Below are positions 1 to 64,000 of a stretch of 64,000 nucleotides of DNA, piece after piece. How positions within the stretch are numbered: the first letter of the stretch is position 1; the number at the start of each line of letters is the position of its first letter. A model generated the notes under the pieces. The model saw only the letters and a list, made by a program, of their open reading frames with translations, was not told the origin of the DNA and did no database searches. The translations under genes were made by a program, and so were the position numbers. Source of the stretch: an uncultured Candidatus Binatia bacterium (GTDB taxonomy: Bacteria; Desulfobacterota; Binatia; Bin18); NCBI GenBank assembly GCA_965214605.1, contig OZ243961.1:160001-224000 (forward strand). Direction: 5' to 3'.

Positions 1-247
1 CGGCCTCATAGCAGCGATCGACTGCCTCCTTACGGTTGGCGCGCAGCGCGATATGGACCCCGCTGTCCTCACTCACCCGTTCCATTTGGGAGCGGAGGTT
101 GAGCCAGAACTCAGGATATTTTTTCCCAAAGCCGGTCGTGTCCCGGCGTTCGACCAGTTTGTTGAAGCCGATCGCGGCAAGAACGGTATGATAAAAGCTG
201 GTGCTGCGTACCAGGTCACCCACGCTAATCGAGATATGGTCAATCAT
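1..247 (-). CDS. VOC/glyoxalase family protein (runs off the window edge; not in ORF track)
   Basis: Manual translation MIDHISISVGDLVRSTSFYHTVLAAIGF...GFGKKYPEFWL...GVHIALRA; GGGGAGG RBS upstream. Confidence 0.85.
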   Translation of the reverse strand, partial: MIDHISISVGDLVRSTSFYHTVLAAIGFNKLVERRDTTGFGKKYPEFWLNLRSQMERVSEDSGVHIALRANRKEAVDRCYEA

Positions 248-265
248 GTTTTCCTCCCCGGATAT

Positions 266-559
266 CTAGGTGGTAGACCCAGCGGTAGGTGGGCGGACGG
301 GTGTCGGAAACGGGGCTTCGAGTATCTTACGGCCCGTCCGCTCTTCAAACACGTCGACCCACTCCACGAGCCGCTCAGGACGAATAGAAAAACCCTCGAC
401 CCCGATCGCTTTGGCCACCTGGCGAGCGATGCTGCCGGCGCTCAGCGGCCGCTCCGGCCTGCCGCGATAGGCGACCGTCACAGAGTGGGAGATGTCGTCT
501 TCAACGGTCCGATACAGGGCTCCAAAATGCAGTTGAATTGCTCTGTCAGCTCTACACAT
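266..559 (-). CDS. hypothetical protein
   Basis: 97-aa ORF with a GGAGGG RBS, co-oriented just upstream of the VOC gene; no family recognised. Confidence 0.4.
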   Translation of the reverse strand: MCRADRAIQLHFGALYRTVEDDISHSVTVAYRGRPERPLSAGSIARQVAKAIGVEGFSIRPERLVEWVDVFEERTGRKILEAPFPTPVRPPTAGSTT

Positions 560-713
560 TGTCCGCCCTCCGGTGACGGCTGTGTCTGTTGACTTCTCTG
601 TCCGGCCAGTCTATGCCTGCGGGCAGACTTCGTATAATATCAGAAATGATACGAAAAAGCCTAGGTGAGCCATGTACCGATCGAAACGGCACGGCAGCCA
701 AAGGAGGAAGAGC

Positions 714-1901
714 ATGAACGGTTATACCATTATCGACGTTGATACCCATGTCACGGAACTGCCCGATCTGTGGACAAGCCGGGTACCCGAGCGGATGAAG
801 GACGCTGTGCCCCGTGTGGACACCGATGCTAAAGGCCGGCTGTGGTGGTTCATCGGTGACCGACGTATTGCCAATCCGGGTTTGACCGCAACGGCTGGGG
901 TAGGCGACATGATGAGTTGGCCTAGAAGCTACGAAGAGATGCACCCCGGGGCCTACGACGCCAAGGAACGCCTGAAATACATGGATAAAATGGGCATTTG
1001 GGCGATGGTCATGTATCCCAACGTTGGCGGGTTTGGCAGCCAGGAGTTTCTGAGACTCGAAGATGCCGAGCTGAAACTTACCTGTGTGAAAGCCTACAAT
1101 GACTGGCAGACCGAGTGGGCTTCGGCCGATTCGCGTCGCCTGCTGCCAATTACCTCGACCCCGTTCTGGGATGTGACCGAGGCGGTCAAAGAAGTGCGTC
1201 GCTGTGCCGCTATGGGACACAAGGGTATTCTGTTCACTGGCGAGCCACAATCCCTGGGCCAGCCCTTGTTAGGTGACGAGCACTGGAATCCGCTGTGGGA
1301 AGTTGCCGTTGAGCTTGATTTGCCGATTAGTTTTCACATCGGATCCGGTAATATGGACGGGGGGCTGCGCCGCGATAAAGTTGCCAAGTATGGAAAAATG
1401 ACTGCCTTTGCCGAGCTGTCGGTCGATATTTTTATGCGTAACGGCATCCAGCTCAGCGACTTGCTCGTCTCCGGGGTACTGCCACGCTATCCGGACATTA
1501 AGTTTGTCTCGGTCGAGAGTGGTATCGGCTGGATTCCGTTTGCCCTTGAGGCGCTCGATTATCAGTTCCTGGGTAATCGTGTGCCGGAAGAACGGCCCGA
1601 TCTTGACATGTTGCCCTCCGAGTATTTTGCCCGTAACATCTACGCCTGTTACTGGTTCGAGCAAATTGCGCCCCGGCGCCTGATCGATAAGGTTGGGGCT
1701 GACAAGATCCTGTTTGAGACCGACTTTCCGCATCCGACCTCGCTGTACGGAGATGAGGTCCATGATCGGATCAAACACGGTCTTGATGACTGTGACGAAG
1801 CAATCCGCCGCAAGATCCTGTGGGACAACGGACAAAAACTCTACAAGGTTGAAGAGCCGACGGCCGACGATGAGGCCAAACGCGCGGCTGCTGTGGCCTA
1901 A
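714..1901 (+). CDS. amidohydrolase_2 family metal-dependent hydrolase
   Basis: IIDVDTH, ISFHIG, SVESGIGWIP, ILFETDFPHP motifs; AAGGAGG RBS before ATG 714. Confidence 0.92.
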   Translation: MNGYTIIDVDTHVTELPDLWTSRVPERMKDAVPRVDTDAKGRLWWFIGDRRIANPGLTATAGVGDMMSWPRSYEEMHPGAYDAKERLKYMDKMGIWAMVMYPNVGGFGSQEFLRLEDAELKLTCVKAYNDWQTEWASADSRRLLPITSTPFWDVTEAVKEVRRCAAMGHKGILFTGEPQSLGQPLLGDEHWNPLWEVAVELDLPISFHIGSGNMDGGLRRDKVAKYGKMTAFAELSVDIFMRNGIQLSDLLVSGVLPRYPDIKFVSVESGIGWIPFALEALDYQFLGNRVPEERPDLDMLPSEYFARNIYACYWFEQIAPRRLIDKVGADKILFETDFPHPTSLYGDEVHDRIKHGLDDCDEAIRRKILWDNGQKLYKVEEPTADDEAKRAAAVA

Positions 1902-2280
1902 GCCCAGAAATGATCGCCCGAGTGCGCGGGCTGACACGAACAAGCATTGCAACGCCCGCGTGCACAAAGCGAGCATCAGATAATCACTGGATGGGCTCAG
2001 GTTAGAGGGGGACTGAACAAACACCACCTGTCCCGGTCCGGGTTCCGTAAAATCGGGGACGAAGGGAATTGCTCTCAGGAGCAAACTTTGCGGAAAGCTC
2101 AATCAACCGAGAAATAACGGAAGGAGACGCAAGGGAGTCTCGCAGGATGACGCAGACTATGAGCGGCTGCTACACATAATTAAAGATACCACTAAGCAAG
2201 ACCCGGCTTGGGCTACTTCTCTTACTGCACTGCCTTCATCACGGCTTTGGAGGAGGCGGCCCCCTTGGTGCGCCAATGCC

Positions 2281-2524
2281 CTAGTCGAGCGCTGATATGC
2301 CTACCTTGTCTTGCATCCCTGCGTTTATCCTCGCCTAGCATCCGAACAGCGGCAGCGTCTCCGATCGTGGCAGATCCCATTACGGGGTTTCGCCCGGTGG
2401 AGAACCTACGTTGACATAGGCCCCTTTGGTCAGGCACCGCTAAACGCTGGAGAGACCTTAGTGGGCGACAAAGGGGAACACGGTTAAACTTGATGACTAG
2501 AATGCCAACGTAGCAGTGTCTCAT
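2281..2524 (-). pseudogene. degenerate ankyrin-repeat gene fragment
   Basis: Stitched across frameshifts: LTKGAYVNVGSPPGETP / (L)MGSATIGDAAAVRML / ARINAGMQDKVGISALD, resembling the ankyrin consensus. Confidence 0.5.
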
Positions 2525-3548
2525 TTGTCCTCCCTACGGACATCTTGCCGTAACACCGACCCCTTAGGCGTCCGACGCTGGCGACATTTGCCCATCTTGA
2601 TTGCTTTCTCCACATCATAGAGCAGGCCGATACCATGTCCGCTCCTGAGGTTGCGGGTGCCGTAGGGGTCGACTGCAAGCAGTAAGGCAAGGAGCGGGGA
2701 CGCATGGCATATCTCCTATGGGAAGGAAGGCCGATCTTCCAAGACCTCCCCGATCCAATCAAATCTTGGCACTGCTGACGATAACGACGTGTAGCTCACA
2801 TTCCTGATCGTCGATTTTGCTGTTCAAACGAAAAAAACCACCAAAAACGAAAAGAGTGTGAAACGCGCAGACCTCCCGTCCATATCCGGCACTCCTCAAG
2901 AACTGGCCAGAACAGTCTTTTGGATTCATGGTCGGACCGGAAACGTCCCGCTGTAAAGACAAAGGTCTCACACTAACGAGGCACCTCTAAAGTTATTGCT
3001 ATAGTTCGGCGTATCTCTCGTCGATTGTCCAGAGAGTCCGACAGGCTTACGCTTGAGTACGCCTGGTCACGAAAATAGTGGGAAAACCGCTAGGTTCCGA
3101 CCAAATCCGCATCTCCTCGTTTCGTGTTTGTCTTCCCGCCTTCGATACCCTTGACCCGGGACAATGGAGCCGCCCTCGCCGACGGCGCCCGCTGGAAAAT
3201 GGAAAACACAACCCGCCACGTCCTCAAGCTGCCTAGCGACCACCGGGCAGCCAATGTCGGCCCTGGTCAGGCCTCCCTCGCCCGCGGGCTCGGCGGCCTC
3301 ACCCGCCTCACCTCGGCCCTCCAGCGCGCCCACGCGCGGAAGGGGAGGCCGAGGAGCGGCAGCGAGCGCGCCGTGGCGACCGGGGAGAACCGGGCCGCGG
3401 CGAACGGCGAAGCCACCAGGAAGAGGAACCAGAGCACGAGGTAGGGGGGGCGGCAAAGCCGAGCAGCCACCGCGTCCCGAGGCGGCTGCGAGGGCGGTCC
3501 GGCAGAGCAGGAGCCGGGAGAACACTGCGTTGGGAAACCGCGCACGTC

Positions 3549-3947
3549 ATGGCCCGAGCGTTGGTTGGAGGTCCGTCTTCGATCCAGGATTGTGGCGGCA
3601 AGGGCTCATCGCCGGGCCGGCGGGCGCCGTCTTGATGGCGATACCTGCCTGCGCGGTCGCGCTGGTGCGCGACACCACCGGGCATGATTGGGTAGACCGC
3701 GGCCAAGCTCACGGTCGCCGACGTTATGATCGGCGCTGGCTTCGACGCGGACGGCGCCGTTGAAACCGTCACCCGCTCCAGGCTGCCCGACAGTTACAGG
3801 GTGCGGTGGGCGCGGGAGAACATCCGGGAGGCAGCATGGAAGGGCGTGACGCTTGGCGCGGTGTCCGGGTTCGGCGGCGCGCTGCTGTGTCTCGTGCTGG
3901 TCTGGAAGTTCATGGACGATCGCCAGCGCGGGCGTGCCGCATACTGA
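3549..3947 (+). pseudogene. fragment resembling the N-terminal membrane region of a TraD-type coupling protein
   Basis: ..ALVRDTTGHDW / MIGAGFDADG..WARENIREAAWKGVTLGAVSGFGGALLCLVLVWK, split across frames. Confidence 0.4.
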
Positions 3948-4488
3948 CGGTGCCCGGACAGCGATCCGAGGCTGGGGAGCGACTTGCGCCGACGCAGGAG
4001 AGGCCGATGTCCGCATCGACTCCATGCCACAGTCCTCGCCGCCATCGTCCGTGACCGCCATGCCGACCCATGTTCCAGCGGAAAGATTGGCAGTCTCCGA
4101 ACCTCCCCGCCCGTGAATCCGGAACTCACCATCGCGCGTAAAGGCGGGAGCGCCGCCGAAGAAATGCACCGGGAACGTGTCCGCCGTGTTGCCGGGTATC
4201 GCCATTGCTGCCGTCATGCTGCTGTCTCCATCTGCTGGTGGTCGGGAACGGCGGCAGTGCCTCTGTCCCAAGCGCCGCCCAGCTCCCGGCCGGACTCCGA
4301 CTCTCGGCGGCGCGGGACGTATCGGCCTGGGCAAGGCCGCAAGGGAGGCCACTGGCAGCCGCCGAAGACCTTTCGCCATACAGGGTGCCCGGTCGGCGCC
4401 CGCACCCGGATCGCTGCGATCCGGTCGAAATTCCGCAGCCCGGAAGTCGGTGGTGATCACGCGCTCACCAGATTCGCTCACCTGAAAA

Positions 4489-4510
4489 CATAGAGCGGAT
4501 GCGCTATATG
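4489..4510. promoter_or_regulatory. inverted-repeat operator of the TA module
   Basis: CATAGAGCG-gatg-CGCTATATG (8/9 dyad) ending 6 nt before the toxin ATG. Confidence 0.55.
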
Positions 4511-4516
4511 GTAGAG

Positions 4517-4834
4517 ATGGATTGGACGGTCGAAACCGTGTCGGCCGTCGACGCCGAAATCGCAGCCTTGCCCGTGGCGTTGCGCGCCCCGGCTGCTTAG
4601 GCTGCTTGAGACGGTGGAGAATGTCGGGCTGATCCTCCGTGCACCGCATGTCAGGCCTCTTGAAGGGAAGCTGTGGGAGCTTGCGGGTGCTGGCCGAGGG
4701 TGGCCTCGCGCGAGGGATCCACCTGACGGCGGCGGGCCGGCGGGTGGGGTGGTGCACGTCTTTGCGAAGAAGGCGCGCAAGACGCTGCGCCATGCGCTCG
4801 CAACCGCCTGAGAGCGGATGAGGTAGGTGACGCC
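4517..4834 (+). pseudogene. RelE/HigB (Gp49-like) toxin, multiply frameshifted
   Basis: MDWTVETVSAVDAEIAALPVALRA / RLLETVENVGL..PHVRPLEGKLWEL / RVLAEGGLARGI / VVHVFAKKARKT. Confidence 0.85.
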
Positions 4835-5098
4835 ATGACGAAGCTGAAAGACCTGAAGGCACGCTTTGAGGAATACGTGCGCGTCGACGAGGAGTATGCG
4901 CTCACTGAGGCGCTGGTCCGCGCCCGCGCGGCGGCGAAGCTGACGCAGGCGGAGCTTGTCCCGCGTCTTGGCACGACGCAGTCCGCAGTCGCGCGGCTGG
5001 AAGGCGGGCGGATGTCGCCGTCCTTCGCGACGCTTCGCCGCTACGCCGAAGCCACCGGCACGCGGCTGACCATGGGCCTTGTCCCGGCGGACGACTGA
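4835..5098 (+). CDS. XRE-family HTH antitoxin (HigA-like)
   Basis: LVRARAAAKLTQAEL..LGTTQSAVARLEGG..PSFATLRRYAEATG; follows the toxin remnant. Confidence 0.88.
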   Translation: MTKLKDLKARFEEYVRVDEEYALTEALVRARAAAKLTQAELVPRLGTTQSAVARLEGGRMSPSFATLRRYAEATGTRLTMGLVPADD

Positions 5099-5244
5099 GG
5101 CGGGCGGGCGAGGTTGCCGACTGGGCCTAACGGCCTGGAGGCCCCAATGCCGCCGGTCGCAGCGCCGACCGGGCCTACGTGGGGATACGCGTGGCTTGGA
5201 ACGAATCCGCTTTCAGAATGATGACGGGATTTTCAGAGAACCAA

Positions 5245-6999
5245 TTATCCTATGTTGATGCATATCCACAGCAAGGTCATCATGCCAGCCAGTAAGAACT
5301 GGCCGTCAACAAAAATCTCCCCTGGAGCACCTTTGGGCAGTAAGCGCTGATGATACACCCAGCTGACCGCACAGCTATACGGAATCACGACAAATAAACA
5401 CGCGGCGAGGGGGAGGCCTTGCCAGGGGAGGGTCAGGACCAGCAGTAAGATACTCAGAGTTACCACTACTCCGACTAGCACGGCTTTGGTGCGACGCTTA
5501 CCCACAACCTTGAAGATCGTTTCCATCCCCATGATCTTATCGCCCTGCACATCGCGCACGCCAATCAGGGCGGCACGCAAAAACACCAGTAGAAAGACAA
5601 AGGCAAGCACGCCAGCGGCCCGCCAAATCGAACTAGTGCCGACCGTGATCAGCGGAACCACAGCGCAGGCGACCGTCCAACCCAGGGCGGCGGCCAGATC
5701 TTTGGAGGCCGGGAGGTCCTTGATACTACGGAGACCCATTATATGCCTCGCCCACGACAACGGGATGAGCTTCATGCCGTAGATTGCGCCTAAACCGCCG
5801 AAGATGGCCAGGGCCAAAAACTGTCCGAAACCCAGGGTGGCGGCCAGACCCAGGGCAGTAGTCAGGGAAATCGTCGCTACTCCCAACATCGCCTGCTGAA
5901 AGCGTTGAAAGGTACGCGGCGAGAAGCTGCCCCAGCCGCTGTAGTGCGAGCGTTCTTGGTAGCGGTTGACTGTATGCATGGCCAGGATGAAAAAGCCGGC
6001 CGTTGACATCAGCGGGATGAGGATGTTGCGGGACAGGTGTGGAATGAACAACAGACTGGCCGCTAGGGCGAGACAGGCAGCGCCTAGACCAACATATACA
6101 TTGCTGGCGACCAGGACACCCATCAGGTGTTTGAGCCAGGTGTTGAGCCGGTTGACCGGTTCTTGACTGAAGGACTCCAGTTTGTCGACCACCCGGTTGA
6201 TCATCCACTCGGGCGTTGATGCCCCGGCAGTGACGCCCACCGACTGATAGGGGCTGAAATCGTGGTCTTGGAGTTCAGCATCGGTCTCAATGTGTAGAAC
6301 TTGGGGGCCTTCTTTGGCAGCTAAATCGGCCAGACGGCAGGTGTTGGCGCTGTGATGACCGCCGACAACAACCATGAGATCGACCTGGCGGGCCAGCTCA
6401 ATCGTCTCGCTCTGGTGATCCCGAGTAGGTTCACACACCGTGTTCGCCGCCCGGATAACCGTGGCTTTAGGTTTGATGGCCTCGACCGTGCGGGCAAATG
6501 TATCGTCGTTCTGAGTTGTCTGAGAGACCACACACACCCGCTCAAACTCGGGCAGCTGGGCAGCTTGATGTTCATCGGTAACAACAAAACAGCGGGTTGA
6601 GGCATAGCCCTTCAGACCTGTGACTTCGGCGTGGTGATCATCTCCAACAATAACGATGTCATACGCGTCGTTGCTGTACTTGGTGATGATCTTTTGCACT
6701 TTTCGTACTAACGGGCAGGTCGCATCGTACACATCTGCGCCACCGGCCCGGAGTTGTGTAAACGTCTCTGGACGAACCCCATGGGCTCGAACCAAGACTG
6801 TGCCGCCATGGATGTCGCCTGGCTGCTCAAAGGCGTGAATATTCTGCTCTGTGAGCTCTTCCATGACCTGGGCGTTGTGAATCAGCGGACCGAAGGTCTG
6901 GACTGGGCCATCGGTCTTTTTGGCCAGATCAAGCGCCTGATCTAAGGCTCGCCGTACCCCCCAACAAAATCCGGCTGTTTCGGCCACAAGAATTTTCAT
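5245..6999 (-). CDS. ispH: 4-hydroxy-3-methylbut-2-enyl diphosphate reductase fused to a UbiA-like prenyltransferase domain
   Basis: AGFCWGV, LIHN, DATCPLV, SQTT, NTVC, HSANT, GVTAGASTP, then multi-TM domain with RDVQGDKIMG. Confidence 0.93.
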   Translation of the reverse strand: MKILVAETAGFCWGVRRALDQALDLAKKTDGPVQTFGPLIHNAQVMEELTEQNIHAFEQPGDIHGGTVLVRAHGVRPETFTQLRAGGADVYDATCPLVRKVQKIITKYSNDAYDIVIVGDDHHAEVTGLKGYASTRCFVVTDEHQAAQLPEFERVCVVSQTTQNDDTFARTVEAIKPKATVIRAANTVCEPTRDHQSETIELARQVDLMVVVGGHHSANTCRLADLAAKEGPQVLHIETDAELQDHDFSPYQSVGVTAGASTPEWMINRVVDKLESFSQEPVNRLNTWLKHLMGVLVASNVYVGLGAACLALAASLLFIPHLSRNILIPLMSTAGFFILAMHTVNRYQERSHYSGWGSFSPRTFQRFQQAMLGVATISLTTALGLAATLGFGQFLALAIFGGLGAIYGMKLIPLSWARHIMGLRSIKDLPASKDLAAALGWTVACAVVPLITVGTSSIWRAAGVLAFVFLLVFLRAALIGVRDVQGDKIMGMETIFKVVGKRRTKAVLVGVVVTLSILLLVLTLPWQGLPLAACLFVVIPYSCAVSWVYHQRLLPKGAPGEIFVDGQFLLAGMMTLLWICINIG

Positions 7000-7151
7000 G
7001 GGCTGTCTATCCCCTTGTCTGCACCTTGTGAGGCGTATTATAGCAGTCGGATTTTTGGTCGCAAAATTGAGGGTGGTATTTGTGCGTGATGGGGGGATGG
7101 AAAACGGGCGAGCAACACCCTACAAGAGGAGGGGAGAGGGAGGAGGTCCAA

Positions 7152-7823
7152 ATGATCCATCTACTGTACTTTATCACCCGTAAGCCGTCGCTCAGGGAGG
7201 CTGAGTTCCACAGCTACTGGCGTGAGACACACGGTCCTATTGCGGCTAAAATTCCCCAGCTGGTGCGCTATGAACAGAGCCACCGTATTCCGTTTGCGGG
7301 CACGAATTCGGCCTACGACGGAGCGGCTGAAGTTTGGCTGGAGAACGAAGCCGCGTTTCACGCTCTGCGTGAAACGCCGGAATACGTGGACGGGGCCTTG
7401 GCCGACGAGTCCAATTTTATTGACAGAAACCGGGTCGAGTGGCTGGTGACCCAAGATCACGTCATTCTGGACGGCCCACAGACACCCCAGCTGACCAAGG
7501 GGATTTTTCAGCTCAGGCGCAAACCCGGCATGTCGCTGGCCGATTTTCGCCAATACTGGGTGGAAGTGCACGGGCCGATTGTGAAGCGGCTGCCTGGTCT
7601 ACGCCGCTATGTTCAGTGTCATACCGTTGATGCCGCCTACCAGTACGCCGAACCTCGGTGGGACGGCGTGGCCCAGCTGTGGTTGGACAGCCCTGAGGCC
7701 TATCAGGCGATGCTTGACTCCTCGGAGTTTCAAAACGAATCGTGGCCGGACGGGGGCAAGTTCCTCGACCTGGACTTAGTGACCAGCTTTGTCGCCCAAG
7801 AACATCAGGTCACGTGGGATTGA
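7152..7823 (+). CDS. tandem EthD-domain protein
   Basis: Two repeats of RKP..S..EF..YW.E.HGPI...PG/QL.RY.Q..DG.A..W; AGGAGG RBS. Confidence 0.88.
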   Translation: MIHLLYFITRKPSLREAEFHSYWRETHGPIAAKIPQLVRYEQSHRIPFAGTNSAYDGAAEVWLENEAAFHALRETPEYVDGALADESNFIDRNRVEWLVTQDHVILDGPQTPQLTKGIFQLRRKPGMSLADFRQYWVEVHGPIVKRLPGLRRYVQCHTVDAAYQYAEPRWDGVAQLWLDSPEAYQAMLDSSEFQNESWPDGGKFLDLDLVTSFVAQEHQVTWD

Positions 7824-9489
7824 GGTCGGCCTCGGCCTGTGCCTTGGCCCGCTTATACTCGCTACGCAGCTCCGATTGGAGTCGGCCCAGTCGGTAGGTA
7901 TTCCAGTCCAGGAATTTTGCGCTTGTGGCCAGCAGGGGGTGCACTTTCCCAATCTCGCGCCAGATATCCTGAACAATCAGCCGATAGTCTGGATGACCCT
8001 GGGGCATGGTTCGTAGCTCGCCGATATGCACGGCTTCGCGCAGGTTCATCTTCATGGTCCAGCGGATACGGTAGGCAAACGGCACGACGTACTGGGCCTG
8101 GAAGGGCAGCTCAGGGTAGATCTGCTCGTACAGTTCAGCCGCGTGGTCCATACTGCGCACAAAGTCGGCCTTGAAGCCAGCTTCCTCTATCTCTTGGGGA
8201 ATGTCGTAACCGTGGACGGTGGTAAAATCTTGGCGTTCTTGGGTCAGGATACGGTGACGGTGGAGGTCCCGATACAGCCCGAGGTTGGCGATAATATCAA
8301 AGGTGTAATACGCCTGCTCTAAGGCACGGCCGGGTTTCTCACGCCGATGGCGGCGACGACGGATGTACTCGTCGAAGAGCCCGGCGCGCTGCTCTGAAGA
8401 CAGGCTTTTGACCACGCCGCGCACCTGGCTCAAAGGGTGACGAAGGTGGGGGTAGAGGATGGCGGCCAAGACTTTATCTTCGGCGTCGACATCATAATCA
8501 AGCAGCTGAACCGACCGGTTGGCTTCGACCGGCGTGGCGGCAAAGAGACGGGCGGCGACCGCATGAACCGCGGCAGAGGTGTCGGCCAAATAGGGATTTT
8601 TTTGGGCACGTTTGACAAACGAGGGGATCAACTCGTTCAGTGCACAGTGCATGGCCCGGGCGATGGTACGGCCCTCCTCAAGCGGCTGCGAGTACAGTTT
8701 GTTGAGCAGATGTTCAAAGGCTTGACCAATACCAAAGAGGCCGACATTGGTCAGCGTGGCCGCCGGAAGGTATTGACGCAACACATCGCAGGCTTGGGCG
8801 CGTACGGTTGAACGGTAGGCCCCCTCGGCCCAGCGTCGCAGCCTGGCGTCGGATGCGGTATCTTGATAGGTGAGCGCTTCGCCGCTCTGCGGATGTGTCC
8901 ACTCCACGGTTTCGATTGGCAGGCTGCGTCGCATAAAGGCGATCATTGGCTCCATTTGATCCGCATAGGTCTGGAACAAGCGGCGGATGCCCGTGAGATA
9001 GGCATCCTGATGCGATGAGGCCATGATGGCCACTTCTTTGGCAAACAGAAAATCGCCGGTGTGATCGGTCGTATCAAAACGGACGTAGCGGGTCGATTTT
9101 TCCAGCGGCGCGATTCCGATACGGGCGTCTTCGAGCAGCTTGGCGGCGACGTTTGAGACGTTCTCGCAGGCAAGGTGGGCAGCACCGAGCTGGGCAACCG
9201 AGTCGTCGCCATAGCCGATCAACACCCGCTCATAAAACGCCCTGGCTTTTTTGACCGCGTCGGTCCGATCATCGTGGCCGCCGGGGAGCATGCCGAACGG
9301 CCAATCGGCATTGCCCAGAAATTCGTCTAAGAAAATTTTGCGTAGGCTTTTGGACGAACGGCTGTAGCGTGAGAATAAAGCCCCGGCGACTTCTTGGGGT
9401 AATTTCAGGCCAAAAATCGGCTCGCTGAGATTGGTAAAAAAAGGAGCTAGACGGTCTTGCTCGGTGACGGAGAGGGCGTTGCGCATCAC
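7810..9489 (-). CDS. thyX: FAD-dependent thymidylate synthase, double-ThyX-domain type
   Basis: YGDDSVAQL, LEKSTRY, YLPAATLTNVG, RDLHRHR, ELRTMPQGHPDYR. Confidence 0.85.
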   Translation of the reverse strand: MMRNALSVTEQDRLAPFFTNLSEPIFGLKLPQEVAGALFSRYSRSSKSLRKIFLDEFLGNADWPFGMLPGGHDDRTDAVKKARAFYERVLIGYGDDSVAQLGAAHLACENVSNVAAKLLEDARIGIAPLEKSTRYVRFDTTDHTGDFLFAKEVAIMASSHQDAYLTGIRRLFQTYADQMEPMIAFMRRSLPIETVEWTHPQSGEALTYQDTASDARLRRWAEGAYRSTVRAQACDVLRQYLPAATLTNVGLFGIGQAFEHLLNKLYSQPLEEGRTIARAMHCALNELIPSFVKRAQKNPYLADTSAAVHAVAARLFAATPVEANRSVQLLDYDVDAEDKVLAAILYPHLRHPLSQVRGVVKSLSSEQRAGLFDEYIRRRRHRREKPGRALEQAYYTFDIIANLGLYRDLHRHRILTQERQDFTTVHGYDIPQEIEEAGFKADFVRSMDHAAELYEQIYPELPFQAQYVVPFAYRIRWTMKMNLREAVHIGELRTMPQGHPDYRLIVQDIWREIGKVHPLLATSAKFLDWNTYRLGRLQSELRSEYKRAKAQAEADLNPT

Positions 9490-9989
9490 TCCAGCTCAAC
9501 CAATAACTCACCCGCCTCGACAGCTTGACCTGTGGCGACGAGGATCGCTTTGACCGTACCGGCCGTCGACGCCTGGACCTCGTTTTCCATTTTCATGGCT
9601 TCAACGATGAGGATGCCCTGGTCTTTTTCAACCGTATCGCCGACGGCAACCAAAACCTCAACGACCTTTCCCGGCATAAGCGAGCGGATCTCACTCTCGC
9701 CCACCCCGGTGCTAGTGCTTTCCCCAGGGCGCAGGGCACGCCGCTCGTCAAGCAGCCTGAACCGAAACGTCTTGCCCTCACACGACACCGTGTACTGATC
9801 GTCTTTTTCGGTCACGTCGATGGTAAACGATTGATCCTCAACCAGCAGCGAGTACATATGGGCCGACAGCTGACGGCCGTCAACGATCCGTTCTTTCCCA
9901 TCTATGACAATCCGGTACACATGGTCGGCTTCCAGCTCCTGGACCTCAATCGTATGTGTCTGGTCATCAAGGGTTGCAATATACGCCAT
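9486..9989 (-). CDS. biotin carboxyl carrier protein
   Basis: MPGKV..EAMKMENE biotinylation motif. Confidence 0.93.
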   Translation of the reverse strand: MAYIATLDDQTHTIEVQELEADHVYRIVIDGKERIVDGRQLSAHMYSLLVEDQSFTIDVTEKDDQYTVSCEGKTFRFRLLDERRALRPGESTSTGVGESEIRSLMPGKVVEVLVAVGDTVEKDQGILIVEAMKMENEVQASTAGTVKAILVATGQAVEAGELLVELE

Positions 9990-10036
9990 AGCCAGTCCGT
10001 GTCGGGAGAGGGGGGGCCTCTATCCGCCCAAATGTT

Positions 10037-11542
10037 TTACCGTAAAGCCTCACGCCAGCTCGTCGAACGCCAGGCCGACATCTGACTCCCCTTGCTGTCG
10101 GTGTCGGGCACGCTGCGCTGAACGGTCTGGTCCTTATGATAAGCGGCCAGCGCCGCGGCCGACAGCAGGACTTCCTGATGCAGCGCGTCTTCTTCAAAGG
10201 CCAGGCCGTGGTATTCCTGGGGAATAAAGCCGGTGTCCAGATCGCCCCGGACAAAACGGGGATGCTGGAGCGCCCAACGATGAAACGGAATATTGGTAAT
10301 AATGCCCTCGACAGTATATTCTTGCAGGGCGCGGAGCATGCGCTGAATGGCCTCCTGACGAGTGCTGCCGTGGGTACAGAGCTTGGAGATCATCGGATCG
10401 TAAAAGATCGGCACCTCCCAGCCCTCATAGACACCGCTGTCATCGCGAATGCCGCTCCCGCCCGGCGTCCGTAAGACCTCAATTTTGCCCGGTGAGGGAA
10501 AGAAGTCGCGGGCTGGATCTTCAGCATAAATACGGCACTCGATTGCCCAGCCGTGCTGCCTGATATCTGCTTGCTGCAGGGCGAGACGTTCTCCAGCAGC
10601 GATCTCAATCTGGGCTTTGACCAGATCCACGCCGGTCACTAACTCGGTGACCGGATGCTCGACCTGGATACGCGTGTTCATTTCAAGAAAATAAAAATTC
10701 TGCTGCGCATCAACCAAAAACTCAACCGTGCCAGCCCCGACATAATTGACCGCTTTGGCCGCCTCAACCGCAACCCGACCCATGTGTTCTCGTACCTCGG
10801 TGTTGATCGCGGTCGAGGGCGCTTCTTCAATAACTTTCTGGTGGCGACGTTGCAGCGAGCACTCCCTTTCGTACAGGTGGAGGGTGTGACCATAGTTATC
10901 GGCCAAGACCTGAACCTCAACGTGACGCGGCTTATCGACAAACTTTTCCATATACATGCGGTCATCGCCAAATGAAGACTTGGCTTCGGAACGCACGCCG
11001 CGCAGGGCAGACACGACCTCGTCTTCGGAGCTGACTAGCCGCATGCCTTTCCCACCACCGCCGGCCGAGGCCTTGAACATGACCGGGAAGCCGATGTCTC
11101 GCGCGGCAGCAACGACCTCGTCCTCATCGCCGAGCACATCGGTGCCGGGAACGACCGGGACCTTGGCCTGCTGCATAATGCTACGGGCGGTGACCTTGTC
11201 ACCCATTTGTTCAATCGCTTCAGGACCGGGGCCGATAAAGGTGATATCGGCCTTCTGACACGCGCGGGCAAACGTGGCCCGTTCGGACAGAAAGCCATAG
11301 CCTGGGTGGATAGCCTCGACCCCGCTCTTTTTAGCGACCTCGATAATCTTGTCGATGACCAGATAACTCTCAGCGGACGGTGAGGGACCAATCGGGTAGG
11401 CATAGTCGGCGTATTGGACGTGCAGTGCGGTGCGGTCGGCTTCGGAATACACCGCGACCGTTTCCACACCGAGCTCACGACAGGCGCGAATTACCCGGAC
11501 GGCGATCTCGCCTCGATTGGCAATGAGAATACGTTTGAACAT
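10037..11542 (-). CDS. accC: biotin carboxylase subunit of an acyl-CoA carboxylase
   Basis: RILIANRGEIA, HPGYGFLSE, GGGGKGMR, ERECSLQRRHQK, EMNTRIQVEHPVTE. Confidence 0.95.
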   Translation of the reverse strand: MFKRILIANRGEIAVRVIRACRELGVETVAVYSEADRTALHVQYADYAYPIGPSPSAESYLVIDKIIEVAKKSGVEAIHPGYGFLSERATFARACQKADITFIGPGPEAIEQMGDKVTARSIMQQAKVPVVPGTDVLGDEDEVVAAARDIGFPVMFKASAGGGGKGMRLVSSEDEVVSALRGVRSEAKSSFGDDRMYMEKFVDKPRHVEVQVLADNYGHTLHLYERECSLQRRHQKVIEEAPSTAINTEVREHMGRVAVEAAKAVNYVGAGTVEFLVDAQQNFYFLEMNTRIQVEHPVTELVTGVDLVKAQIEIAAGERLALQQADIRQHGWAIECRIYAEDPARDFFPSPGKIEVLRTPGGSGIRDDSGVYEGWEVPIFYDPMISKLCTHGSTRQEAIQRMLRALQEYTVEGIITNIPFHRWALQHPRFVRGDLDTGFIPQEYHGLAFEEDALHQEVLLSAAALAAYHKDQTVQRSVPDTDSKGSQMSAWRSTSWREALR

Positions 11543-11561
11543 GCTTCTTTCCCCCACTCTT

Positions 11562-13112
11562 CTAGAGCGGAACGTTCCCGTGTTTCTTGGGCGGATTTTT
11601 GTCCCGCTTGTCATGCAGCATGTCGAGCGAGCGGATCAGATGGGGACGGGTATCGGCGGGCATGATGATTTCGTCAATATAGCCCATCTCTGCCGCCTTG
11701 AACGGGTTGGCAAAGGTCCGGCGGTATTCGTCAACGAGCTTTTCGCGCTCGCCATCGGGGTCGTCCGCTTTGCGGATCGCGTTGCGATGAATAATGTTGA
11801 CTGCTCCGTCTGGGCCCATCACGGCGATCTCCGCGGCGGGATAGGCAAAGTTAATATCGCCACCGATTTCTTTGCTCGACATCACGACATAGGCCCCGCC
11901 GTAGGCTTTGCGGGTAATGACCGAGACGAGTGGAACAGTGGCCTCGCAGTAGGCGTACAGCAGTTTGGCCCCGTGGCGAATGATGCCGCCATACTCCTGG
12001 GAGGTGCCCGGCAGGAAACCCGGCACATCGATCAGGGTCACAATCGGAATATTGAAGCAATCACAGAAACGGACAAAACGACCGCCTTTGACCGAGGCGT
12101 CGATGTCGAGCACGCCGGCCAAAAAGGCCGGTTGGTTGGCGACAATGCCAACTGTGCGCCCTCCGAGACGGGCAAAACCGATGACGATATTGCGGGCGTA
12201 GTCTTTTTGCACCTCCAGGAAATAGTTTTCGTCTACCACAGTCGTAATGATGTTTTTGATGTCGTAGGGTTTGTTCGGATTATCTGGAACGAGGCTGTTC
12301 AGCTTTTCATCGCGCCGGTTGGGGTCGTCGTTGGTCGGTCGGATTGGGCTGTCTTCCATATTGTTGCTGGGTAGAAAGCTCAGCAGCTCGCGTATAGTAT
12401 GCAGGCTCTCGCGCTCGTTCGACGAGGCAAAGTGGGCCACCCCGCTCTTGGCATTATGGGTGGAAGCCCCGCCGAGTTCCTGCATGCTGACTTCTTCGTG
12501 GGTCACTGTCCGAATCACCTCCGGGCCGGTAATAAACATATAGCTAGTGTCTTCGACCATAAAGATGAAATCGGTCATGGCCGGAGAGTAGACCGCGCCC
12601 CCGGCGCATGGGCCCATGATGGCTGAAATCTGGGGGATGACGCCCGACGATGAGACGTTGCGGTGAAAGATATTGGCGTAACCGGCCAGACTGGCTACGC
12701 CTTCTTGAATACGCGCCCCGCCCGAGTCGTTAATGCCGATGATTGGGCAGCCGGTCTTGACCGCGAGGTCCATGACCTTGCAGACTTTCTCGGAAAACGC
12801 ACCTGACAGACTGCCCCCAAACACCGTAAAATCCTGGGAGAAGACAAAGACCTGCCGGCCATCAACGTTGCCGTAGCCGGTCACGACCCCGTCGCCCGGT
12901 ATCTTCTGCTTGTCCATGTCAAAGTCGGTGCAGCGGTGAGTTTTAAACCGATCAAGCTCAACAAAGCTGCCTGGGTCGAGGAGCAGATCGATCCGTTCCC
13001 GAGCCGTGAGCTTGCCGAGATCATGTTGGCGCTGAATCCGTGACGGACCGCCTCCCTGAAGAGCTTGTTCGTTACGACGGGTCAATTCGTGTAAGTTTTC
13101 CTGCAAGTCCAT
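11562..13112 (-). CDS. pccB: acyl-CoA (propionyl-CoA-type) carboxylase, carboxyltransferase subunit
   Basis: [55 protein letters not shown]. Confidence 0.93.
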
Positions 13113-13244
13113 ACCATCATCCTGCTTTTCTCCCTGCTAAGCTGAGACCCAGATCTTGTAATATGAGGGACGCAAAAGATCAAGGAAGGGTAGGAAAAAG
13201 ACTGAATACTAATGAAGAAGGGGTCTAGCGTTCTCCGTGCAGAT

Positions 13245-13730
13245 TCAGCGTCTCAGCGGGGTGGGGACCCGAACAAACTCTACCCGAGCGCCACGGCTGA
13301 TATCGTGCTGCTCACAAAATCCGGCCTTGACCTCAAGGACAAACTGGGCGGCCTCTCCGGAGGGAATCAGTGTTTCGGAAAACGGGGTGGTGTGTGGGGC
13401 GATGTGAACGATACGACGGGCGGCGTTGATAAAAATAATATCGAGCGACAGGGGGGTGTTTTTCATCCAAAAGGACAGGGCGGCTTCGCTCGGAAATATA
13501 AACAGCATGCCATGTTGGTCGGGCATAGCTGTCCGGTACATCAAGCCGTAGCTGCGTTTTTCCGGGGTATCGGCGATTTCTACACTCACCCGGATCGGGG
13601 CTCTGGTCTGTGAATAGAGGACGACCTCGGGCGACGAGGTGCAGGCGGCGGCCAGGACAAAGATAATGATGCATGGTGAATGACGAACGATGAACGGCGG
13701 AAAAACTTTCGTTTTCCGTTCATCATTCAT
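13245..13730 (-). CDS. DUF192 family protein (start uncertain)
   Basis: VEIADTPEKRSYGLMYR..GMLFIF..FWMKNTPLSLDIIFI..VLEVKAG. Confidence 0.9.
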   Translation of the reverse strand: MNDERKTKVFPPFIVRHSPCIIIFVLAAACTSSPEVVLYSQTRAPIRVSVEIADTPEKRSYGLMYRTAMPDQHGMLFIFPSEAALSFWMKNTPLSLDIIFINAARRIVHIAPHTTPFSETLIPSGEAAQFVLEVKAGFCEQHDISRGARVEFVRVPTPLRR

Positions 13731-13749
13731 CGTTTTGCATGCATCATGT

Positions 13750-14946
13750 TTAGACGGCCTTCTCTTCTTTGAGTCCGGCCAAATCGGCCTGCGTCAGACC
13801 CAACAGCTTGCCTAAGATGTCGGCGTTGTGTTCGCCCAACAGCGGAGCCGGTTTCACTTCGGTTGGCGAGTCTGACAGTTGTACGGCGCAGCCGGGCATG
13901 GTGAAGCTCCCCCGGGTGGGATGTTCGATGGTGGTGATCATGCCGCGCTCTTTCAGCTGCGCGTTCTCCAGAATATCGCCACTATCGAGCACCGCACCGC
14001 ACGGGACGCCCGCCTCGCCCAAGGCTTTCATGACCTCATGCTTGGTGCGCTGAGTGGTCCAGGCCGAGATAATCTCGGTGAGTTCGGCGCCGTGTTTGTT
14101 GCGACTCGACTGATCGGCGAATCTGGGATCGTTCAACAAATCCTCGCGCCCAATAGTTTTGGCTAGAATCTCCCACATCGCTGGAGTGGTGGTAATGATA
14201 AAGGCGTAGTCGTTCGTGCCACCTGGTGCACACGGATACAGATCGGTTGGGGCCAGAGTCGAGACTCGATTGCCGGTGCGGGGAGCCGGGACGCTGCCGT
14301 AATAATGGCCCATCATGCCGATACGGCTGAGATTGACGACCGCGTCTTGCATGGCGACCTCAAGTCGCTGGCCTTTGCCCGTTTTCTCACGTTGTAGCAG
14401 CGCAGCTAGAATGCCGACGGCACAGTGAACACCGGTGCCCGTATCACCGATCGTGGGGCCGGGTCGCAGCGGTGGAGTTTCTGAGGTGCCGGTGATGCTC
14501 ATGGCTCCACCGGTTGCCTGCGCGATCATGTCAAAACTTTTGAAACTCGAATAGGGGCCGTAGGTGCCAAAGCCTTTCACTTGAGCATAGATTATACGGG
14601 GGTTGATCTGAGACACCACATCATAGCCAAGGCCCAGCCCTTGGAGAGCTCCCGGACCGTAGTTTTCGACTAGCACGTCGAAATGGGGAAGGAGTTTTTT
14701 GCACAGCTCCTTGCCTTTTTCGCTTTTCAGGTTGAGCGTTATGCTTTTTTTATTCGCGTTTAACAGCAAAAAGTAGGGCGAATCCAGGCCCGGTTTATCG
14801 GTGATCAGGTAGCGCCCCTGGTCCCCACCTTTGGGCGGTTCAAGCTTGACGACATCCGCCCCAAGAAAGGCCAAAATCTCGGTACACGACGGACCAGCCT
14901 CGAACTGTGTCAGGTCAAGAACTCTAATGTGATCTAAGGCCTGCAT
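13750..14946 (-). CDS. class III CoA-transferase (CaiB/BaiF, formyl-CoA-transferase-like)
   Basis: RVLDLTQFEAGP, NANKKSITLNLK, DVLVENYGPG, GDTGTG, APLLGEHN. Confidence 0.93.
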   Translation of the reverse strand: MQALDHIRVLDLTQFEAGPSCTEILAFLGADVVKLEPPKGGDQGRYLITDKPGLDSPYFLLLNANKKSITLNLKSEKGKELCKKLLPHFDVLVENYGPGALQGLGLGYDVVSQINPRIIYAQVKGFGTYGPYSSFKSFDMIAQATGGAMSITGTSETPPLRPGPTIGDTGTGVHCAVGILAALLQREKTGKGQRLEVAMQDAVVNLSRIGMMGHYYGSVPAPRTGNRVSTLAPTDLYPCAPGGTNDYAFIITTTPAMWEILAKTIGREDLLNDPRFADQSSRNKHGAELTEIISAWTTQRTKHEVMKALGEAGVPCGAVLDSGDILENAQLKERGMITTIEHPTRGSFTMPGCAVQLSDSPTEVKPAPLLGEHNADILGKLLGLTQADLAGLKEEKAV

Positions 14947-15050
14947 GGCTTTCCTCCTTATAGTCACTCATCGTTCATCTCTCCTGACATAGTGGCACAG
15001 CAGGCGGACGTGATGCAAGCAAAGCTTCAACTGTGCTATGCACCCACCCT

Positions 15051-15518
15051 ATGCCAAAAGGGAAGCGCAAATCGGTCCGTTCGCAGTCTGCTCCTCGCCG
15101 TAGACCTCCCCCACGTCATCAGCTCACTCTAGAGGAGGCGCTTACCCGTTTGGGAGTGCCGGGTGTCACCAGTAAAGCGATGTTTGGCGGCCGCTGTTAC
15201 TATGTGGATGCAAAGCCGTTTTCTTTCGTGCTAGGCGATGCCCTAGCCCTGCGCGTATCGCTCCAGCAGTTAGCGGCTGCGCGTAAGCGGGGCGATGGAC
15301 AGATCTTTCATCCAGGCGGCGGTGACTTCATCATGCGTGAGTACCTGGAACTCAGCCCTCACGCCCTGTCTGACGAAGAAAAAATCGACGGCTACGTCCA
15401 GGCCAGCATTCACTTTATGGGCGGGCGGGAAGCGCCACAAGAGGGCCTGACCTGGGAGGATCTGCGCCACGGCCGAGAGAGGCTGTATAAGCAGAAAAAC
15501 GTGAAACCTGAAACATAA
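15051..15518 (+). CDS. TfoX/Sxy N-terminal-domain protein
   Basis: KAMFGGRCYYVD..F..L.LRV..MREY. Confidence 0.75.
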   Translation: MPKGKRKSVRSQSAPRRRPPPRHQLTLEEALTRLGVPGVTSKAMFGGRCYYVDAKPFSFVLGDALALRVSLQQLAAARKRGDGQIFHPGGGDFIMREYLELSPHALSDEEKIDGYVQASIHFMGGREAPQEGLTWEDLRHGRERLYKQKNVKPET

Positions 15519-15545
15519 CTCCCCCCCTGCAAGTGCGGGTGACGC

Positions 15546-16195
15546 CTACGGAATCCTCAACATTTCCCGCGCCTCTGCCGGCGTCGCCACCTCACGCCCC
15601 ATATCTCGCGCTAGCTGGACGAGGCGAGCAACGAGGTGGGCGTTGGTGGGCAACTCCATTTCACGGTAGTTATAGTCGCCTAGGCCGATGGAGACGTGTC
15701 CGCCACGTTCCATGGCCGCGGCTGCACTGGGGAAGAGGTTGCCGCCGTAGGACATAACCGACCACTGCCACGTGTCCGTCTCGGGGATGAAGTCGAGAAA
15801 CGCATTCATCCCCTTGATTGTCCCTGGATGACCGGCCAGAATCCCGCCCTCGGTCAACGCGATTTCGTGTAGAGCGGCTCTTCAAAGAGGCCCATTTCGA
15901 CAAAAGCCTGGGTGTGGCGGACCGAGCTAATATTCCACAGGGCTTGGACGGGTTTGACTCCTGCGTCACGAATCGTGGTGGCGAAATACTGCCGGGTTTT
16001 GGTGGTGTTCAGATAGACGGTGTCGTCGGTTTTGAAGCGTTTGGCCGCGGCGTCGTAGATATCGACGTTGCTGGCGGCCATATCGATCGGCGCACAGTCG
16101 GGTTTGGTAGCGGGGTCTTTGGCCATCTCGACAATGTGCAAGATCCGCTCTTCGGACGACGGCATCCACAATCTGGCCAGTCGCGCCGTAGCACA
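15546..16195 (-). pseudogene. 3-keto-5-aminohexanoate cleavage (BKACE) family, 5'-truncated and frameshifted near 15857
   Basis: KPDCAPIDMAASN..VYLNTT..GVKP..GLFEEPL / GHPGT..GGHVSIGLGD..TNAHLVARLVQLARDMGREVATPAEAREML. Confidence 0.8.
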
Positions 16196-16443
16196 TGATG
16201 CAATCAAGCTGCGACCGCTCAGTATCGACCTCGCCTCCGTTAGAGGTGAACCGCCATCAGTTCTTTGTGCGCCTTGCTCCCTGAGAGACGTCTGGGAGCC
16301 ACCAGGGCGTCTTGCTCCTCCGCTTGGTTGATTTCCATGTCCAAAGAGAATTTGGATGTTGCAATTGATCAATTTTAGCCCTACATATCCTCAGTAAGAA
16401 AATCAAAAAATCATTGTAATATAAATATTTATCGGGTATACAA

Positions 16444-16512
16444 ACCAGTTCTGAAGGGGAATTAGAGGCGGCTTTCCGAAGACCATGACCAGTTCTGAAG
16501 GGGAATTAGAGG
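16444..16512 (+). repeat. two perfect 25-bp direct repeats (ACCAGTTCTGAAGGGGAATTAGAGG), possible CRISPR relic
   Basis: Copies at 16444-16468 and 16488-16512, preceded by an AT-rich tract (~16350-16443). Confidence 0.8.
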
Positions 16513-16521
16513 TCGTCAGCC

Positions 16522-17346
16522 ATGGAGAGCGGGGTCAGTCGAACAGTTCTGGGCACAGTTGGCGGCGCGGTAGCGGCCGCCTTGCTGTCCCTCTTCGGTA
16601 CGCCGCTCGAATGGCTGAAGAACAGCTTGGTCTTTCATCCCGACTCCAGGCTGACGACCTCGCCGGCCGAGTACGGCTTTCAATATGAGGACGTCTGGTT
16701 TGGCGGACCTAACGGCCGTGTCTTACATGGCTGGTATCTCCCCGGCGGATCGGCTCTGTTTGTGTGGTTTCACGGCAATGCTGGAAATATCGGGGACCGG
16801 CTCGATCACGCCCGTCGTTTATCCGACCACCTGGGCGTTGGGCACTTTCTGTTCGATTATCGGGGCTATGGAAACAGCCGAGGCAGGCCGACGATTCCCG
16901 GTTTTCTGGCCGACAGTCGGGCGGCCGTTAGACTGGTCAAGGAAAAAGGCTGGACAGACGGAAAGCAACTCGTGTACATCGGTGAATCGCTCGGCTGTGC
17001 TGCGGTCATTGAGCTTGGCATTGAACAGCCGCCGGACCGGGCGATTCTCCTGGCCCCGTTCTATTCGTTACGGGCAATGGGCGATCTAATACTACCGCCC
17101 CTGGCTTTTGTGGTTGAGAACGATCTGAACACCGCCCGGACGATCACAGACTTCAACCGCCCTCTGCTGGTCATTCACGGCACCGACGATTGGACCATTC
17201 CGTATCATCAAGGTCGGGATTTGTTCGCCTTGGCCAACCCGCCCAAACGGTTCCACCGCGTAGTGGACGGGGGCCATGTCAATTTACACCTGGTCGGTGG
17301 CGAAGCGTACTTTCAAGCGATTGGGGCGTTTCTGGCCGAGTCCTGA
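16522..17346 (+). CDS. alpha/beta hydrolase
   Basis: FHGNAGNI, FDYRGYGNS, GESLG nucleophile, IHGTDD, GGHVN. Confidence 0.92.
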   Translation: MESGVSRTVLGTVGGAVAAALLSLFGTPLEWLKNSLVFHPDSRLTTSPAEYGFQYEDVWFGGPNGRVLHGWYLPGGSALFVWFHGNAGNIGDRLDHARRLSDHLGVGHFLFDYRGYGNSRGRPTIPGFLADSRAAVRLVKEKGWTDGKQLVYIGESLGCAAVIELGIEQPPDRAILLAPFYSLRAMGDLILPPLAFVVENDLNTARTITDFNRPLLVIHGTDDWTIPYHQGRDLFALANPPKRFHRVVDGGHVNLHLVGGEAYFQAIGAFLAES

Positions 17347-17349
17347 AGC

Positions 17350-19002
17350 TCAGTCCGCCTCAACTCGGGCGTCGGGTCGCGGGCTCAGAGTCTCTCCTTC
17401 ACTTGTGGCTACAGCCGCAGTGACTGCCAGGTCTCCTGTGACATTGACCGCCGTCCGACACATGTCCAGCAGCCGGTCGATGCCCAGAATAAGAGCGAGG
17501 CCGGCCATCGGTACCCCGATGGTGGTCAGCACCAGGGCCAGGGTAATCATCCCAGCTCCGGGTACGCCAGCCGCTCCGATGGACGCCATAGTCGCGGTCA
17601 GGACAATGCTGAGCTGAGCTTGTAGAGAGAGGTCGAGTTGAAACACCTGGGCGATAAACACTGCGGCCACGCCCTGATACATAGCCGTGCCGTCCATGTT
17701 GACGGTTGAACCCAGGGGCAGCACAAAGCTCGCGACCGGATTGCTCACCCCCAGCCGCTCTTCGGCGCAGTGAAGTGAAATGGGCAGGGTGGCCGCGGAC
17801 GATGAGGTTGAGAAGGCGATCATCTGGGCTTGGCGGATGGACCGCATAAAAGTGAGCCACGGCAGCCTGACCAGAAAATGGACGAGCCCACCATAGATGA
17901 TCCCGGCGTGGATAGCCAGGCCAAGCACGACGGTTAGGCCATAGGCCAGCAGGGCCTGGAGGATGCTCAAGCCGCTCAGGCCGACCACCTCCGCCACCAG
18001 GGCGGCGACCCCGAATGGGGCCAGCCGCATCACCTGTTCGATGACAATGATCATAGCGTCCTGGACTCGCTCAAAAAAGCTAACGACCGGTTGTGATTTG
18101 TGTTCCTGTGTCTCTTCAGCCCGTCCGAGCAGGGTCAGAGCAATGCCAAATACAATGGCAAAGAAGATAATCTGCAACATATCGCCCTCGGTCATTGAGG
18201 TGACCGGATTGGTCGGAATAATGGACAGCACAGTGTCAACGGTTGAGGGCGCTTCGGCTGCGGCCGAAACCCGGCTGCCGGCGGCTGAATCAAACTGAGC
18301 CAGGAGAGACACACGGTCGGCCTCGTTCAGAAAGTTGCCAGGCTGGATGGTATTGGCGCAAATCAGGCCAATGGTCACGGCTATGGCGGTCGTGGCCAGA
18401 TACAGACCCAGGGTCTTGCTGCCCAGGCGGCCGAGTTTGCGGACATCGCCCAGGCTGGCGACGCCGACGAGGAGGGAGGCGAACACCAGCGGCACGATAA
18501 CCATGCGGATGAGCCGCAGAAAGAGGGCGCCGACCGGACGCAGCCAGGCGAGGACTGTGTCACCAAAGGCGCTGATCGGCTGGGGAGACAGGACAAAGCC
18601 GCCGCCGGCCAGCGGCTGAGCCTCGATCCGTAACCAGCCTTTGACCGGCTGGCCTATTGGCGGTTTGCCGAGGGCGGTGTGGATTGCGCCCGAGGTGTCG
18701 TGCAAGGCGAGCGAGCGGGTATACACAAAATGACCTCTGACCCAGACCGGGATGTCGCTCGCCCGTCCGTTCTCATCTAGGCGGGCCTCGGTCACCGTTT
18801 CCTCAGCCATGAAGCGCAGCTCAGCCCCACTGGGCAGACCAACTGCCGAGTCTGCGTCGTCGCGGTCACGCTGAAAATGGGCCTGGGAAGCGTCGGCGAC
18901 TTTATAGAGATTGGGGCTGAGGAGGGGAGAGTTTGGTCCTAGTGTGAGGCCGATGACTACTCCCACCACCATACCGATAAGAATTTTAGTGTACAGCTGC
19001 AT
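17350..19002 (-). CDS. dicarboxylate/amino acid:cation symporter (DAACS) with an extra soluble domain
   Basis: AFSTSSSAATLP, LPLGSTVNMDGT, GAAGVPGAG, DRLLDMCRTAVNVTGD; ~120-aa insert after TM1. Confidence 0.93.
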   Translation of the reverse strand: MQLYTKILIGMVVGVVIGLTLGPNSPLLSPNLYKVADASQAHFQRDRDDADSAVGLPSGAELRFMAEETVTEARLDENGRASDIPVWVRGHFVYTRSLALHDTSGAIHTALGKPPIGQPVKGWLRIEAQPLAGGGFVLSPQPISAFGDTVLAWLRPVGALFLRLIRMVIVPLVFASLLVGVASLGDVRKLGRLGSKTLGLYLATTAIAVTIGLICANTIQPGNFLNEADRVSLLAQFDSAAGSRVSAAAEAPSTVDTVLSIIPTNPVTSMTEGDMLQIIFFAIVFGIALTLLGRAEETQEHKSQPVVSFFERVQDAMIIVIEQVMRLAPFGVAALVAEVVGLSGLSILQALLAYGLTVVLGLAIHAGIIYGGLVHFLVRLPWLTFMRSIRQAQMIAFSTSSSAATLPISLHCAEERLGVSNPVASFVLPLGSTVNMDGTAMYQGVAAVFIAQVFQLDLSLQAQLSIVLTATMASIGAAGVPGAGMITLALVLTTIGVPMAGLALILGIDRLLDMCRTAVNVTGDLAVTAAVATSEGETLSPRPDARVEAD

Positions 19003-19422
19003 AGTGCTGCAGCATACTTGGCGGCTCGGCGTGCGCAAGGTCCCGGGTGTTTTTCAGAGCGTCACGTTCTTTTTGAGGAAGCAAGCGTCGTAAAAAGCCA
19101 AAGATCTGGGGTCGTGACAGAACTGATTGCGGCAGTTCCACAGACAGCCGCAGCAACTCACCTCTCCTGGACCGCCATCTCCTCCGCCGCACCTGTACCG
19201 TTATCTCCTCGGTCACTCGGAGCACCTCTTGCAAGTGCCCACCCACACCTGCGGACATGGTCTGCCCCATCTGGTAGATCACCAAACAGGACCAAAGCGG
19301 GCTCTCTATTGCAGCGTGGTATCATCAGCCCTCAAAGCCTTGTCTTCTCACACTGAGGCCAGCGCTGGCCCCCTCTAGGAGGATACACAAGAGGCAGAGC
19401 CACAAGTGCTGAGTCCCCGCTC

Positions 19423-20154
19423 TTAGGCCAACGCTCTTCCCCCATCAACGTGGAAGCTTGCTCCGGTACTATAGTCCGACTCGGCGACAAAGACGACGAC
19501 TTGGGCTACGTCTTCCGGGCTGCCCGCTCGTTTGACCAAGGTTTTCTCAATTTCTCGCTGCCGAACGCTGTTGGGCGTCTCCTCCTGAAATAAGACTGGA
19601 CCGGGAATAATCGCGTTGACCATCACCTGGGGGGCGAGTTCCATGGCTAAGCCTTGAGTAAAGGTCAGCACACAAGCTTTTGATACCGAATAGGGAATGT
19701 AATCGGCCCAGGGTCGCAGACCCGCCACGTCCGCGATATTGATAATATGTCCCCAGCCCCATTCCCGCATGCGCAGGCCAATTTTATGGGCGCACAGAAA
19801 GGTCCCAGTCAGATTCACGTCCATAATCCGCTCCCAGTCTTCTATACTGAGCGTCTCAACCGGGGTGCGATAGAACAGCGCGGCATTGTTGACTAAGATA
19901 TCAATGCGGCCGAAGCGCGAGATCGCCGCTTCAATCATGTCTTCAACTTGGTTTTCCTTGGAGACATCAGCCTGAAGCGCGAGTGCCTGATGGCCGGCGG
20001 CCCGGAGCTGGCGAACGGTGTCCTCGGCCTGGGTTTGCGAGCGATGGTAGTGGACAATGACGTGACAGCCCCGGGCGGCTAGCGCCTCAACGATCGCCTT
20101 ACCGACCCGTTTTGCGCCGCCGGTGACAAGAGCGATTTTACCGGAAATGTCCAT
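19423..20154 (-). CDS. short-chain dehydrogenase (pteridine-reductase-like)
   Basis: TGGAKRVG, NNAALF, YSVSK, VNAIIPG. Confidence 0.88.
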   Translation of the reverse strand: MDISGKIALVTGGAKRVGKAIVEALAARGCHVIVHYHRSQTQAEDTVRQLRAAGHQALALQADVSKENQVEDMIEAAISRFGRIDILVNNAALFYRTPVETLSIEDWERIMDVNLTGTFLCAHKIGLRMREWGWGHIINIADVAGLRPWADYIPYSVSKACVLTFTQGLAMELAPQVMVNAIIPGPVLFQEETPNSVRQREIEKTLVKRAGSPEDVAQVVVFVAESDYSTGASFHVDGGRALA

Positions 20155-20892
20155 TTACGCCTTGAAGGGATCGTGTTGGGGGTGCAGGACGAGTTCGACC
20201 GGACAGCAGCCCGGGGGCAACATCACGACCTGATAGACGGCTTCGGCCACATCGTCGGGGCTGAGCATTTTGCGGCGCGTGAGCCGTTTATTAGCTGGGA
20301 TCATAGCCGTGTCGACATAGCCTGGATAGATCGTTGAGACCTTGATCCCTTTTTCCCGGACTTCTTCGAGCAGAGCTTGGCCAAAGCCTCTGACTCCAAA
20401 CTTAGCCGCCGCGTACGCGGCTTCGCCAGCTCTGCCAACCAGACCGGCCTGCGAGCAGATATTGATGATCGTTCCCTGCTGTCGGGCGATCATGACGGGC
20501 AGCACGAGCTTCGAGACCAGCATCGTTGCCCATAAATTGGTCCGTAGCGTGACGTCCCAGTCGGCTCGCCGCGCTTTGACAACCGGGGTGCGCGGTGGGC
20601 CGCCGCCGGCATTGTTCACGACAATATCAAGGTGCCCGAAACGCGAGAGCGCGGTTTCGACCAGGGCTTTGGTCTGGCCGTCCTCGGTCAGGTCGGTTGG
20701 GAGAGGCAGAGTGTCAACGCCGCACTGCTGGACAAGACTCACCGTCTCGCCCAGCTGGCTTGCGGTACGGGCCGCCAGAACAAGTGCGATACCGGCCCGC
20801 GCGAAGCGGCACGCAATCGCTCGGCCTATCCCCCGTCCCGCACCCGTAATCAGAGCAACCTGCCCGGTCGCTTTGTGCGCTGCAGCGGACAT
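20155..20892 (-). CDS. short-chain dehydrogenase/reductase
   Basis: TGAGRGIG, NNAG, YAAAK. Confidence 0.9.
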   Translation of the reverse strand: MSAAAHKATGQVALITGAGRGIGRAIACRFARAGIALVLAARTASQLGETVSLVQQCGVDTLPLPTDLTEDGQTKALVETALSRFGHLDIVVNNAGGGPPRTPVVKARRADWDVTLRTNLWATMLVSKLVLPVMIARQQGTIINICSQAGLVGRAGEAAYAAAKFGVRGFGQALLEEVREKGIKVSTIYPGYVDTAMIPANKRLTRRKMLSPDDVAEAVYQVVMLPPGCCPVELVLHPQHDPFKA

Positions 20893-20990
20893 TTTATTGC
20901 TTTTAGCATGGGAGGACGCTAGTATCCAAGCCGTGCTGCGCATGACGCAGTCTGTGAACATTTCAGGGTATGTACTATTAAGGAGGAAGT

Positions 20991-21770
20991 ATGGCCTACG
21001 AGTATGTGATTTATGAAAAAAAAGATCATATTGCGACAATTACGCTAAACCGCCCGGCAGTCATGAATGCAGTCCATCCGCCAGCCACGGCCGAGCTCTC
21101 GGGTATTTGGGATGATGCCATTGCCGATGATGAGGTGTGGGTGATCCTGCTGACAGGAGCCGGAGAACGTGCGTTCTCAGCCGGCAATGATCTGAAATAC
21201 ACCGCTTCTAGGGGAATGCCGACCGGACCGCCTCCAAAAGGTGGGTTTGGTGGTCTGACCGACCGCACCGATATTGATAAGCCAATGATTGCCGCGGTCA
21301 ACGGATTTGCGCTCGGCGGTGGATTTGAGATGGCGCTGGCCTGTGACATTATCATTGCCGCCGATCATGCCAGACTTGGCCTGCCCGAGCCACGAGTCGG
21401 GTTAGCCGCCGCCGCCGGTGGGGTGCATCGTCTGCCGCGTCAGATCCCGCTTAAAATAGCTATGGGCTATCTGCTGACCGGCAAACACATGACCGCCCAA
21501 CAGGCCCTCGATTTGGGTATTGTGAATGAGGTCGTCCCGCTCAAAGATCTGATGGCCACGGCCCGCCGCTGGGCCAATGAAATTCTCGAATGTGCCCCTC
21601 TGTCGGTCCGAGCGACTAAACAGTGTGCGATGCAAGGCCTCGGGCTGCCGCTCGATCAAGCGCTGGCCGACTCCTATCCGGCCCTCAAACAGATGTTCCA
21701 CTCCGAAGATGTCAAAGAGGGCCCCCGGGCATTTGCCGAGAAGCGCAAACCGAATTGGCAGGGAAGATAG
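20991..21770 (+). CDS. enoyl-CoA hydratase/crotonase (CaiD-like)
   Basis: TLNRP, FSAGNDL, AAVNGFALGGGFE, LPEPRVG, EGPRAFAEKRKPNWQGR. Confidence 0.93.
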   Translation: MAYEYVIYEKKDHIATITLNRPAVMNAVHPPATAELSGIWDDAIADDEVWVILLTGAGERAFSAGNDLKYTASRGMPTGPPPKGGFGGLTDRTDIDKPMIAAVNGFALGGGFEMALACDIIIAADHARLGLPEPRVGLAAAAGGVHRLPRQIPLKIAMGYLLTGKHMTAQQALDLGIVNEVVPLKDLMATARRWANEILECAPLSVRATKQCAMQGLGLPLDQALADSYPALKQMFHSEDVKEGPRAFAEKRKPNWQGR

Positions 21771-21823
21771 GGAGAGCGCGGTCGGCTATCAGCCAGGAAC
21801 GCACCTTCCATGGGACGCTGACA

Positions 21824-22243
21824 GTGTCGGATGAATCGCTCGTTCCCCAGGCGCATAGCCACACCGTCCGCGTCCGCTATGCGGAGACAGACCAAGCCGG
21901 TATGGCCCATCACTCGGCGTTTTTACCGTGGTTTGAAGAGGGGAGGGTGGAGCTGCTGCGCGGTCTGGGAAGGCCGTATCAGCAGTTTGAGGCTGAAGGG
22001 ATTCATTTCCCGGTTCGTGAAGCGTACTGTCGCTATTGGCTACCAGCTCGTTTTGACCAGCTGCTCGCGGTTGGGACCTGGGTCGAGTGGGTGAAGGGGG
22101 CGAGCATCCGTTTTGGCTACCGCATTGTACGGGAGGCCGACCAGGCCCTGATTGCCGAGGGGTATACCGTGCACGCGTGTGTTAATGATGCGGGAAGGGT
22201 TACCCGTTTGCCGCAGGCGGTGCGGCGCCTGTTGGGTTCCTAG
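21824..22243 (+). CDS. YbgC/FadM-family acyl-CoA thioesterase
   Basis: VRVRYAETDQAGMAHH..WFEEGR hot-dog motif; GTG start inferred. Confidence 0.88.
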   Translation: MSDESLVPQAHSHTVRVRYAETDQAGMAHHSAFLPWFEEGRVELLRGLGRPYQQFEAEGIHFPVREAYCRYWLPARFDQLLAVGTWVEWVKGASIRFGYRIVREADQALIAEGYTVHACVNDAGRVTRLPQAVRRLLGS

Positions 22244-22782
22244 CGAGTGCCGGACGATTTGCGGAGCTGTTCGAGGTAGCGCTGGCGCAGCCGTTTCAAA
22301 AATACCTGCGTCTGCGGCCAGCAGTAGTCCGGATAGGTATAGTCGAAGGGGTGAAACGCGCCGTGGTGATAACGCAGTGTAACCTCGGCGTAGATCCCCT
22401 GGGATAGGTAGATCCGATGAGCTTGGTCTTTTGTTGAGGCGAGGATAAGTTTATTGGCGTCAAGATAGCCTGGGTCAATATTCAGACGACGAGCGCCATC
22501 GACTGTCGGAGGAGAGGCGAACGACCATTCAAGGCGGTTCGTGTCTAGCTTAAGATGGGCTAGCGCTGCGGGTGAGATGAGCCGCTCAAAGCTCATAAAT
22601 TGGCGCAGCAGATGCGCTCCCATCTCCTTCTCATAGTACCGAGTCATTTTCCACTGAAGGATCTCACTTCTCAAGTCGACTGGGCCGTGGTCGCGCGCAA
22701 GTGCTCGTTCGACCGCGCTAAACAGAGCCGGGTCGGCTGACAGCAACCCGATCAGGAGCTTGCTAGGTTTGGGCGCAGACAT
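22240..22782 (-). CDS. DUF4416 family protein
   Basis: YYEKEMG, RRLNIDPGYL, LASTKD..HRIYL..GIYAE, YTYPDY. Confidence 0.85.
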   Translation of the reverse strand: MSAPKPSKLLIGLLSADPALFSAVERALARDHGPVDLRSEILQWKMTRYYEKEMGAHLLRQFMSFERLISPAALAHLKLDTNRLEWSFASPPTVDGARRLNIDPGYLDANKLILASTKDQAHRIYLSQGIYAEVTLRYHHGAFHPFDYTYPDYCWPQTQVFLKRLRQRYLEQLRKSSGTR

Positions 22783-22801
22783 GAGAAGAAAATGCTGAAC
22801 G

Positions 22802-23989
22802 CTATTTCAGCGCGAGCAGTCTGTCGTAAATAGCGTGTGCAACCGCGTCCTTGCTCATTTGCGAGAGGGGCTCGACCCGACCGGTGCGGTCAATCAGCGT
22901 CACAATATTGGTATCGTAGGCAAAGCCTGCGCCTTCTTGGGTTACGTCATTGGCTACGATCATGTCCAAATTTTTGCTTTTGAGTTTCCGTTCGGCGTTG
23001 CGCAGCACATCTTCCGTTTCAGTAGCAAAGCCGACCAGCCGCCGCTGGCCCTTTTGTTGGCCGAGGCCAGCTAGGATATCCGGGTTGCGGGCTAGTTCGA
23101 TGACAAACTCTCCGGCGGCTTTTTTGATTTTTTGCGTTGCGACGGTAGCCGGACGATAGTCGGCAATAGCGGCAGCGGAGACAACTATGGTTGCTCGCGG
23201 GTAGGCTGCTAAGACCGCGTGCTGCATCTCGCAGGCAGTCCGCACCGGATAAAAATCAACCCCGCGTGGAGGACGCAGAGAGGTCGGACCGCTCACCAGG
23301 CTAACCTGCGCGCCCCGCCGCTGGGCTGCGCGCGCCATGGCATAGCCCATTTTTCCGGTTGAACGGTTGGTAATATATCGGACAGGATCAATCGGCTCAC
23401 AGTTGGGACCGGCGGTGACAATAACGCGCTCGTGGCTGAGATCTTTTTTGCTCAGGACAGATCGGACTTCCTCTACAATATCGGCCGGTTCGGCCAAACG
23501 GCCCTGGCCCTCATAGCCGCAGGCCAGCTCTCCAGCGCTGGGCTCAACAAGGTGATAGCCGATGGTGGCCAGTTTTTGCAGATTCTCCTGAACCAGCGGG
23601 TGGGCGTACATATGGACGTTCATGGCTGGAGCGACCAGGACCGGAGCGGTAGTGGCCAGCAGGACAGTAGTCAGCAGGTCGTCGGCTAAGCCGTTAGCGA
23701 GTTTGGCGAGTATGTTGGCCGTGGCTGGGGCAATCAGCACGAGATCGGCCATATCGGCTAGACGGATATGGCCGATCTCGGACTCTTGGGTCAGGTCAAA
23801 GGTATCGGTTGAGACCGGGTTGTTCGATAGGGTCTGGAGGGTCAGCGGCGTCATAAACTCTTGGGCGTTTTTGGTCATAATGACCCGAACGTTGACCTCG
23901 GCTTTGACCAGCTGGCGAACGAGTTCTGCCGCCTTGTAGGCGGCAATACCGCCGCTGACACCTAAGACAATCTGCTTTCCTTCCAGCAT
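22802..23989 (-). CDS. coaBC: phosphopantothenoylcysteine decarboxylase/ligase
   Basis: GGIAAYK, APATAN, PAMNVHM, TAGP..IDPVRYITNRSTGKMG, VGFATET, IVANDV. Confidence 0.96.
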   Translation of the reverse strand: MLEGKQIVLGVSGGIAAYKAAELVRQLVKAEVNVRVIMTKNAQEFMTPLTLQTLSNNPVSTDTFDLTQESEIGHIRLADMADLVLIAPATANILAKLANGLADDLLTTVLLATTAPVLVAPAMNVHMYAHPLVQENLQKLATIGYHLVEPSAGELACGYEGQGRLAEPADIVEEVRSVLSKKDLSHERVIVTAGPNCEPIDPVRYITNRSTGKMGYAMARAAQRRGAQVSLVSGPTSLRPPRGVDFYPVRTACEMQHAVLAAYPRATIVVSAAAIADYRPATVATQKIKKAAGEFVIELARNPDILAGLGQQKGQRRLVGFATETEDVLRNAERKLKSKNLDMIVANDVTQEGAGFAYDTNIVTLIDRTGRVEPLSQMSKDAVAHAIYDRLLALK

Positions 23990-24493
23990 ACGTCACCGCC
24001 TTTGCTGCTATGAGCCCTGTCCGCTCAGATAACCCGTTTGCTCCCTTCTGCCGGGCTAAGACAGAAACTTTGGGGTAAAGTCAGCCCAGTTGGGCCGTTT
24101 GATGGTATGCGTTTCCTTCCACTCAAGTACCATCTGCAAGGTACCTAGCACCAGCTTCCCTTGAAGCAGCCTCCCTCGACTTCCACTGGAATTTCTTGGT
24201 CCTGATGGTGAGCGAGGACGTGAGTGGACTGAGGATATAAGAATCTTTCCCCTCCCTCCATACCGGTGATTTGATAGAAAGGAATCGAATTACCTCTAAG
24301 GTCATCTCTCTGTGCCCGGCGTCGCTTGTGGTAAGCGTGCAAACGCGCCTCACGCGTTGTTTATCCCAGCAGTTTGCTCGGGGGTGAGGGGTCTTTTCAA
24401 AAGAGCTTCAGTGGCGCTTTTCGCCCTCGTAATCGCCCAAGAGTCATCATCCACACATCGAAATTCTTCGCCGCGTCAAGATCGGTCATTTCA

Positions 24494-25314
24494 TCACTGC
24501 TCGGGATTTGTCGGGACAATGCCTCTTTCTTCGAGCAGTGGCCACAGCTTCCCTAAGGCAGCTTCTTTGTTGGCGTAGAAAGCTGATTGATGCGCGAACC
24601 CGAAAGAATTCCCAACCGTACCGTTCCAATTGCCGCTGATGATGCAGGTCCTCCTCGTATCGCTCCGCGCCCTGCCATGTATCTCCGTCACACTCGACCG
24701 CCAAGCGGGCCCCACCTGCAACCACAAGGTCAATCCGCCTGTTCGCGACTTTATGCTGAGGAAGAACGGTGAAGCCCTTCCTCGTCAGCTCTAGCGCAGT
24801 GTCAACCTCGAACCAGCTATCAAAGGGTGGGGGAGGCTTGAGAAGCGTCCGATTATCCTCCAAGTGGCGTTGGATACGCTGGGCGGCCGTCGGCGTCTGC
24901 CAATGCCTTCCGAACTTCAGGGTGATCGTCGAGGCATTCTCGGCGAGAGTCGGGCTGGTAGGACTCCTCTTGCCGGACAGGATTTTTGACCTGCTTCGTA
25001 ATTTCAGGCAGGAGATCGGGCCTGTCGTTTTTGTTTCGGAGGGAAGCTTTTTCAATCCAATCTTCGCATTCGGGAGGAACTTTGGGCAAGGCTGGTTCCT
25101 GCCGATTTTGGACTTCAATCCACACGTCCGGGTCAAAATTCTCCTCGCGACCCCACGCCCGCGTAAAACACTTTTTTTGCTTTGGAATATCATGTAACCA
25201 AAGGATGTCCTGATACTGGCTGATGTTCTTAATGACCTTGGTGCGCAGCAATGCTAGTCGGGTCAACTACTCGACAAGACGAATGACTTTTGATCGTTCC
25301 GCGGATTGTCTCAT
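24494..25314 (-). pseudogene. remnant of a large helicase/very-short-patch-type nuclease gene: N-terminus joined to the C-terminal PD-(D/E)xK domain
   Basis: In-frame stop after MRQSAERSKVIRLVE; C-terminal FDSWFE..RKGFTVLPQ..RIDLVV..LAVECDGD..RQLERYGWEFFRVR; no helicase core. Confidence 0.65.
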
Positions 25315-26266
25315 AGCGTTAACGTTTGCTGTTCCGTTCCTGAATAGTCGGGTTCACCACTATGCCAGCTAGTCTCCTCAGGGTATACCAATGACGCTTC
25401 GGTAGTAAGGGAAAGACAGGACAAGGCCGATGGCCAGGCTTGCGGAATGTGTCGGGTTACCCCATGCATCTGATGAAGTGATTAGGCACTCTGGCCGCCA
25501 CAGAGGATGGCGTCCTCTGAGCCCAGGACAAGGCTTCTTGATGCCTACGATTTGGTTGACCGCATGTGCCAGATGTTGACAGTGCTGCTTCTAACCGAAG
25601 ATCCGAGACGACGTTATTGCTAACGCGCTGTATGGCCGGCGTGTCCACGAGCTACCGGGCGAGGGGCACAGGGCGATAAGGAGTATGGCGGTATCTGCAT
25701 ACCTCGTGGAGCATGTCTGATGAAGAGGACGGCTGTATCGCCCGTCTGAACTTGGAGGATTATCCTTGACGGCGACCACGGGCATCACCGTTTCTCCTTG
25801 CATTCGGGCGATTTCATCCGTACGGAAGTTTCGGGTAGCCGAGATCCGGGTGTTCGCCGGGTATTGCTCTCGGCCTTGCCGAACGACAATGCCGCACTGT
25901 CGCTCGCAATGGCGTTCGGCATTGAGCGGGCTTTTGACCTAAGGATGGCCCCGCCGTGGCTGCAGGCCTAGTCCGCTGCCGTGCAGAGGTGCCCCTGAGC
26001 AGAGAAACTCAAGGGCCAGCGCTACGAATCCGCCGGACCGATAATTTCTGGCTTGATCTTGTTGCGGCTCGCCCCTATTTGGAGCTTCGCCAGTATGCCA
26101 GCCAGCCTACTCCCAGCAGGACTAATCCGACCAGCATCACACCGACTCCGCTCGACTGGTAAGAGGTGTCGAGTACAATACCCGCGCCTAGCATTATCAC
26201 TAGGCTGCCGAGGAAACGCTCAGCCTGGCCCGGCAGAGGGGGCGTTTTCATCGCTGGTCCTCATCT

Positions 26267-26986
26267 TTATAGAGCTGATGAGATATTCCGCGCCCGAGAC
26301 AGGGCGGTCAGATTGGTTGAAACGGCCATGAAGACGAGACTGGCGCTCAGGATGAGGTGGGAAGATGAACATAACAGATGGTTCATCGCCACACTCAGAA
26401 AAGAGGACAGGCTCAGGAGAACATAGCGCTCGCCGCGTTGCATCAGCCCCCCACGGCACTCTACTCCCAAGCCCTCCGCCCGAGCCCGAGTGTAGCTGAC
26501 CATGAGGGAGCCGAAAAGCCCGAATACCACGATAAACACGAGCCACGAGCCACCGAAAAAAACGCCTAATCCTAGAAAGGTCACAAACTCAGCATAGCGA
26601 TCAATGACCGAATCAAGAAACGCCCCGCGGCGCGAGACCTGGTTGGTCCGGCGAGCGAGGCCGCCGTCGAGCAGATCAAGAATACCGCTGGCCAGGACAC
26701 ACCACCCCCCCACAAAGACCGCGCCCCGCGCGTAGGCCAGCCCGGCCAGTGCGCTGCAACCGATCTGGCTATACGTGAGGGTCAGCGGAGACAGCTCCAG
26801 ACGCTCGAGGCTGGGTTCAAGCGAAGCCATCTCTGCCCGCATCCAGCCAATAATGCTCTCTCGTCGTGACTGGGAGGACGGACCGACCCGCCGCAAAAAG
26901 CCTCGCATGCTGAGGGCTACGGCGCCGATCACATAGATGATAAGAGCCGACCCGAGCCACGGGTGACAGCTGGAGAGAGGGGCCAT
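26267..26986 (-). CDS. CDP-alcohol phosphatidyltransferase
   Basis: DLLDGGLAR..GAFLDSVIDR signature; VSYTRARAEG; start uncertain. Confidence 0.9.
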   Translation of the reverse strand: MAPLSSCHPWLGSALIIYVIGAVALSMRGFLRRVGPSSQSRRESIIGWMRAEMASLEPSLERLELSPLTLTYSQIGCSALAGLAYARGAVFVGGWCVLASGILDLLDGGLARRTNQVSRRGAFLDSVIDRYAEFVTFLGLGVFFGGSWLVFIVVFGLFGSLMVSYTRARAEGLGVECRGGLMQRGERYVLLSLSSFLSVAMNHLLCSSSHLILSASLVFMAVSTNLTALSRARNISSAL

Positions 26987-27206
26987 AGGTATTAAAGATA
27001 GGCGAGGTCTGGTATGTCCCGCCCGTGGGGATTCCTTCTGCAGCCAAGACTCTAAGCACAGGCCTAGGGTCAAGTAAAGGACAGAGGCCGACCGCCCTTG
27101 CTTGTGGCCGGGTTCGCTCTCCTTGACCTTTTCCCCCCCTTTGGCATTATGGGAGCTGATCTGCGGAGTTTTTTCTTCAGGAACGCTGCCTGTTTTGAGT
27201 ACGCAT

Positions 27207-28205
27207 GTGTCTATAAAAACATCCCCTTCTCCCGACTCCCAGTTCGATCCCCGACTTGCTCCGCACATCTTGGTTGGGGAAGAATTAGCCCAGGTTGAAC
27301 AGCGTCTGGCCACACTCCTAGATTCTCGGGAACCCCTGCTGAGCGAGATTGGGCATTATTTGATTGACGCGGGTGGTAAGCGAGCGCGACCGGGGGTGAC
27401 CCTGCTGGTTTTTCGCGCCTGTGGAGGCACTGATCCACACGATATCGTTGATATCGCGACTGCCCTGGAACTCATTCATTCCGCCTCGCTGTTGCACGAT
27501 GACATTATCGACGGGGGAGGAATCCGTCGGGGAAAGCTCTCTGCGCTGGAGCGCTTTGGTCTGTCGGATACCCTGGTGGCCGGAGATTTTTTGTTTGGAC
27601 GGGCGTTTGCTCTGTGTGGACGCTTTGAGGAGCGGATCATTTCCTGGGCGACCGAGGCGTGTATCAACCTGACCGAGGGGGAGGTCATGCAGGGCCGGTT
27701 TCGCCGGAATCCGGCGGTGACGGCTGAGGATTACCTGGAGATTATCTCGCGGAAGACGGCCTCCCTGTTTTCACAGGCTGCCCGGCTAGGCGCCTATCTG
27801 GCCGGTGCCTCGACCGATATTGTCGAGAGGCTGGCCTCGTGTGGCTATTGTGTCGGCATGGCGTTCCAAATTGTGGACGATCTGCTCGACGTTGAGGGAG
27901 ATGATAAGCTGACCGGTAAGCCGGTTGGGATCGATCTCAAAGAGGGCAACCCTTCTTTGCCCGTGGTGCTGGCCATCGACTCGAACGCCGAGGTCAAGCA
28001 GGTCTTCCAAAATGTTCAGGCGACGAATCAAGAGATCACCTCGGCCCTTGAACAGATCCGGCTGTCCGGGGTATTGACCGAAGTCAAGCTCCAGGCACGG
28101 ACCTACGGCCAGCAAGCCCTGGCGTCTCTAGCCGACCTGCAGGCCTCAGCCTATGTGGACAGTTTACGGTGTTTTATTCGTCAGCTGGTCGAGCGGTCCA
28201 CCTAG
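27207..28205 (+). CDS. polyprenyl diphosphate synthase
   Basis: GGKRARP, LLHDDIID, KTASLF, FQIVDDLLD, GKPVGIDL; start uncertain. Confidence 0.93.
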   Translation: MSIKTSPSPDSQFDPRLAPHILVGEELAQVEQRLATLLDSREPLLSEIGHYLIDAGGKRARPGVTLLVFRACGGTDPHDIVDIATALELIHSASLLHDDIIDGGGIRRGKLSALERFGLSDTLVAGDFLFGRAFALCGRFEERIISWATEACINLTEGEVMQGRFRRNPAVTAEDYLEIISRKTASLFSQAARLGAYLAGASTDIVERLASCGYCVGMAFQIVDDLLDVEGDDKLTGKPVGIDLKEGNPSLPVVLAIDSNAEVKQVFQNVQATNQEITSALEQIRLSGVLTEVKLQARTYGQQALASLADLQASAYVDSLRCFIRQLVERST

Positions 28206-28219
28206 GGACGAGCGAGACC

Positions 28220-29002
28220 ATGGCTGCCGACGCGTCCTACGCCCAGCTTCGTCAGATAACCGACTCCTTGCAGCGCTACGTCGAGGTTCTTAAAGAGGGT
28301 GGGGTCGACGGGCTGCCGCAAGCCCAACATGTCTCCAAGCCCGAAACGCACGGCCCACCATCCCCCTCCCAGCCCATCCAGGCGGAGGGCTCGGCCAAAG
28401 ACGGAGTTTCCGTGCAACACGCCCATACTGATATCGACAGGCAACAGCTTGACAGTCTCCCGGCCCTGCGTGAAGCGATTGGCGACTGCCAACGCTGCAA
28501 GCTGTGCGAGCACAGGACCCAGATTGTGTTCGGTGTTGGCGACCCGCACGCCGAACTCGTCTTTGTCGGTGAAGGACCGGGCTATGATGAGGACCTCAAG
28601 GGCGAGCCGTTTGTCGGGCGCGCCGGGCAGTTACTGACCGAGATTATTACCAAAGGGATGAAGATGCGCCGGGAGGAGGTCTATATTGCCAATGTGGTGA
28701 AATGTCGGCCGCCCAACAACCGTGACCCCGAGGCGGACGAAATTGCTGCCTGTGAACCGTTCCTGCGCAAGCAGATCGAACTTATTGAGCCGCGGATCAT
28801 TATCGCCTTAGGCGCATTTGCCGCCCGCACCTTGCTTCAGACAAAAACCCCGATTTCGCAACTGCGCGGAGTGTGGCACACTTATCAAGGAACCAAACTC
28901 ATGCCCACGCTGCATCCAGCCTACCTGCTGCGTACCCCAAGGGCTAAACGTTTGGTGTGGCAGGATATAAAGGCGGTGCTGCGGGAGATAGGGAGGCTCT
29001 GA
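28220..29002 (+). CDS. uracil-DNA glycosylase family 4 (Fe-S)
   Basis: CQRCKLC, VGEGPG, PFVGRAGQLL, NVVKCRPP, HPAYLLR. Confidence 0.93.
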   Translation: MAADASYAQLRQITDSLQRYVEVLKEGGVDGLPQAQHVSKPETHGPPSPSQPIQAEGSAKDGVSVQHAHTDIDRQQLDSLPALREAIGDCQRCKLCEHRTQIVFGVGDPHAELVFVGEGPGYDEDLKGEPFVGRAGQLLTEIITKGMKMRREEVYIANVVKCRPPNNRDPEADEIAACEPFLRKQIELIEPRIIIALGAFAARTLLQTKTPISQLRGVWHTYQGTKLMPTLHPAYLLRTPRAKRLVWQDIKAVLREIGRL

Positions 29003-29072
29003 AAAGTCAAAGGACAAAGGTCAGATGTTAAAACGACAAGAGATACAGGCTTTTGGAAAGGATCGCTGAGCA

Positions 29073-30488
29073 GTGCAAAAATACACTGTTGGATCGCTGT
29101 ATCTCGTCCTGTGTGCTGTGCTGCTGCTAAGCTTGAAGCACGGCGAGACGCTCATGGCACAAGAAGCCGCGTCGGAGGCCGGACAAGCCGCCGATCAAGA
29201 AGACAGGCGGCAGACTCGGAGCATGGCGCAGGCTGATATGCGTCGAACGCATATCAGCCTGATCGTGGTAGACGCCACCATTAACCCGGCGGTGGCGGAT
29301 TTTATCAGGGAGAGCATTGAGCAGGCCGCGCACCAGGGGGCGCTCGCCCTGATTGTCCAGCTTGATACACCCGGCGGTCTGTTGTCGTCGACCAAGACGA
29401 TTGTCAAGGATTTATTGGACGCCCCGTTGCCGGTGATTGTGTATGTGGCCCCCGGCGGCTCGGGCGCGATTTCGGCTGGGGTATTTATCACCATGGCCGG
29501 AACGATTGCGGCCATGGCTCCCGGCACGACGATTGGGGCGGCCCATCCGGTTGCCGGGGGGGGGCAGAACATTGAAGGCGATATGCGGGAGAAGGCCGAA
29601 AACTTCACCGCCTCGTTTAGCGAGTCGATCGCCCGGCGGCGGGGGCGGAATATCGAGTGGGCAGAGCAGGCGGTGCGTGAGAGTGTGGCGATTACCGAGA
29701 CCGAAGCACTGGAAAAACAGGTCATTGACCTAGTCGCCAACGATGTTCAGGATCTGTTGCGTCAGGCATCGGGCCGGACGGTTGAGGTCAGGAGTACCAA
29801 GCAAACGCTGAATTTTTCCGCCGCCCAGGGGGCTGGCCGTTCGTTCTATGTCGTCCGCCAAGAAATGCGGCTCAAACACAAGGTTCTAAATGTCTTAGCC
29901 CACCCCCAGGTCGCGTATCTGTTGATGATGGCCGGAATTCTGGGACTGTACCTAGAGTTTTCGAACCCCGGCCTTTTGTTTCCAGGCTTGGTCGGGGCGC
30001 TATGCTTAATTATGGCTCTAACCGCGTTTCAGGTCTTACCGATTAATTACACCGGTCTCGTGCTGATTTTCCTCGGCTTAGCGCTCTTGGTGACTGAGTT
30101 GTTCTTGCCCAGTTTTGGCATTCTGGGGGTGAGCGGGATTGTCGCTTTTGTGATGGGGTCGTTGTTTCTGTTTGATTCGCCTGACGCCGAGTTGGCGCTG
30201 GACCGGGGGGTGATTTTTGGCGCCGCTCTGAGTGTCGGATTGTTTATGTTGATTGCCGGGAGCCTGTCGATGAAGGCCTATCGCCGACGTCCAGTCACGG
30301 GCACGGAGGGGCTGATCGGCGAGGTTGGGGAGGTACGGGTACGTCTTGCGCCGCGTGGCAAGGTGTGGCTGCACGGCGAGTACTGGAATGCGGAGAGCGA
30401 AGAGGACGAGATTGAGACAGGTCAGCGAGTCCGGGTTGTTGATGTCGTCCATATGGTCCTGAAGGTGCACAGGGCAAACTGGGGATAA
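29073..30488 (+). CDS. NfeD-family membrane-bound serine protease
   Basis: LDTPGG, SAGVFI, IGAAHPV, TM block, C-terminal OB domain (GEYWNA). Confidence 0.92.
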
Positions 30489-30501
30489 AGGAGACGAGGC
30501 A

Positions 30502-31299
30502 ATGTTTGGTTTTGGATCAATGGCGACATTTCTCCTGATCGCGCTTGTCATTCTGATTAGCGGGATCAAGATTTTATCCGAGTATGAGCGGGCGGTGATA
30601 TTTCGCTTAGGCCGCTTAGTGCCGTACCGGGGACCGGGCATTATCTACGTGATCCCCTTTATCGAACGCATGGTTCGGGTTGATATGCGGACGCTGACCC
30701 TTGATGTCCCGGCCCAAGACGTCATTACCCGTGACAACGTTTCGGTGAAGGTCAACGCGGTGCTCTATTTTCGCGTGCTCGACCCCAGTAAAGCTCTGGT
30801 CGAGATTGAAAACTATTTGTTTGCCACCTCACAGTTGGCCCAGACCACGTTACGCAGCGTGTGCGGGCAGGCCGAGCTGGACGACCTGCTGTCCGAGCGG
30901 GATAAGATTAATACCGATCTCCAGGAAATTGTGGATACCCAAACCGATCCCTGGGGTATTAAGGTATCGCTGGTCGAGGTCAAACACATCGACCTCCCCC
31001 AGGAGATGCAGCGTGCCCTAGCTCGTCAGGCCGAGGCCGAGCGTGAACGCCGGGCTAAGGTGATTAACGCCGAGGGCGAGTTTCAGGCCGCCCAACGGCT
31101 GGCCGAGGCGTCTGCAATCATTGAGCAACATCCGGTTGCTCTCCAGCTGCGCTATCTCCAGACCTTGTCCGAGGTCGCAACCGAGAATAATTCAACGACC
31201 TTATTCCCGGTTCCAATCGACCTCCTCCAGCCCTTCCTCGGCAGGGCCGGCGGTGGTGGCCAGGAGCAGCCCGGCGACGGCCAAGGGCGAACCACCTAG
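30502..31299 (+). CDS. SPFH/stomatin-like (slipin) protein
   Basis: [49 protein letters not shown]. Confidence 0.94.
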
Positions 31300-31323
31300 G
31301 GTGAAGCCTGCTGAGCCCGGGCC

Positions 31324-32361
31324 ATGTGGCTGTCCGATTTTGACTACCAGCTTCCGCCCGAGCTGATTGCCCAAGAGCCCGTGCGGGAGCGCAGCAGCGC
31401 GCGGCTGCTGCGTCTTGACCGGGGTCAAGGGACGTGTTCTCATCACCACTTTGCCGACCTGCCCTCTCTCCTGCCGCCCCACAGTCTGCTGGTACTGAAC
31501 GATACCCAGGTAGTACCGGCCCGCCTGCTGGGCCGGAAAGAGACCGGCGGACAACTCGAAGTCTTGCTTGTTCGTCGTGAACCGGGCCAGGCTGAGGTGT
31601 GGGACGTTCTGTGCAAGGGGGGACAACACCTTCGGGCTGGGGCCCAGGTTCTCTTTTCGGCCGAGTTGCAGGCCGAGTGGAAGACCCCGCCGCAGGCCGG
31701 GCGTGGCAGGCTGGAGTTTTTTCCTAGAGATGATTTTCACCGGCTGCTTGAGCGCTACGGGCAGCTGCCGTTGCCTCCATACATCAAACGCCCTGCGGGC
31801 AGCCGCGCTGCAGACCGTGAACAGTATCAGACGGTGTACGCGCGTACGCCCGGAGCGCTTGCCGCTCCAACCGCAGGACTGCATTTCACCAAGGCGTTGC
31901 TCGACCGCCTCGTCCAACAGAGCATCGAAACCGCCTTCCTAACGCTGCACGTCGGCGTTGGCACCTTTCAGCCGGTGCGGGTCGAGCAGGTGGAGAAGCA
32001 TACCATGGAGCAGGAGGAGTTCTCGATTAGCGACGCGACCGCGCACCGTATCAATCGGGCCAAAGCCCAGGCTAGAACAGTCGTTGCGGTGGGCACAACC
32101 ACTACCCGAGCCCTCGAATCAGCCTGTGATCCCGCCGGTTCTGTCCGAGCCGGTCGACAGCAGACCGACCTGTTCATCTATCCGGGCTTCCGCTTTCGGG
32201 TGATTGACGGCTTGATCACCAATTTTCACCTGCCCCGTTCGACCCTACTGATGCTGGTAGCCGCCTTTGCCGGGAGAGACTTGATCCTGCGTGCCTACGC
32301 CGAGGCGGTTGCCCAAGGTTACCGTTTTTACAGCTATGGCGACGGCATGTTCATTGTGTAG
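31324..32361 (+). CDS. queA: S-adenosylmethionine:tRNA ribosyltransferase-isomerase
   Basis: DFDYQLPPELIAQ, PLPPYI, AAPTAGLHF, TNFHLPRST, YRFYSYGD. Confidence 0.97.
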   Translation: MWLSDFDYQLPPELIAQEPVRERSSARLLRLDRGQGTCSHHHFADLPSLLPPHSLLVLNDTQVVPARLLGRKETGGQLEVLLVRREPGQAEVWDVLCKGGQHLRAGAQVLFSAELQAEWKTPPQAGRGRLEFFPRDDFHRLLERYGQLPLPPYIKRPAGSRAADREQYQTVYARTPGALAAPTAGLHFTKALLDRLVQQSIETAFLTLHVGVGTFQPVRVEQVEKHTMEQEEFSISDATAHRINRAKAQARTVVAVGTTTTRALESACDPAGSVRAGRQQTDLFIYPGFRFRVIDGLITNFHLPRSTLLMLVAAFAGRDLILRAYAEAVAQGYRFYSYGDGMFIV

Positions 32362-32483
32362 GGGAGCGGAAAGGAAGGCGGCCTCTCCGGGTGTGTCTGC
32401 TCCAGACTCTTGGTAGACCAACCGCCTCAGGGGGTGAGTTGCACGCTCGTCGAAAAACGCATACAACAGCCCGGCAAGACTAG

Positions 32484-33629
<1,146 letters not shown>

Positions 33630-33641
33630 AGGGGAAGCGCT

Positions 33642-33989
33642 ATGGGAAGTCTAGCCTATGCCCAAGAGGGAGCTGCCGCCGGACCCGGTCCGTTAGTCCA
33701 ATTTCTACCTCTCGTGCTGGTCTTCGCGGTGTTTTATTTTCTGTTAATTCGTCCCCAACAACAAAAGGCCAAAGCCCATAAAGTCATGCTGGGGAATCTG
33801 AAACGCAACGATGAAGTTGTGACGGCCGGGGGCTTGCACGGCAAAATCGTCGAGGTCGGAGAGGCCGACGTCAGGCTTGAAATTGCCTCAAATGTCCGCG
33901 TCCGGGTTGACCGTTCACGGATTGAAACCCTACTTGGCGGCAAGGGCAGAAAAGACACCAAAGAAGGGCGGGACGGGAAGGATAAGTAA
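33642..33989 (+). CDS. yajC: preprotein translocase subunit YajC
   Basis: FYFLLIRPQQ, DEVVTAGGLHG; between tgt and secD. Confidence 0.95.
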   Translation: MGSLAYAQEGAAAGPGPLVQFLPLVLVFAVFYFLLIRPQQQKAKAHKVMLGNLKRNDEVVTAGGLHGKIVEVGEADVRLEIASNVRVRVDRSRIETLLGGKGRKDTKEGRDGKDK

Positions 33990-35572
33990 TGGCTAGGGGG
34001 CTTGGGTATCGAATCGCTCTGGTTGCTGGCCTGACCGTGTGGGCGTTCGTCTATCTGATGCCCTCGCTACCGGCAGTGCCCGACTGGTGGCGCGCCGTAT
34101 TGCCCTCCAACCATATCCGATTGGGACTCGATCTGCAGGGCGGCACCCATCTCCTGCTTGAGATCGACTTGGACGAGGCGCTCAGGAACAACCTTGACCG
34201 CACGATTGCTGAGATTCAGCGCATCTTGGACGACGAGGCGATTCGTGTGACAACCATTAGCCGCGAAGACCGAGCTCTTCGTCTCCGGTTGCCCGACCAA
34301 GACGCCAAAAATCAAGCCGAAACTGTACTGTCCGAATGGTTTCCCAACCTCGTGCCAGACGGGGCGCCACCGGCCGCAGACGACGAAATTACGCTGGTCT
34401 ACGACAGCCGCCAGGTCCGCACCGTGCACGAATACGCCATCGACCAAACTCTTGAGACACTGCGCAACCGGATTGACCAGTTTGGGGTGACTGAACCGAT
34501 TGTCCAACGCCAGACCGATCAGTTTAGTGGAGAAGAACAGGTGGTCGTCCAGCTGCCCGGCATCCAAGATGCCGAGCGGGCCAAACGGCTCATCGGCCAG
34601 ACCGCGGTTCTGGAGTTTAAGTTGGTGGCCGTGCCTGGCACGGCAGAGGGAGGCACGATCACACTGAACGGACAGGATCGTGATCCGCTGTCCGGTGAGA
34701 TTATTACTTCGGAATATCGGCTCGAAGAGCGGACCTTAATGACCGGCGAGGCGGTTGCCGACGCGCGGGTGCGTCCCAGCGTTGATATTGAGGGGCCGTA
34801 TGTTGAGCTGATTCTGAGCAGTGCCGGCTCTCGGGTGTTTGAAGAAATTACAGGCGCCAATGTCGGTCGTGAGCTCGCCATCATTCTTGACAATACCGTG
34901 TACTCGGCGCCCCGTATCCGTGAACGTATCGGCGGTGGCCGGGCGTCGATTACGGGTGACTTTGATATTAAAGAGGCTCGCGACCTCGCCATTGTTTTGC
35001 GGGCCGGAGCATTACCGGCTCCAGTGACTATTGCTGAGGAGCGAACCGTCGGACCCTCGCTCGGTCAGGACTCAATCCGTCAGGGCGTGCATTCCTTTAT
35101 TATCGGCGGCGTCATCGTTGTGGTGTTCATGGTCATCTACTATAAGCTGGCCGGGTTACTGACCGATTTTGCGGTGCTGCTCAATATTCTGTATCTGCTG
35201 GCCGCCCTGGCCATGTTTGAGGCCACTCTGACCCTGCCCGGTATTGCCGGGATTATTCTGACGGTCGGTATGGCGGTTGATGCAAATGTGTTGATTAACG
35301 AACGGATACGCGAAGAGTTGCGGCGTGGCAAAAGCGCCCGGGCCGCGGTCGAGTCCGGGTATGAAAACGCTCGTCCGGCCATCGTTGACTCAAATATTAC
35401 GACCTTTCTGTCAGGCTTGATTCTGTTTCAGTTTGGCTCGGGACCGATCCGAGGATTTGCCGTCACGCTGTGTATCGGGATTGTGAGTACCGTCTTTACC
35501 GCGGTGGTGGTGACCCGGATTGTGTACGACTATTTCTTATCGAAGCATCGTGTGGCGGAACTGAGTGTATAA
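33989..35572 (+). CDS. secD: protein translocase subunit SecD
   Basis: LGLDLQGG, RIDQFGVTEP, LRAGALPAP, VGPSLG, GMAVDANVLI.ERIREE. Confidence 0.97.
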   Translation: MARGLGYRIALVAGLTVWAFVYLMPSLPAVPDWWRAVLPSNHIRLGLDLQGGTHLLLEIDLDEALRNNLDRTIAEIQRILDDEAIRVTTISREDRALRLRLPDQDAKNQAETVLSEWFPNLVPDGAPPAADDEITLVYDSRQVRTVHEYAIDQTLETLRNRIDQFGVTEPIVQRQTDQFSGEEQVVVQLPGIQDAERAKRLIGQTAVLEFKLVAVPGTAEGGTITLNGQDRDPLSGEIITSEYRLEERTLMTGEAVADARVRPSVDIEGPYVELILSSAGSRVFEEITGANVGRELAIILDNTVYSAPRIRERIGGGRASITGDFDIKEARDLAIVLRAGALPAPVTIAEERTVGPSLGQDSIRQGVHSFIIGGVIVVVFMVIYYKLAGLLTDFAVLLNILYLLAALAMFEATLTLPGIAGIILTVGMAVDANVLINERIREELRRGKSARAAVESGYENARPAIVDSNITTFLSGLILFQFGSGPIRGFAVTLCIGIVSTVFTAVVVTRIVYDYFLSKHRVAELSV

Positions 35573-36493
35573 ATGGAACTGATCAGACCCGGAACCAATA
35601 TTGACTTTCTGCGCTATTCCAAAATCGCCGCCGTCTTTTCTAGCCTGATGGTCATGATCGGTCTGATCACCTTCTTTGTCCGGGGCGGGTTGACCTATGG
35701 GGTCGATTTTGCCGGCGGAACGATTGTGCACGTGAAGTTTAGCGACCCGCCTACTATTGCCGAAGTCCGCCAGGCCTTGTCCGAAACCGATATTCAGGAT
35801 CTATCCGTGCAGGATTTCGGCCTGTCTGGAGATGAATTTCTGATTCGTATGGCTGCGCCGGAGACGGATATTACTACCGACAGGAGTCAGACGAGCCCCT
35901 CCGTTCAGGTCCAAGATACCCTTAAAGAACGCTTTGGCCCGCGCTTGCTGCCCATCCAACGGGTCGAAACGGTCGGACCCAAGGTCGGGCGCAATCTACG
36001 GACGCGGGGCATTCTGAGCGTGCTGTTTGCAGCCGTAGTCATGGGGACCTATATTGCCTTTCGATTTCAGCTCAGTTTTGGTATTGGCGCGGCGGTCGCG
36101 CTGTTTCATGACGTACTCATTACGGCCACCGCACTGCTGCTAATGGATGTAGAGTTTGATCTGCCGATTGTGGCCGCCTTTCTGACCGTCATCGGCTATT
36201 CGGTCAACGATACGGTAGTCGTGTGTGACCGGATTCGGGAAAATCTCCGCAAAATGCGCCGGGAGACCCTCGCGACGATCATTCGGCGTAGTATCAATGA
36301 GATGCTCAGTCGGACGCTGATTACCTCTGGGACGACCCTGATGGTTATTGTGGTGCTGTATTTTTTGGGTGGATCGGTCATCAACGGTTTTGCTTTTGTC
36401 TTGCTAGTCGGTTTCACGGTGGGCACCTACTCTTCGATCTATGTTGCCAGCCCGATTGTTTTGCTATGGAGCGGGGAGGGGAGACGGCGGTGA
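35573..36493 (+). CDS. secF: protein translocase subunit SecF
   Basis: GVDFAGG, VGPKVG, ALFHD, GYSVNDTVVV.DRIREN, GTYSS. Confidence 0.97.
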   Translation: MELIRPGTNIDFLRYSKIAAVFSSLMVMIGLITFFVRGGLTYGVDFAGGTIVHVKFSDPPTIAEVRQALSETDIQDLSVQDFGLSGDEFLIRMAAPETDITTDRSQTSPSVQVQDTLKERFGPRLLPIQRVETVGPKVGRNLRTRGILSVLFAAVVMGTYIAFRFQLSFGIGAAVALFHDVLITATALLLMDVEFDLPIVAAFLTVIGYSVNDTVVVCDRIRENLRKMRRETLATIIRRSINEMLSRTLITSGTTLMVIVVLYFLGGSVINGFAFVLLVGFTVGTYSSIYVASPIVLLWSGEGRRR

Positions 36494-38265
36494 GTCCGTC
36501 CCCGCTCCACGGTCTTCCTCAAAAACGCTGGCAGCTCCGCCCGGCCAATCATGAACGGCTGCGGCAGCTTGAGGCTGGGTCTAGCCCGATATCGCCCCTG
36601 GTTACCCGTCTGCTGGTCAACCGTGATCTTGACACACCGCAGAAAGTCGCCGCCTTTTTAGCGCCTACTCTGCGGGCGGGGCTGCGCTCGCCCTTGCTCT
36701 TTCCAGATATGCAACGCGCCGCCCAGCGCGTGCTGCGCGCCCGCGCCCAGGCTGAGCCGGTGTGTATCTATGGCGACTACGATGTTGATGGCGTTACCGG
36801 CAGCTCGCAACTGGTCCTGTTTTTACGTGAACTGGGTATGCGGCCTGATGTGTATATCCCGCACCGCACGCGTGAGGGGTATGGCCTGAACGCGACAGCC
36901 ATACACGAGCTTGCCAGAGGTGGCACGCGGCTGCTGATCACGGTCGACTGCGGAGCGTCTGCGCATACCGAAGTAGAACTCGCCCAGCGTTTGGGCATAG
37001 ATGTGATTATCTGTGATCACCATCAGGTGCCCGAGCAGCGTCCCCCCGCCTATGCGGTGCTCAACCCGATGGACAAGGCCTGCTCGTTTTCCTTTTCCGG
37101 CTTGGCCGCGACTGGGGTGGTGTTCTACCTCTTGATGGGGATCCGTATGGCCATGCGTGAACAGGGCGAAACCGGTCTACCGGACGTGCGTCACTACCTA
37201 GACCTGGTGTGCTTGGGCACGGTTGCCGACCTAGTACCGCTGGTCGAGGAAAACCGTGTTTTCGTCAGCTATGGCTTACGGCGTATTGCCGACGCGCAGC
37301 GGCCGGGTATTCGAGCTCTCAAAGAGGTCAGCGGTGAGGCCGAGGTGTCGAGCAGCTATGTCGGCTTTCGACTCGGGCCACGCATCAATGCTGGGGGACG
37401 TCTAGCCGAAGCCCACAAGGCGGTCGAACTGCTGACAACCGCCGATATGGAACGGGCACGGGTGCTGGCCGCGGACTTAGATTTAGAGAATCGGGCCCGT
37501 CAAAACATTGAGCACCAGATGCTTGAGCAGGCCATGTGTCTGGCTGAAGCACTGCCCGATTTGACCCAGCGCAAGAGTCTGGTCCTAGCCTCCCCGGACT
37601 GGCATCCAGGCGTGATCGGTATCGTTGCCTCACGGCTCGTCGAGCGCTTCTCGCGGCCCACCATCATGATTGCTGTAGACGGACAGATGGCCAAGGGGTC
37701 TGGACGGAGTCCCAAAGCTTTTCATCTGTACGAGGGACTGTCTGTCTGTGCCAGCCTCCTTGACAGCTATGGCGGGCATCGTCAGGCAGCCGGCCTCTCG
37801 ATTCGGGCTGACCGTATTGCCGCTTTTGCCGAGCAATTTGAGGCCGTGGTCCACCAGCGGGTCGGGGCTGAGGAATTGCTCCCGGTTATCGAAATTGATG
37901 ACGAACTTGATCTGGCCGCGCTGAGCGCCGCTACGCTCGATGAGATTCGTCAGCTTGAGCCGTATGGACAGGGTAATCCCGAGCCAGTCTTTTGGGCGCG
38001 CAAGGTGGAAGTTGTGTCCCAACGAGTTGTTGGGGCCGATTCGACACGCGGTAAAGTTGGCCACTTAAAGCTTGTGCTGCGTTCGGCCCAGGGGGGAAAT
38101 CCGGTTGATGCCATCGGCTTCGGCTTCGGACATGTGTCGCTTGAGCGGGGCGCGCGGCTAGATATAGTCTATACGCCGACGCTCCATGTGTGGAATGGCT
38201 TGTCTGGTTTACAGCTCCGGGTGCGAGACCTCAGAATTACCTCCCCCGGCGTGGCCCACCAATAG
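36490..38265 (+). CDS. recJ: single-stranded-DNA-specific exonuclease
   Basis: YGDYDVDG, TVDCG, DHH, GTVAD, PRINAGGRL, GGHRQAAG, PYGQGNPEP; GTGA overlap with secF. Confidence 0.96.
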   Translation: MSPSPLHGLPQKRWQLRPANHERLRQLEAGSSPISPLVTRLLVNRDLDTPQKVAAFLAPTLRAGLRSPLLFPDMQRAAQRVLRARAQAEPVCIYGDYDVDGVTGSSQLVLFLRELGMRPDVYIPHRTREGYGLNATAIHELARGGTRLLITVDCGASAHTEVELAQRLGIDVIICDHHQVPEQRPPAYAVLNPMDKACSFSFSGLAATGVVFYLLMGIRMAMREQGETGLPDVRHYLDLVCLGTVADLVPLVEENRVFVSYGLRRIADAQRPGIRALKEVSGEAEVSSSYVGFRLGPRINAGGRLAEAHKAVELLTTADMERARVLAADLDLENRARQNIEHQMLEQAMCLAEALPDLTQRKSLVLASPDWHPGVIGIVASRLVERFSRPTIMIAVDGQMAKGSGRSPKAFHLYEGLSVCASLLDSYGGHRQAAGLSIRADRIAAFAEQFEAVVHQRVGAEELLPVIEIDDELDLAALSAATLDEIRQLEPYGQGNPEPVFWARKVEVVSQRVVGADSTRGKVGHLKLVLRSAQGGNPVDAIGFGFGHVSLERGARLDIVYTPTLHVWNGLSGLQLRVRDLRITSPGVAHQ

Positions 38266-38285
38266 GGCACAGGTTCCTGTGTCCG

Positions 38286-38314
38286 TTGACCACATCTAAG
38301 CGGTATGGTATACC
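38286..38314 (+). promoter_or_regulatory. sigma70-like promoter
   Basis: TTGACC-17 nt-TATACC upstream of the methyltransferase. Confidence 0.45.
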
Positions 38315-38365
38315 GCGCGAACCGAGGGGGAACAACACATAGCTACTTGGGATAGGGAGGGTGCC

Positions 38366-39061
38366 GTGATTTATGGGCAGAAAGAAGGGGTGCTGAAAAA
38401 TCCTCATGAGAGTAAAATATACTCTCGTTTCTCCCATTTCTATGATCGGATTTTTACTCGACTTTTCACTGAGCGGATTACGAATGCCGTTCAGGCTCTG
38501 AATATTCAGCCGGGCGCAAAGGTGCTTGAAGTCGGAGTCGGAACCGGTCTGTCGCTAGCGGCTTATCCTGCGCATTGCGAGGTGACGGGCATTGATTTGG
38601 CGCCTGATATGCTGGAGCGGGCGCGGGAAAAAACGTTCGACAATGGCTGGCGCCATATCCGGCTGCGGGAAATGGACGCCTTAAATCTCGATTTTCCGGA
38701 CAACTCGTTTGACTATGTGACCTCATTTCACGTTATCAGCGTCGTGCCTGACCCGGTCCGAATGATGAACGAAATCCATCGGGTGTGTAAGCCCGAGGGT
38801 AAGGTCGTCATTATTAACCATTTTCGGACGACAAAACCCGTGATTGGACCGCTTGTCGGTGCACTCGACCCGCTCACCCGGCGTCTGGGATGGAGTGCTT
38901 CACTGCGTTTGACGCAGGCGTTTGGCGAGGTGCCGATTCGGATTGAAAAGCGTTTTAAAACGTCTCCGTTATCGCTGTTCACCGTTGTTGTGGCTGAGAA
39001 CGAGAAGCAGGCCCGCGACAGACACCAACTGCAGGAAAACAGGACGGCCCATCCGTCGTAG
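38366..39061 (+). CDS. class I SAM methyltransferase, phospholipid N-methyltransferase (PmtA)-like
   Basis: VLEVGVGTGLSL, GIDL, VISVVPDP, IINHF. Confidence 0.8.
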   Translation: MIYGQKEGVLKNPHESKIYSRFSHFYDRIFTRLFTERITNAVQALNIQPGAKVLEVGVGTGLSLAAYPAHCEVTGIDLAPDMLERAREKTFDNGWRHIRLREMDALNLDFPDNSFDYVTSFHVISVVPDPVRMMNEIHRVCKPEGKVVIINHFRTTKPVIGPLVGALDPLTRRLGWSASLRLTQAFGEVPIRIEKRFKTSPLSLFTVVVAENEKQARDRHQLQENRTAHPS

Positions 39062-39073
39062 GCGGACGAACTC

Positions 39074-39637
39074 CTATTTCGCCCGTGATAGATAGTTTCC
39101 TGTCTCGGTATCGACCCTGACGGTTTCTCCAATTTCAATAAAACCAGGGACGCGGACAACCAGCCCGGTTTCGGTCGTGGCCGGTTTGAGTTCATTGTTA
39201 ACGGTTGCGCCCTTGAGGGAGGGGGGCGTGTCCTCAACCTTGAGGTCCACGGTCTTGGGCAGGGAAATACCAACCGGCTGGTCGTTATGCAGATCGACCT
39301 TGATCATCAGATTAGGCGTCAAATATTGGACCGCCTCGCCTAGACTGTCCTGTGACAGCTCTATTTGTTCATAGCTCTGGGCGTTCATGAAGTGATAGGC
39401 ACCGCCAGATTCATACAGATACTGCATCTCTTGTTGGTCAAGCACCGCCCGCTCAATTTTGTCGTCTGAGCGAAACTTGTTTTCGGTCTGCAGACCGGTG
39501 CGCAGGTTGCGCAGCTTGGTCTGGACAAAGCCGCGTTTATTGCCTGGAGTGATGTGTATCAGCTCCATCACACGATGGGGGGCGTCATGATACACAATGA
39601 GCATGCCCACTCGCAGCTGGGTTGCCTGTACAAACAT
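39074..39637 (-). CDS. efp: elongation factor P
   Basis: HITPGNKRGFV, KPATTETG, VPGFI, YLSRA. Confidence 0.95.
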   Translation of the reverse strand: MFVQATQLRVGMLIVYHDAPHRVMELIHITPGNKRGFVQTKLRNLRTGLQTENKFRSDDKIERAVLDQQEMQYLYESGGAYHFMNAQSYEQIELSQDSLGEAVQYLTPNLMIKVDLHNDQPVGISLPKTVDLKVEDTPPSLKGATVNNELKPATTETGLVVRVPGFIEIGETVRVDTETGNYLSRAK

Positions 39638-39663
39638 AGGGGACTCCTCCGTTGAAAAAGAAC

Positions 39664-40080
39664 TCAGTGCAACTGATCTTCGGGTGGCGCTGGTGGGGCA
39701 AAGATCGGCGACCCGTGGTGATGGACCATCAACCATTCACCAGCCCGCTTTTCGAAGACGTTCGTGCTTAAAACCTGGGAACGGGAACCGCCGTCTGGGC
39801 CGCTTGATTCGAGATTTTCGATCAACACGACCCAGGCCAGGTCACCTAGCACCTCAACCCGGACATCGCTCAGGGTAAATCGCATCGATTCCGTATTGGT
39901 AAAAATCCGCTCCCAGCTCGCCATCACCGGCCCCCAGCCGCACAAGAGCGGCCAGCCCGGATGGACACATTTGATATAGCTCTCTTGTAACCATCTCTTT
40001 TCCATCTCGCGCATCTCTAGTGTTTCAAAGGCTTGATAGAAGGCTCGATTGGCGGTCAGCACGGCGCTGTGTTCGTCCAT
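39664..40080 (-). CDS. SnoaL-like/NTF2 family protein
   Basis: ANRAFYQAF, CVHPGW, SWERIF, TNVF..WLMVHHHGSP. Confidence 0.88.
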   Translation of the reverse strand: MDEHSAVLTANRAFYQAFETLEMREMEKRWLQESYIKCVHPGWPLLCGWGPVMASWERIFTNTESMRFTLSDVRVEVLGDLAWVVLIENLESSGPDGGSRSQVLSTNVFEKRAGEWLMVHHHGSPIFAPPAPPEDQLH

Positions 40081-40535
40081 AGCTTTTCCCTCTTTACGGT
40101 ACAAGTGCCTTTTGGCCTAGCGCAAAAGAGTAGCCTGTTGCAAGCCCATCCTCTTGTGTTTGACGTCTTTTCCCTGGCATACTGCGCGGACCGCCCAATC
40201 GTTTGCCTCAGGAGGCGCCGGTAGTGGGATGACCTCGCTGTCAAAATGCCGTCAGGGAGTGCTCGCGCCTCTGTCCGATTTTGGTCCGTGGGCGTATAGC
40301 TTGAATACGGGAGTCGGCTGGGCTGCAGATTCACCATCTGGTATTGATAAAGGCAGGGTGGTGGACGGCTATAAAATATATGAGGAGCGGCGACGAGGCG
40401 GAGACTATGAGGCAAGACGGAGTCTGTCAGATGGTCGGCCCTGGGCTTTCCTCTCATTCTTTGCCGTCCACGGCCCTCTTCTCAGCAGATCTTTCCGAAC
40501 ACAAGTGAAGACTCTCCCTTAGACGAGGTGGTACG

Positions 40536-41747
40536 GTGAAACAAGCACTCCAGGGGGTAAAAGTTCTTGATTTTACTCAGGTCATGGCGGGACCGTTTTG
40601 CACCCTGCTGCTGGGCGACCTTGGCGCTGATGTGGTCAAGATTGAGCCGCCGAGCGGGGATTCAACGCGTGGCATGGGCGGACGCCAGGGTATGGAGAGT
40701 ACGGCATTTTGGGCCATCAATCGTAACAAACGTGGTATGGTCCTCAACCTCAAACACCCCCAAGCCCAAGAGTTGGCCCGGAAGCTGGCGGCTTGGGCCG
40801 ATATTTGGGTTGAGAACTATCGTCCGGGTGTCATGGACGCCTTTGGCCTGGGCTACACCGACCTGCGCCAGATCAACCCGGGCCTGATCTATGCCTCGGT
40901 GTCGGGCTTTGGTGCAACCGGACCGTACGCCAAAAAGGGCGGCTTTGACCTCGTCGCCCAAGGTATGTCGGGCATTATGTCGGTGACCGGAGAAGAGGGG
41001 CGTCCGCCCGTCAAATGTGGTGTGCCGATCACCGATTTAGCGGCGGCCCTGTTTGCCACCCAAGCGGTTCTGGCCGCCTATATCCATCGTCAAAATACGG
41101 GTCAGGGACAGTATATCGACACTTCGCTGCTTGAAGCCGGCATAGCCCTATCGATCTGGGAATCGACCCAGTACTTTTCGCGGAGAGAAATTCCCGAACC
41201 CATGGGCTCGGCCCACCGCATGTCCGCGCCGTATCAAGCCATCAAATGTGCAGACGGATACATCAATCTCGGCGCGGCCAACACCCGCACCTGGCAACGT
41301 TTTGCCCAAGCCATTGGTCGCCCCGAGCTGCTTGAGCGCCCGGAGTACGAAAATGAGCGTCAACGGGTCGTCAACCGCCATCTGTTAACCCGGGACATTG
41401 AGGACGTGACCAGCACAAAGACTCGCGCTCACTGGCTGGCTGTGCTCGAAGAAGTCGGCGTGCCGTGCGGGCCCATCCTCAATTATGCCGAAGTCTTTGA
41501 CGATCCCCATATCCAGGCCCGCGGCATGGTTCAGGAGATGAATCACCCGGTCGGGGGCAAGGTGCGGGTGCTCGGCCCGGCAGTGAAATTGTCCGAGACA
41601 CCAGCCCGTCTTACCCGCTGCTCGCCCCTCTTTGGCGAGCACACGGCTGAGCTCATGCGTGAGCTTGGCTATTCAGAGGCCGAGATTCAGGAGCTGAGCG
41701 AGGCGGGAGCAGTAGTGTTAGGTGCCGAGGAAGCCCAACCGAACTAA
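40536..41747 (+). CDS. class III CoA-transferase (CaiB/BaiF)
   Basis: VLDFTQVMAGP, NRNKRG, ENYRPG, SGFGATGP, PLFGEHT. Confidence 0.93.
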   Translation: MKQALQGVKVLDFTQVMAGPFCTLLLGDLGADVVKIEPPSGDSTRGMGGRQGMESTAFWAINRNKRGMVLNLKHPQAQELARKLAAWADIWVENYRPGVMDAFGLGYTDLRQINPGLIYASVSGFGATGPYAKKGGFDLVAQGMSGIMSVTGEEGRPPVKCGVPITDLAAALFATQAVLAAYIHRQNTGQGQYIDTSLLEAGIALSIWESTQYFSRREIPEPMGSAHRMSAPYQAIKCADGYINLGAANTRTWQRFAQAIGRPELLERPEYENERQRVVNRHLLTRDIEDVTSTKTRAHWLAVLEEVGVPCGPILNYAEVFDDPHIQARGMVQEMNHPVGGKVRVLGPAVKLSETPARLTRCSPLFGEHTAELMRELGYSEAEIQELSEAGAVVLGAEEAQPN

Positions 41748-42014
41748 GGCTCTTTTCGGAGGAAAACACAGAGAAGTCCGAGCATGGCACCGAGTTGGCC
41801 GATCTCCAGAATAAGGGGTTGTCGGCGAGATCTTCTTTGCTCGGTCAGTGCTGCGCCAACAGGTGGGCTCCATAAATAAACACGACTCCGGCCAGTGTTG
41901 CCAAAGGCAGGAGGCGGGAATGGCTAGCATCATGGGCGGCTGGCAGTAGACTACTCGCCCCGAGATACAGAAGCACGCCGGCAAACCATCCCAGCAGTAA
42001 GGCTAACTGCGGCG
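41714..42014 (+). repeat. 301-bp direct repeat, left copy
   Basis: Matches 47256-47556 with 6 substitutions; spans the CoA-transferase 3' end, the intergenic region and the ZIP 3' end. Confidence 0.95.
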
Positions 42015-42017
42015 GAT

Positions 42018-42145
42018 TTGACACACGAGTTTGCCGCAACAAGAAATGGCATCCAGATCGCTTCAATCGAAGATTTCGAGAATGTTCAAGGGTCGGATTT
42101 GGGTGATAAACTTGAAGGTGATCAAAACGCGAACACACTCGACGC
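42018..42145 (+). pseudogene. fragment of an RTX-like Ca-binding repeat protein
   Basis: IEDFENVQGSDLGDKLEGDQNANTLD matches the ENVxGS..D.L.GD..AN.L repeat pattern. Confidence 0.55.
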
Positions 42146-42199
42146 GCCTCGCATGTTGGGGTCGACGCGGGCTGGGCCACGCCGACCGCGCCGTTTCCC

Positions 42200-42520
42200 G
42201 CGATCGGGCGTGGGCATCTGCCTCCGGCATCGTGAGCGACGCTTCGGCGATATCCGGGTCTTACCGGGCGCCGCCCGGAGCAGCCGATCCTCCCGTTGCG
42301 GTCGGCGAGCGCGAAGTGCCGGAGGCAGGCGGCGGCGCCATTGCGGCCGCGAGGTCAGTGGGGACATCGCGGCCCGCCAAGCCCGCGCTTGCGTCGTCGC
42401 CGTTCGCCAACCCGGCTATGAAGAGCACGTTCGGGTCGTTCCGTATCGACGAATAGACTGCCAAAGCCGTTCACATAAGCATAGCGATTCGATACCGGGT
42501 CTCGCGTACATCGTTGCCGA
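42200..42520 (-). pseudogene. possible S8 (subtilase) peptidase remnant
   Basis: GND.. motif, NVLFIAG, and SGTSRSPTATGG resembling the GTS catalytic-Ser motif; interrupted by stops. Confidence 0.35.
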
Positions 42521-42567
42521 TCTCTCTTGTCGCTGGCTCGATCCTAATCGGCGGCTGTCAAGTTTGT

Positions 42568-43167
42568 TCACGAGTTCACCCGTCTCATTCGTCTACTCAG
42601 GTCGTATCTGCAGTTGGAGCGGTTGCTGAAGGCGGCCTCAATCAGAAATTCGAGCCTAGACTTGTTTATTCTTTCCCACGGCGCGACGGAAATCGTGACG
42701 TCCTTCCTCAGAAGATTGTCGATGATCCGATCAGGCATGTACGGATATCGTCGCTTATATTCCGACCGCTGATCGATACTCGTCCATGACGTAACGCCCG
42801 GATACAACAGCTTCTTTTCCTGAGCGCCGTAGGGTGCGTTGAAAGTGTCGGAAATACCTGGCAGATTTATGACCACTATCCCCGACCTCTTGTTCACCGA
42901 GCCGTTGTACATGCTCGAATGAATCTCCCAATCGACATGTTTTCGCCGCTTGGTCTCGCTTCCCACTAGTACAATAGTTACCGTCGAATCCCTGAGATAC
43001 CTGTCTCTTATCGCGCGACGGATCTGCTCATCGGCCCAGTCATCCGGGATGTCGTCGGTGTCAACAGAGCGGTCCACGAATATCGCATTCTCTGCGCCGA
43101 ACCTGCCCAGCGCATCCTTGTACCCCTGATCCCTGCCGTGATGATAGCTAATGAATACCTTGTGCAC
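42568..43167 (-). CDS. ThsB-like TIR-domain protein (DUF1863/MTH538 type)
   Basis: VHKVFISYHH, IRDRYLRDSTVTIVLVG, KHVDWEI (catalytic Glu); GTG start with GGAG RBS. Confidence 0.9.
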   Translation of the reverse strand: MHKVFISYHHGRDQGYKDALGRFGAENAIFVDRSVDTDDIPDDWADEQIRRAIRDRYLRDSTVTIVLVGSETKRRKHVDWEIHSSMYNGSVNKRSGIVVINLPGISDTFNAPYGAQEKKLLYPGVTSWTSIDQRSEYKRRYPYMPDRIIDNLLRKDVTISVAPWERINKSRLEFLIEAAFSNRSNCRYDLSRRMRRVNS

Positions 43168-43987
43168 CGCTATCTCCGTTGCCGACGGCCCGGCGAAGAC
43201 CTCGCGATACGAGCGTGAGCGCTTCCTGAATGTGCGGTGTCCGGGCGAGCACGGCGTTTTCCTCGCGGGACAGACCATTGCGGAGGTCGTCCGGGGAATA
43301 GGGACGAAAGCGCTCTCGACCGACCCAGTCACCGCGTGAACCTGCCCAGCGCTCGGCAAAGCCCATCGTCTCCGCAATGTCTCGGGAACACCCTCCGAAC
43401 CCGCCGAGCACGAAGACCGGCTGCCCGGCTTGCAGAGACAGGTATGTTTCCTCCGCGATACCGGGCATTGTCCCCTTGTAGTCGGCGACCCTTCCGCCGA
43501 GCACGATCCGCGCCCGAGTATCGCAGCGCATGACGGTTCGCATGGCCGTCAGCCCTTTCGTCCACTCCTCGTCATCAGGCTCATGCGCTGGAAGTTTCAG
43601 CCGCTGTTCCCAGGCCAGACGCTCGCCGTCGTCGGCGAGGAAGACGAGGCGGGCAGCAACCTCGTGTTCGGCGGAGAAGGTGGCGAGATCGTTGGGGGTC
43701 ATCCTTATATGCACCGGCCACGCCAGATAGTCGGTCACGACGATGGTCCCGTCGTGTCGCGGATGGTTCCGATAGCGTCCCACAAGCTCGAACAAGAGCT
43801 CCGTAAATCCGTGTTGTCGCAGGTCTCCGCCGTAGGCCAGACTCCTTCCCGAGGCCAGAACATGCAGCGCAATCTCGGCCATTGCATCGCGCAAATGCCC
43901 GTCGCTCAATCCAAACGCCTGCAAGTCGGGGCTCTCCGAAACCGAGATTCCGATCGCGGTCGCTGTTTTGGTCTGGGATAGGGTCAT
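43148..43987 (-). CDS. stand-alone SLOG-domain protein
   Basis: IGISVSES, LAYGGDLR, LTAMR, RIVLGG, MPGIAEE, PVFVLGGFGG; ATGA-coupled to the upstream TIR gene. Confidence 0.85.
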   Translation of the reverse strand: MTLSQTKTATAIGISVSESPDLQAFGLSDGHLRDAMAEIALHVLASGRSLAYGGDLRQHGFTELLFELVGRYRNHPRHDGTIVVTDYLAWPVHIRMTPNDLATFSAEHEVAARLVFLADDGERLAWEQRLKLPAHEPDDEEWTKGLTAMRTVMRCDTRARIVLGGRVADYKGTMPGIAEETYLSLQAGQPVFVLGGFGGCSRDIAETMGFAERWAGSRGDWVGRERFRPYSPDDLRNGLSREENAVLARTPHIQEALTLVSRGLRRAVGNGDSGAQGIH

Positions 43988-45159
43988 CGACGTTCCTCCA
44001 GCCATTCCGTCAGGGTCCGCACACGCACATCCGGGGCAATCTCCGATAACAGTCTCTGCTCGTCGGCGCCCATCAAGGGGTCAGGATATACGATCACCGG
44101 AGCCGAGTCCTCGCTGCCAGGGGGCAATGCCGCCAACGTGATCAACTCGGGCGGCCGGGCCGTGAACAGGACGCCCGGAGAATCTGCAAGATGTTGCCCG
44201 ACTCGGCAAAGCCACAACCAGGTGCGGAAGACCTCATCCAGGAGGCAGCCCGCGACCGTTCCGATCCGGTCCGTTCGGCCCGGTTCCATGCGGACGACCG
44301 GCACGTTACCGAGATACGGCATTCCGCGCGGATCGATGTCGCGCACGCAATCGACAACGAGCATCGGCACCAGACGACGCTTTGCCTCAATGACCTCACG
44401 GCGGCACCATTCCCGGGTGGAGTAGGAATCGGTGTGCACCGCCATGACGGCGCCGGCACCGATCTGGTGTCGCAGGACCTCTCCGAATGGCAACCCAGGT
44501 GGGATGTCATGGACGTCAAAGAAGCTTGCGAGCGGGCTGTGTCTGTGGATCCAGTCACGGATGTCGTGGGCCACGGACTCACCGTCCTTGTCATGCTTCG
44601 AGTGACTGATGAAGACCTGGATTTTCTCCAGATAGCGCTCGGGGGACGCCCCCCCATCCGGTCGCTGGAGCTCGTCGAGGCGATGCCGGAGCATGCGGCA
44701 GAATTCATGGGTCAGGTCCGAGGTCAGCCGTCGATGCTGGTCCGTCTCTCGCTCCTCCCACAGATCCCAACGCAACGCTTGCTGATCAAGCCCCAGCTCG
44801 AGCCCTCGACGGTCGATCGTCACCGGAAAGAAGCCCACGGGGACTCCCCTTGTCCGTGCGGCCCGGGCGATATCGCGGACATAGTCGGGCCATTCGGGAT
44901 CGTCGACCAGCATCGCCTCGGCCAGAACGACGACCGCCGTAAACTCCGCGTCTTCCCAGTCGATCGCCAAAGGCGTGGACGCGCCCGGCACGGGGGGATC
45001 ACTACGCTCAAGGACACTCACCCCGTGCTCTTCGCCCACGGTGTTATAGAGATCTCTGCCGTAGTCAGTGCGGAGCCGATCCGCAATCTTCCTGCCATCC
45101 GCATAGGAAGGATGCCACATGACATACACCGCGAAGAGCGGGCGGGTCGATAAATCCAT
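43984..45159 (-). CDS. multi-domain TIR protein (central TIR_2 domain)
   Basis: QVFISHSKHD, FFDVHDIPPG, TDSYSTREWCRREV (catalytic Glu), PYLGNVP; extra N- and C-terminal domains. Confidence 0.88.
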   Translation of the reverse strand: MDLSTRPLFAVYVMWHPSYADGRKIADRLRTDYGRDLYNTVGEEHGVSVLERSDPPVPGASTPLAIDWEDAEFTAVVVLAEAMLVDDPEWPDYVRDIARAARTRGVPVGFFPVTIDRRGLELGLDQQALRWDLWEERETDQHRRLTSDLTHEFCRMLRHRLDELQRPDGGASPERYLEKIQVFISHSKHDKDGESVAHDIRDWIHRHSPLASFFDVHDIPPGLPFGEVLRHQIGAGAVMAVHTDSYSTREWCRREVIEAKRRLVPMLVVDCVRDIDPRGMPYLGNVPVVRMEPGRTDRIGTVAGCLLDEVFRTWLWLCRVGQHLADSPGVLFTARPPELITLAALPPGSEDSAPVIVYPDPLMGADEQRLLSEIAPDVRVRTLTEWLEERR

Positions 45160-45236
45160 GGTGGTACCGGTCTAATCCCTTCGCAGTTCTTCAGGCAAAC
45201 GATCCGTTCAGCACGGGCCGCACCCATTTTCGAGGT

Positions 45237-46480
45237 TCATTCGCGCAACCGCGACCGTGGTGGTCTCGTCATCGCACCATAATGCAAACCGCACTGCAGC
45301 CGGAGCTCGCGGTCCACGCTCTTCGGCGCGCGGGCCCGTGCCTGCGCCTTACTGCCCAAGGTCCCTCTCGACCCGTTGACCATGCACCGGTCCAGAGGGC
45401 TCGCGGTCCTTCGCCGCCTGCGCATCCCGATCGACGCTCTCGGCGATTGGGCGGTGTCTCCACGATCCGCCTCGCTGTCGCGCGCCAACGCCCCTTCTCT
45501 CTGGACCCCGGCTTCCGCATCCTTGGCGGGCACGCCCTGTACCCCCTCGCCAGTCCCCTCCGGCTACTAAGATACGCTCTCCAGTCACGGCTTTCAACTG
45601 CTCGTGCAGCCTCGCCGCATCGTCAGTTAGCAGCTCGGCCCGGTTCCGCGCCCGGCTGATCTCGACGTAGAAGCTCTTCTGCGTGGTGAGATGAGGGTGG
45701 TTCGCCTCCATCGCGGCGATCACGTTGGCGACGGTGCGCCCCTGGAAGGCCTGCACCGTCGAGGCCCAGGCGTGATTGAGATGGCGCAACTGCGGGTCGC
45801 CTTCGCTCAGGCTGAGCATGCGCGCCCATCGTTGAGCCGGAACGATACACGGCCGTTGTTCACCCCGGTTACCTCTACGGTGTGGCTGTTGACGAGCCCG
45901 AGGCCGGTGTCGTTGCAGGTCCAGCGGACGCGGTCTCCGGCACGGAGCTCGATCCCCTCCACGCAGTAGACCTCACTGCCGCCCTGCCGTCCGCCGATCT
46001 CCCCCGGCTTCCAGCGCACCATGCCTCCTTCGCTGCCTTCCAGCAGGACCTCGCGGGTCTCGTGATCGACCCCGGCCACCTGCCGTCCTTGCCCCGGACC
46101 ATGTTGGCGAGGACCGCGTGGGTGTGGAGCTGGGGGGCGAGGTTGCGGGAGGTATCGTGACGGAAGGTGGCGGCCACCGTGCTCTGGTTGGCGGCGCGGA
46201 CCATGCGGCCGGTCTCCGGTGTAGCCGCATGCGGGTTTCGGCCGCGTTCGTCTCAATCCAGGCGAGCGTGCGCGCGACGGCCCGGTCGTGGGCACCGACC
46301 ACTCGGCTGTCGCCGCCGACCAATGCGATAGGGAGACGGATTTGGGCGCCGAGAAGGTGAGGTCGCGGCCGGGCCGGTGGATGCGGTTGCCGTCCTTGGC
46401 GAGGAGTACGAGCCGGCGCGCCGCTGCCGTCAGGCGCCCTGCAATGGTTGTCGGCCTTGAACACCTCCGGCCCAGCGGGC
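45237..46480 (-). pseudogene. MOBF (TrwC/TraI) relaxase-helicase, frameshifted and internally deleted
   Basis: AHDRAVARTL; FRHDTSRNLAPQLHTHAVLANM (HUH motif) joined near 46080 to the helicase C-terminus (ELRAGDRVRWT, HAWASTVQAFQG, FYVEISRAR). Confidence 0.88.
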
Positions 46481-46599
46481 TGGATCCCGAGCTTCATCGA
46501 ACGCCTTGGTGGATCTCGCCGGCGCATCGGCGAGCCTCGCGTGGTGGCCTTCAGGTCGGGATCCTCGCTGGCGCTCTGGCATCGGCCGCTGCCATCGAC

Positions 46600-47240
46600 C
46601 GCCGGGACCGTCTCTCCCTGTCGGACTGCGGCGCCGTCGCCGCGCGGTTGACGGACTACGGTGTCCGGCCCGGTCCGTTCCCGGCCGCCCGCACCGCCTC
46701 CGCCCTCGGGATGAACCGCTCGGCGGCCCTAGGGCGGCTCACATACTTGAGCCGGATGGGGGCGATCGGGAGCGGCCCAGGAAAGCGGAGCCAGCCGTGG
46801 AGGCTCTCCAGCTGCATGATCTCCGAGGTGAGGGCGCGCGCACAGCTCGCACTTGGGCGTGAACGAGACGCCGTCGCGGATGGTGTTGGCGCCGTAGGAG
46901 AACCCTTCGGCCATCTCCTCGACCTCGCTGCGCCCGAGGCTGTCGGCCGACCACTGCACGGTGTCGCAGTCGGGTGCGGCAAGCACCACGCGGGGCCGCG
47001 GCCCGAGGTGGTCTCGGCGCCGTTGCGCCCGTGGAGGTCGCGGAGCGCCGAGATCACCTGGATGCCGAGCACGAAGCAGTCACCGAACTGGCGCGACTCG
47101 GCGAGCCCCGGCTGGAGCGAGGGGACCTGGTGGAGGGTGGGGAGCTCGTCAAGCACGACCCAGATGCGGCGTGCGTCGTCGTGGTCGAGCGAGAGCATGG
47201 CGTTGACCGCGATCTTGAGCCAGGTAGAGATGAGGCCTCG
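46600..47240 (-). pseudogene. TraD/TrwB type IV coupling protein, C-terminal fragment
   Basis: RIWVVLDELPTL (Walker B), LAESRQFG, SYGANTIRDGVS, SEIMQL; frameshifted. Confidence 0.88.
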
Positions 47241-47255
47241 CAGGCTCGGTACTGG

Positions 47256-47556
47256 AGTGTTAGGTGCCGAGGAAGCCCAACAGAACTAAGGCTCTTTTCG
47301 GAGGAAAACACAGAGAAGTCCGAGCATGGCACCGAGTTGGCCTATCTCCAGAATAAGGGGTTGTCGGCTAGATCTTCTTTGCTCGGTCAGTGCTGCGCCA
47401 ACAGGTGGGCTCCATAAATAAACACGACTCCGGCCAGCGTTGCCAAAGGCAGGAGGCGGGAATGGCTAGCATCATGGGCGGCTGGCAGGAGACTACTCGC
47501 CCCGAGATACAGAAGCACGCCAGCAAACCATCCCAGCAGTAAGGCTAACTGCGGCG
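47256..47556 (+). repeat. 301-bp direct repeat, right copy
   Basis: Matches 41714-42014; contains the 3' end of the full-length ZIP gene. Confidence 0.95.
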
Positions 47557-48127
47557 TGGCGAGCGTCACATAGGCTTGGAGCCACACGCCGGAGAGAGGT
47601 GCGAGGGCGGTCAGCCCCAACATTGCGGTGGTCGCCCGGGGCGAGTGCCGGGTGCCCAACATCAGGCTCGCCACGCTGGCACCGTCGGCCAGTTTATGGA
47701 GAGTCACTCCTAATGCGATCGCCCAGCCGATATGGTCGTGAATGTGAAAGCCTTTCCCAATGGCAAATCCGTCAATTAGGCTGTGGACCATAATGCCGAG
47801 GGCTCCCAGCCCTCCGGCATGGGAGACATGGGCATGATGGGCTTCTCGCTCTTCGGGGGGGTCTCGGTCGTGGGTGGCATACTCAAGCACGTAAAAACAC
47901 AAAAATCCGCATACGCAGGCGAGCTGCAGGTGGTGGTACTCAAGGAGACTATCGGTCGAGTTCAAGAGCGCTAAGGCGTCGGGCAAGATCTCCACTAAGG
48001 CCCCGGTCATCAGGGCCCCGGCGCAGAAGGCAAACAGCACGCCTTGATAAGACCGAAAACGGAGGGCCAGCACTCCGCCGACTAGGGTGAGGACGCACGT
48101 AGCGCCTGCAATCCAGAAAGCAGTCAT
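47387..48127 (-). CDS. ZIP family metal transporter
   Basis: His-rich loop, HSLIDG (TM4), LHKLADG (TM5), LLPAAH. Confidence 0.9.
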   Translation of the reverse strand: MTAFWIAGATCVLTLVGGVLALRFRSYQGVLFAFCAGALMTGALVEILPDALALLNSTDSLLEYHHLQLACVCGFLCFYVLEYATHDRDPPEEREAHHAHVSHAGGLGALGIMVHSLIDGFAIGKGFHIHDHIGWAIALGVTLHKLADGASVASLMLGTRHSPRATTAMLGLTALAPLSGVWLQAYVTLATPQLALLLGWFAGVLLYLGASSLLPAAHDASHSRLLPLATLAGVVFIYGAHLLAQH

Positions 48128-48142
48128 ATGAGGAAGCAGACT

Positions 48143-48168
48143 ATACTACTGCGACAGAGTTGTAAGTA
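48143..48168. promoter_or_regulatory. putative Fur-family (Zur-like) operator upstream of ZIP
   Basis: ATACTACTGCGACAGAGTTGTAAGTA; 17/26 identical to the box at 54153-54178. Confidence 0.55.
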
Positions 48169-48184
48169 GGGTGCTCTGCCCGTG

Positions 48185-48838
48185 TCACGCTGCTGGCTCC
48201 TGCGTACCAAACAGCCCTTCCTTGCCCTCTTTGACTAGCCAGGGCAGTATGCTCAAAGCGGCGGCCGGGTCTGCCCACCACCAACCTAGGAGCGCATTGG
48301 CTCCCAGACCGAGCAGGAGTGTGAATGACAAATACGAACAGGCGAGGGTTTCTTTTGCCTCGGCCCGCAGAGCCTGACTCCCGACGACAGCCGCCGCCCG
48401 AAGTTTTCCAAGGGACACGAGCGGCATAATTGTCAGTGAGAGGCCAGCCAGGACAATACCAATGAGGCTTTCGTGTGGGGCTTCCCGCTGCCACAATATC
48501 CAGCCGGCCTGGCCTAGCACGTACACGGCCAGAGCAAAAAACGAGACGCCTACAAATTGGTGTAACCGACGGTCTGCGCGTGCTATGCGTTCTATGGCAA
48601 CGCCTTGCAGCTCAAGCGCGAGACGCCACAAGAGGACCCCGGCGGCGAGGAGTTCAATCAGGCTGTTGAGGCCAAACTCAATCAGCGCAATACTCGCCGC
48701 TTCGGTACCGGCCCACAGCGCAATCACCGCTTCGACGATGTTATACAGCATCGTCGCAATAACGAGGCCAAGGCCAATCCGTAGCCAGCGCTCGGACGGC
48801 GTGCGGGGGGGAATCCCGACCGCAGCTCCGGGTCCCAT
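48185..48838 (-). CDS. cation-efflux (CDF-like) membrane protein
   Basis: YNIVEAVIA, SIAL..FGLNSLIE, ALRAEAKETLACSYLS, GWWWADP. Confidence 0.85.
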   Translation of the reverse strand: MGPGAAVGIPPRTPSERWLRIGLGLVIATMLYNIVEAVIALWAGTEAASIALIEFGLNSLIELLAAGVLLWRLALELQGVAIERIARADRRLHQFVGVSFFALAVYVLGQAGWILWQREAPHESLIGIVLAGLSLTIMPLVSLGKLRAAAVVGSQALRAEAKETLACSYLSFTLLLGLGANALLGWWWADPAAALSILPWLVKEGKEGLFGTQEPAA

Positions 48839-48860
48839 TTTTCTCCACCTCCACCAACCA

Positions 48861-49721
48861 TTATCCACTGGTCCTATACCGCCGAACTATCCACCCGCCC
48901 ACCACTAGCAGGCAGAGACACGCTGCAGCCATCTGTCCAGGAGGATAGTCGTAGTAGTTGGCTAGGACAAAGGCTGACACGTCTGTTACCAGCGAGACGG
49001 CCGGGGCGATCACAAACATTTGCCGACTTTCCCGACAGACATTTTTGGCCGCCAGGGCCGGGAGCACCAGACTGGCAAAGCTGAATACTACGCCGGAGAC
49101 ATGGATGGAAAACCCGACCGCCAGCCCCAGCCAGACCGCAATCAGGCCGTTCCACACCTCTACCCGCAAGCCGACCGCACGTGCCATTGTCGGGTCGATA
49201 ACCAGCAGCAGCGCTTGATAGGAATATCTCCACAGCATTATAGCCGTGCCCAGCAGCATGGCGGTAAAAATCCACACGTCGGTCCGTCTGGCGCCGATGA
49301 TGGTGCTGGATGACAGTCGGTTGATCTCTTCCATACCGATGGGGCTGTGGGCCATCAGCAGGATGGCTAGGCTGACCGACACCAGAAAGACCCAGCCGGT
49401 AAGGGCTTCGTGGGTTTCTTGGCCGCCACCCCGGTTGCCGCTGGCCGTCAGCAGGGCGGCCAATACGGCAAACACGCCGCCCATTGCCGAGTGGAAGAGG
49501 TCGGATCGCCACCAGCTGTGGATATCCTGACTGATTACACCGCCCAGCCATATACCGATAGCAATGCCCAGCATGGAAGCCTGAGAGACCGCCGCGCCAA
49601 TAAAAATCTGATCTCGGGCCACGACGAGGACGCCGATAAGGGACAGCAGCAGGCCGATCAGCCAGCCAGACACATAGGCGTAGTGAAACAACGGCCAGGA
49701 GGCGAGAAAGTTGTCGATCAC
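48861..49721 (-). CDS. metal ABC transporter permease (ZnuB/MntB type)
   Basis: GVLVVARDQIF.GAAVSQ, DPTMARAVG, LVLPALAA, DYPPG. Confidence 0.88.
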   Translation of the reverse strand: MIDNFLASWPLFHYAYVSGWLIGLLLSLIGVLVVARDQIFIGAAVSQASMLGIAIGIWLGGVISQDIHSWWRSDLFHSAMGGVFAVLAALLTASGNRGGGQETHEALTGWVFLVSVSLAILLMAHSPIGMEEINRLSSSTIIGARRTDVWIFTAMLLGTAIMLWRYSYQALLLVIDPTMARAVGLRVEVWNGLIAVWLGLAVGFSIHVSGVVFSFASLVLPALAAKNVCRESRQMFVIAPAVSLVTDVSAFVLANYYDYPPGQMAAACLCLLVVGGWIVRRYRTSG

Positions 49722-50485
49722 CCCGAACTCCCGGCCGCGGACAGGGGGTTGGTGTCGGCTTGGACCTGAGGCAGCCGCCCTGCTGTTTGACCGTAGAGCT
49801 GTTCAAGCCTGTCAGCGGTAAGCATCTGAGCGCGTGTCCCAGCTGCCAGCGTCCCGCCGGTGATAAACCCGATGTGGGTGGCGTAGCGGGAGGCAATTGT
49901 CAGCTTGTGGGTAACAAACAGAACTGTGTTGCGCTCCTCGGTGTGAAGGGCGGACAGGGTTTGCAGGAAAGCATCCTCCGTAACCAAGTCGAGATGATTG
50001 GTCGGCTCGTCTAGGAGCAGGAGGGTCGGACGACGCACCAGAGCTCGGGCTACCAGGACCCGCTGGCGCTGGCCGCCGGACAGCGACCAGTAGTCCTTGT
50101 CAGCCAGGTGGCCCAGCCCCATTTTGTCCAAGGCCCAGATCAAGCGCCGGCGCCGCTGGGCCCGAGCCACGCGGATGCCCACCAGGCCCAGCAGCGCAAA
50201 CTCACCGACTGTCATGGGCAGGCTGGGGTTGATCTCGCAGTCCTGGGGGACAAAGCCAGTGCACTCCAGGTGGCCCAACCGAGGAGGAAACACCAGCCGT
50301 CCGGCCTGGGGCTGAAGTATGCCCAGCAGGCCGCGTAACAGGGTGGTTTTGCCAGTCCCATTCCGGCCCAGGAAGCACCAGAACTCGCCGGCGTGGACGG
50401 TCAGATTCACGTCGGCGAGAACGACCTTGTGTCCGTAGCCAAGGGACAAGGACTGGGTTTGCAGGACAGTCTCAGGACCTTCCAT
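49718..50485 (-). CDS. metal ABC transporter ATPase (ZnuC type)
   Basis: GRNGTGKTT, FVPQ, LSGGQRQR, LLLDEPT. Confidence 0.92.
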   Translation of the reverse strand: MEGPETVLQTQSLSLGYGHKVVLADVNLTVHAGEFWCFLGRNGTGKTTLLRGLLGILQPQAGRLVFPPRLGHLECTGFVPQDCEINPSLPMTVGEFALLGLVGIRVARAQRRRRLIWALDKMGLGHLADKDYWSLSGGQRQRVLVARALVRRPTLLLLDEPTNHLDLVTEDAFLQTLSALHTEERNTVLFVTHKLTIASRYATHIGFITGGTLAAGTRAQMLTADRLEQLYGQTAGRLPQVQADTNPLSAAGSSG

Positions 50486-50487
50486 GC

Positions 50488-50901
50488 CTAGGGAGCCGGT
50501 GTTTCGGACGCTGAATTGAGACAGGTCCGGCACAGGTGTCGGTTCAGCAGGTGGCTGGTAGCCAGAATGACAGCGCCGACACTCACTAGGGTTATCTCTA
50601 ATCTTCCTTCGGCAAACAGGCGACTAGCGGTAATTGCTGCCACTGCCGCGGCTAAGAGGAAGAAGGGTTGGCCGCCTCTATGGAGACGGAATCCCCAGCA
50701 CAGGTTGCTCAGGGCCAGGATGATGGCAGAGCTCAACAGGACAACTTCTGTCATTTCGTCTGCCAGAAAACTCAGGCTGAGGAATGGTAGGACTGCTACC
50801 AGAAGCGGAGTGAGCAGGCAATGGGTAGCACACACCAGAGATAACCCGGCTCCGAACTGGTCAAGCCATAGGCAAAAAGGGGCAACGCCCCGTTGGCTCA
50901 T
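50488..50901 (-). CDS. MerC-domain membrane protein
   Basis: LDQFG..LSLVCATHCLLTPLL, GFRLH, SHLLN..C. Confidence 0.8.
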   Translation of the reverse strand: MSQRGVAPFCLWLDQFGAGLSLVCATHCLLTPLLVAVLPFLSLSFLADEMTEVVLLSSAIILALSNLCWGFRLHRGGQPFFLLAAAVAAITASRLFAEGRLEITLVSVGAVILATSHLLNRHLCRTCLNSASETPAP

Positions 50902-51929
50902 GTCGCGCCCCCCAAGACCGAGGCGAGCTGTGTGACGTTATAGTCAAGCATGGCCAGATAGGTGTCGATGCCGGGCCGGGAAGCCACCTGGTCAGCCATG
51001 TTGACGATAGTTACGCTGGTATTGCTGGCCACAAACTCAGCGTAGCGGGAATCATAATAGGCCACGGCTAGAATAGCTTTGACCTGGTTCGTCTGTATCA
51101 GCTCAATGACAGTCTGCATGTGGCTGGTTGTTGGCGGAATCCCGGGTAGGGGTTCGAGGTAGGCAAGGATGTTGAGGCCGAACAGATGGGCAAAATAGGG
51201 CCAAGCGTTATGATCGCCAACGATATTTGCCCCTTCATACGGCTGCATCATGCCTAGCCAGCCGGCCAGCAGGGCTTCTTCGCCCTGACTATCAAGGAAC
51301 TGGACGAGCTGGCCGCGTTCGACCAGCAGGGCTAGCTTTTCAAAGTCGTACTTATGAAAGAGCGCTTCACCGACCAACGCGACGCCAAGCCGCTGGCGGA
51401 AGTCCTGGTAGCGCCGGGCAAAGTCCTCGCTGGCGCCTGGACGCAGGGTTGACAGCCGATCGCGGAGTAAGCCGGCAACGCGTAGGCCATTCACAGGATT
51501 CAGCAGATAGTGGGGATTGCCCAGGGGATGAACATCGCCTAGAGACCGATCGACTGTTGTGGTTGGAATCTCAAGCGGGGTAACGACAACCGAGGCGTCG
51601 ATATATCCTGGTCTGCCGGTCTGCAACCGGGCGTTCCGCGAACTGGACAGCAAGGGCGGGGCCCAGCCGGTTTCTAGGTCAAGGCCAATCTGAACGTAGG
51701 CGTCGCACTGGTTCAGGGCTTTAATAAAGCTCGGCTTGGGGACAACAAAATGGGGATCTTCTGTGCCTTTGGCAAACACGGTGACGGCGACCTGTTCGCC
51801 GCCGATCTCACGGACGAGGCTGCCGAGTTCGGGCACGGTCGCGCAGACCTGAAGTGGCTGGGCGTAGGCCAGAGCGGACACACTAAGACTCAGGATAAAA
51901 CTGCAAATGACAGGGCGGATGATGAACAC
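50898..51929 (-). CDS. metal ABC transporter substrate-binding protein (ZnuA/TroA family)
   Basis: EDPHFV, GLDLETGW, GDVHPLGNPHY, EPLPGIPPT; GTG start after GGAGG. Confidence 0.9.
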   Translation of the reverse strand: MFIIRPVICSFILSLSVSALAYAQPLQVCATVPELGSLVREIGGEQVAVTVFAKGTEDPHFVVPKPSFIKALNQCDAYVQIGLDLETGWAPPLLSSSRNARLQTGRPGYIDASVVVTPLEIPTTTVDRSLGDVHPLGNPHYLLNPVNGLRVAGLLRDRLSTLRPGASEDFARRYQDFRQRLGVALVGEALFHKYDFEKLALLVERGQLVQFLDSQGEEALLAGWLGMMQPYEGANIVGDHNAWPYFAHLFGLNILAYLEPLPGIPPTTSHMQTVIELIQTNQVKAILAVAYYDSRYAEFVASNTSVTIVNMADQVASRPGIDTYLAMLDYNVTQLASVLGGAT

Positions 51930-51939
51930 AGGAATCCTC

Positions 51940-53622
51940 CTAGAAGTTATGGGCCGGATGCGCTCCATATAGCCACTCGAAGCCCAGCCATACGCTGTGG
52001 GCGTTGGAGTCGAGATGCGAGGCATCATCAAAGTTGTACTGGAGGCGAAGGCGCGAGAACTCTGAGGGGCGCCACGAGAGAAGTGGGGAGAGGCGGTGGC
52101 GATCATTCCGAAAGGGGTCGTTCCGTCGGCCGCCAATGCTGGGACCGCTCCCGCCAGCGTAGTCATAGCGCAGGCCGGCCGCCCAACCGTAGCGAAAGCC
52201 GTACAACAGCTGGGTGTACAGACCCCAGTCTTTCAGGGTCCGACCATACAGAATTTCTTCGTCTTCTTCATGAGTGTAGCGGTCGGCGTGAAAATCGCGC
52301 CGCATGATCTCAGTCTGCCAGCTCAGGAAGGGCCAGCCCCGGAAGTTACCGTCGGGGTTCCATCGCCATTTCATATCCAGGCCGTAGATCCACGTATCGC
52401 CGTCGTCGCCGGTGGCGTTTGGCCCGTACAGCCCTGAGACGCCGAGCACTCCGGTGATGTTGTCGGTGAGATTGATTGAGTTGTTCCAGCGGGCCAGATA
52501 GACAAAGTCGCCAAACCCGTCAAAGACATTCCGGCCGGCTGGACGACAGCCGATCAGGGCGCACTCTAGGGCGTGGCCGTTCTCCGCAGTATGGCCGTGG
52601 TCTTCGTCGTGATCGCCCAGGTGGTCTTCGTCATGATCGTCTAGGTGGTCTTCGTCATGATCGTCTAGGTGGTCTTCGTCGTGATCGTCTAGGTGGTCCT
52701 CGTCATTACTGGCGACGTGATTCTCCTCGTGGCCGTGCCCTCCACCGGCGTGGCTGTGGCGTTCGCCTCGGAAGCTGACCATCTGGACCCCGTTGGCATT
52801 CTGCATGCCGAAGTGCAGCTCCGAGAACCACGGGGTCGGAGTGAGCCACGAGGTGCGGAAGCCGGTCTGGCGCATGCCGTCGCCGCCGAACAGACGCGAG
52901 TTTACGACCGGTTGGTCGATCCAGTCCCACTGGTGAGGGTGCTGGGTGTTGATCTGACCGAATTCGGTAAAAAAGTGACCAACTTCCAACTGAAGGTTAT
53001 AGGGCAGGGCGGTGCTTGTCAGAAAGGCTTCTTCCAGCTCAACAATGGTTTCGCCTTCGACCGGGTCAATGGCGCTGATCAGATACATCTCTCCCCGAAA
53101 ATAGGGGTCAACCGCGGCGCTCAGAGACAACTCGGCCTGCCCCAGAGTGAAGCCGCGTCTGTTCGGTTCGTGCGCCCCGCCCTGGATGGTAGACAGAGCT
53201 TCGCCTTTTTCACTGGAGCCGCCAGCGTAAAATAAGACATCGGCCGCAATATCGATAAGACGCAGCTGCGCTCCGCCGCCCAGGGGGCGCGACCACAGAC
53301 CCTCCGGCCGTGCCCTGAGCGATGGCTGACGGCCTTCGGCCAGGCTCTGCCGAATGGCTTTGTCGAGCGGAGAGTCGAGCTGCTCGGTAAAAGCACCCGC
53401 TTCGGTCTGTTGTTGGATGCGTTCCTCATTGGTCGCGCCCTCTCGCTGCATTTTGAGAATCGTGTTTTGTAGATGTTGAACGGTTTCTTGTAGGCTCTGA
53501 ACTTGCTCCTTGAGGGCTTCCATCTCAGCGGCCCGCACACTCGTGGCAGCGAGTACACTTCCCCCCAAGACGGCGGCTCCACAAACAAGCCGGCACAGTA
53601 TGTTTGTATATATCATCCTCAT
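51940..53622 (-). CDS. outer-membrane beta-barrel, putative zinc-uptake receptor/porin, with His/Asp repeat
   Basis: Signal peptide, coiled coil, ELSLSAAVDPYF, LEEAF, FGQINTQHPHQW, SEFSRLRLQY, C-terminal GAHPAHNF. Confidence 0.8.
   Translation of the reverse strand: MRMIYTNILCRLVCGAAVLGGSVLAATSVRAAEMEALKEQVQSLQETVQHLQNTILKMQREGATNEERIQQQTEAGAFTEQLDSPLDKAIRQSLAEGRQPSLRARPEGLWSRPLGGGAQLRLIDIAADVLFYAGGSSEKGEALSTIQGGAHEPNRRGFTLGQAELSLSAAVDPYFRGEMYLISAIDPVEGETIVELEEAFLTSTALPYNLQLEVGHFFTEFGQINTQHPHQWDWIDQPVVNSRLFGGDGMRQTGFRTSWLTPTPWFSELHFGMQNANGVQMVSFRGERHSHAGGGHGHEENHVASNDEDHLDDHDEDHLDDHDEDHLDDHDEDHLGDHDEDHGHTAENGHALECALIGCRPAGRNVFDGFGDFVYLARWNNSINLTDNITGVLGVSGLYGPNATGDDGDTWIYGLDMKWRWNPDGNFRGWPFLSWQTEIMRRDFHADRYTHEEDEEILYGRTLKDWGLYTQLLYGFRYGWAAGLRYDYAGGSGPSIGGRRNDPFRNDRHRLSPLLSWRPSEFSRLRLQYNFDDASHLDSNAHSVWLGFEWLYGAHPAHNF
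52597..52706 (-). repeat. 24-bp coding tandem repeat (~4.5 units; DHDEDHLD)
   Basis: Plus-strand unit GTGGTCTTCGTCRTGATCGTCTAG at 52597, 52621, 52645 and 52669, plus a partial copy. Confidence 0.95.
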
Positions 53623-53802
53623 GATTTCCTGTTCCTGTCTCGTCTCTGTGACAGAGATATAGGTGAGGCGACGCAGAACAGCGGGAGTGGGTCAATATCA
53701 GCACCCTAGACCTGTTGCCCCGCTTTCAGTGAGAGGCGAGTATGGACGGCGACTCGCACTGAGCTGATCTTATCGCTTCACACGTGTGAGTTGGCCCGAT
53801 AT

Positions 53803-54150
53803 TCAGGCACGGTAGGCCCGCAACCGGAGTCTGGAAACGGATATGAATGACCGAACAACAGGGGGAGCACGTGGGCTGCCAGAGCACAAATAGTCGGCCG
53901 CAGCGTGTTGCTCGGCCCTAATGGATAGACACAGGGTGGTGTACAGATAAACGACCGCAGTTGGGATATGGACGAGAAGGGCAGGGTTCTGTCCTCCTGT
54001 GACGCACAGCACACAATCTTGCTGGGCGAGACTGCCTGCGGGCTCGCTGTGAATATGAGAAACTCTGGCGGAGGACACGCACAACAGAACGAGCAGACTC
54101 AGCAGGGCTAGGCTTTTCTGCCAGGATACTAGGTGCTGTTTTTGCCACAT
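53803..54150 (-). CDS. DUF2946-like leader protein (TM/signal, HxH, CxxC, RAPP)
   Basis: SLALLSLLVLLCVSSA..SHIH..DCVLC..GSPRAPP; first ORF of the metal-uptake operon. Confidence 0.78.
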   Translation of the reverse strand: MWQKQHLVSWQKSLALLSLLVLLCVSSARVSHIHSEPAGSLAQQDCVLCVTGGQNPALLVHIPTAVVYLYTTLCLSIRAEQHAAADYLCSGSPRAPPVVRSFISVSRLRLRAYRA

Positions 54151-54152
54151 GG

Positions 54153-54191
54153 ATACTATTGCAATTCTATAGCAAGTACTTCCAGTGTCAA
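54153..54191 (-). promoter_or_regulatory. sigma70 promoter overlapped by a Fur-family dyad box
   Basis: TTGACA (54191-54186)-16 nt-TAGAAT (54169-54164); TTGCAA-N5-TAGCAA dyad over the -10. Confidence 0.65.
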
Positions 54192-54303
54192 GAGGTTTGA
54201 AAGCAAAAGACGCCCGAATACAGGGGGAGCAAGGATGAAGTGTCCTCTTGCGAGTGCTGGGCAAGGTGTGACAGAACAGGCCCAGAGAAGAAAGGAGTGT
54301 GTG

Positions 54304-55377
54304 ATGCCGGACTCACAGTTTGACAAAGCAAAAGCTGAAGCTTTTTCCAAAAAGATGCTCAGTATCCTCAACGACGCCAGTGTGGCCCAGATGATGGTCA
54401 TCGGCCATCAGGTCGGCCTCTTTGACACGCTGGCCAGCCTAGCCCCATCCACGAGTGAACAAATCGCGAAGGCAAGTAACCTAAACGAGCGCTATGTGCG
54501 CGAGTGGCTCGGCGCCATGGTGACCGGCCGGATCGTGGACTATGATCCGGCTGACAAAACCTACCGGCTCCCGCCTGAGCATGCCGCCGCTATCACACGG
54601 GCAGCGGGACCAAGGAATCTGGCGGCGATGATGCAAATGATCCCGATGGTGGCCAGAGTTCAGCAAGGCATTATTGATAGTTTTCGCGCCGGGGGTGGCG
54701 TACCATATTCGGCCTACGGGGACTTTCATAAGCTGATGGCCGAGATGAGCGGAGCCGTGCATGATGTGTCACTTGTTGACATCACTCTGCCCCTCATTTC
54801 CCAGATAGTCGACCGTTTACGCACCGGCATCGACGTTCTCGACGTCGGCTGTGGCAGTGGTCACGCGGTGAATCTGATGGCCAAGGCGTTTCCACACAGC
54901 CGCTTTACTGGTTACGATTTCTCAGAAGAAGGTATCGTTGCGGGCCAGGCGGAAGCGCAAGAGTGGGGCCTCACCAACGTCAAGTTTGCCGTCCAAGACG
55001 CGACCGAACTAGGCGATGTCAACCTGTACGACTTCATTACCGCTTTCGATTCCATTCATGACCAGGCTCATCCTCGGGCCGTGCTCAAGGGGATTGCCGA
55101 AGCGCTGAGGCCTGACGGTACGTTTCTGATGGTGGATGTGAACAGCTCAAGCCATTTAGAGGAAAATCTCGACCACGTCTTGGGACCAATGATGTACACT
55201 GTCTCGTGTATGCATTGAATGTCTGTCTCATTGGCCCTCCGTGGTGAGGGTCTCGGGGCAATGTGGGGCAAACACAAGGCGTTGGAGCTGTTGAGCGAGG
55301 CTGGGTTTAGTCAGGTCACGATAAAAAACGTCAAGCAGGATATGCTGAATAACTACTACGTCTGTACCATGGGCTAG
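54304..55377 (+). CDS. wHTH plus class I SAM methyltransferase (Rv2258c-like) with in-frame TGA at 55216-55218; candidate selenoprotein
   Basis: [23 protein letters not shown]; after SCMH-TGA the frame continues [25 protein letters not shown] to TAG 55377. Confidence 0.8.
55233..55252 (+). promoter_or_regulatory. SECIS-like hairpin
   Basis: GGCCCUC-[CGUGGU]-GAGGGUC 7-bp stem starting 14 nt after the UGA; G at loop position 2. Confidence 0.55.
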
Positions 55378-55388
55378 AAGACAGGGCG

Positions 55389-56096
55389 TCACCGGTGAAC
55401 AGGTGGGTACTCGTCGCGCAAGATCGCGAGGTCATGCACCACCTGTTCAATCAAATCTGCCTCATCGCCCCGGTAGTAGACACGGATACGAAACTCCGGG
55501 TCAACGAGCACAAAACGGTCGCTGTGGACGATTTGTTCGAGCCTCTTAGCCGGTCCGTGGCCCGTATGAGACCCTTCTGGCCGCGCATTCATCATCGCTA
55601 GCTGAAAGCCGTCTCTGACCAAAGGCTGAACGACGTTCAGCTCACCGGTCAGAAAAACCCAGCGCTTGGAATCAGCGCCATACCTGTTGGCATAGTCCTT
55701 GAGTCGCTGCGGCGTGTCCCATTCCGGATCAACACTGAAAGAGACTAGCCGAACCGAGGGCTGGTCGGTCTCTTCAAGCCTGGTTTGTAGCTTTGCCATC
55801 TGGACCGACAGCAGAGGGCACACGCCGGGGCAGCGGGTAAACACAAAATTTGCCACCCATATACGGCCGGACAAAGACTGGCGACCGAAAGGCTGACCAC
55901 TATGAGCAAATAGGCGAAAGTCCGGGACAGTCCGGTGGACCGGTAAACGGTCCGGTGAGCTCGACAGCGATGGTGTTTCGAAGGTCTGCCATACCAAGAC
56001 GCCGCTCATCCCCAGCAGCACGACAAACAAGAGCCGCCACACGATTCTGAGGAGTGGCAGTGGAGTGAAGGAGACACTATTGCTTGGTGCATTCAT
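55389..56096 (-). CDS. SCO/SenC family copper chaperone
   Basis: N-terminal TM, FTRCPGVCP (CxxxC), SVDPEWDTP, HSDRFVLVD. Confidence 0.92.
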   Translation of the reverse strand: MNAPSNSVSFTPLPLLRIVWRLLFVVLLGMSGVLVWQTFETPSLSSSPDRLPVHRTVPDFRLFAHSGQPFGRQSLSGRIWVANFVFTRCPGVCPLLSVQMAKLQTRLEETDQPSVRLVSFSVDPEWDTPQRLKDYANRYGADSKRWVFLTGELNVVQPLVRDGFQLAMMNARPEGSHTGHGPAKRLEQIVHSDRFVLVDPEFRIRVYYRGDEADLIEQVVHDLAILRDEYPPVHR

Positions 56097-56102
56097 AGCG
56101 GA

Positions 56103-57476
56103 CTACGCGCTCTTCTCGGTAAAGGGATACGGAAGCAGATGGTCTTCTGCCCGCAAGGCGTCGATTGAAGCACACCCCAGGAGCCGCATAGTATCCTCGA
56201 TTTCTTTCTTCAGGATGACAAACGCTTTGCGAACCCCTGCTTCGCCACCAGCTCCAAGACCATAAATATACGCCCGTCCAGCCAGCACGGCATCGGCTCC
56301 ATGCGCCAAGGCAATGACAACATCTCCGCCTGACCGGATGCCGCCATCCAACAAGATCTTCATCGCAGAGCCTTTCAATTTGGCCGCAATATCTTTCAGC
56401 ATGTACAAGGTCGGGTATACTCGGTCCATTTGGCGTCCGCCATGGTTGGATACGACAATAGCATCCACTCCATGATCGACCGCAAGCTGAGCATCTTCGA
56501 CACACTGGACCCCCTTGATAATAATCGGCTTATCCTCTCCCCAGATTTGTCGAATCCAGGGCAGGTGCTCCCAGGTGACAACGGAAGCGCGCAGTTGAGT
56601 CCCAATATCAGCGTACGGCATTGGCTGCCCATCGTTCTGGATAACGTTTCGGAACCGCATCAGCCCGTTGTCCGCATACAAGCTCTTGAGCCAGGAGAGA
56701 TGCCGTATCATCTGTGGTCCAAATTGCAATTTCTGGAATGGAGTGCCATTGATCGCCTGTGGGGCCCCCATCCATTCGTGGCGGGCGCGATTGCCAGGCA
56801 CAGCCGTATCAATAGTGAGCACCAGAGCGGAGTAGCCCGCTTTTTTTGCCCTCTCAATACCCCTGGCCGCTATCTCTTTTCCACCAACTAGATACAGCTG
56901 ATACCAACACGGTCCTTTTGAGGCCGCCCTGACTTCTTCCAGATCAGTGCCTGTCAGCGTTGAGAGCGCGCATATCGTTCCTGCTTCCCCGACAGCCTTG
57001 GCCGCGACAGCCTCTCCACGAGGCCAGAGCATCCTGAGACTTCCTATCGGTCCGGCGATAACGGGCAAGTCAATAGTCTGCCCCAGAATTTCAGTCCGCA
57101 TCTCTACCGATCCAAGCTGTACTCCCGATCTTGGCTTAAAACGTTCTCTTTGAAAGGCTGCTATATTATCCCTGAGAGTGATCTCATTATCGGCTCCGCC
57201 GCGATAATACTCTCTCACAATTGGCGGTACCCGCTTCTCCATCACCTGACGAAGGTGATCTATGGTGACACACTTTTCAACTGCTTTAGCCCATCGCTCG
57301 ACACTCCTGACATGGGCGCGCCGGAGGTATAGCTGAAGCAAGTTCAGTCGTCCCCTTCGTCCGCTTGGTCGAAGATCGTCAGCCTCTTCAACAAGACCTA
57401 CGGTTTCATCCATGCTCTGTCTTGAAGACGAAAGCGTCGGGCTTTGATCAAGGGGAGATGGATGAAGATCACCCAT
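56103..57476 (-). CDS. FMN-dependent alpha-hydroxy acid dehydrogenase (LldD-like)
   Basis: GGADNE.TLRDN, WYQLY, IIKG, VSNHGGRQ, DGGIRSG, GRAY. Confidence 0.93.
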   Translation of the reverse strand: MGDLHPSPLDQSPTLSSSRQSMDETVGLVEEADDLRPSGRRGRLNLLQLYLRRAHVRSVERWAKAVEKCVTIDHLRQVMEKRVPPIVREYYRGGADNEITLRDNIAAFQRERFKPRSGVQLGSVEMRTEILGQTIDLPVIAGPIGSLRMLWPRGEAVAAKAVGEAGTICALSTLTGTDLEEVRAASKGPCWYQLYLVGGKEIAARGIERAKKAGYSALVLTIDTAVPGNRARHEWMGAPQAINGTPFQKLQFGPQMIRHLSWLKSLYADNGLMRFRNVIQNDGQPMPYADIGTQLRASVVTWEHLPWIRQIWGEDKPIIIKGVQCVEDAQLAVDHGVDAIVVSNHGGRQMDRVYPTLYMLKDIAAKLKGSAMKILLDGGIRSGGDVVIALAHGADAVLAGRAYIYGLGAGGEAGVRKAFVILKKEIEDTMRLLGCASIDALRAEDHLLPYPFTEKSA

Positions 57477-58274
57477 ACGACGGTCCTCCGTAGTGCTCGG
57501 ACCTAAAGACTGCAGTATGCACGAAGCGATCGGACAATATTTCTTATTGACACGTATTGATAAATGAATTGCCAACGTTTGAAACGTATCTTAGAGGATA
57601 TATGCACCGTTTCGTGATGAGTCCTTCAATATCTCATCTCCAGGTCCACAGGCAAGGGTATGGCGGCAGGGCACGGGAAAAGCTGGCAAGACAAAACAGC
57701 TGTGCTAAGAGAGTCTGTTCCAAGCCGATATCCAGTGGGTCCCGGTATATGCCTTCGCGTGGAAGCGAGCGGGAAGGCGATATTTTTATGAACCTACGGG
57801 GCCGATGCAGAGCCTGAGGCCGGCTGTGTTGGTCAACGACTGTGGGGCGATCACTATTGATGCTGAGCTGTGAGACGGGCAGGAATATCCCGTTCGGGCT
57901 TTTCCCGACAGGGGTGTCTCCTGTATCCATCGGCCCGATCTGTCGCTTGCTCTCCAAGAGGTATTGGCAGATCAGCCTCAGGTTATGTACCCAGATCAAA
58001 ATGTTGTCTCGCCTGCTGAGCCGTTGGTTCTCAAAACCTAGGGTCACCGTACCAAAGACAATCTGACGGACCGAAGAGTTTGTCCGTTTCACTAATCCAA
58101 CAAAGGCTGTTTTCCTACGACGGAGCAGAGACTAGAGGAAGTCCGCCTCTCGCCCTAATCACCAGCTCGTGTTCATACTAGGAACAGCTTCACGCCCGAG
58201 GACCCCGCAGGCCGAGTGTTGTTCTCTCCTATCGCACGTCAATTAAGATAGTCCTGATCTTAACACCGTTCTAA

Positions 58275-58303
58275 TTGCAAAATGGAACAGCTCTTTATAC
58301 AAT
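58275..58303 (+). promoter_or_regulatory. sigma70-like promoter of the Fur-family gene
   Basis: TTGCAA-17 nt-TACAAT. Confidence 0.55.
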
Positions 58304-58335
58304 GAAAAAATCAGGGACAGGCAAGGAGCAGGTCG

Positions 58336-58785
58336 ATGAAGCCATCTCAGCCCTCTCATTCTTCGATGAGCGAAATACGGGCCAGTATCCGCGCCGCCGG
58401 ACTGCGCGGCACAATGTCTCGGATTGCGGTGTTGAGCTATCTACAGTCGGTGACAACCCCGCTTAGCCATGCTGAAATCTTTAACGCGCTGGAGGAGCAA
58501 GGATTTGATCGGGCCACGATCTATCGTAACCTAGTTGATCTCACCGAGGTCGGCCTTCTGGTGCGGACGGATGTTGGGGACCATGTGTGGCGTTTTGAGC
58601 TGCGTCGGAGTGGTCCAGATGGACGGCAAGCTGAGCACCCGCATTTCATGTGCACGGATTGTGGCGAAGTCTCCTGTCTTCCTGCAGTGAGCGTCAATAT
58701 AGACCCGCCAACAGCGGTGCCGCGTTCGGTGCGTGTTCAACAAGTCGATGTGCAGCTCAAGGGCTTGTGCGATCGCTGTACATAG
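58336..58785 (+). CDS. Fur-family transcriptional regulator (Zur-like by context)
   Basis: GLRGT..RIAVL, DRATIYRNL, HPHFMCTDCG, KGLCDRC. Confidence 0.92.
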   Translation: MKPSQPSHSSMSEIRASIRAAGLRGTMSRIAVLSYLQSVTTPLSHAEIFNALEEQGFDRATIYRNLVDLTEVGLLVRTDVGDHVWRFELRRSGPDGRQAEHPHFMCTDCGEVSCLPAVSVNIDPPTAVPRSVRVQQVDVQLKGLCDRCT

Positions 58786-59266
58786 GACATTGGAGGTCTA
58801 TCCATCCCGGGCGCCTCTAGGATTCTTCTGCCTCTGGGGCGGCGATAAGCACCATATCGCCCTCGCTAGCCAAACAGAGGAGGGGATGCTTAGATCAACG
58901 CTCTGGAGTCGGTAACCAAAAGAACACCTGTAAAAAGATGTTTTCATATGATGCTTCCCTACGCCCTTACACAAGCCGTTGAGCAGCGAGGCCTGCCCCT
59001 ATGATAGTGCAGACGACAGGTCCTCTTTCTTTTGATGAGGGAATGGCCGGGACCCTACGGTTCCTTATGCCGGCGCAAGCTGCGATCAATAACTGGATGG
59101 CCGTAGGTGCGGCACGCGCCACCTCTAATTCCGCAATTCACGAGGAAACCCACAGCCATCACTGGACTTGATTCGTTCATCAGAGCGGGCGTAATGGGGC
59201 CTTCCTCCGAAAAGGACATATCTGTCCTGTCAGCTCCTTCCGTTAAGGGAGCCCCGGATCTGGGAT

Positions 59267-59560
59267 ATGTTGGAGGCCGTCCCTGTTTCGTTCCTATCAG
59301 CTGGACGAGTTCCTGATTCTGTTGCCCGACCTCCGTGGGTGGCTCCCGCCGGGGCCTCTGGCCCATCACGTCAGCGACTTGGTCGGACGCGTTGGTTCCA
59401 AACGCATTCTGCGCACTGTACGAGAGGGAGGGGCGGCTTATGAGCCGCCGTTGATGGTGAAGAGTCTGACACCGCTGGGCTCGCGTGGTGAGAGGCTGGC
59501 TCAGGTGGTCCGAGAGAGCCAGTAAGATATGTCGGGCTACCATGGGGTGTTTCGGAGGTC
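59267..59560 (+). mobile_element. IS1182-family transposase N-terminal remnant
   Basis: FRSYQLDEFLILLPDLRGWLPPGPLAHHVSDLV / AF..YE..GR / YEPPLMVK; frameshifted. Confidence 0.75.
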
Positions 59561-59598
59561 ATCTTGTATGGACAGAGGATCCCAGCTCGGTCGTACCA

Positions 59599-59920
59599 CT
59601 AAATTATACGGAGCTGTCCAACGTGTATTTGAAACAACGCTCCTGAGGGCCGATTGCAGTAGACGCCGCTAAAGGCAACTGCAGGGGCATTGTTATCGTG
59701 GCGGGTGAAGAGGCATTGGGTCTGGCCCTTAAGCTTGTGGATCTCTAGCGGATGTCGCAGCTCCATGCCAGTATCTATGAACTCGTTGCCACCAACAGGC
59801 CAAAGGAGGAGGTGGGGGGTTCCCACCCACTCCGGGAAAACTCCATCGCGGTGGGAGGGTAATAGAGAGGGAGAAAGAGGCGGCGTGGATACCACTACCA
59901 ATAATCAGCCACTGAAGCAT
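59599..59920 (-). pseudogene. FAD/NAD(P)-binding oxidoreductase N-terminal remnant
   Basis: MLQWLIIGSGIH..PLACW / TGMELR..IH..RPSGALF..H across a frameshift; truncated. Confidence 0.6.
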
Positions 59921-60396
59921 GGGTGCCTTTCGTCTGAGAAAGAGACCGACTGATCTACATGCGTCCGCTCAGCACGCGTATTCATCGTGGAGACAAATCG
60001 TCAAGAAAGCCGCAGACTCCCAAACAAAGCTGGTCGCGGGAAGAGAGTGTGTCGGTGTCAATAAGACGTTGAATTGATAGAGATGGGTGACGGAGTGTAT
60101 TTGTAGCCCAGTGCACCACTAGGCTATGTTTCGGCGGAGCAAATATACGGACACTCTATGTCATCTTGTCTGCAACAGGTCGCCTTGTGGTGTTTGAGTG
60201 GTCGGACCTTGGCACGAGCCACCCGCTGTCCAACGCTCTACACATAGCGAGTAGGGCTCCAGACCTTTGTAAAAAGAGATAGACACGCAGGCCGGGTGAG
60301 CAGGGTGGAATCCGGTATCCGGCAGGGGAGCTATCTTTAGTTGGAATCCTCGTGTATGATAGGGGTCTCCACAGCTGGGTAAGGAGTACGAAATCG

Positions 60397-60711
60397 ATGG
60401 CAAGCCGCATCCGAAAAAACGATACCGTTCAGGTCATGACCGGCAAGGATAAAGGCAAGATGGGCGAGATTCTCCAGGTTTTTCCGGAACAAGGCCGGGT
60501 CACGGTCCGCGGCCTCAATATGGTCAAACGCCACGTCAAACCGAACCAGCAACAGCAGCAGGGCGGTATTGTTGAGAAAGAGGCGCCCCTCCACATCTCC
60601 AATGTCATGCCGCTTGACCCTGACGACGGCCGCCCGACCCGGGTCGGGTTCAGGATTATTGAGGGGAAAAAGGTTCGCGTCGGTAAGCGAACGGGCAAGG
60701 TGCTCGACTGA
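60397..60711 (+). CDS. rplX: 50S ribosomal protein L24, stand-alone Cys-free copy
   Basis: IRKNDTVQVMTGKDKGKMG (KOW), GGIVEKEAPLHISNV, PTRVG; AAGGAG RBS. Confidence 0.96.
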   Translation: MASRIRKNDTVQVMTGKDKGKMGEILQVFPEQGRVTVRGLNMVKRHVKPNQQQQQGGIVEKEAPLHISNVMPLDPDDGRPTRVGFRIIEGKKVRVGKRTGKVLD

Positions 60712-60733
60712 CCGGGCCGTCCATCGACACCAG

Positions 60734-60766
60734 AAAAAAAGCCGACGGAGTGCGTCGACTTCTTTT
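60734..60766. terminator. putative bidirectional intrinsic terminator
   Basis: A7-GCCGACG-gagtg-CGTCGAC-TTCTTTT between convergent rplX and rpmG. Confidence 0.55.
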
Positions 60767-60782
60767 GCGGGCTCGCCCGCTG

Positions 60783-60938
60783 CTATTTCAGGCGGGTCTC
60801 TTTATAAATGACGTGTTTACGAGCCACTGGATCGTATTTTTTGAGCTCGAGTTTATCCGTCATGGTCTTTTTATTTTTGGTCGCAATGTAAAAGTGACCG
60901 GTTCCGGCCGACGATTCCAGTTTGATTTTTTCGCGCAT
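60783..60938 (-). CDS. rpmG: 50S ribosomal protein L33, Cys-free form (not in ORF track)
   Basis: [51 protein letters not shown]; AAGGAGG RBS. Confidence 0.96.
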
Positions 60939-60965
60939 GGTTTATCCTCCTTTTGCAAGGCCCGT

Positions 60966-61202
60966 CTACACTTTGACACCGCGCTGACGCATATCTTTTA
61001 AGACTCGTTCGATACCCAGCTTATCAATCGTCCGAATCCCACGTGCGCTTAAACGTAAGCGTATCCAGCGTTTCTCGCTCGCAAGCCAAAACTTGTGGGT
61101 CTGCATGTTTGGAAGAAAACGCCGTCTTGTTTTGTTGTGGGCGTGGGATACATTATTCCCGGTGCGTGGGCGTTTGCCAGTGACCGGACACAATCTCGAC
61201 AT
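60966..61202 (-). CDS. rpmB: 50S ribosomal protein L28, long form without Zn ribbon
   Basis: [28 protein letters not shown]; single Cys. Confidence 0.96.
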
Positions 61203-61332
61203 GAAAAAGTCTCCTCAGTATTGTCTTACTAGCCGGATGGGGAGCGGCCCTTATAGCATAGCCGATTCCAGAGGGCTACGGTGCGCGTCTTTTTGACGGG
61301 TAAACCGGTGCTGCCCGTCGGGTGAGAGGGTG

Positions 61333-61824
61333 TTAAGCCGTGAGCTTCTCACATTCGGCTATCGTCTTCACACACGCCTCAGCGGTTTCAATGCAGATGG
61401 CGTGATGGTGATGCTTGCGGCATTCGTCTTCACAAGCTTTGCAGATGGCAATGCAGACCTGGGCAAAGTTGCTAAGCTGGGCTGAACTCGCAGCCCCTAG
61501 AGTGGCCAGAGCTTCAGACACTGCTATCATCTCCTGGTTGCGCATAGCGCAGGCGGCCAGCGTGGTGTCGCCCGCGGCAAACTGCTGAAAACAGTGCTGG
61601 AGGCACATTTGTCCGATGCCGGCACACTCGAGCGCGGTCAAAACGAGGGAGCGATGCCGGGTTGCTGGATTCACCGCTGGAGCGGCGTGTTCATGAGGGC
61701 TATGGCTGTCGGCGAGTACCGGGCTGGCCAAAGCGGCTAGGCCGAGACTCGTTGCGCCCATCAGCGCACCGCGTCTGGTCAGTAGTGGAGAATGATCGGT
61801 CTGTACGGCGTCATTTTTACTCAT
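61333..61824 (-). CDS. Tat-exported four-helix-bundle copper storage protein (Csp1-like)
   Basis: TRRGAL twin-arginine signal; repeated CxxxC/CxxC helices (CIAICKACEDECRKH, CIETAEAC..CE). Confidence 0.88.
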   Translation of the reverse strand: MSKNDAVQTDHSPLLTRRGALMGATSLGLAALASPVLADSHSPHEHAAPAVNPATRHRSLVLTALECAGIGQMCLQHCFQQFAAGDTTLAACAMRNQEMIAVSEALATLGAASSAQLSNFAQVCIAICKACEDECRKHHHHAICIETAEACVKTIAECEKLTA

Positions 61825-61853
61825 ATGCACTCCTCAGTATGATTGTGTTCGGC

Positions 61854-62975
<1,122 letters not shown>

Positions 62976-64000
62976 TCAGGGTGCGTAATAATCCTGAGGT
63001 GTACCACTGGGGCTTATCAGGAAGCAAGGCTGAGTCCACATCCTATCGTTCCTTACTCTGGACCGTCTTAGATAGCGGCAATCCAAATAGCGGTCTGAGA
63101 CATTGCGCGCCCGAGGCACGAGTACTCCGCTCCTTCGAAGATTCTCTTTAGCCGACAATTTTTGTGCTTGACCTGATCTGGCTGGTACACCTCATAGTGA
63201 TGCGTAAGACGTTACTGGCCCTGCTCCTCTTCGGTCTGACCTCAGTGGTGTCTTGATAATCAACAACTTCCGGATGCGGTCATGGGGCACTGCTATGCCA
63301 AGAGGGCGGTTCCTGGGACCGTGCTGTTCTATGGTCTACTTGTAACTGCCTTAATGGTCGGTCTCCCTTCCTTGGGTGCTGGACAGGTTATGCCACTACC
63401 GGGTTGCAGGTGAGCGTCGCTCGTCGTCAAAAGAGAAACTGCCTTCCCAAGATGGGACCTCTCCCGGGTACGTACTGGCCGGTTCTGATAGAACCGATGT
63501 CGCTTCGAGAATAAAGTCGGCTAGCCTCATTCCGCCACAGGTAATGTGGAACAGTCCGTGGCGGTGTTCACGTGAACATTCAATAATACTCTCAGCGATA
63601 GTGACGATTTTCAGCAACCTTACACGGTCGCGAAAGGAGTCTTCCAAATGATGGGTTTTGCCACCGACGGTGAGGAATTGTGTTCCGGGCGTGACGGGCG
63701 GAAACCAGCCTTTTGGTACAACAACGGACAGGAGAGAAGCGAGGCGGACGTCGGGGCCGTGCGGGTGGGGACACCCCTGGATTCGTCACAGCTCGGAAAG
63801 CGATGCGGACGGCGATGATATACGAGGCCGGCGAGCGACCACCGTCGCTTAACCCCATTTATCCAGCTCCTGCAAGACCTCAAACAATATCCGGGTGGCC
63901 TGGCCTAGGCTGGCCAACGGAATCCGCTCGTTGGGACCGTGCACCCCATAGTCTTCCCCGGCTTGCAGCGCAATCCCTGAGAAACCGTAGCTGATAATAC

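Follow-up and report, generated by a model that had tools for sequence, protein, structure and literature searches.

An in-frame UGA in an Rv2258c-like methyltransferase gene of an uncultured Binatia bacterium very probably encodes selenocysteine

A methyltransferase gene of an uncultured Candidatus Binatia bacterium contains an in-frame TGA at positions 55216-55218, and the question it raises is whether this codon ends the protein or encodes an amino acid within it. In the window, by which we mean the whole stretch of 64,000 nucleotides analyzed here, the frame that opens at ATG 54304 runs to ...YTVSCMH, meets the TGA, and continues through 52 sense codons (ending in ...NNYYVCTMG) to a TAG at 55375-55377. 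Translation confirmed what the original prediction, made from the letters of the sequence, had described as a frame open for 52 codons past the TGA and a protein of 357 residues. This TGA is the only one in frame within the gene. From the comparative evidence presented below, we conclude that the gene very probably encodes a single 357-residue selenoprotein, in which the UGA would be recoded as selenocysteine (Sec) by way of a downstream hairpin. The features of the locus are collected in Table 1.

Table 1. Positions of the gene, its domains, the candidate Sec codon and the associated RNA element in the window
Feature	Positions	Strand	Remark or basis
Shine-Dalgarno-like AGGAG	54293..54297	+	6 nt ahead of ATG; sequence inspection
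Full gene of the predicted selenoprotein	54304..55377	+	357 codons plus TAG; predicted Sec is codon 305
Rv2258c-like winged-HTH (dimerisation) domain, residues 25-99	54376..54600	+	Pfam PF21320 HTH_65
Class I SAM-methyltransferase domain, residues 174-334, with the TGA inside	54823..55305	+	Pfam PF13847
His252-Asp253 after strand 4	55057..55062	+	Position of the COMT-type catalytic/metal-binding His
Cys302-Met303-His304, CxxU partner Cys and conserved His beside Sec	55207..55215	+	Alignment counts
UGA, predicted selenocysteine 305	55216..55218	+	TGA on this column in orthologues, Cys in distant homologues
SECIS-like element	55220..55274	+	RNAalifold consensus of 16 sequences
52 post-UGA codons: end of helix 294-311, helix 322-333, strands 337-343 and 346-355	55219..55374	+	

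The encoded protein matched both the HTH_65 family (E = 1.1e-35, 122 bits against a cut-off of 24.1) and the methyltransferase family PF13847 (E = 7.8e-24, 84.5 bits against a cut-off of 27), and the SAM-binding motif I (VLDVGCGSG) is readable in the translation. Its start Met is shared by the orthologues (MADSQFD...). An AlphaFold2 model of the read-through protein reached a mean pLDDT of 97 and a pTM of 0.92, and in this model strands 6 and 7, with which the fold ends, are encoded 3′ of the UGA. The same two-domain architecture, combining a winged-HTH (wHTH) and a class I SAM-methyltransferase domain, is found in Rv2258c of Mycobacterium tuberculosis (PDB 5F8C, 5F8E and 5F8F), which was matched by phmmer with an E value of 8.5e-121 over residues 11-354 (5F8C) and by Foldseek with a TM score of 0.95, an rmsd of 1.0 Å and 53% identity to the model. 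The post-UGA stretch itself aligns with residues 319-367 of the Rv2258c chain. We predict a SAM-dependent methyltransferase that acts on small molecules and belongs to the Rv2258c subfamily, COMT-type in its fold and with a winged-HTH domain for dimerisation. The original Rv2258c paper (J Struct Biol, 2016) reportedly assigned no function to the protein, and we know of no substrate for any Rv2258c-like methyltransferase.

Relatives sharing the TGA, proposed earlier as a check on the Sec reading, were found in number. An orthologue with exactly one TGA is present in 19 of the 401 genomes of the class, across three genera and at 83-100% identity; the other 39 matches in the same 401 genomes (E <= 1e-90) lack a stop and do not exceed 61% identity. 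The TGA occupies the same column in all loci of two sets (8/8 and 12/12), and more distant homologues have a Cys codon on that column (13/13 and 30/30). Rv2258c, whose solved structure reads TSLMHCMTVSLA over the site, likewise has a Cys on the TGA column, in agreement with a motif that the original prediction had given from recall; the motif MHCMTVSLA of Rv2258c corresponds to MHUMSVSLA in the Binatia protein, and Rv2258c has a Ser where the latter has Cys302. Metagenome homologues carry the Cys codon in 80/80 cases among the matches listed. No independent Sec form outside the clade was seen among these 80 loci, a weak result because the set was partly picked by a pattern containing HCM, one of two patterns used. 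All 16 distinct Sec-form sequences have the TGA at codon 305 and an open frame to a stop at codon 358. In a quick tree, they form a single clade (SH-aLRT 100) nested among Cys forms, and the Sec form appears to have had a single origin.

Since the TGA recurs in 19 separately assembled genomes, a read error is ruled out. Of four sequencing runs compared with the locus, an independent DNA run (X5) leaves 55193-55278, and with it the TGA, uncovered. Contigs from three RNA libraries of three studies (X17 record 6, X19 record 8 and X20 record 11) bridge the TGA; they derive from relatives with differences at about 10-16% of the letters compared, may contain DNA and do not speak to expression. Among the 40 listed of 200 difference rows, none places a change at 55216-55218.

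Substitution rates tell the same story on both sides of the codon. As judged from dN/dS, purifying selection acts on the 52 post-TGA codons, with values of 0.03-0.09 that resemble those of the upstream part. Between two Sec-form loci (L013 and L018), for example, dN/dS was 0.07 downstream (dN 0.072, dS 1.04), and the upstream part was close to this (dN 0.085, dS 1.07). Synonymous change is depressed at the hairpin codons 306-317, where dS falls to 0.23-0.38 in comparison with 0.6-1.1; the codons of the stem are invariant in 15/15 sequences, against a dS of 0.5-1.1 in the rest of the gene.

The hairpin was recovered exactly as it had been claimed, in sequence, in spacing and in the G at loop position 2. 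Its apical stem pairs GGCCCTC (55233-55239) with GAGGGTC (55246-55252) around the loop CGTGGT (55240-55245), giving seven pairs including one G.U, and the stem and the loop start 14 and 21 nt after the UGA, respectively. The published bacterial SECIS model is reported to permit 16-37 nt between UGA and loop. RNAalifold predicted two lower stems from 16 sequences (55225-55229 with 55265-55269, and 55220-55222 with 55272-55274). The hairpin is conserved in 16/16 Sec-form sequences, and the Cys-form homologues are without it. No double compensatory changes were found in it, only one-sided ones (G.U to G-C in 4/16 sequences), and an Rfam search matched no family. The fold signal alone is modest: minimum free energy folding of 60 nt of this genome's copy gave a competing pairing, with a z-score of -1.72 and 10 of 200 shuffles folding equally well. 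As for the level expected by chance, TGA is the commonest ordinary stop in this genome and closes 1138 of the 2843 open frames of at least 250 codons, and only 28 of these 1138 frame ends (2.5%) carry a hairpin of at least 7 bp with at most one G.U, a G at loop position 1 or 2 and a loop start at 14-37 nt.

The machinery for Sec is complete in this genome. The four genes selA, selB, selC and selD, for which a search had been suggested, are all present: selA (516 bits) has a tRNA-Sec gene (anticodon tca) beside it, selB scored 382 bits, and selD has an in-frame TGA of its own and is Sec-containing. SelA was also found in all five other genomes carrying the Sec form that were searched. At least eight genes of known selenoprotein families exceed their curated cut-offs (seven UGSC and one AhpD-like), and two GrdB/PrdB-like candidates lie below the cut-off; all ten have an in-frame TGA. 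A crude read-through scan of the genome, which missed selD, returned 241 TGA candidates; of 17 compared with NCBIfam, 10 had a match among known selenoprotein families and 7 had none. The uncultured Binatia lineage thus maintains a sizeable selenoproteome. The hairpin of the methyltransferase gene is similar in geometry to those of the 11 other selenoprotein genes or candidates of the genome (these 10 and selD), which have 6-9 bp, loops of 3-5 nt and a loop start at 17-19 nt; it differs in its 6-nt loop and in a start 21 nt after the UGA. With the TGA kept in relatives, Cys in distant homologues and the machinery present, the original prediction of a Cys-to-Sec variant is upheld. SelB and tRNA-Sec would most likely decode the UGA as Sec, directed by the hairpin 14 nt downstream.

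Other explanations of the TGA were weighed against this one. That a nonsense mutation from TGC to TGA inactivated the gene strikes us as scarcely credible, even if it takes one substitution: the TGA has been kept in three genera over synonymous divergences of up to about 1, and the downstream frame is intact in all distinct sequences and evolves at a dN/dS of about 0.07. The gene is certainly dispensable in many relatives, as would suit a pseudogene; with this query, no match was obtained in 2 of 8 genomes of its own genus and 16 of 28 of genus g8, and one copy (in genome G002) is without the first 98 codons. Structured RNA past a stop can also promote read-through without selenium, in which case a near-cognate tRNA would insert one of the standard amino acids (Trp or Cys, for instance) at the UGA, stimulated by the hairpin. 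We consider this highly improbable, given that Cys on the column in the more distant homologues examined makes a classic Cys/Sec pair, that the genome holds a complete Sec machinery together with 11 further TGA genes or candidates with similar hairpins, and that TGA is its commonest ordinary stop.

Purifying selection on the tail would also be expected if the gene were split, that is, if a 304-residue product and the 52-codon tail were made separately and the two chains assembled. Reinitiation for the tail is formally possible, as ATG 55219-55221 abuts the TGA (TGAATG). However, the Cys forms already have a Met behind the column (H-C-M), which makes it ancestral and hence no new start, and no purine-rich ribosome-binding site lies ahead of this ATG. 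The break would moreover fall exactly at the conserved Cys, within helix 294-311 of the model, the hairpin and its depressed synonymous rate would be left without a role, and other genes of the organism already use UGA for Sec. A split gene is thus very unlikely in our judgment, and recoding of the UGA as Sec is the reading that we carry forward.

As far as tested, the Sec-form Rv2258c-like methyltransferase would constitute a selenoprotein family not yet described, which is also how the original prediction had seen it. None of the NCBIfam selenoprotein models fits the protein, and a 2026 catalogue of 119 selenoprotein families contains no such family and no matching methyltransferase selenoprotein. 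We found no literature pairing Rv2258c with selenocysteine, and a search for Binat* with selenocysteine gave nothing relevant among the matches listed. In a public collection of 5.8 billion proteins, all 40 close clusters stop at residue 304, and not one of them carries the name selenoprotein. The Sec form would therefore add a selenoprotein family overlooked by current annotation.

The surroundings of the gene were considered as a clue to its substrate and rejected as such. The neighbors of the gene (ZnuA, ABC, MerC and ZIP genes, SCO1, an FMN dehydrogenase and Fur) are syntenic only in genus g1. The earlier description of the gene as lying beside a metal-uptake operon accordingly holds within its own genus but not in the two other Sec-form genera, where the neighbors are unrelated: an epoxide hydrolase, an SMP-30 lactonase, a saccharopine-dehydrogenase-like protein and an isochorismatase in genus g8, and an ABC ATPase, AMMECR1 and a hydrolase in genus g11. 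When ORFs were clustered over 38 homologous loci, no neighbor was common beyond one closely related Mycobacterium-type group. As no neighbor is conserved across the family, the context is uninformative on the substrate. A further suggestion, that of a thiol or metalloid methyltransferase, was not borne out: no test points to such a substrate, and Cys302, the partner Cys of the CxxU motif, is fixed in the Sec clade (15/15 Sec forms analyzed) but found in only 18/105 family representatives and in 43/80 metagenome homologues listed.

In known selenoprotein families, Sec is usually located at a catalytic or redox site. Its replacement of a Cys would therefore point to residue 305 (Cys305 in the numbering of the Binatia protein) as central to function throughout the Rv2258c-like methyltransferases, a widespread group. 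Sec305 would stand in for a Cys that is highly conserved in the subfamily (78/105 family representatives, and invariant at 35/35 in alignment A3), while TnmJ has a Ser on this column. It would adjoin His304 (75/105 representatives and 80/80 metagenome homologues listed) on the helix after strand 5 and, together with His252 (89/105) and Asp253 (82/105), both invariant at 35/35 in alignment A3, would form a conserved H-D...H-C/U cluster. The complete combination of H252, D253, H304 and C305 (HDHC) occurs in 55/105 representatives. We infer that the cluster is located inside the acceptor-substrate pocket.

What such a cluster might do can be proposed only with caution. Our leading guess, a tentative one made by analogy, is metal-ion binding, for which SgvM uses two His; alternatively, the substrate may be engaged by the selenolate itself, serving as nucleophile or as ligand. 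Oxidised selenium could be resolved through a selenenylsulfide with Cys302, which lies one helical turn off. It is conceivable, if rather doubtful, that Sec305, His304, His252 and Asp253 make up a catalytic center not yet described in SAM methyltransferases, with the selenolate as metal ligand or as covalent nucleophile or leaving group; if true, the whole Rv2258c family would catalyze with this Cys or Sec. The mechanism of Rv2258c-like enzymes in any case becomes directly testable through one residue, in a family that includes a solved structure.

The structures that follow Rv2258c in the Foldseek results are COMT-type enzymes including SgvM, MrsA and MfnG. SgvM, MppJ and MrsA, which are metal-dependent alpha-keto-acid C-methyltransferases, were matched with E values of about 1e-15 to 1e-16 at about 16-17% identity. 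The metal ligands of SgvM include H244 and H296 (PMC10502145), and the 52 residues that separate them equal the spacing of H252 and H304 in the Binatia protein. SgvM, MppJ and MrsA are not known to have a Cys or Sec beside the second His. A profile match to MppJ (E of about 4e-16) aligned profile positions 174-258 with chain residues 161-252, which leaves H252 inside and H304 outside. The C-terminal profile A3 found neither MppJ nor SgvM, and it reached ArsM structures at an E value of about 0.7, which is not significant. A residue-level alignment to MppJ, SgvM or ArsM was dropped, as the first profile ends at 258 and the C-terminal one is without a significant match. The active-site and metal reading is thus a weak one, in which His304 may correspond to the second metal-binding His of SgvM and MppJ by analogy of equal spacing only.

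Among methyltransferases with Sec, MduS, reportedly described by Haft and Tolstoy in 2025, is a methyltransferase-domain double selenoprotein. Its model (NCBIfam NF045649, 2X_seleno_MduS; 338 positions, cut-off 380 bits) has two Sec, in contrast to the one TGA of the Binatia gene; searched against the genome, it gave nothing at the locus at E <= 0.01 and at best 30.5 bits elsewhere. The 2026 catalogue gives CxxU as the motif of MduS (Table 1 of PMC13188914). Scores of the Binatia protein were also far below cut-off for ArsM (NF008823, 36.6 against 263 bits), ArsM/DUF2284 (NF041536, 35.3 against 575), ArsM/AhpD (NF041537, 28.8 against 510) and methyltransferase/UXPK-star (NF047649, 27 against 460). 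The ArsM-type and UXPK-star selenoproteins lack a wHTH domain and carry the motif UxxG, unlike the CxxU of the Binatia protein. The Sec-containing ArsM group and NF047649 nevertheless share with it the class I SAM-methyltransferase type and the exchange of a Cys for Sec past the core strands, and for them as for the Binatia protein a soft-ligand role of selenium is plausible.

The Binatia methyltransferase gene is preceded by AGGAG and runs to an in-frame TGA at codon 305 (...YTVSCMH), past which 52 sense codons lead to a TAG, giving a read-through product of 357 aa. As described in the original prediction, a hairpin follows (GGCCCUC/CGUGGU/GAGGGUC), its stem starting 14 nt and its loop 21 nt after the UGA. 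TGA also serves as a regular stop here, ending 1138 of 2843 long open frames in the genome, and a comparable hairpin by the same criteria follows only 28 of these 1138 ends (2.5%). The 60-nt MFE structure of the source genome's copy is a competing pairing (z = -1.72), and Rfam gave no match for the hairpin. On its own, the hairpin is weak evidence.

A single-TGA orthologue (83-100% identity) was found in 8 of 41 related genomes. In line with the relatives that the original prediction anticipated, the TGA column was identical in 8/8 of these, and TGC or TGT stood there in 13/13 more distant homologues, including two paralogues of the source genome (a count that leaves out two loci without alignment over the column). 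Of 45 loci from a species-level genome collection, 42 cover the column, with TGA in 12 (all 12 at the same position; 11 labeled Binatia or Binatota and one Thermodesulfobacteriota) and Cys in 30. Across the class, the TGA (Sec) form is present in 19 of 401 genomes, that is, 6/8 in the source genus g1 (source genome counted), 12/28 in genus g8, and 1/1 in g11, a genus from a second family of the order. The other 39 matches (E <= 1e-90) in these 401 genomes are stop-free and at most 61% identical; they include genome G340, flagged unpublished, on which no result rests. Deduplication left 16 distinct Sec-form sequences, and in each of them codon 305 is TGA and codon 358 the true stop. The Sec-form copy of genome G002 lacks the first 98 codons, matching over residues 98/99-357 only (L020:1501-2277, equal to L047:3001-3777); it shows in-frame stops upstream of the matching part, retains the TGA and hairpin, and could be either a remnant left by truncation or a copy that has been rearranged. 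The 15 full-length Sec forms group as a single clade (SH-aLRT 100) in a 60-sequence maximum-likelihood tree from a quick search, with two Cys forms of 65-68% identity as sisters, a topology that fits one change from Cys to Sec in an ancestor of the Binatia concerned.

As expected from the original prediction, dN/dS downstream of the TGA was similar to that upstream among the 15 full-length distinct Sec forms. For the pair L013 and L018, dN/dS values were 0.072/1.04 downstream and 0.085/1.07 upstream, and for L018 and L019 they were 0.025/0.85 and 0.068/0.66, respectively. dS drops to 0.23-0.38 over the hairpin codons (306-317), where dN is 0. The Sec forms share the same codons in the two stem arms (15/15), and the only sites that vary are the third loop position (U or G) and a G.U/G-C position. 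In the covariation analysis proposed for the hairpin, the RNAalifold consensus of 16 sequences recovered the 7-bp apical stem together with a lower stem; every change in it was one-sided, and double compensatory changes were absent. Cys-form homologues use different codons at these positions and are devoid of the hairpin.

The source organism uses selenocysteine. Its genome (4.37 Mb, 99.99% complete) contains all four genes to be expected if the original prediction held, namely, selA with the adjoining tRNA-Sec gene (selC), selB directly beside selD, and selD, which reads as a selenoprotein itself given its in-frame TGA at the G-U-x-x-K site (AAG-U-AGKLGP). SelA was found in 5/5 other Sec-form genomes and equally in 5/5 relatives without the Sec form. 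A crude genome scan for a TGA within coding sequence and a downstream hairpin yielded 241 candidates, 17 of which were compared with NCBIfam. Seven were UGSC-family selenoproteins, each above the curated cut-off, one was an AhpD-like peroxidase-related protein above cut-off, two were GrdB/PrdB-like and under their equivalog cut-offs, and seven had no NCBIfam match. All seven UGSC paralogues present the TGA in a D/S-U-G-x-C motif with a SECIS hairpin, an unusually large expansion of a single selenoprotein family in one genome. Loci L089, L095, and L097 comprise the AhpD-like selenoprotein (TIGR01926, motif CSYU) and the two GrdB/PrdB-like genes, which have a U-P-x-C motif and may represent a divergent reductase B family. 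The 10 matched genes and selD have hairpins of 6-9 bp with a 3-5 nt loop containing G/U, starting 17-19 nt after the UGA; the methyltransferase hairpin is similar in its 7-bp stem, but its loop is larger (6 nt) and slightly farther away (21 nt).

Features of the window and selenocysteine-related genes elsewhere in the genome (C1)
Feature	Position	Strand	Remark
TrwC-like short ORF	window 45973-46527	-	weak relaxase fragment match (E = 3.2e-6, profile positions 90-126 only); possible mobile-element remnant
Metal-transport cluster	window 47387-52166	-	ZIP-like, cation-efflux-like, ABC-3 permease, ABC ATPase, MerC-like membrane protein, ZnuA-like binding protein
ORF, 560 aa	window 51940-53622	-	no Pfam match; conserved in genus, 57-77% identity
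ORF, 153 aa	window 53803-54264	-	no Pfam match; conserved in genus, 57-77% identity
AGGAG	window 54293-54297	+	
Methyltransferase gene	window 54304-55377	+	ATG at 54304
In-frame TGA	window 55216-55218	+	
Hairpin	window 55233-55252	+	
TAG	window 55375-55377	+	
ORF, 152 aa	window 57634-58092	-	no Pfam match
Scan candidate	window 39467 (C1:199467)	+	in-frame TGA, coding-like both sides, 6-bp hairpin; quite possibly a false positive
selA and tRNA-Sec	C1:3624480-3625727		
selD (L009)	C1:1899798-1900724	-	
UGSC gene L084	C1:622829-623350		NF041046 above cut-off
UGSC gene L087	C1:3022118-3022975		NF041046 above cut-off
UGSC gene L090	C1:2286399-2287022		NF041046 above cut-off
UGSC gene L091	C1:2060863-2061492		NF041046 above cut-off
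UGSC gene L092	C1:2698716-2699486		NF041046 above cut-off
UGSC gene L094	C1:3138722-3139336		NF041046 above cut-off
UGSC gene L096	C1:970637-971278		NF041046 above cut-off

The product matches the Rv2258c-like winged-HTH domain PF21320 (E = 1.1e-35, residues 25-99) and the class I SAM-methyltransferase domain PF13847 (residues 174-334), the TGA falling inside the latter. The closest solved structure is that of Rv2258c from Mycobacterium tuberculosis (5F8C, E = 8.5e-121 over residues 11-354), in which TSLMHCMTVSLA aligns to VSCMH-TGA-MSVSLA of the Binatia gene. An AlphaFold2 model of the read-through protein built from 81 family members (mean pLDDT 97, pTM 0.92) places C302, H304, and residue 305 on helix 294-311. 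Helix 322-333 and strands 337-343 and 346-355 follow the TGA, and a 304-residue product would therefore be missing the last two strands. Foldseek matched the model to Rv2258c (TM 0.95), followed by TnmJ and the COMT-type small-molecule methyltransferases MfnG, SibL, SgvM, RedM, ASMT, DsyB, MmcR, MrsA, and DnrK. We know of no substrate for the Rv2258c-like family.

A pseudogene inactivated at the TGA is contradicted by the 19 genomes with the TGA, the 16/16 frames open to codon 358, and the downstream dN/dS, and a sequencing error is excluded because the 19 genomes were separately assembled. A split gene, stopping at the TGA and restarting at the ATG directly 3' of it, is highly improbable: the Met after the TGA is the ancestral residue, with H-C-M in the Cys forms, this ATG has no ribosome-binding site ahead of it, the break would fall inside a helix and on a conserved Cys, and the hairpin would be left without a role. 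Sequencing reads contributed little: coverage from an independent DNA run breaks off over the TGA, and contigs of three RNA libraries span the TGA site, from relatives differing at ~10-16% of letters, and are no proof of transcription. The originally proposed Cys-to-Sec variant is upheld by the distribution of TGA and Cys, the selection on the tail, and the sel machinery, and we consider the methyltransferase a genuine selenoprotein family: a Sec version of Rv2258c-like methyltransferases that is restricted to a single clade of Binatia.

The metal-uptake operon originally noted beside the gene is a feature of genus g1 only, in which SCO1, FMN dehydrogenase, and Fur genes also adjoin it, but the neighbors in g8 and g11 are unrelated to these. 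Across 38 homologous loci, no neighbor recurred beyond one closely related Mycobacterium-type group; gene context does not help in assigning a function. A MerC homologue within a ZnuABC-type operon, as in the metal-transport cluster, is unusual.

A 2026 review (PMC13188914) counts 119 prokaryotic selenoprotein families, and the methyltransferases among its entries are ArsM, two ArsM fusions, methylated-DNA-protein-cysteine methyltransferase, MduS, and methyltransferase/UXPK-star. The NCBIfam scores at our locus were far below the cut-offs for ArsM (36.6 vs 263 bits), its two fusions (35.3 vs 575; 28.8 vs 510), and methyltransferase/UXPK-star (27 vs 460); the MduS model NF045649 had no match, and at E <= 1 no NCBIfam model matched either the wHTH half or the tail that contains the Sec. 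Each of the 40 closest public protein clusters (78-100% identity) has a length of exactly 304 aa, none has a selenoprotein name, and passages of the deep-Sep and BSepDB papers mention no methyltransferase. As far as checked, the family is undescribed, as first proposed, with no fitting NCBIfam model and no place among the review's families as compared here; Haft and Tolstoy 2025, Deng et al. 2026, or supplementary tables could already list it. The value of the finding lies in correcting the annotation and in pointing to the functional residue in a family that has a solved structure.

Among 105 family representatives (50% clustering level), H252 is present in 89, D253 in 82, H304 in 75, and C305 in 78, and the combination of all four (HDHC) in 55; H252, D253, and C305 are invariant in 35 closer homologues. 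Of the predicted CxxU motif, C302 is fixed in the Sec clade (15/15 full-length sequences) but occurs in only 18/105 family representatives. The position is Thr in the two nearest Cys-form sisters and Cys in 43/80 metagenome homologues, so that the CxxU pair characterizes the Sec clade rather than the family. Selenium could act as a metal ligand, our leading if tentative choice; a direct nucleophile or soft-substrate ligand is a somewhat less favored role, and a redox switch with C302 is the least favored of the three. H252 is placed where COMT-type enzymes have their catalytic His and lies inside the profile match to MppJ, an iron-dependent C-methyltransferase. The second His did not align in the profile comparisons, and a metal or substrate-activating site formed by H-D...H-U is therefore an inference rather than a result. 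SgvM, which is related to MppJ, binds zinc via H244 and H296 (PMC10502145), and these residues are 52 apart, the same spacing as between H252 and H304 of the Binatia protein, with H304 matched by spacing alone.
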